A DNA stretch of 64,000 nt from Magallana gigas (lineage: Eukaryota): positions 47,058,001-47,122,000 of the forward strand of contig NC_088853.1 in NCBI RefSeq assembly GCF_963853765.1, in the 5' to 3' direction. Shown piece by piece: positions 1 through 64,000 of the stretch. The notes below the pieces were generated by a model that was not told where the DNA came from, made no database searches, and saw only the letters and a program-made list of their open reading frames with translations. Numbering within the stretch: the first letter of the stretch is position 1; each line of letters starts with the position of its first letter. The translations under genes and the position numbers were made by a program.

Positions 1-23800: not shown

Positions 23801-26800
23801 CTGAAACTTGATTATAATATTCTTTAAGCATTCAAACAATTTTGAACAGGTATGCACATTTATAAGGTGTAAACTATATAACACAGGAAATGTGGCACGG
23901 TGGGCGTGGCTGTGTTCAGGAAGGCGATACATGGCGACCCGTCCGTCATGATGATCAGATTCAACAGCTTAAGGTCCAGGACTCCGGGTCGGGGGTTTGA
24001 TGTCAAACTGGAGGCATATTCTTCAGGTCTGAAATCTTCTCAATGCTGTCGAAATCTGAAATCAAATCAATATAAGTACTTCGCTAATGAAATTAATTCT
24101 TGTACACTGAAAAACGAATCAAGGGGTTTTCTTCTATGCGATATAGAAGAGAATATAAAGTATAAAATCAGTCGTATGCTTGGTATTAATAGACTCAATC
24201 ATATAAAGCCTACTTTTGAATTAAAGTCATGCATTCTAACAATTCATAAACACACGATAAATTATGCATTTATACATGCTACATGTATTTTATTTTGTTA
24301 TTTTTTTTCTCCGAAATGTGTATCCACTGCAAAAATTTATTGACAATAATGAAATTAACAAGACATCCCTTTTGTTTTTGTTTTTTTTGTTTTTTTTTTT
24401 CAAAAAATAAAATTTTGTGAAAATAAATACTATTCCTTGACCTTTTGTCTACATTTTGAAAAAAGAAAAATTAGCATCAAAAAGATTTTTACCGGTACAT
24501 TGAACCTATGTACTAAACAAAAAACAGGGCACAAGCCCTGTTTACATTACAAAGAATTCCGAGTCCTGTATCTTGCTTATAACTCTATACGACTGACTCT
24601 CAAATTTCATTTGATTATTGGAAATGCTTTCTTGAAACATTGTAAATAATAAAAACAGAAATATAGAATTTGACTAAAATCGAGACCATATCCCTTTAAC
24701 TCTTTTCTTCATTTTTACACCTTACTGGTTATGATCTAATCTTTAAAAATATTGCAAAAATCGCTGGTCTTCCTTTGGAATTTACAACCCGAATATATCA
24801 AATATATCACAAAAACAGTGCCTTCCCAAACATTTGAGTGTGTTGTATCTCACGTGACCAAACAGGGGGATAGGTATAAAATATTGCCTACATTAAGGAA
24901 GGTCAAAGAGGAAATACTAATAAAATAAATAATGGTTTTTCTTTTTACAATAATAACTGTATTATGAACTTATTTTTAATTGTATAACCTTTGAAACTGG
25001 CCTTGTTGTTTCTCTTTATATTAGGATGTGTGAGCAGAACCTGTTTACATGGCGGCGATTGCTTAGAGCTAGAAAATGGAGGATTCCATTGTAGATGTAA
25101 AAATGGATTCTCGGGCGCTACCTGTAATTACCTATCAGGTAGGAGAAAAACCGTCATAGATTTAGAATGATACCGATACGGTTTAGTTAATATGGTAATG
25201 GGTGTGTGGTATTCTAAAGATTGTACATATGTCATGTTGTTTCCTGTCTACAGTTTGAGAGTGGTAATACGGTTATACCGTGGTACCAGGATAGTTCGTT
25301 ATGACTCAAGTTTTAATTATTTGATTTTCGTTAGGCACCTTCATCCTTTATATACTCGACACCCTCAATGAATAATGCAAAAAATATTCAGTCTCAGTTA
25401 TACAAGTAAATTTAAGAATTCCGTTCATACGAACCTGTGAATAAAATTGACATTTTGCAGAAATTGTCTTTCATGAATTTAAGATGATTCCATTGATGAT
25501 ACCCAGGGTATTTGTATTTTTAACACACAAATACATTGTACCTTTTTTTTTTAAACCACATTTTAGCAAAAGCCATGACAAGCTGCTCGTTTAATGACGA
25601 TTTTCAGTCATGTGTGTTTGCCCAGGAAGCGGACTCTGAGGTGAACTGGACACTCAGCTCCTATGTAAGTACTACATTTCAATAAGATTTAAGGTAAAAA
25701 AAATTATCTTTCCCAGTAGTAGCAATGCTGAAAGATCATCCAGCTGTTCAGTCGACTGCGAGATGCCTGATGTTTTTCTCCTTCAAATTTTCACATTTTG
25801 ACTCAAGACGTTTACAAATAGATGCCTTCACTTAGAACTGTCTTTCTAAAGGCCGTTTATTGTTCATGCATGTATTTCAGAGGCGGATCCAGCAATTTGG
25901 AAAAGGGGGGGGGTTCCATTTGATGAAAACCAATATGTACAAAATTCATCATTTGTCAATAAATAAGGACTTTTTGAACGTTTTCCGTGCGTATACAACT
26001 GTATTTAATAAACGTCAGACTAATTACGACAAACTATTATAAAAATGGATATTTTGGTATTTTTTTTTATGTCTTTGATGTTTTTAAATTCTGAACTATT
26101 TATCGATTTTGATTTCTATCGATTGTCTTCTTAAATAAAGATCTAAATGATAGGATATGGCAAAAGAAAGGGGATAATTTATCTGCTGAGTAGATGGTAC
26201 GTGTGTAATACAATGGTAAAAGTAATTGTCGTCCCAGGGAACTTGATGTGACCTCTGTAATAGGTGCGTTACATCATCCGGCACTAGTACAGATGCGATC
26301 ATATTTAAAAAAGTTTTGAAAGTTGGGCATTTTTATAACGGTTTACATATAAACCCTTTACACGGTATTTTTGTAACAGAATTTCCGATTCTTGGAAACA
26401 AAAAAAAAGGCTTTCTCTGGATCCGCCAATGTATTTTAGATCATGTAGTACTCCAGTATGGGAACGAGGAACATTCTCTCTTTATTTCTTTTTAAAAATT
26501 GTTGCTTCTTTTGTTTAAGGGTATCTTTCCCGGAAACAGAGCTGGCCATCCTTATTTGATCATGTTTGCAGAGGATTTTGGAAAGGAAGCGAGACTGAAG
26601 ACGCATGCAAACTTTGAAAGTTAGTTATTCAGTCATATCGATCTCTTACGCTGATGTTGGCCTTCACTTGGCTTGACTTTTATAATTTAGTTCTGTTTCC
26701 TCAGAAATTGATTGTTTCAATTTCTCGCTATAATTATTATTAGAAGAGTTTTATATACATGTAATTCCAAGTCGATAAAAATTTTTAGTTGGTTCATAGA

Positions 26801-27470
26801 ATCCTCTAAGATGCCATTTCATATTTTATTTTTAAAAATACCAGCTTTTAACTGTTTGAACAGATTAAGATTTAAACATAAGAGCCTCCATAAATCGTAA
26901 CACATACATGAGGACTACTGACATTCAGTCAATGAGCTTGAAATGTAACATTGTAACTGATCAGTGACCGAATGACATAAGTTCTGCCGGTGTCACCTCT
27001 CAAGACTTTTCAATTAACATTTAGTTGACTGAAAGGTAGATATTCATCTCGTGGAGTTGTTTGTTTCTAACAGCATCAAATCGGTGTCTCCACTTTCGGT
27101 ATTTCTTTGCGTCAACTGACGAGGAAGCTGGGGATTCTGAAATCAGTGTTCACTACAGAGGGTCCTCCGCCAACAAGTGGACACACTTGCAGTCATTCAA
27201 GGGTTCGGAGTTCGCTAGCTGGACTTATGAATTCGCTTCCCTCGATATTCCACCAGTTGACGGCCTGCAGGTGAGTTATGCGGCGATAATAAGTTGTTGA
27301 GAGTCAGTTCTATTTGTGAGAACTATTGGTAACCGTAGCCATCTTAAATTTTCAGTTATATTTACGATACGTCGCCGGTTACCATACAACGATACTGGAT
27401 GAAATTGCTGTTTTGCCTGGGAAATGTGACGACTGGGGTAATTGATTTGCAGAAAATAGTATACGATCAC

Positions 27471-27544
<74 letters not shown>

Positions 27545-27910
27545 GTATGTATTTGATTTTCTATTTGTATAGTGTGTTATGATAACCCGTGCACACACGG
27601 TGGTACCTGTGAATCACTAGAGCCGCCAGGGGAGTTCATTTGTCACTGTAAGCCTGGATTTAGTGGACTAACCTGTAACGAAGTAACAGGTAAGCATTCA
27701 AAACATTTCAATAAATGACTGCATGAGAAAATTTAGTGATCATGTTGATTAACTCAGGTTTCGTTTTCCCCGGCGTTTAGCTCTCTGTCTGTCCATCCGT
27801 AACCTTTTTACAATCTAAACTTATTTTTAGAACCACTGGGCCAATTTTAACAACATTTGGTATGAACAAATGCGGTAATGCGTTTTTAAATGCCTTCCTC
27901 CAAGTATTTC

Positions 27911-27953
<43 letters not shown>

Positions 27954-30900
27954 ATTGAAGCAATTTATTACAGATTGTACATGTACATTGCAAGAAAACA
28001 GACTTTGATAAAACATGGTAAAAAAAAAGAAGCTACGTAGTAAATCTTCTGGCATCTTCTGGAATCTTCCATTTGTTACAATATCTTAAAGATAATAAAA
28101 GCTGAAGACATTTTGAAAACTAAAATTCACGACTTAAAAAATTCTTCATGATCACGTTTTTAAAAGGGCTACGAGAATGAGGATATTCAGGTCTAAATTT
28201 ATGTATTAAATTTTATAGAAAACATTTTTCTCTACATAATTCGATAGCCATTTTTGTAGAAAAGCTGAGATAAATCATTTGGCAACTGATGCTAGGATAT
28301 GGCTCTTGATTATGTACCCATATTCTATAAAGAAAACGTGATAAATAATTAGATGAACAGTTAATAAAATGTATACAACATTTTGAAAACGTGTATTTTC
28401 AGCTGATGCTACAATCATCTGCACGTTTGATCGTATTTTTGAGGAATGCATATTTTACCAAGAAAGTATAAGTTCCGAATTTGTGTGGCAGACTCAATTT
28501 CAAAAGGTAAGTAACCCATAGTTTTAATATTTATAAATTTTATTTTAAGGATGCATCGTAAAACGAGATATAATTGCGCTTTCAAATTTGAACAACTTAA
28601 TTTGTAGGAAAGTGGTCGAGGGGAAATTTTGCAGCCACCATTTTTGTATACTGCGGAATTTGAGGAAATGGATGCAAGATCTTTTTTAGATATCAATGTA
28701 GATCTTACAGGTAAGTTATTAAGTAATAACGATACCCCGATATTTAGGCATCACTATGACACTATGACAATAACAAATAACAGTTCGACAGCTGTTTTAA
28801 GTGATTAAATAGGCATTGTCTTGTTCTTGTATTCATAATTTGCATACAAAACATCATGCAGAATCTCATATTTATTGCTTTAATATCTTTTGGCAACAGT
28901 TTTGGTCAGTTTCGGGCAAAAACAGGCCAGATCATGAAATGTTTACATTCTTATCCTCAAATGTACAAGATGGCCGAACATCCCCCTGAGTATAACTATC
29001 TTTGGATTTTTTAAGATCCAAGAGTGTTTAAAGATTTGACGACAAACGTTGCATCTGTTACGTCCGTTTCAAAGCTCCAGTGTAAAAAAAACTATAAGGC
29101 ATTTTTGAAGCTATATACATGTATATGTCGCATCAAACGCTAGTTTGCGGTGTTAAAAACTAGACCAATATTATGTCGGTATGAATAACTGTTTACAAAC
29201 ACAAGAAATGTTACAATTATGGCAAATTACGTGAAAATTACTATAATCTTTTATGCTTTATTTTCGTTACAGAGGCAGAACGTTGTTTAGAGTTTCAGTT
29301 TGTTTTCTTTCGTCCTTCCGAGAAGAATAAATACTCTGAAATTCGAGGGGAATACCATGATCCTGATACAAACGACTGGGAGGTTTTGGGGAGTTTCAGT
29401 GGAGATGACAAAGATAAAACCACAGCAGCTCTCACATTGCCCGCCATACAGAATCTGCAGGTCTGATCAGTGTAGCTTAAGATATATTTGTATTATGTTT
29501 AAGAAACTTTCTTACATATTTTTTTTTTTGTTTAAGAATTATTCTAAAACAAAATTTTAGTATATTAGATAAAACGATTTGGAAACGTTTATGGTAGGTT
29601 TTAGCTATTTGGTTCTTCATTGTAGATAACAATAGTTGTGATTGCTAGAAAACAGAGGGTAGCCATCGATAACATTCTACTGCGCCCTGGAAAGTGTGAT
29701 CAAACAGAAAAGGGTGTGTAGGGAAGACATTAAGTTATATTATAGTTTATACTCTGTTTAAAATAAATAAAGCAATAAAAGAACTTATTTGTCTATTCTG
29801 TGAACTTTTGAAAAGCGTTTGCGTTTTTAAGATATATACTGTAAACGAACTACATGTACATTTGGCTGTGTATTCTATTTAGAGCTTTCGGCGGAATGCA
29901 GCTTCCGCTAAATCAAGTTCATCGCTAAATGCCATACATATATGTTAATGAATAGTCACGTTCAGGAATACGCTAATTCAAATCTACGCCAACTTGTGCA
30001 AAAACTAATTTCCGCCAAATATCATACACGCCAAATATAATACGTTTACAGTAATTAGGATTTGTTTATTTTCAAGAAACATCATGATAGAATAGACATA
30101 AATATTGAAGATTATATAATTATGTTTTTATATTACATATAGATGCTAATTTTGCATGCACATTCGAAGAAGAGGAAAGCAATTGCTTCCTTGAAGACTC
30201 TCAAAATGATGATTTTGATTGGAAAAGAAAATCGGTAAAATAAAATTAGATTCTTTTTCTTGTCATTTTGACTCAATTTAGCTAGTAAATGTTGATATAA
30301 TTCATTTTTTTTTTCAATGAATAAAAAAGAAATCAAGTATGAGATTTCATCAGAATTTTATGTTCTTATTAATTTCACTTATAAAAACATAAATAATTTA
30401 TAAAGGAAGCAAAAACATGTATATCAGGATATGAATATATGGCTCTGATAGTGCAGTTTACTCCTTAATACAAAACTAATGCATTCCTTCTCTATATTTC
30501 TTTCTATAAATAAAACAAGAAATAAAACACATATGGACCAAGCTAGATACAGAATGTGAAAAAGGAGGCATTCAAAAAAGTACCGAAATCATTTTCTGTC
30601 TATCACCCTTTCTCTCCAAAAGATACTTCCATTAAACTTTAAAAAATAAAGTGTCTCTCCCCCTAGGTTATAAAGTCTTCTGCCCTTCCCAAGCCCCCCC
30701 CCCCCCCATTCTTTTTATGTGGTTTATAAAAGTAATATTTTCTCTTTTTTTCGACGATTTTTCAAACTAAAATGTGATCCACAGTCTTTTTATGGGTGTG
30801 TCGTGAGGAAAACTTGTAATTAGTCATGGACTCATTGACAATTAAAAATAATTAATTAGTAAAAGACAGGTGTGACAGCGCCACTTCAAATAATATTTAA

Positions 30901-33596
30901 GAAAACAAATGAGATGTGCAAAGATTAATTGTATGTTTTGAATGTATATAACACTATTTGTGTTAAACGAAAAATAGAATACGTTTAATGTTTCAACCTC
31001 TTTCCCCGGCGAATCCAAAACATATTAATAAAACCCCTCTGATGTGCTGTCATATCTATAGTCCTAGTCTTTATGTGATCTATGAAAATAAATAAATAAA
31101 TGAAAACACTTTGATGAACAGCAGGATTCTTTGTTGAACTTTTATTTATTTTTAGTGGCTTGGAAGTCTCTCTTTTGTTAATTTCACTATAAAGCCGATT
31201 TACACGAGTCCTTTAGTTATATTATGTTCAGTGGCCATGCAGCAATGAAATAGATAGGCCTACGTCACATTGCTGTTTGACAAAACTACTTAAAGTAGAA
31301 GCTCTAAGACTTGCAAAATAGTTCTATCTTATTCATCTGGGGATAGAAAACTCATAAAAAAAACTCGTTGGATAAAAATCATATATCATCACATATCATG
31401 AGAAATCTAATATATTTATGCATTTGTTGCAATTTCACAATACATGTATCGCATAATTGAGATACAAGAAATACTACTTGCAGATTTTCTCTTACATAGG
31501 GAAGAACAGGGTCTCGCTACACCGGGCCCCAGGCAGCCGAGCAGGGGGACTACTATGTATACACCGAGGCCTCCAGACCCCAGAGATCTGGAGACGTTGC
31601 CATATTGGAGAGTGACGCTGTCTTTGAAGGTTAATCCCGGGGAAAAATACATGTCAATAATACTCACTGTGTCAGTCCATTGAAAAATGGTCGAATCTAT
31701 AAATCGTACGAAATACAGTAAATATCATGAATAGCATTTGTTTAAACGTTCACTGCATATGAATTTTGTTGGTCACGTGATCAAATCCCATGAAGCCCGT
31801 TAGTTCATTAACCTTGTTAAAAGATGTACAGAGCTTTTCTATTTTTCTTTGTTGAAATATAAACTTTATTGTATTCAGTTTACATAGAAAAATGTTAATG
31901 CACTTTTCAAAGTATTATTGATAATTTTGAATATTTTAATCAAGTTTAATCAATTCTAAAGAGCTGGAGGCATAGTAAATTCGTTTTCTCTCTTCTGAAT
32001 AGATAAACGATCCTGCTTTCGAATGTTTTATCACATGCTTGGTAAACACGTGGGAACACTTCTTGTCAAAACGAAAACTGACGATGGTGAGGAGGAGGTT
32101 CATTTTGAAAAGTCTGGAAACGTGGGGAAAAATTGGAACCGTCTTGAATTGAATCTTGATCTAAAGCCGGGCTCAAAGGTAAACGTAGATCATGGAGAAC
32201 AAATGTCTAAGGTCAGCGCTGTCACAAGCGTCACTACAACTACTGACCTTGTATGCAATGATAATATAGTGTAAAGTTTGCTGAACGTTTTGCTGTAGGA
32301 TATATGTGTTAAAGTCCACGATGTTAGAATCATTGTATGACAACATGTACATGTTGTATGTTTATTGTCAGCCTGAAAGTAGCACACTGCGATGATGTGC
32401 AAAAAGATATTGCATTTAGAATTTTTAGTTAAGTTTAACTACATTGTGTATTGTATTTGGCTTTAATTATTGAATGATCACTACACTTTTACAATATAAT
32501 GCCACATTTAAGGAATAAAGATTATCAAATAGTTAAAACGATTGAATTCATACCATACGGCTTCAAGTTGCTTAAATTGGATTTTTTTTTCATAATGGAT
32601 TCTAAATTCTAAATTCTATACTATGTTCCAAGATATGTATGCAACACATTTGAATTAATTGATCTGATATTTAGAAATACATCAGTGTTCAAACGATGTT
32701 CATTTGAAAGTATGAAAAAATCTTAAGATTTCTTCTTTGAAAAACGTCCCCTTTAGCTCGTCAGGTTTGAGTATGTGGTTAAAAATTAAAAGTTTACAAG
32801 GATTTTGCATTGCAAGCGAGATAAAAAAAAAACTTGAATGATAAACGTTGAAAAATTATGCGAGACTTTTTACTTTTTAGCGCAGCCTACCTATTAAAAA
32901 ATGAGTAAACATGGAGTTGGCTCCTTGATCACTTTTATAAAAGCATGTTAAAAACTGAATTGAAAATAAGGAAATAGGCAGTGATATTGAAAGTTATGCC
33001 TCGCACCCCCCCCTCCCCCTCCCCTGGATTAAGATTATCAGGATTTTGGGAGGTACCATACCCCCTTCCTTTTTTCTTTGTTAACTTAAAGATTTTTGGG
33101 TTGAGTCTGGTCCCATTCTCACTTTCATAAACGATGTTACGTGCCTGCGAGGTATTCTTAGTGACTTCTGAATGGAGAAAGATAATCAAGATACATGTAT
33201 GTATATTTCATATCATAAATCCCCGTAATAAATCTGTTCTCGTTCCTCTTAATTTTTTCGACTGAGACACGATAAGGGGTCAATGAAGATATCTTGGAGA
33301 TTTTCCTTTCATCGATTTCAATTGCACTTCTTTCGCGGGTAATTGCATTTTTATTAAAAAATCGCCTAAATGTGATGCATAAATATGGTGGGACAGGGTT
33401 TAAATAATATAATAGATTATAAACAGCTAGAATTGTTGTGCAGCGTAACTCGATATCAATTATTTTAAAATATTTTTTACACCTTTTTTTGTTTTTACAG
33501 ATTTTAATTGAAGGAGTGGTTGGGTCAGGGTACCAAGGAGACATGGCCTTGGACAACATCTCTCTGACCAGCTGTTACTGCTCGGGGGAGTGCTAA
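14073..33596 (+). CDS. Secreted astacin-family (M12A) zinc metalloprotease, SP-pro-astacin-EGF-CUB-EGF-MAM-EGF-MAM-MAM, ~1076 aa (BP10/SpAN- or meprin-like)
   Basis: Exons: 14073-14151, 14371-14496, [15566-15588 tentative], 15641-15715, 16910-16972, 17040-17114, 18010-18115, 18237-18363, 18656-18725, 18832-19023, 19860-19992, 20425-20544, 21173-21267, 23208-23329, 23887-24026, 25025-25138, 25567-25664, 26520-26619, 27074-27270, 27356-27437, 27573-27689, 28403-28506, 28608-28710, 29273-29460, 29626-29713, 30143-30234, 31500-31629, 32003-32178, 33501-33596. All junctions are GT-AG and in phase (sum 3231 nt). Pro-region exons are less certain. Confidence 0.9.
15379..15550. other. Assembly gap (172 N) inside astacin intron 2, abutting a (CGAAA)-type repeat
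   Basis: The left flank ends GTGCGAAACGAAATAGAACGATACGAAACG. Confidence 0.95.
18010..19992 (+). other. Astacin catalytic-domain exons
   Basis: WRRGVIPY; ESCVRWVER; CSSYIGRIGGMQTISL..GC; HEMLHCMGALHEQSRSDR (HExxHxxGxxH); Met-turn SLMQY. Confidence 0.95.
19002..19677 (+). repeat. 28-bp minisatellite (~23 units) spanning the exon end and splice donor
   Basis: Unit (C/T)TTGATGCAGTATGGACTGAAG|GTAGGG; the first unit overlaps the exon ending at 19023. Confidence 0.97.
20724..21050. repeat. Two degenerate direct copies with ~210-bp period
   Basis: CCTTTCCTCGGTT...GTAGACT(G/A)AGCACGCGA occurs at ~20724-20800 and ~20933-21005. Confidence 0.6.
22071..22241. mobile_element. ~170-bp foldback (quasi-palindromic) element
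   Basis: Arms 22071-22153 and 22158-22241 pair around a TAAC loop. Confidence 0.9.
23757..23796. repeat. (CT)n microsatellite
   Basis: Visible run. Confidence 0.98.
25878..26431. mobile_element. MITE with GGCGGATCCAG / CTGGATCCGCC termini
   Basis: TIR CAGAGGCGGATCCAG at 25878 and CTGGATCCGCCAATG ending 26431; TSD ambiguous (ATGTATTT or TATTT on both sides). Confidence 0.7.
27474..27541. repeat. (AG)n microsatellite
   Basis: Visible run; a second lies at 27912-27950. Confidence 0.98.
29762..29779 (+). promoter_or_regulatory. Intronic poly(A) signal cluster (three AATAAA)
   Basis: AATAAA at 29762, 29766 and 29774, about 40-55 nt after an in-frame TAG at 29719-29721. Confidence 0.55.
29839..30051. 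mobile_element. Tc1/mariner-type MITE
   Basis: TA|CTGTAAACG ... CGTTTACAG|TA. Confidence 0.75.
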
Positions 33597-34737
33597 CATT
33601 CAGGACAAAGGCGATGATTTCATGAACATAAACTCTCTCTTTATGCATGTTTATATACCTCATTCATCTTTTTCATGTATATGTTTATCAAAAAAGGACT
33701 GTTTTGTCAAAGCAACTAAAATTGAATACTAGTGCGCGTACAATCAACGTACACAAGAACATTTATTATTCCAATTTGATTTTTTGCGACTTCTTTATGG
33801 CATTGATTACCATAAAGATGAGTTGATATTATTTATATTGCTGCGCTATATTTTCCATTATTATAGCTACTGCAATTTCCCTTTTATCTGTCGTTCTATT
33901 CTTCGATTGCAATACATTTTTGGGTTGATTCGTTTTGATATTGAATCCTTGTTCTTGAATTGAATATGCATGAGGACAGGACTGACCCCCTCCCTTTCCA
34001 TCCCCCACCCAAAAGTATCTAGACCCCCGGGACTTTACTCCTTTTTCCGTAAAATTTTCCATTTATGATATATTTCTAATCTAATTAATTTAAGTTATAT
34101 ATTCATTGCACAAAAATACTTAAAACAAACATTTCTCCCCCCACCCCCCCCAAAAAAAAATCAAAGCCCCCTCTTTACATGTATTAGCACTTCTTCAAAG
34201 ACAAAATAAAGTTAATTTATACCATAATGTACACGTATTTTAACCCTAACTTAAGTGAAAATTAATACACTGCGTCGGAAATAGAATGATTAAAGATTGG
34301 CTAAATGATTAATCTGAACGTGAATTGACCGCGTTCTTTAAAACTTATATCGTGTTTAATCTAGAGAAAAGATTAATGGATCAGGGTGTTAGTATGTCGC
34401 TTGATTTCTGGTAAACCAAATAAATGTCCCGAATTGAACTGCTATATATACAGTGTGTTTCTTCATTTCGTGTTGTTTACATAAGAGAGCGTTTAGCGCA
34501 TTGCAACTGCATGAGGATTTGTATAAAGGTTTAATAGATGGGTTGTAAGTAAATTTTAATAGTTTTCATTTCATCACAGTTTATTTTGATTTTATTAAAT
34601 CTTATTTCATAACTTTGATAACATTCTGGTCGCTATTTTTAGGATAAATTGCTTGATTGCAAAATTCATTTGATTTCGGAAGAGAGATTTATGAATAGTA
34701 GTATAGTAATTACTACTGCTATGTGTCAGTGAGTGAA

Positions 34738-36102
34738 ATGGGCAATAGTAAATCCAGCACCACGACCCCGCGGTCTATCCAGATAAAGGTCCACTCCATC
34801 ACCGGAACCTCCACGGGAAACGCATCCAACTCAGAGCAAACTGATGACGTCATTCGGACTAAAGATCCCGACGACGGGTCGCGGCGATCTAAATCACGTG
34901 GTGTTGTGACAACCATACAGGAGGAACAAATCGACAACTTGGTGGATCCTATTGGTGAAAGGTCACAACCTTTGACCTTAGATTCAAAGACCGAGGTCGT
35001 GTGTCGGGATTTTGATTCTCGGAATGAGAGCGTCGCCAGAGAGATCCGTCTGCTCTCGGTAACCCCGAGTTACTCGTTGACTCCGTGTGGAGGTCGCGCT
35101 AGTCAGAAATATCGCAAAAACAGTGACATCATCATGCTCTCAACATCTCCGGAGGAAGATAGACACATACACCATGAAGCGATAACGCCCGAGATCGCCG
35201 AAAGTGAGCACGAGGAACAACTTGAAAACCCATGTACAGTGTTTAACGACGATGCAAACATAGATCACAATGGGAATCCCAGAGAAACTGAAATAACGTC
35301 ACTCTCTGACGTCACTGTTCTTTTCGAGAAACATTGGTCAGCCTCGTCTCCGAGTGACGTCATGCCGTGTTGGATACATGGAATGACGGCGTTGGCCGAT
35401 GGATGCGTTCTAATCCTAGACCTGAATAACAATGCCCTAAAGCTGTTTGACGAAAATCAAACCTTCGTTCACTCGGTGTCTGTGTCTGAGGAATGCATTG
35501 GGATCAGCTCTGTCTATGGCAATGAGGTCGCCATTACGTGCGGGAACGAGATCGTGTTTTATTTTGTTGACAAAACAAGTTTTGTGTTGCAGCAGCGATG
35601 CTTCAAACTCAACGGACGAGGATTTGGTATTTGTTTTTCGCATAAAAACTACGCAGTGACATGCGATATTCACAAGACCAACGGGACCGTTAGAATACTA
35701 AACGAACGTGGAAAACAACGTTATGTCATCAAAAGCTGTAAGGTATTCGGAAATGTACTAAAAATGTCCAAGTTTGTACAAATAGATCCTACTCTAGACG
35801 TTGTTTATATTTCTGATGCTCAAAATGGTCGCATTGTGAGTTTCACGTTTGACGGACGCGCACTGTGGCATTGTGACGTCAGTCAAGAGCCGACATCAAT
35901 AATATCTATTCATGGTTACCTACTTTTAGCCGACTTTCGAGGACACCAAATAATGCAAGTAGGTATCGATGGTCGAGAGTCTCGCGTGCTTCTGACCGAT
36001 GAAAACGAGATTTGGAGTCCAGATTACGTCATATATAACTCCAAGACAAAACAACTGTTTATAAACTCTCCAGAAAATGTTCTCGTGTTCAAATTTCTTT
36101 AA
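34738..36102 (+). CDS. Intronless 454-aa protein: N-terminal MGNSKS, disordered acidic Ser/Thr-rich half, C-terminal NHL-like beta-propeller
   Basis: The track ORF starts at a GTG; the first in-frame ATG is 34738 (GAAATGG context). The C-terminal half has IHGMTALADGCVLILDLNNNALKLFD, GRGFGI, VQIDPTLDVVYISD and PTSIISIHGYLLLADFRGHQI, typical of TRIM-type NHL repeats. No RING or B-box. Confidence 0.88.
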   Translation: MGNSKSSTTTPRSIQIKVHSITGTSTGNASNSEQTDDVIRTKDPDDGSRRSKSRGVVTTIQEEQIDNLVDPIGERSQPLTLDSKTEVVCRDFDSRNESVAREIRLLSVTPSYSLTPCGGRASQKYRKNSDIIMLSTSPEEDRHIHHEAITPEIAESEHEEQLENPCTVFNDDANIDHNGNPRETEITSLSDVTVLFEKHWSASSPSDVMPCWIHGMTALADGCVLILDLNNNALKLFDENQTFVHSVSVSEECIGISSVYGNEVAITCGNEIVFYFVDKTSFVLQQRCFKLNGRGFGICFSHKNYAVTCDIHKTNGTVRILNERGKQRYVIKSCKVFGNVLKMSKFVQIDPTLDVVYISDAQNGRIVSFTFDGRALWHCDVSQEPTSIISIHGYLLLADFRGHQIMQVGIDGRESRVLLTDENEIWSPDYVIYNSKTKQLFINSPENVLVFKFL

Positions 36103-36619
36103 TTTCTTTATACTATATAGTACATGTAATAATTAAAGACACATTGTATTTCTTAAATATAGACCTTTGCAAAATAAAAGGCAATGTCATGCTGTTAAAT
36201 TTGAGTTAACATAACAGGAAAGCAAGAAATTTCTTGCATGTATGTTAACTTCTATAACAATAAAAAAAATTATTTACCACCCCGATTTTCTAGGGGGGCG
36301 CCTCGAAAGTCTCAATTTTTACTATGGATTCCTAATGGAGTTTGTTGGAAAAACGTTAATTTTTCACATTTCTCCACATTGTTTGAATTTCTGCCGTAGA
36401 GGTTTATTTTTCTTTCAAATATATGAAAACTAGACTGTAAAAAGTCATCAAATGGGGAAATTTAAAATAAAATGCTTATGAAATTAATTTTTTAACAACA
36501 TAACACTTTAAAAATGCTGATACGTTTCTCTTAATGTTCTGTCAATAGATTCTTTTTTTTTAAATCCATCGTCGCCTCAAACAAATGAGCTAATCATTCT
36601 TTTTTCCTCGGTTTTATAA

Positions 36620-49400: not shown

Positions 49401-50719
49401 TCTTATTTATCATAAGAGTTTAATTTACATGCAGACTTATCATACTAGCAGGATTTTGCAGCAAAATAAAATTCTCAAAAATACAGCTCATGTTGCTTTA
49501 ATTCATTAGATGGAAACACTAAGCTTGTGCATAGAAATTTACTCATTTAGGTTGAGCTTTGTGGTTAATGTCAAAATTAAAGCTGTCACAATTAAACTTG
49601 TGAATTTTGAAGCAGTTAAGAAACTTCATCAAAAAATTAATCAAAATAATAAGTACCGGTATATATATATTTCAATCTTTCAAAAATGCCAAATTTATAT
49701 CCATTAGAACCATTTTAACAAGAGCTTGAACTTTGGGTAGTTGTGTTAAACAGCAATGTGACGTAGGCCTGTCTATCTCATTGTTGGCCACTCAGCCATT
49801 GCTCTCTGAAATCAACAAGATTTTTCTTGCTTTTGAGCTAAGACAAGGCAATCGGTGCATATTTCACTTGAAAACGCGTCATTTTTAACTTGTTTTTACG
49901 CAAGTACTAGATAGCTACGTCCTACTGAAAGTCCAAGGTCTTGTTAAAATGTTTCTAAAACAATCTGTAATTAGGTACAAAGTGAAACAGCTGAAGTTAG
50001 TGGAAGTAAAATCTTAAGCAATTTCTTCAGTGGATATTGACATCAAACTTATGAACAGGAATTACAATGTTGGGTCTTGTTGTCTGTAGGTTCTCTCTTT
50101 CTTCTCTGCCCGGGTTGAGGAGCACGGCAAGGGAAGTAACATGTCCCCCTCGGAAGTCCTGGAGGTCATTAAAGAGGGCTCTGTACAGTTCAGGAGGGAC
50201 AAGCTTAAGGTAGGACAACAAACAGATAAGGCTCAAGAATAAACACGGTGTACATGTTATACAGCAAGGTTAAGATATCCAATGTCAATAAAGCGATAAG
50301 GAATGAACAAAGTTCTTTAGTTGGTTTACATGCTGTAAAGTTCAGTAGAAGTATAGCAAGTTTTTTGAGACGTGCGTACATTCAAGTGCATAACTGTGTT
50401 GTTGTTCAATCAATGCAAACCATTATGTTTTATCATGTTATAGTAGGAGTTCATATTAATGTACAATTAACTGCATTCACATGCAGAAACTCTGTCTTAA
50501 GAAAAATCTGTACAAAATCATTCAGTTTTATCAGTGGACAATATTAAACTGACATGTTTTGATGACTTTCAGAAATTCCCGGACTTGAAGTTTAAGTACG
50601 TGGAGGAGGAGTCGCCGGAGGAGTTCTTCATCCCGTACGTCTGGTCACTGGTCTACCACGCCTCCAACATGTACTTCAACGCCTCGCGCATCCTCCTGTT
50701 CTCCCTCTCAGCCTCCTGA
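41271..50719 (+). CDS. DYM: Dymeclin (~666 aa; 669 with alternative donor 42354)
   Basis: Exons 41271-41410, 41787-41933, 42218-42345, 42657-42741, 43244-43369, 43687-43808, 45578-45766, 46143-46318, 46665-46790, 47055-47168, 47458-47552, 48256-48358, 48929-49111, 50090-50209, 50573-50719. Motifs: MGANSS...NEYLKRLS...[12 protein letters not shown]; [17 protein letters not shown]; [17 protein letters not shown]; [11 protein letters not shown]; [27 protein letters not shown]. Confidence 0.97.
42429..42567 (+). mobile_element. 139-bp tRNA-containing solo LTR (Helenus-type TRIM) rather than a classical SINE
   Basis: TGTCAC...GTGACA termini, 4-bp TSD GCCA, internal A box TAGCTCCATGG and B box GGTTCGAGTCC. 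Confidence 0.75.
43841..44532 (+). repeat. 25-bp minisatellite (~27 units of 23-31 bp) in the DYM intron after coding exon 6
   Basis: Consensus CAACTAGGTAGTCACTGTGGAATAT; about two degenerate units continue at 45356-45405. Confidence 0.97.
44533..45355. mobile_element. Non-autonomous MULE-like DNA transposon
   Basis: ~78-bp near-perfect TIRs (CATCTTCGCTAGCCAAGGGTTTTCGG...AACTCGGTGA); 9-bp TSD ATCAACTAG (44524-44532 and 45356-45364). Confidence 0.85.
46367..46424. repeat. (CT)n microsatellite
   Basis: Visible run. Confidence 0.98.
46764..46870 (+). repeat. 31-bp tandem repeat (~3.4 units) spanning the end of DYM coding exon 9 and its donor
   Basis: Unit GTGTTCAACAAAGCAGTTCATGAAATT|GTAA. Confidence 0.92.
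48647..48869. mobile_element. Tc1/mariner-type MITE
   Basis: TA|CTGTAAATTCCTTATT ... AATTAGGAATCTACAG|TA. Confidence 0.75.
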
Positions 50720-52377
50720 GTAAGGCCAGGGCGAGGCGTGATCTGAACTCATCTGAACCTGAACACTCTGTCTGAACATGGAAGGTGTTCATGTTGTGAA
50801 CATGTGCTTGTAATGAAAATGGTCATGAACTTAAGTGAACTAAATGACTTTAGTACATGTTTTATTACATGTATATGTTTCTTTTAATGAATGGAACAGA
50901 TCTGCAGTACATGTATACATGTTATTAACATTCATTTTAATGATTTAAACTGAACAAGTGCATAAACAACAAGTGCATAAACTAAGATGTGTTTTCATGG
51001 TGCATCTTAAAGAGGAAATGAAGCAGAATGTGATTTAACAGATCAATTTATTTTACACAGATCACCTACTCAGTTCAGTGATTCATTTTGAACTAACCAT
51101 GAGAAAGCAAGAACTGAACTGAACTGGTTATTTCCTGAACCAATGAAACTGAATTGTGTTCTTGTTACATGTAAGTCTTATGTTTATGAAACTTTGTGTA
51201 AGGCATCTACTATAAACTATGCACTAAATAATGTTAACACTGGAAGTTCATTTGCACTGAATGTTGCTTTGAAATCTGTGCTTTGTTGAAACCTAAACCT
51301 GTTCACTAAATGAGTTGCACCAAACTTGAAAATTAATACTGTTTATAAATATTTGGTGTAGTATGGTTGAAAAATATATTTTACCAAAGGGATGATATGT
51401 GATAAATCTTGTAAAAAGAAGCCTAAGTTTTGAACATTTATTGAGCAACCAGAGTTTATGCTTGTTTCTGGTGCATACACAATGTTTTTTCCATGCTATG
51501 TTTTTCATACATACATGTCTATGTGTTGTAATATGCAATCCTGATATAAATATTAAAAATGTAAAGTTTCCTAAGAATATTATTAGTTTTATCTTCCAAA
51601 TTTTATTTTCATAGTATGAGATAATGTTAGTTTAATGAAAGCAATCCGATCTCCAGAAGACAATGGTTTGGATGTACAGTAGTCAGTCTGAAATACACTG
51701 TATATTCACTGAACATCTACATTGTACCATGTAATGTAAATAAACATTAAGGTCATCCTTGTCTGTAATAAGAGTTGGGGCTGTGATCAGATATTTTGTC
51801 CCTTCTACTTCTGTTTATGAGTCGTCAGTTTTCATACAGTATGTTGTACATGTGTTATTATATTTATTATGCATTTATTACAATAGTATCATACAGAACT
51901 TATGTATGTTGTCTATGGATTATTATTTCATCCTGATATGTCTATGAAAGGACTGATAAAGCACTGACATCTTGCATTTATTTACTGTAATTTTTTTTTT
52001 ATTTCTGTAATTAATTTGAGACGCAATGCAATGTTAATGGAGAGTTGGATATGTGTTGTTTATAAAAGAAATGTTTGGGCATAGTATGCGTTTACAATTG
52101 ATTTGATTTGGGGGGGGGGGGGGGGGGGGGTAATATAGTTAGATGTGCAGACCGTTTTGTGATATTTATTTAATGACATGTTGCTTGATTTGATTCTATT
52201 AAGAAAATTATATGAATGTTTTTGAAATGTTGTTAAAAAATCATGTCATATCATGGTATATGTGATATAGAGGCAAATAAATGAAATGAACAGCTGGATT
52301 CTGTGTTGAAGGGAGATGGGTGGCGGGGATGGGGGACAATGAGGAAAAAATAAGGTAGAACATGTATGCCCATCGGA

Positions 52378-52812
52378 TAAGGGAGATAATTCTATGGGGT
52401 GAAAGAATTATGTGAAATATTGCCCCAAGTAAATTGACAATGTAAGTATTTCTTTTTTAAATTGCTATAAAAATACGAAATTACAAAGAAGTTTTGAATG
52501 TTTAACGTATATCCAGGTTGATGTGCGATATTTTTTTTTTCCACAACAGCTTTGAAAACGATAAAGGAGCATAAAGCAATAAAGGCATACTTTAGATGAA
52601 AATGGCCTAGGATCACCGCTTCCCGTCCGTTCTTAATTCTCAGTAATTCCCAGTCTTTTTTGGGCTGAGAATTGCTTATTTTAACATTTACTTTACATTT
52701 ATGACGAGAGATCAAATATGGGTTTTCTATGAGTAGACATTTGACTCGATTTTTTTTTAGAGATGTACCCTGGAGGTGATGGGTCACCTAAGTGACCTAT
52801 TGCAATTGGTAT
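52378..52812 (-). mobile_element. HINE/Helentron-like fragment
   Basis: AAGGGAGATAATT motif and terminal GGGTCACCTAAGTGACCTATTGC hairpin-like end, of the same style as the 11123-13414 element. Confidence 0.45.
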
Positions 52813-55800
52813 TACAATGTGTAGCGACAATAGAAAAATAAGGAGCGGACAGAGAATCTGATTTTATTTAGATTTAATAATTATGACATCTTAGTAAATC
52901 TGTACATGAGAAGGTACTAGTTTTTCCAGACATTAAATTTGCATTATTCAAATCAACATAAAACAATTCTCAAATTTGCCACAAGCTTTTTTTTATTTGC
53001 TTTTAAAATTAGGATCTGGAATTAAAGTGGAATGACATATCACCACAGAAAGGTTGACCTTTGAACGAAACAATATAACGTATTTTTAAAGTTTCGGGCT
53101 TTTGATCGGTACACCCCGAGTCAAAACCCCGCAGGGGTTTTTGTTGTTGCTTACTTATTTGAATTTTTAAGATATTCATTTTTTATTCCACAAACCGCAA
53201 ATGTTTTGCTTAGGTCTTAGTTTATTTATCAATATTTCTTTTATAATCAAATAACTCACTGTTAATTTGAGTGACTTTATCGAGGTGTGTTATTCCACCT
53301 TTGTTAGACTCTAAATCAATTAAACAAGTAAAAATACAGCAGTTCATTGTACTCAGTACGTTTATAGCTTTGTTAACTAAAGAAAGAATGCATACATTAA
53401 TCAGGTTATTGAGAAGTATTTGTGTTGCATTTTATTGTATAATATTTTACATCCACCAAGTATGATTCCATCTATTTCTTACGGAAATTGATTGTACACT
53501 CATAATGATACTCTTACTTTTCACGATCAATTTATTAATTTGTTAAAAGAATGATGAAAATATTAACAAAATTAACAAAATTCTTTCTTAAATAATTCAT
53601 GCAGATTATGAAGGTAGCGATTATCGCAGAAAAAAAATTCATAACCACTAACGCGTGCTATAGGTATATTCTCTGCAATGTCGCCACCTTCATATCCCCG
53701 ATCAATCTCCAACGAAAGCATATTATTGTTTAAATATAAATTTGTCGCTCAATTAATACGGTGATTAAAGGTGTATTAAACGTTTAATTTTCTTTTGAAA
53801 CGCTATAGTATTTGTGTGTTATTTGTCAAAAACACCGAAAATTAATACTTAAAGAACTATTTCATTAAACGTTTAGTCATAATTACTTTTGAATGTATCA
53901 TCATACAACTTTTTAATTGATCATTGTGGCAATTGCAAGGACAACGGACTTCGAACGTATCATTTTTTTAACAGCTAGTGAAATGAATTATATAGAAACT
54001 TTTGCGAATATCAATTTAAAGCTTAGATAACAGGCTAATATTCTGATAATGCTTTTTTCGATTGCACCCGCCGTTTTAGTTTGTGTAGTGTCCAAACTTC
54101 GAAAATTGCATTTTGCCCCTAAAATTGCATTAGAAAATGGCTCAAAACTCTTCATGTAACAATGCTTTTTAAAAAACAAGCTTAAGACTGGTCATAAAAG
54201 AGCAACTATATAGCTCTATTTTAAACCAAATATTATGAGATAAATATTTGTTTAAGATTGATAATAAAGAACATTTCTTTCCTCAGTGAACGTCTGCTGT
54301 CCAGTTAAACAAACAATTTTGAATTTATCACACGGCACTTGAATGAAATGATTCAAAGCGGTTGTATGGTGTGTACCAGTGCAGTGGTTGTCACATCATT
54401 TTTGTTCAAAACGCGTTTCGACAAGTCTGTTCGTCCAAGGTAACGTGTTCGGGGGAATGAAATACCCGAATGCAGTAAAGCATAAATAGTGCTCTCGGCC
54501 TTATATAGAGGGTGTTTAGAGATGAACAGAACAACAGAAATCGACAACTAATATGGCGGTAGTCGGAGATAAAAGGGAAATAATGCGTATTTATGAATTC
54601 ATGTCAGCTTTAATTTTAGTCATGAGTTTTTCCGCCTAATTAACAAGCCCGCGCTTCCTCCGTCTTACCTTGAGAGGAGATAAACCTAAATTAGATTTAC
54701 ATTGAATATTTAAACTTTGAAACATGACACACCCCTTCCTTGAATTAAGGTAGTCCTATACTCGGCACTAAATGGGCTCAATCATTAAAAGCTTAGCTTT
54801 AAATGATAAATATACATTCTAGCAATACATATACAAAAGAAAATATGTATGTTTACATGCTAGTTTGTTTGTTATCACCTCTCAGACAGGTGTACCCCCT
54901 TGCGAAAATTATTGACAAATGTGAAATTTGCCAGACGTCCGTTTTTCCTAAAAATAATTACCAATTTTGGGAAAATTAGAACTGAACATACAAAATAGAG
55001 TATAAATATTTATTTAAGCCATATCTCATGAATAATTTTGCGCAAATTTTTGTAAGTAAGTACGCTTTATGGACCTGATGTATCAAAATAAATACAAAAA
55101 ATGCAATGCTAGTACCACGTTTGGTAATTTTTTTACTATTTTATGGACTCAAACTTAAATTCATGGTGTTTATTCTATAGATTGACGTCTTAGAATAAAG
55201 ATTTATTTGGTAAAATAAATTATATGTTGACGGATTACTTTTTACGCTATAAGCTCTAAACCAAGTAGACCCTGACGAAAAAATCCGTAAAAATCACATT
55301 TTGCTACAGTTTCTGCCTAGATCTGTCAACAATGTTAGATATCATTTAAAACATTAATTAATTGACGATTGATTAAATTCGAAATAGCTTCTGTCTCTAA
55401 ATTTAAACCGGTTTTAGTAAAAGAAAAAGAAAAATTCGGGGGGGGGGGGGTCAAAACAAAGAAGATATAAGCATACCTGAGATCCTGGTTAATCAGAAAC
55501 TTTGTTTTCCATTTTACTTTTATTAACAGAATCGAGTTTCTCAACATTAATCATTTCTATCTCTCATAGAATACATATAATATGTTTTACGGTGCGACCG
55601 TTGGGGCGAGCGCAGCATGTGATCAAATAATGAATTATGATAAATCAATAAAAATAAAAGTATCAACGTAACGTAAATGAATTTGAATGCAAAATAAAAT
55701 ATAAAATATGCCTATTTTTTCTAGTAAATTTTCATTATTCATAATTTATAAGATTGTTTATTTTTTTAAATAGAATTTATCTCAGATACAATGTTGTTGA

Positions 55801-56944
55801 ATAATAAAGATTTTAACATAATGTTTATTGCAGTTTATTTCCTCTTTTCTTGCAGCAGACATTTTTCTTAAACTTACATATAAAAAATTGACTTATCATA
55901 GAGTACCCCCCCCCCCCCCCCCCCCGTTTAAAAAAAATATAATTTACGTATAAAAAAAATTGCTGATCATATAAAAAATGGTTTTGGACCCCCCCCCCCC
56001 CCCCGGAGGATGTAATAAATGTGAAAATAAAGATACCATTGAGCAGTTAAAGAGCTAAATGCATACTACGCACTCACCATTAACCGGATTAGAATTTCCC
56101 TGATTTTGTGAATTTCTTTTTCATTTTTGCTTGTAAATATTTTTTAATGATGCTGTTGCGCCCCCTTTTAAAAAACGTTCCTGGAAATTACTGTAAATAT
56201 ATAGTGAATAAAATAAATGTGAGCAAGTTACAACTGTTTCCTATTAAAATAAAAAGATGTCCCCATTCGTTAGCTTTGCAAGATTTTGAGAAGATTTTGG
56301 TTTTTATATTTGAGCAGATTTACAATAACTACTTAGAGTAATCTCCCCTTATTGTGACGTCAAAGTTCACGTCGGTCAAGTGTCGTCTGTCTCTTTGAAA
56401 AAAACCCTGAAAAAAAACTAAGTGAAATATACTGTTTTGTTTACTTAAAAAGCATGATATTCTTAAAATTACACAATTTATCTGTTTCTCAAAAGTTTTA
56501 CTTTGATTCTCGCGAGAAGGAATCAAGTCTAGTGAGATCGTCCGACATTGATAAATTGCATTGTGGGTCGAAATTTACTGACTCCGAAAAATTCTGTGGG
56601 ATCAATGTGCAAGAAATCAATTGTGACGTCACTGTAAGGAACGACAACTCTGTTAGTCTTATGTAATGGAATTATTTTATTTACAATGCATGATGTACAT
56701 AGTCTTTTATCTTGTTCTCGTGAGAGTGTGAAATGGGAAATCATATTTACAGGGAATTACTGGGACGATTAAAACAAGGCATTACTGGTCCGATTTACTG
56801 ACGCCAAAAAAATCCGTTGAATGAATGTGCAACTGGTCCTAATTTTCTATTCACACACGCCTTGCCGGTAGAGCTCGCTTCGCGCCGGCGCTGCGCGCCG
56901 GCGAGCTGCGCTCGCTATTACCGTTCTAATTGCTTATTATTGCC

Positions 56945-57271
56945 ATAGTCCAATCCACACTTTGCAAAAGTTGTTCCCCTTTGCGGGGTCAACCCAAAGG
57001 TCAAAAGGGAAAAAACCAACTTTTCCCTTCTTTATGCAACCAAATATTTGGGCGTCCTGTGAAGAAATCTGTTCGAATTTAATTTATTCCTTCGATGTGT
57101 GGGTTGCCCCAACATGGGGTAATTAAAATTCACAGCGGAAACGGATTTCTAATGTCAAATGACGAAGTTACAACCCTCTAAACTACAAAGGCTACTGTGA
57201 GAAATATATGGGTTTTTCCCCAAAGATGGCGGCCAAGGGACATAACTTTTGTAAAGTGTGGATTGGTCTAT
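56945..57271. mobile_element. MITE with ~35-bp TIRs
   Basis: ATAGTCCAATCCACACTTTGCAAAAGTTGTTCCC versus the reverse complement of the right end, ATAGACCAATCCACACTTTACAAAAGTTATGTCCC. Confidence 0.8.
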
Positions 57272-58243
57272 TGTTTACAACAGCGATGTAGAGCAAAATC
57301 AATACCGGGTATCAAAAACGCTTTGTAAAAGTCGAACCAATATTGTAAAATCCGTATTATGACGTAGTGCGATACTCGGACTACTTTAACAAAAAAATAA
57401 ACATCGTGTTTATTTTATTAAAGCTATACACGCTATAGTTTACGTCAATTTTGAACGACAGTGAAAAAGCATGTGTTTGTCTACTTATAAAAGTTATCCT
57501 TAATCTGTAAATTACAATGGTGAATTCCATCTCAATACAAAGATATAGATTTTTAATTGTTTATTTTCCTGTCAGGAAAATATACCTTTTCATGAATATT
57601 GATGAAGGAAGAGCGAAACCGACCTCATTGCGCATGTCCGCGGAGAACTAGGTGGTCGTTATTGTTTGCCTAATTAAATATCCAACTTGATTTTTAATAT
57701 GCTGAACAGTTGTTAATTTGAAATACATACATGTATAATGAGTAAAATACGTTTGTCATTCACGATACCCTTACTTCTGCATTAACACTTATAGGATCTA
57801 TAAATAGCACACAGGGAAAAAACACAGGTCTACGTCATTTTTTTAAAGGAAGTATTCATATCTACTCACAGGCTTGTATTTTTTTCTTTTGTTTGTACTC
57901 GTATATCGGACAAATTTATGCTTTACTGAAAATAGCCTTTCCTTTGTGAAACTATCACAATTATGAAGATGTTGACCCTTCACCAGTTTTGGTATGATAG
58001 ACTAAATTTAGCTGTCGATATCACGTGATCGATAGATTGATATTCACGAGGAGGCATTACTTTCCTGGCAGGAAAATAAATATTTTTTATTGTTTAATAT
58101 TTGATATATTTGTTACGTGTTCGAATTTAGCATTATAATTAACAGCATAAAGGTAACTTTTATTAGTAATCAAACACATACATTTTCCCCTTTATTCAAA
58201 ATTGACGCAAATTATAGTGTGTATAGCTTTAACAAAAATTATT

Positions 58244-59443
58244 TTATTTAATACTTTGATTCTCAAGATTAGCTAACACTAGATTTTCTAATGCCGTAGT
58301 TTGTTCGTTAACGTTTCTTTTCCCGAAAAATCCTAATAAAAGAGGGAGAAATTCTAAAAGGCCCACGCCTGCCTCTACAGCTGCTACTCCCGCAACGCCT
58401 GCTTCTATTGCAGTTGCCCCCGCAACACCAGCGCCAATGCCTGCTTCTATTGCAGTTGCCCCCGCAACACCAGCGCCAATGCCTGCTTCTATTGCAGTTG
58501 CCCCCGCAACACCAGCGCCAACACCAGTAGCAATACCAGCAACTATAGGAGCCAGATTTACGTCAACTAAAGGATCGTGCACAAGAGTTGTGGTTAAAGT
58601 GGGCGTTGTGCCTTAAATAAAGAAAAAAAGGTATGAATATAGAAAAAACATAGGTAAAAAAAAATTACCGAGACGAGGCATCACCATCATGAGACCATTA
58701 TAATACAATATGATATATTTGCATAATATGGTATTGTATCATGATGTGACATTGTATCAAGATATTATACTGTACTGTATGATATTTTATCACATGTTTA
58801 TCTCAGCATACAATGGATATCACTCATTGGATAAATTTTCGATATTACACTATGCGTTCTTGTGCCACTTGGACAATTTTTACTAAACTTGGTACAAAGC
58901 AGCCTTATGGAAAGTGATTCAATGTATTAAGGGAGATAATTGCGAAACAGTAAAAATAAATTGTGGCCCCATCCTACATGAGCTTGATATCACTTACAAT
59001 AACTGTTGTTACATTTCTTCCTCCGTACTAAACTTTTATCACAATTATCTGCTAGAGGAGTGTCATGAGGGACTAAGGTGTACTTTCTCACTTGAAGTTT
59101 CCCATCGTTATTGCAAGTTTTTGGGCAAGGTGTCAAATCAAACCAAGGACTATAAACGCATTTCCAATCTAAAATTTGAAACATAAGTTATTAAATTATT
59201 ATTATAATTATAAAAAATATAGATTTTTAATTATTTTCTCTTATAAATTTAAAATTGGAAACATTAAGATGCACACTCTAAATTAAATATTTTTTTTATA
59301 TAAAAATTATTTTGAACTTTTACCTCTTCCACAAAATCCACAATATTCTTCACAATTTTTTTTGGCCCATGATGTGTATGGTGCTTGGCACATTTGTTGT
59401 CCATATTCACGACAATCTGTCCTTTTATTTTGACATTCTCTAC
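58244..59443 (-). CDS. ShK-domain + TSP1-domain protein with a Gly/Ala-rich repeat region and a hydrophobic C-terminal segment followed by GKR
   Basis: Minus exons: 59443-59324 (ECQNKRTDCREYGQQMCQAPYTSWAKKNCEEYCGFCG, ShK), 59168-58998 (DWKCVYSPWFDLTPCPKTC...VRKY...NC...RRKKCNNSYC, TSP1-like) and 58611-58244. All introns are phase 1 GT-AG. Confidence 0.85.
58398..58523 (-). repeat. In-frame 42-bp coding tandem repeat x3 (GAGVAGATAIEAGI-type 14-aa unit)
   Basis: Units at 58398, 58440 and 58482 are near-identical. Confidence 0.95.
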
Positions 59444-60063
59444 CTGGTTAAGACAGATAATCATAACAAGTAATTTTCGACTTATCTCACGTTCTATCAC
59501 TAATCGGCTGTAGGTTTGTGGTAGGAAGTACATGGAGGTATGCAGTGTTTATAAACAATATCAACATATATATATAACGTGTTTATAAACAATTACATCA
59601 AAACATAAAAAAAAAATCAAATCATGTTTAACTCTGGATTGATTTAACAAATATGTTTTACTTCCAAAGTGGGAAGGATAGAAGTCAATTCTGCATTAAG
59701 TCGCGTGTTTCCTTAATGATTTTCAAATTTTTATTCTGTTTGAATTGTTTTGAAAGCATTACTGCCAATTTAATGCATTGCATCAATTTTTTTTATTTAT
59801 ATGAATTATGCTATTGTACGAGAGATAAATGCATATAATAAAATATTATTGATCAATTTATTCTTTGTCATATATTTGTAGATACCTTGAAATTATCACT
59901 ATATGGTATCAACTTTTTTTGTGGCTTAATATGGAAAAGTCCTCTAACTTTATTATATTTAGTGTCTATATTTTATTTATGTTTAGTGAAAAATGTATTA
60001 AAAACACTAATTTCTAACCAAGGAATCAATGATTCATTAATATACTGAGTACATACTAGTATA

Positions 60064-60067
<4 letters not shown>

Positions 60068-60132
<65 letters not shown>
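60068..60132. repeat. (TA)n microsatellite
   Basis: Visible run; another lies at 61584-61655. Confidence 0.98.
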
Positions 60133-60134
<2 letters not shown>

Positions 60135-61299
60135 TGTGCACATCAAGTATATGAGAACAACCTTAAGGCAGACATCAAATTCAGGCAGACAAAAAAGTGT
60201 CTGCCTGATTTTTAAAACAATAATTAACGTTGCGATTAGTATTGATAAATTTGCTTACCATTCTTTTGCAATAACTAAACACAATTAATTCATGGAAATA
60301 CTTTTTGTGTTTATTGTTAATTAAAGGTCATAATGAAACATATTATTTAACATGTTGAATGTATGTTTTTTACAAATACGAAGCATACCCTTTAGGTGGA
60401 CAATGCTTAACTTGATAAAAACCATACTTTTTAAGAGAATGTTTCATGTTTTAAAACTTTTTTCATCATTTACGATTATGTTTTATCAAATCCCATGCTT
60501 TTTCCGAAAAAAAAAATTATGATAAAAAATTGAAAATTTGCCGCCGTGCCAAGTCTTCATTTGAAAAATATTTTTTGATGGTTTGCGATGGGTTGCAAAG
60601 GCTTCCGAAAAAACATGGCTGCTTTGAGTGCGTAAGTAGGATCAAGCTTATATAGACTAGCTTATTAAGTTTTCATCCTGTTTTCTTGATATTTTACTTT
60701 TATTCATTAAAATTCTTATGTTGTTACACTAAGTTCATGAAATATGACGACAAAAACATGTTGAATTTGCAGTTGTCTCAAAAAATAACAGTAACTGTAA
60801 TGTTTCATAAACTTTTCCTTTTTAAAAACTAAAAGGTTTTTAATCATTTCATAATATATATCAAAGGAATTTATACCTGTATATTCAATTTAAGAAAGAA
60901 TCGAAAAATATTTTTTCCTTCAAAATGACTAGTATACTTCCTTACAAATTTTTAGTTTTCTTCTTAGTCTTTTTAGGTAAATGATGCACCCACCGTTGGT
61001 TGGTTGGGTAGCTGAGGGGCTTTTACAGGCGTTGGATCATAAAAACTTAACAGGAGTTTATTAACCAGAATTATTTCGTCAATGAAAGGGAAATTGGTTT
61101 TTTTTTAATAAAAAAAAATCGTACATGAAAATGAAGAGGCGGATCAAGCGGAGGGGTCAGAGTAGGTGGTGGACTTTCCTATCTGAGATGCCTAATAAGC
61201 CAATATATATATAATAATTGTAGAGGGTATATAGGCCCCTATTTTTTATCATGAGAAATATATATAACGCAGGTGACTGGGTTTCAAATCTACACGTAC

Positions 61300-61399
61300 A
61301 TGTAGTTATTGAACTTAAAAAACTCATGATCAAAATCATAAAGATCAATTGAAGTGCAATTCTCGTCCAAGGGTCTAAATAACTCCCAGTAAATCTCAT
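61300..61399 (-). CDS. Candidate first (signal-peptide) exon of the ShK-TSP1 gene
   Basis: AAAAATG-MRFTGSYLDPWTRIALQLIFMILIMSFLSSITT followed by a phase-1 donor T|GTACGT, compatible with the acceptor at 59443. Confidence 0.35.
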
Positions 61400-61581
61400 T
61401 TTTACTAAACGTGTCCTATTAAAATAATTCGCCAGGAGTAAAGTTTAAAGTTTATTCAGTGACAATCACAGTTGAATATCCACAGTAAAATAATACAGTT
61501 ATTATAAATTCAAAATGAAGTAAACATAAACGATCCTCTTTTACACACAAAAACTGACTGATACACTCAATAAAATCGTTC

Positions 61582-61658
<77 letters not shown>

Positions 61659-64000: not shown

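Follow-up and report, generated by a model that had tools for sequence, protein, structure and literature searches.

A Crassostrea ShK-TSP1 protein with a conserved hydrophobic, Gly-Lys-Arg-containing C-terminal module, a possible marginal membrane anchor

RESULTS

The window analyzed here, a stretch of 64,000 nucleotides from Magallana gigas (contig NC_088853.1, positions 47,058,001 to 47,122,000), contains on its minus strand three coding exons that encode a ShK domain, a thrombospondin type 1 (TSP1) repeat and a C-terminal region, respectively (Table 1). Reading the junctions directly from the sequence, we found clean GT/AG sites, all in phase 1. The ShK exon is bordered by an AG acceptor and a GTAAAA donor, and the last cysteine codon of the TSP1 repeat is split by the intron as T/GC and completed by the next exon. 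Against Pfam, the ShK exon scored 27.4 bits (gathering score, 20.9) and displayed six cysteines in the C-C-C-C-C-C spacing. The TSP1 exon was assigned by a profile score above gathering (24.8 bits against TSP_1; gathering score, 21.6), a W-x-x-W-like motif and conserved cysteines; its score against TSP1_spondin (30.5 bits) was under the cut-off of 41, and the sole PDB sequence match, the F-spondin TSR (PDB 1vex), was not significant (E = 0.84). No paralogues were found within the window, which holds a single ShK exon and a single TSP1 exon, the ShK cysteine pattern (regular expression) matching only once.

The last exon encodes, in this order, a Thr-rich linker, Gly/Ala/Val/Ile/Glu repeats, LLEFLPLLLGFF, the tripeptide Gly-Lys-Arg (GKR), a 23-residue tail and the stop codon TAA (58246-58244), which is overlapped by AATAAA. 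They make up the 3' part, the final three coding exons, of a gene orthologous to (or an allele of) LOC128173192 from Crassostrea (Magallana) angulata, whose isoform X4 is an uncharacterized RefSeq protein of 279 aa (XP_052694879.1, P0005). Indeed, in a tblastn search with this protein, the ShK exon matched residues 58-96 (100%), the TSP1 exon residues 97-154 (97%) and the last exon residues 163-279, and the exon boundaries coincided with the RefSeq protein. The coding part present in the window amounts to 219 residues, matching residues 57-279. Exons, Pfam scores and orthologue boundaries are all in agreement with the order of domains and motifs, from ShK to tail, given in a preliminary description of this locus; the lengths that it proposed, 22 aa for the tail and ~252 aa in total, are corrected here to 23 aa after KR and to 219 residues encoded in the window, out of the 279 aa of the C. 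angulata protein.

Table 1. Features of the ShK-TSP1 gene in the window and the rejected signal exon
Feature	Position	Strand	Remarks
ShK exon (second ShK of the full protein)	59324..59443	-	120 nt, phase 1 to phase 1; Pfam PF01549
TSP1 (thrombospondin type 1 repeat) exon	58998..59168	-	171 nt, phase 1 to phase 1; Pfam PF00090
Last coding exon	58244..58611	-	Linker, repeats, hydrophobic motif, GKR, tail, stop
42-nt tandem repeat	58393..58521	-	3.1 copies, 98% identity (Tandem Repeats Finder); 14-aa units, one Glu each
Candidate marginal transmembrane segment, AGVGLLEFLPLLLGFF	58325..58372	-	Includes conserved Glu and Pro
Gly-Lys-Arg (GGG AAA AGA)	58316..58324	-	Read directly; putative stop-transfer/positive-inside signal or convertase and amidation site
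Acidic 23-aa tail after KR	58247..58315	-	Net charge -2; conserved core T-x-A-[LF]-E-[ND]-L-V
Signal exon proposed earlier	61300..61399	-	ATG at 61399; not supported as part of the gene

The C. angulata protein shares with the window copy the linker, the repeat type, LEFLPLLLGFFGKR and the tail. It differs by slightly altered repeat units, by four extra residues right before the motif and by one changed tail residue. Additionally, beyond the reach of the window, it has a candidate signal peptide and another ShK domain, the first of two; Pfam accordingly matched two ShK stretches in it (32.8 bits). Residues 1-57, comprising this candidate signal peptide and first ShK domain, of the C. angulata protein and of its C. 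virginica relative (see below) had no match anywhere between positions 59448 and 64000, so the real 5' exons are located beyond the end of the window or are absent from it. The signal exon proposed in the preliminary description was rejected: it has no counterpart in the N termini of the C. angulata protein or of its C. virginica relative (see below), would leave an odd unpaired cysteine at the junction and lacks a Pfam match.

The last exon also matched P0001 and P0004/P0006. P0006 (XP_022309989.1) is an uncharacterized protein of 281 aa from C. virginica (LOC111115518), represented at the genomic level by the fragment L002. It has the same architecture as the window gene and preserves the motif, as IEMFLPLLAFFGKR, together with the core of the tail, and the phase-1 intron splitting the cysteine codon is present in L002. 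However, its overall identity to the C. angulata protein is only 48%, and its repeats consist of Ala/Glu-rich units of ~8 residues in place of 14-residue Gly/Ala units. The TSP1 exon of L002 scored 32.5 bits against TSP_1, whereas the repeat scored 19.4 bits, slightly under the cut-off, within the whole C. angulata protein. Hydropathy windows indicated a signal peptide-like hydrophobic N terminus in both proteins, and the full architecture, candidate signal peptide included, is seen in these two species. In 1.84 billion representative proteins we found four matches; P0002, a Ser/Glu/Thr/Gly/Val repeat protein, was spurious. Word-based searches with the tail alone recovered only the C. angulata protein and P0001, with no further tail-bearing protein in the range of 153-488 aa, and a scan of JGI metagenomes gave 600 pattern matches, none of which was confirmed. 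We also found nothing in the literature on LOC128173192, LOC111115518 or the accession XP_022309989. This small, predicted secretory-pathway protein and its tail, an orphan module, thus appear so far to be restricted to Crassostrea.

The best-conserved stretch of the protein is E-x-FLPLL-x-FFGKR, with 71% identity between C. angulata and C. virginica compared to 48% overall. As the folded domains are less well conserved than this motif, the motif must have some function of its own. The preliminary description had regarded homologues without G-K-R as evidence against its processing hypothesis; the tripeptide is in fact invariant in the window and in all four relatives found (P0001, P0004, P0005 and P0006). 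The C. virginica form, with just 7 Gly per 100 residues in the tail region, still keeps the Gly of GKR. After KR, 8 of the 23 tail residues are identical and 11 similar between C. virginica and C. angulata, and the tail is net acidic among the relatives (-1 to -3). No Pfam family matched the tail, a Keratin_2_head match at E = 2.1 being noise, and PDB profiles gave only low-complexity matches to ribosomal protein eS8 (E = 0.03-0.13). In the repeats, period and composition vary between the gigas/angulata and the C. virginica types, while overall length and acidity are conserved; the copy number ranges from 3 units in the C. angulata protein to about 6 in P0001/L001. Between the window and L001, we counted 3 synonymous and 0 nonsynonymous differences in the last repeat unit, which are very small numbers, and 1 synonymous and 5 nonsynonymous differences (Nei-Gojobori) in the motif and tail, too few to interpret.

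We computed hydropathy along the members of the family with the Kyte-Doolittle, octanol and translocon scales. The FLPLL segment had 19-mer Kyte-Doolittle means of 1.6 to 1.8 across members (1.76 to 1.78 in the window copy), which passes the threshold of 1.6, and octanol-scale energies of -1.7 to -4.7 kcal/mol (-1.7 kcal/mol in the window copy). Apart from the signal peptide, it was the sole segment in all members to combine a Kyte-Doolittle value above threshold with a favorable octanol-scale energy. On the additive translocon scale, however, the best 19-mers ranged from +3.4 to +5.2 kcal/mol (+5.2 in the window), compared to +1.3 kcal/mol for the signal peptide of the C. angulata protein. 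Among members the segment, which includes a Glu and a Pro, is 17 to 21 residues long. The window copy lacks four residues that P0001 and the C. angulata protein have, which leaves an uninterrupted stretch of only 17 residues between the flanking Glu and the Lys. KR follows the segment directly and is itself followed by 23 hydrophilic or amphipathic residues, in line with the basic flank of type I membrane proteins. The Gly/Ala repeats were unfavorable on the octanol scale. A two-span hairpin involving the first Gly/Ala stretch was rejected on this ground and because the C. virginica stretch is not hydrophobic; a GPI anchor was rejected because the C terminus is hydrophilic. AlphaFold2, run on the C. 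angulata protein with a 6-row alignment, returned an unusable model (pLDDT 33), and the helix that it draws in the post-KR tail has a pLDDT below 50.

DISCUSSION

Bivalves have greatly expanded families of ShK and TSP1 modules, most of them uncharacterized. The gene described here resembles mollusc multidomain proteins with ShKT domains and TSP1 repeats in that its modules are carried by symmetrical phase-1 exons. It does not belong to the ShK-type channel-blocking toxins, which are short, single-domain secreted peptides, since its domain is part of a multidomain protein of 279 to 281 aa. ShK peptides with a single domain are narrowly distributed, and ShKT domains joined to thrombospondin-type repeats have already been described (PMC6409789); none of the proteins described there bears the oyster C-terminal module, and no function has been characterized for this combination in oysters.

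We consider that the protein is best read, with moderate confidence, as a type I single-pass membrane protein in which KR would act as a stop-transfer signal. The usual type I order is ectodomains, a Thr/Pro stalk, a hydrophobic segment, KR, some 23 hydrophilic residues and a stop, and this is the order followed by the window gene and its relatives. The predicted layout would begin with a signal peptide and two ShK domains, continue through one TSP1 repeat, a mucin-like linker rich in Thr and Pro and a variable, acidic, Gly/Ala-rich low-complexity spacer, and end with the marginally hydrophobic E-x-FLPLL-x-FF, Gly-Lys-Arg and the short conserved acidic tail. A flexible stalk would thus hold the ShK-ShK-TSP1 head outside the cell, with FLPLL as the membrane-spanning segment and Lys-Arg as its stop-transfer/positive-inside signal; on the cytosolic side, the amphipathic tail of 23 aa would serve in sorting or bind a partner. 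Inside the span, the role of the conserved Glu and Pro would be a specific intramembrane contact rather than plain anchoring.

In favor of such an anchor, the FLPLL segment is the only non-signal segment that satisfies both the Kyte-Doolittle and the octanol measures. The conservation of the residues after KR between C. virginica and C. angulata would be predicted for a functional cytosolic tail, whereas a discarded propeptide need not be conserved. Moreover, a basic cleavage site is absent upstream of the segment, so the release of a small peptide is impossible. Against an anchor, the translocon-scale values are poor for a single span, the uninterrupted stretch of the window copy is short, neither the 71% identity nor the invariant Gly before KR is needed by a plain anchor, and the acidity of the tail weakens the positive-inside argument. 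The preliminary description had set the anchor aside on account of the internal Glu and Pro; as the hydropathy windows single out this very segment, an anchor seems at least as likely. If anchored, the protein would be a lineage-specific surface protein of an ordinary kind, albeit with a transmembrane segment that is unusual in being polar.

Alternatively, the protein could be fully translocated and secreted, cut by a convertase after Lys-Arg and trimmed by a carboxypeptidase, with the Gly converted to a C-terminal amide. This is possible but doubtful. The products would be a ~25-kDa ShK-ShK-TSP1 protein ending in LLLGFF-amide and a free acidic 23-mer. As expected of amidated precursors, the Gly and the dibasic pair are conserved among the homologues (window, P0001, P0004/P0006 and P0005), including the Ala-rich, Gly-poor C. 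virginica form, and the hydrophobic segment, poor on the translocon scale and harboring Glu and Pro, would be easier to reconcile with secretion. The GKR conservation as such, however, would fit a convertase/amidation site and a Gly helix end followed by a Lys-Arg stop-transfer signal alike, and does not separate the two. With no cleavage site N-terminal of the segment, amidation would concern the entire protein, which is, to our knowledge, rare; if GKR is a processing site, the gene would offer an unusual example of a whole protein amidated at its C terminus. Furthermore, P4 is a Phe, which does not fit the furin consensus, and cells expressing the gene would have to contain neuroendocrine-type convertases as well as the amidating enzyme. 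The peptide after KR is conserved, and the region before it is anionic without a basic residue, unlike membrane-active cationic peptides. Pfam detected no signature of a precursor family.

The layout of a product, GKR and a C-terminal peptide of ~22 residues is known from the tachyplesin precursors of horseshoe crabs, in which Gly-Lys-Arg is the amidation signal (PMC7011531); the oyster tail is likewise short and acidic. The tachyplesin precursor, however, has 77 residues, and its small, cationic, disulfide-bonded peptide comes straight after the signal peptide, whereas in the oyster protein GKR comes after ~230 residues that make up several domains and an anionic low-complexity region. By extension, a tachyplesin-style cut after GKR could give the ~25-kDa protein an amidated Phe-Phe end that docks into membranes while the acidic 23-mer is released. 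We regard this as unlikely. If true, a folded head outside the cell would be coupled in a new way to an end that seeks lipids conditionally, an arrangement so far restricted to Crassostrea.

The preliminary description had called the segment temporin-like. FLPLL also opens the temporins 1TSb-d, and temporins, known from ranid frog skin, are peptides of 8 to 17 residues, usually with a net positive charge, whose precursors consist of a signal peptide, an acidic propiece, Lys-Arg, the peptide and Gly-Lys (PMC10049141). The likeness lies in a hydrophobic stretch starting with FLPLL and followed by Gly and one or more basic residues, and amounts to a coincidence of 5 residues. Indeed, the oyster segment is preceded by L-E or E-M, not by Lys-Arg, and has no acidic propiece or frog-type signal before it; the interval from TSP1 to GKR in the gigas/angulata type contains 7 acidic and 0 basic residues, which leaves no N-terminal boundary for a peptide. 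In addition, the segment comes from a bivalve and contains a conserved Glu, a conserved stretch of 23 residues comes after GKR, and the Pfam signature of temporin/preprodermaseptin precursors was not matched. Judged from sequence alone, the tail resembles a marginal membrane anchor more than it does a frog-type antimicrobial peptide. Either way, the gene model is corrected, with an extra ShK domain and a candidate signal peptide outside the window.

It is rather improbable that the protein is secreted and left uncleaved as an extracellular or matrix protein, in which the acidic Gly/Ala repeats would self-associate in a silk- or elastomer-like manner, and the C-terminal motif and amphipathic helix would form an assembly or interaction module, neither membrane span nor processing site. 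Repeats that diverge in period and composition while keeping length and acidity are typical of composition-driven regions, and the change in copy number from 3 to about 6 as well as the synonymous differences in the last repeat unit, few as they are, point in the same direction. This would, however, not account for the E...P...FF motif or for the invariance of GKR, and no similarity to known matrix families was found in Pfam or PDB.

Finally, it is highly improbable that the window copy is a truncated, nonfunctional duplicate without 5' exons, whose tail would have no function here: although a search of the 4.5 kb of upstream sequence in the window did not reveal the signal and first ShK exons and few tail-bearing proteins were recovered, 5' introns longer than 4.5 kb are ordinary in oyster genes, the reading frame stays open through the three exons, whose splice sites and poly(A) signal are intact, the domains are 97 to 100% identical to the C. 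angulata protein, and an independent run contains a 98%-identical genomic contig (L003).

Gene structure and orthologs

Exons were defined from three-frame translation combined with direct reading of the junctions, and they belong to a real gene on the minus strand of this AT-rich animal genome (34% G+C in the window). Every junction is in phase 1, and the final cysteine of the TSP1 domain is encoded by a codon (T/GC) split across the second and third exons. The ShK exon scored 27.4 bits against Pfam ShK (gathering score, 20.9) and the TSP1 exon 24.8 bits against TSP_1 (gathering score, 21.6). In the last exon, a Thr-rich linker leads into a tandem repeat whose 14-residue units consist of Gly, Ala, Val and Ile plus a single Glu, followed by ..AGVGLLEFLPLLLGFF, Gly-Lys-Arg, 23 residues and a stop codon overlapped by AATAAA. 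These parts had all been recognized in the preliminary description, as translation and junctions bear out, with the tail after KR miscounted as 22 residues.

Features of the window with their coordinates (slash, exon boundary)
Feature	Position	Strand	Remarks
ShK exon	59443..59324	-	Six-Cys ShK domain; acceptor ...aaccag/GT, donor G/gtaaaa
TSP1 exon	59168..58998	-	Thrombospondin type 1 repeat; acceptor ttttag/AT, donor T/gtaagt
Last exon	58611..58244	-	Linker, repeats, motif, GKR, tail, stop; polypyrimidine tract and acceptor tatttaag/GC
Tandem repeat	58393-58521		42 nt x 3.1 copies, 98% identity
Site just upstream of LEFLPLL	58355-58372		4 residues (12 nt) missing
Inverted repeat	57413-57556 and 58094-58237		Arms of 144 nt, 77% complementary, 537 nt apart
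Direct repeat	57561-57590 and 58057-58086		30 nt, inside the inverted repeat
(TA)n microsatellites	60068-60130 and 61585-61656		Long; upstream of the ShK exon
tRNA-Thr, anticodon GGT	42472-42546	+	Rfam tRNA, 47.2 bits; ARAGORN concurs
Longest ORF of the window	34723-36102	+	459 aa, uninterrupted
N runs	6672-6871 and 15379-15550		200 and 172 bases

A search limited to the tail retrieved XP_052694879.1 (P0005; 279 aa), "uncharacterized protein LOC128173192 isoform X4" of Crassostrea (Magallana) angulata. By tblastn, P0005 recovered the same three exons in the window with the boundaries read from the junctions, at identities of 100% (ShK exon), 97% (TSP1 exon) and 82% (tail), the last being lower because the repeats differ. 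The 219 residues encoded by the window correspond to residues 57 to 279 of P0005. Residues 1 to 57, a hydrophobic signal-like N terminus and a first ShK domain, had no match anywhere within the window, and the 5' exons would have to lie past the window's end at 64000, over 4.5 kb upstream. The gene had been read correctly overall in the preliminary description but not at this end: the signal exon proposed at 61399, which resembles neither P0005 nor its C. virginica ortholog and would bring in an unpaired Cys, is not supported. Among database proteins of 153 to 488 aa, isoform X4 is the only LOC128173192 product carrying the tail, which hints at alternative 3' ends in C. angulata, where isoforms X1 to X3 may be longer or end differently.

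Distribution and conservation of the tail

With the last exon as query, HMMER was run exhaustively against 1.84 billion representative proteins and matched four of them. One, P0002, was rejected as a spurious match to a repeat protein. P0001 comes from a genomic fragment of run SRR27362817 (DNA identity of 83 to 86%, introns included; about six repeat units) and P0003 from a genomic contig (98% identical). The 90% cluster of the fourth, P0004, includes XP_022309989.1 (P0006; 281 aa), "uncharacterized protein LOC111115518" of C. virginica. The gene is already predicted, as an uncharacterized protein, in two sister species. P0006 has the layout of P0005, namely signal, ShK, ShK, TSP1, Pro/Thr linker, Ala/Glu-rich repeats, IEMFLPLLAFFGKR and a 23-residue tail, and its genomic fragment has the same TSP1 exon, with a phase 1 intron likewise splitting the last Cys (T/GT). 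Neither the word-indexed database (searched at 102 to 488 aa) nor JGI metagenomes yielded any further protein with this tail. No such family exists in Pfam or PDB, and no paper mentions either locus. The ShK and TSP1 modules of the head are ordinary. The tail is an orphan module, seen to date only in Crassostrea.

P0005 and P0006 are 48% identical overall. The hydrophobic FLPLL motif, from its conserved Glu through the Arg of GKR, is 71% identical, compared to 66% for the second ShK domain, 60% for the first, 45% for TSP1, 42% for the low-complexity repeats, 29% for the signal peptide and 24% for the linker. The post-KR tail is 35% identical (11/23 residues similar), with a common core T-x-A-[LF]-E-[ND]-L-V and a net charge of -1 to -3. 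The Glu precedes the Gly of GKR by exactly 10 residues in both lineages, and G-K-R is invariant across all members found. The repeats keep neither period (14 residues in the gigas/angulata type versus about 8 in C. virginica) nor composition (Gly/Ala versus Ala/Glu). The distance from TSP1 to GKR hardly differs between P0005 (99 residues) and P0006 (100); the window has 95 residues there, and P0001 has more. The short motif of the tail is under clear constraint.

The residues missing upstream of LEFLPLL in the window are present in C. angulata and in the P0001 locus; the distance between the two flanking Glu is 7 in the window versus 11 with them. The array itself consists of three near-identical units in the window, three different units in C. 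angulata and about six in the P0001 locus. The P0003 contig (L003) diverges and stops inside the array (L003:873-934), where the repeat probably broke the assembly.

Membrane anchor or processing site

We compared the FLPLL segment on three hydropathy scales. Its 19-residue Kyte-Doolittle mean was 1.6 to 1.8 (classical threshold, 1.6; P0005 signal peptide, 1.96). On the Wimley-White octanol scale it reached -1.7 to -4.7 kcal/mol with Glu taken as charged, and only this segment and the signal peptide were favorable, the Gly/Ala repeats being unfavorable. The additive translocon scale gave +3.4 to +5.2 kcal/mol, poor for a single-span anchor. On these figures, the segment is a marginal transmembrane candidate; the window's copy of it lacks 4 residues that P0005 and P0001 have. 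AlphaFold2 on P0005 with a six-row alignment gave an unusable model (pLDDT, 33), and the helices it placed to both sides of a break at FGKRNVN have no weight.

A type I membrane anchor at this segment is the reading we would favor, at about even chances. The canonical order of the parts, the single hydrophobic segment with KR right after it and the conserved short tail all point to it, and the release of a small peptide has no route. Cleavage and amidation at GKR, as proposed in the preliminary description, seem unlikely. The invariant Gly before KR and the polar, Pro-containing segment speak for them, as do tachyplesin precursors, a precedent in which a 22-residue C-terminal peptide comes after Gly-Lys-Arg (PMC7011531). 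However, it is the whole protein that would end up amidated, and with Phe at P4 the site is not a furin consensus, so that specialized convertases would be needed. Moreover, the region is anionic rather than cationic, with 7 acidic and 0 basic residues between TSP1 and GKR in the gigas/angulata type. Less probable still than processing at GKR is an uncleaved secreted or matrix protein, and we regard a dead copy as very improbable.

The supposed likeness to temporins comes down to five residues, FLPLL, a real coincidence, since temporins starting in this way are tabulated (PMC10049141). Temporin precursors are tripartite (signal, acidic propiece and peptide), with Lys-Arg directly before a mature peptide of 8 to 17 residues and Gly-Lys at its end (PMC10049141). 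The oyster segment, in contrast, has no upstream Lys-Arg, and the protein has neither propiece nor frog-type signal (no Pfam match). Whereas the temporin peptide ends at Gly-Lys, 23 residues follow the oyster basic pair, and the segment holds a conserved Glu and no positive charge. Judged by sequence, every testable temporin-defining feature is absent, and the likeness is superficial.

Other features of the window

The 459-aa ORF had no Pfam match at E <= 0.01. The inverted repeat begins 7 nt downstream of the stop codon and could represent a MITE-like or foldback element in the 3' untranslated region or flank. The ORF once taken for a signal exon sits between the two (TA)n microsatellites, and the minus-strand ORFs around these derive from repeats.
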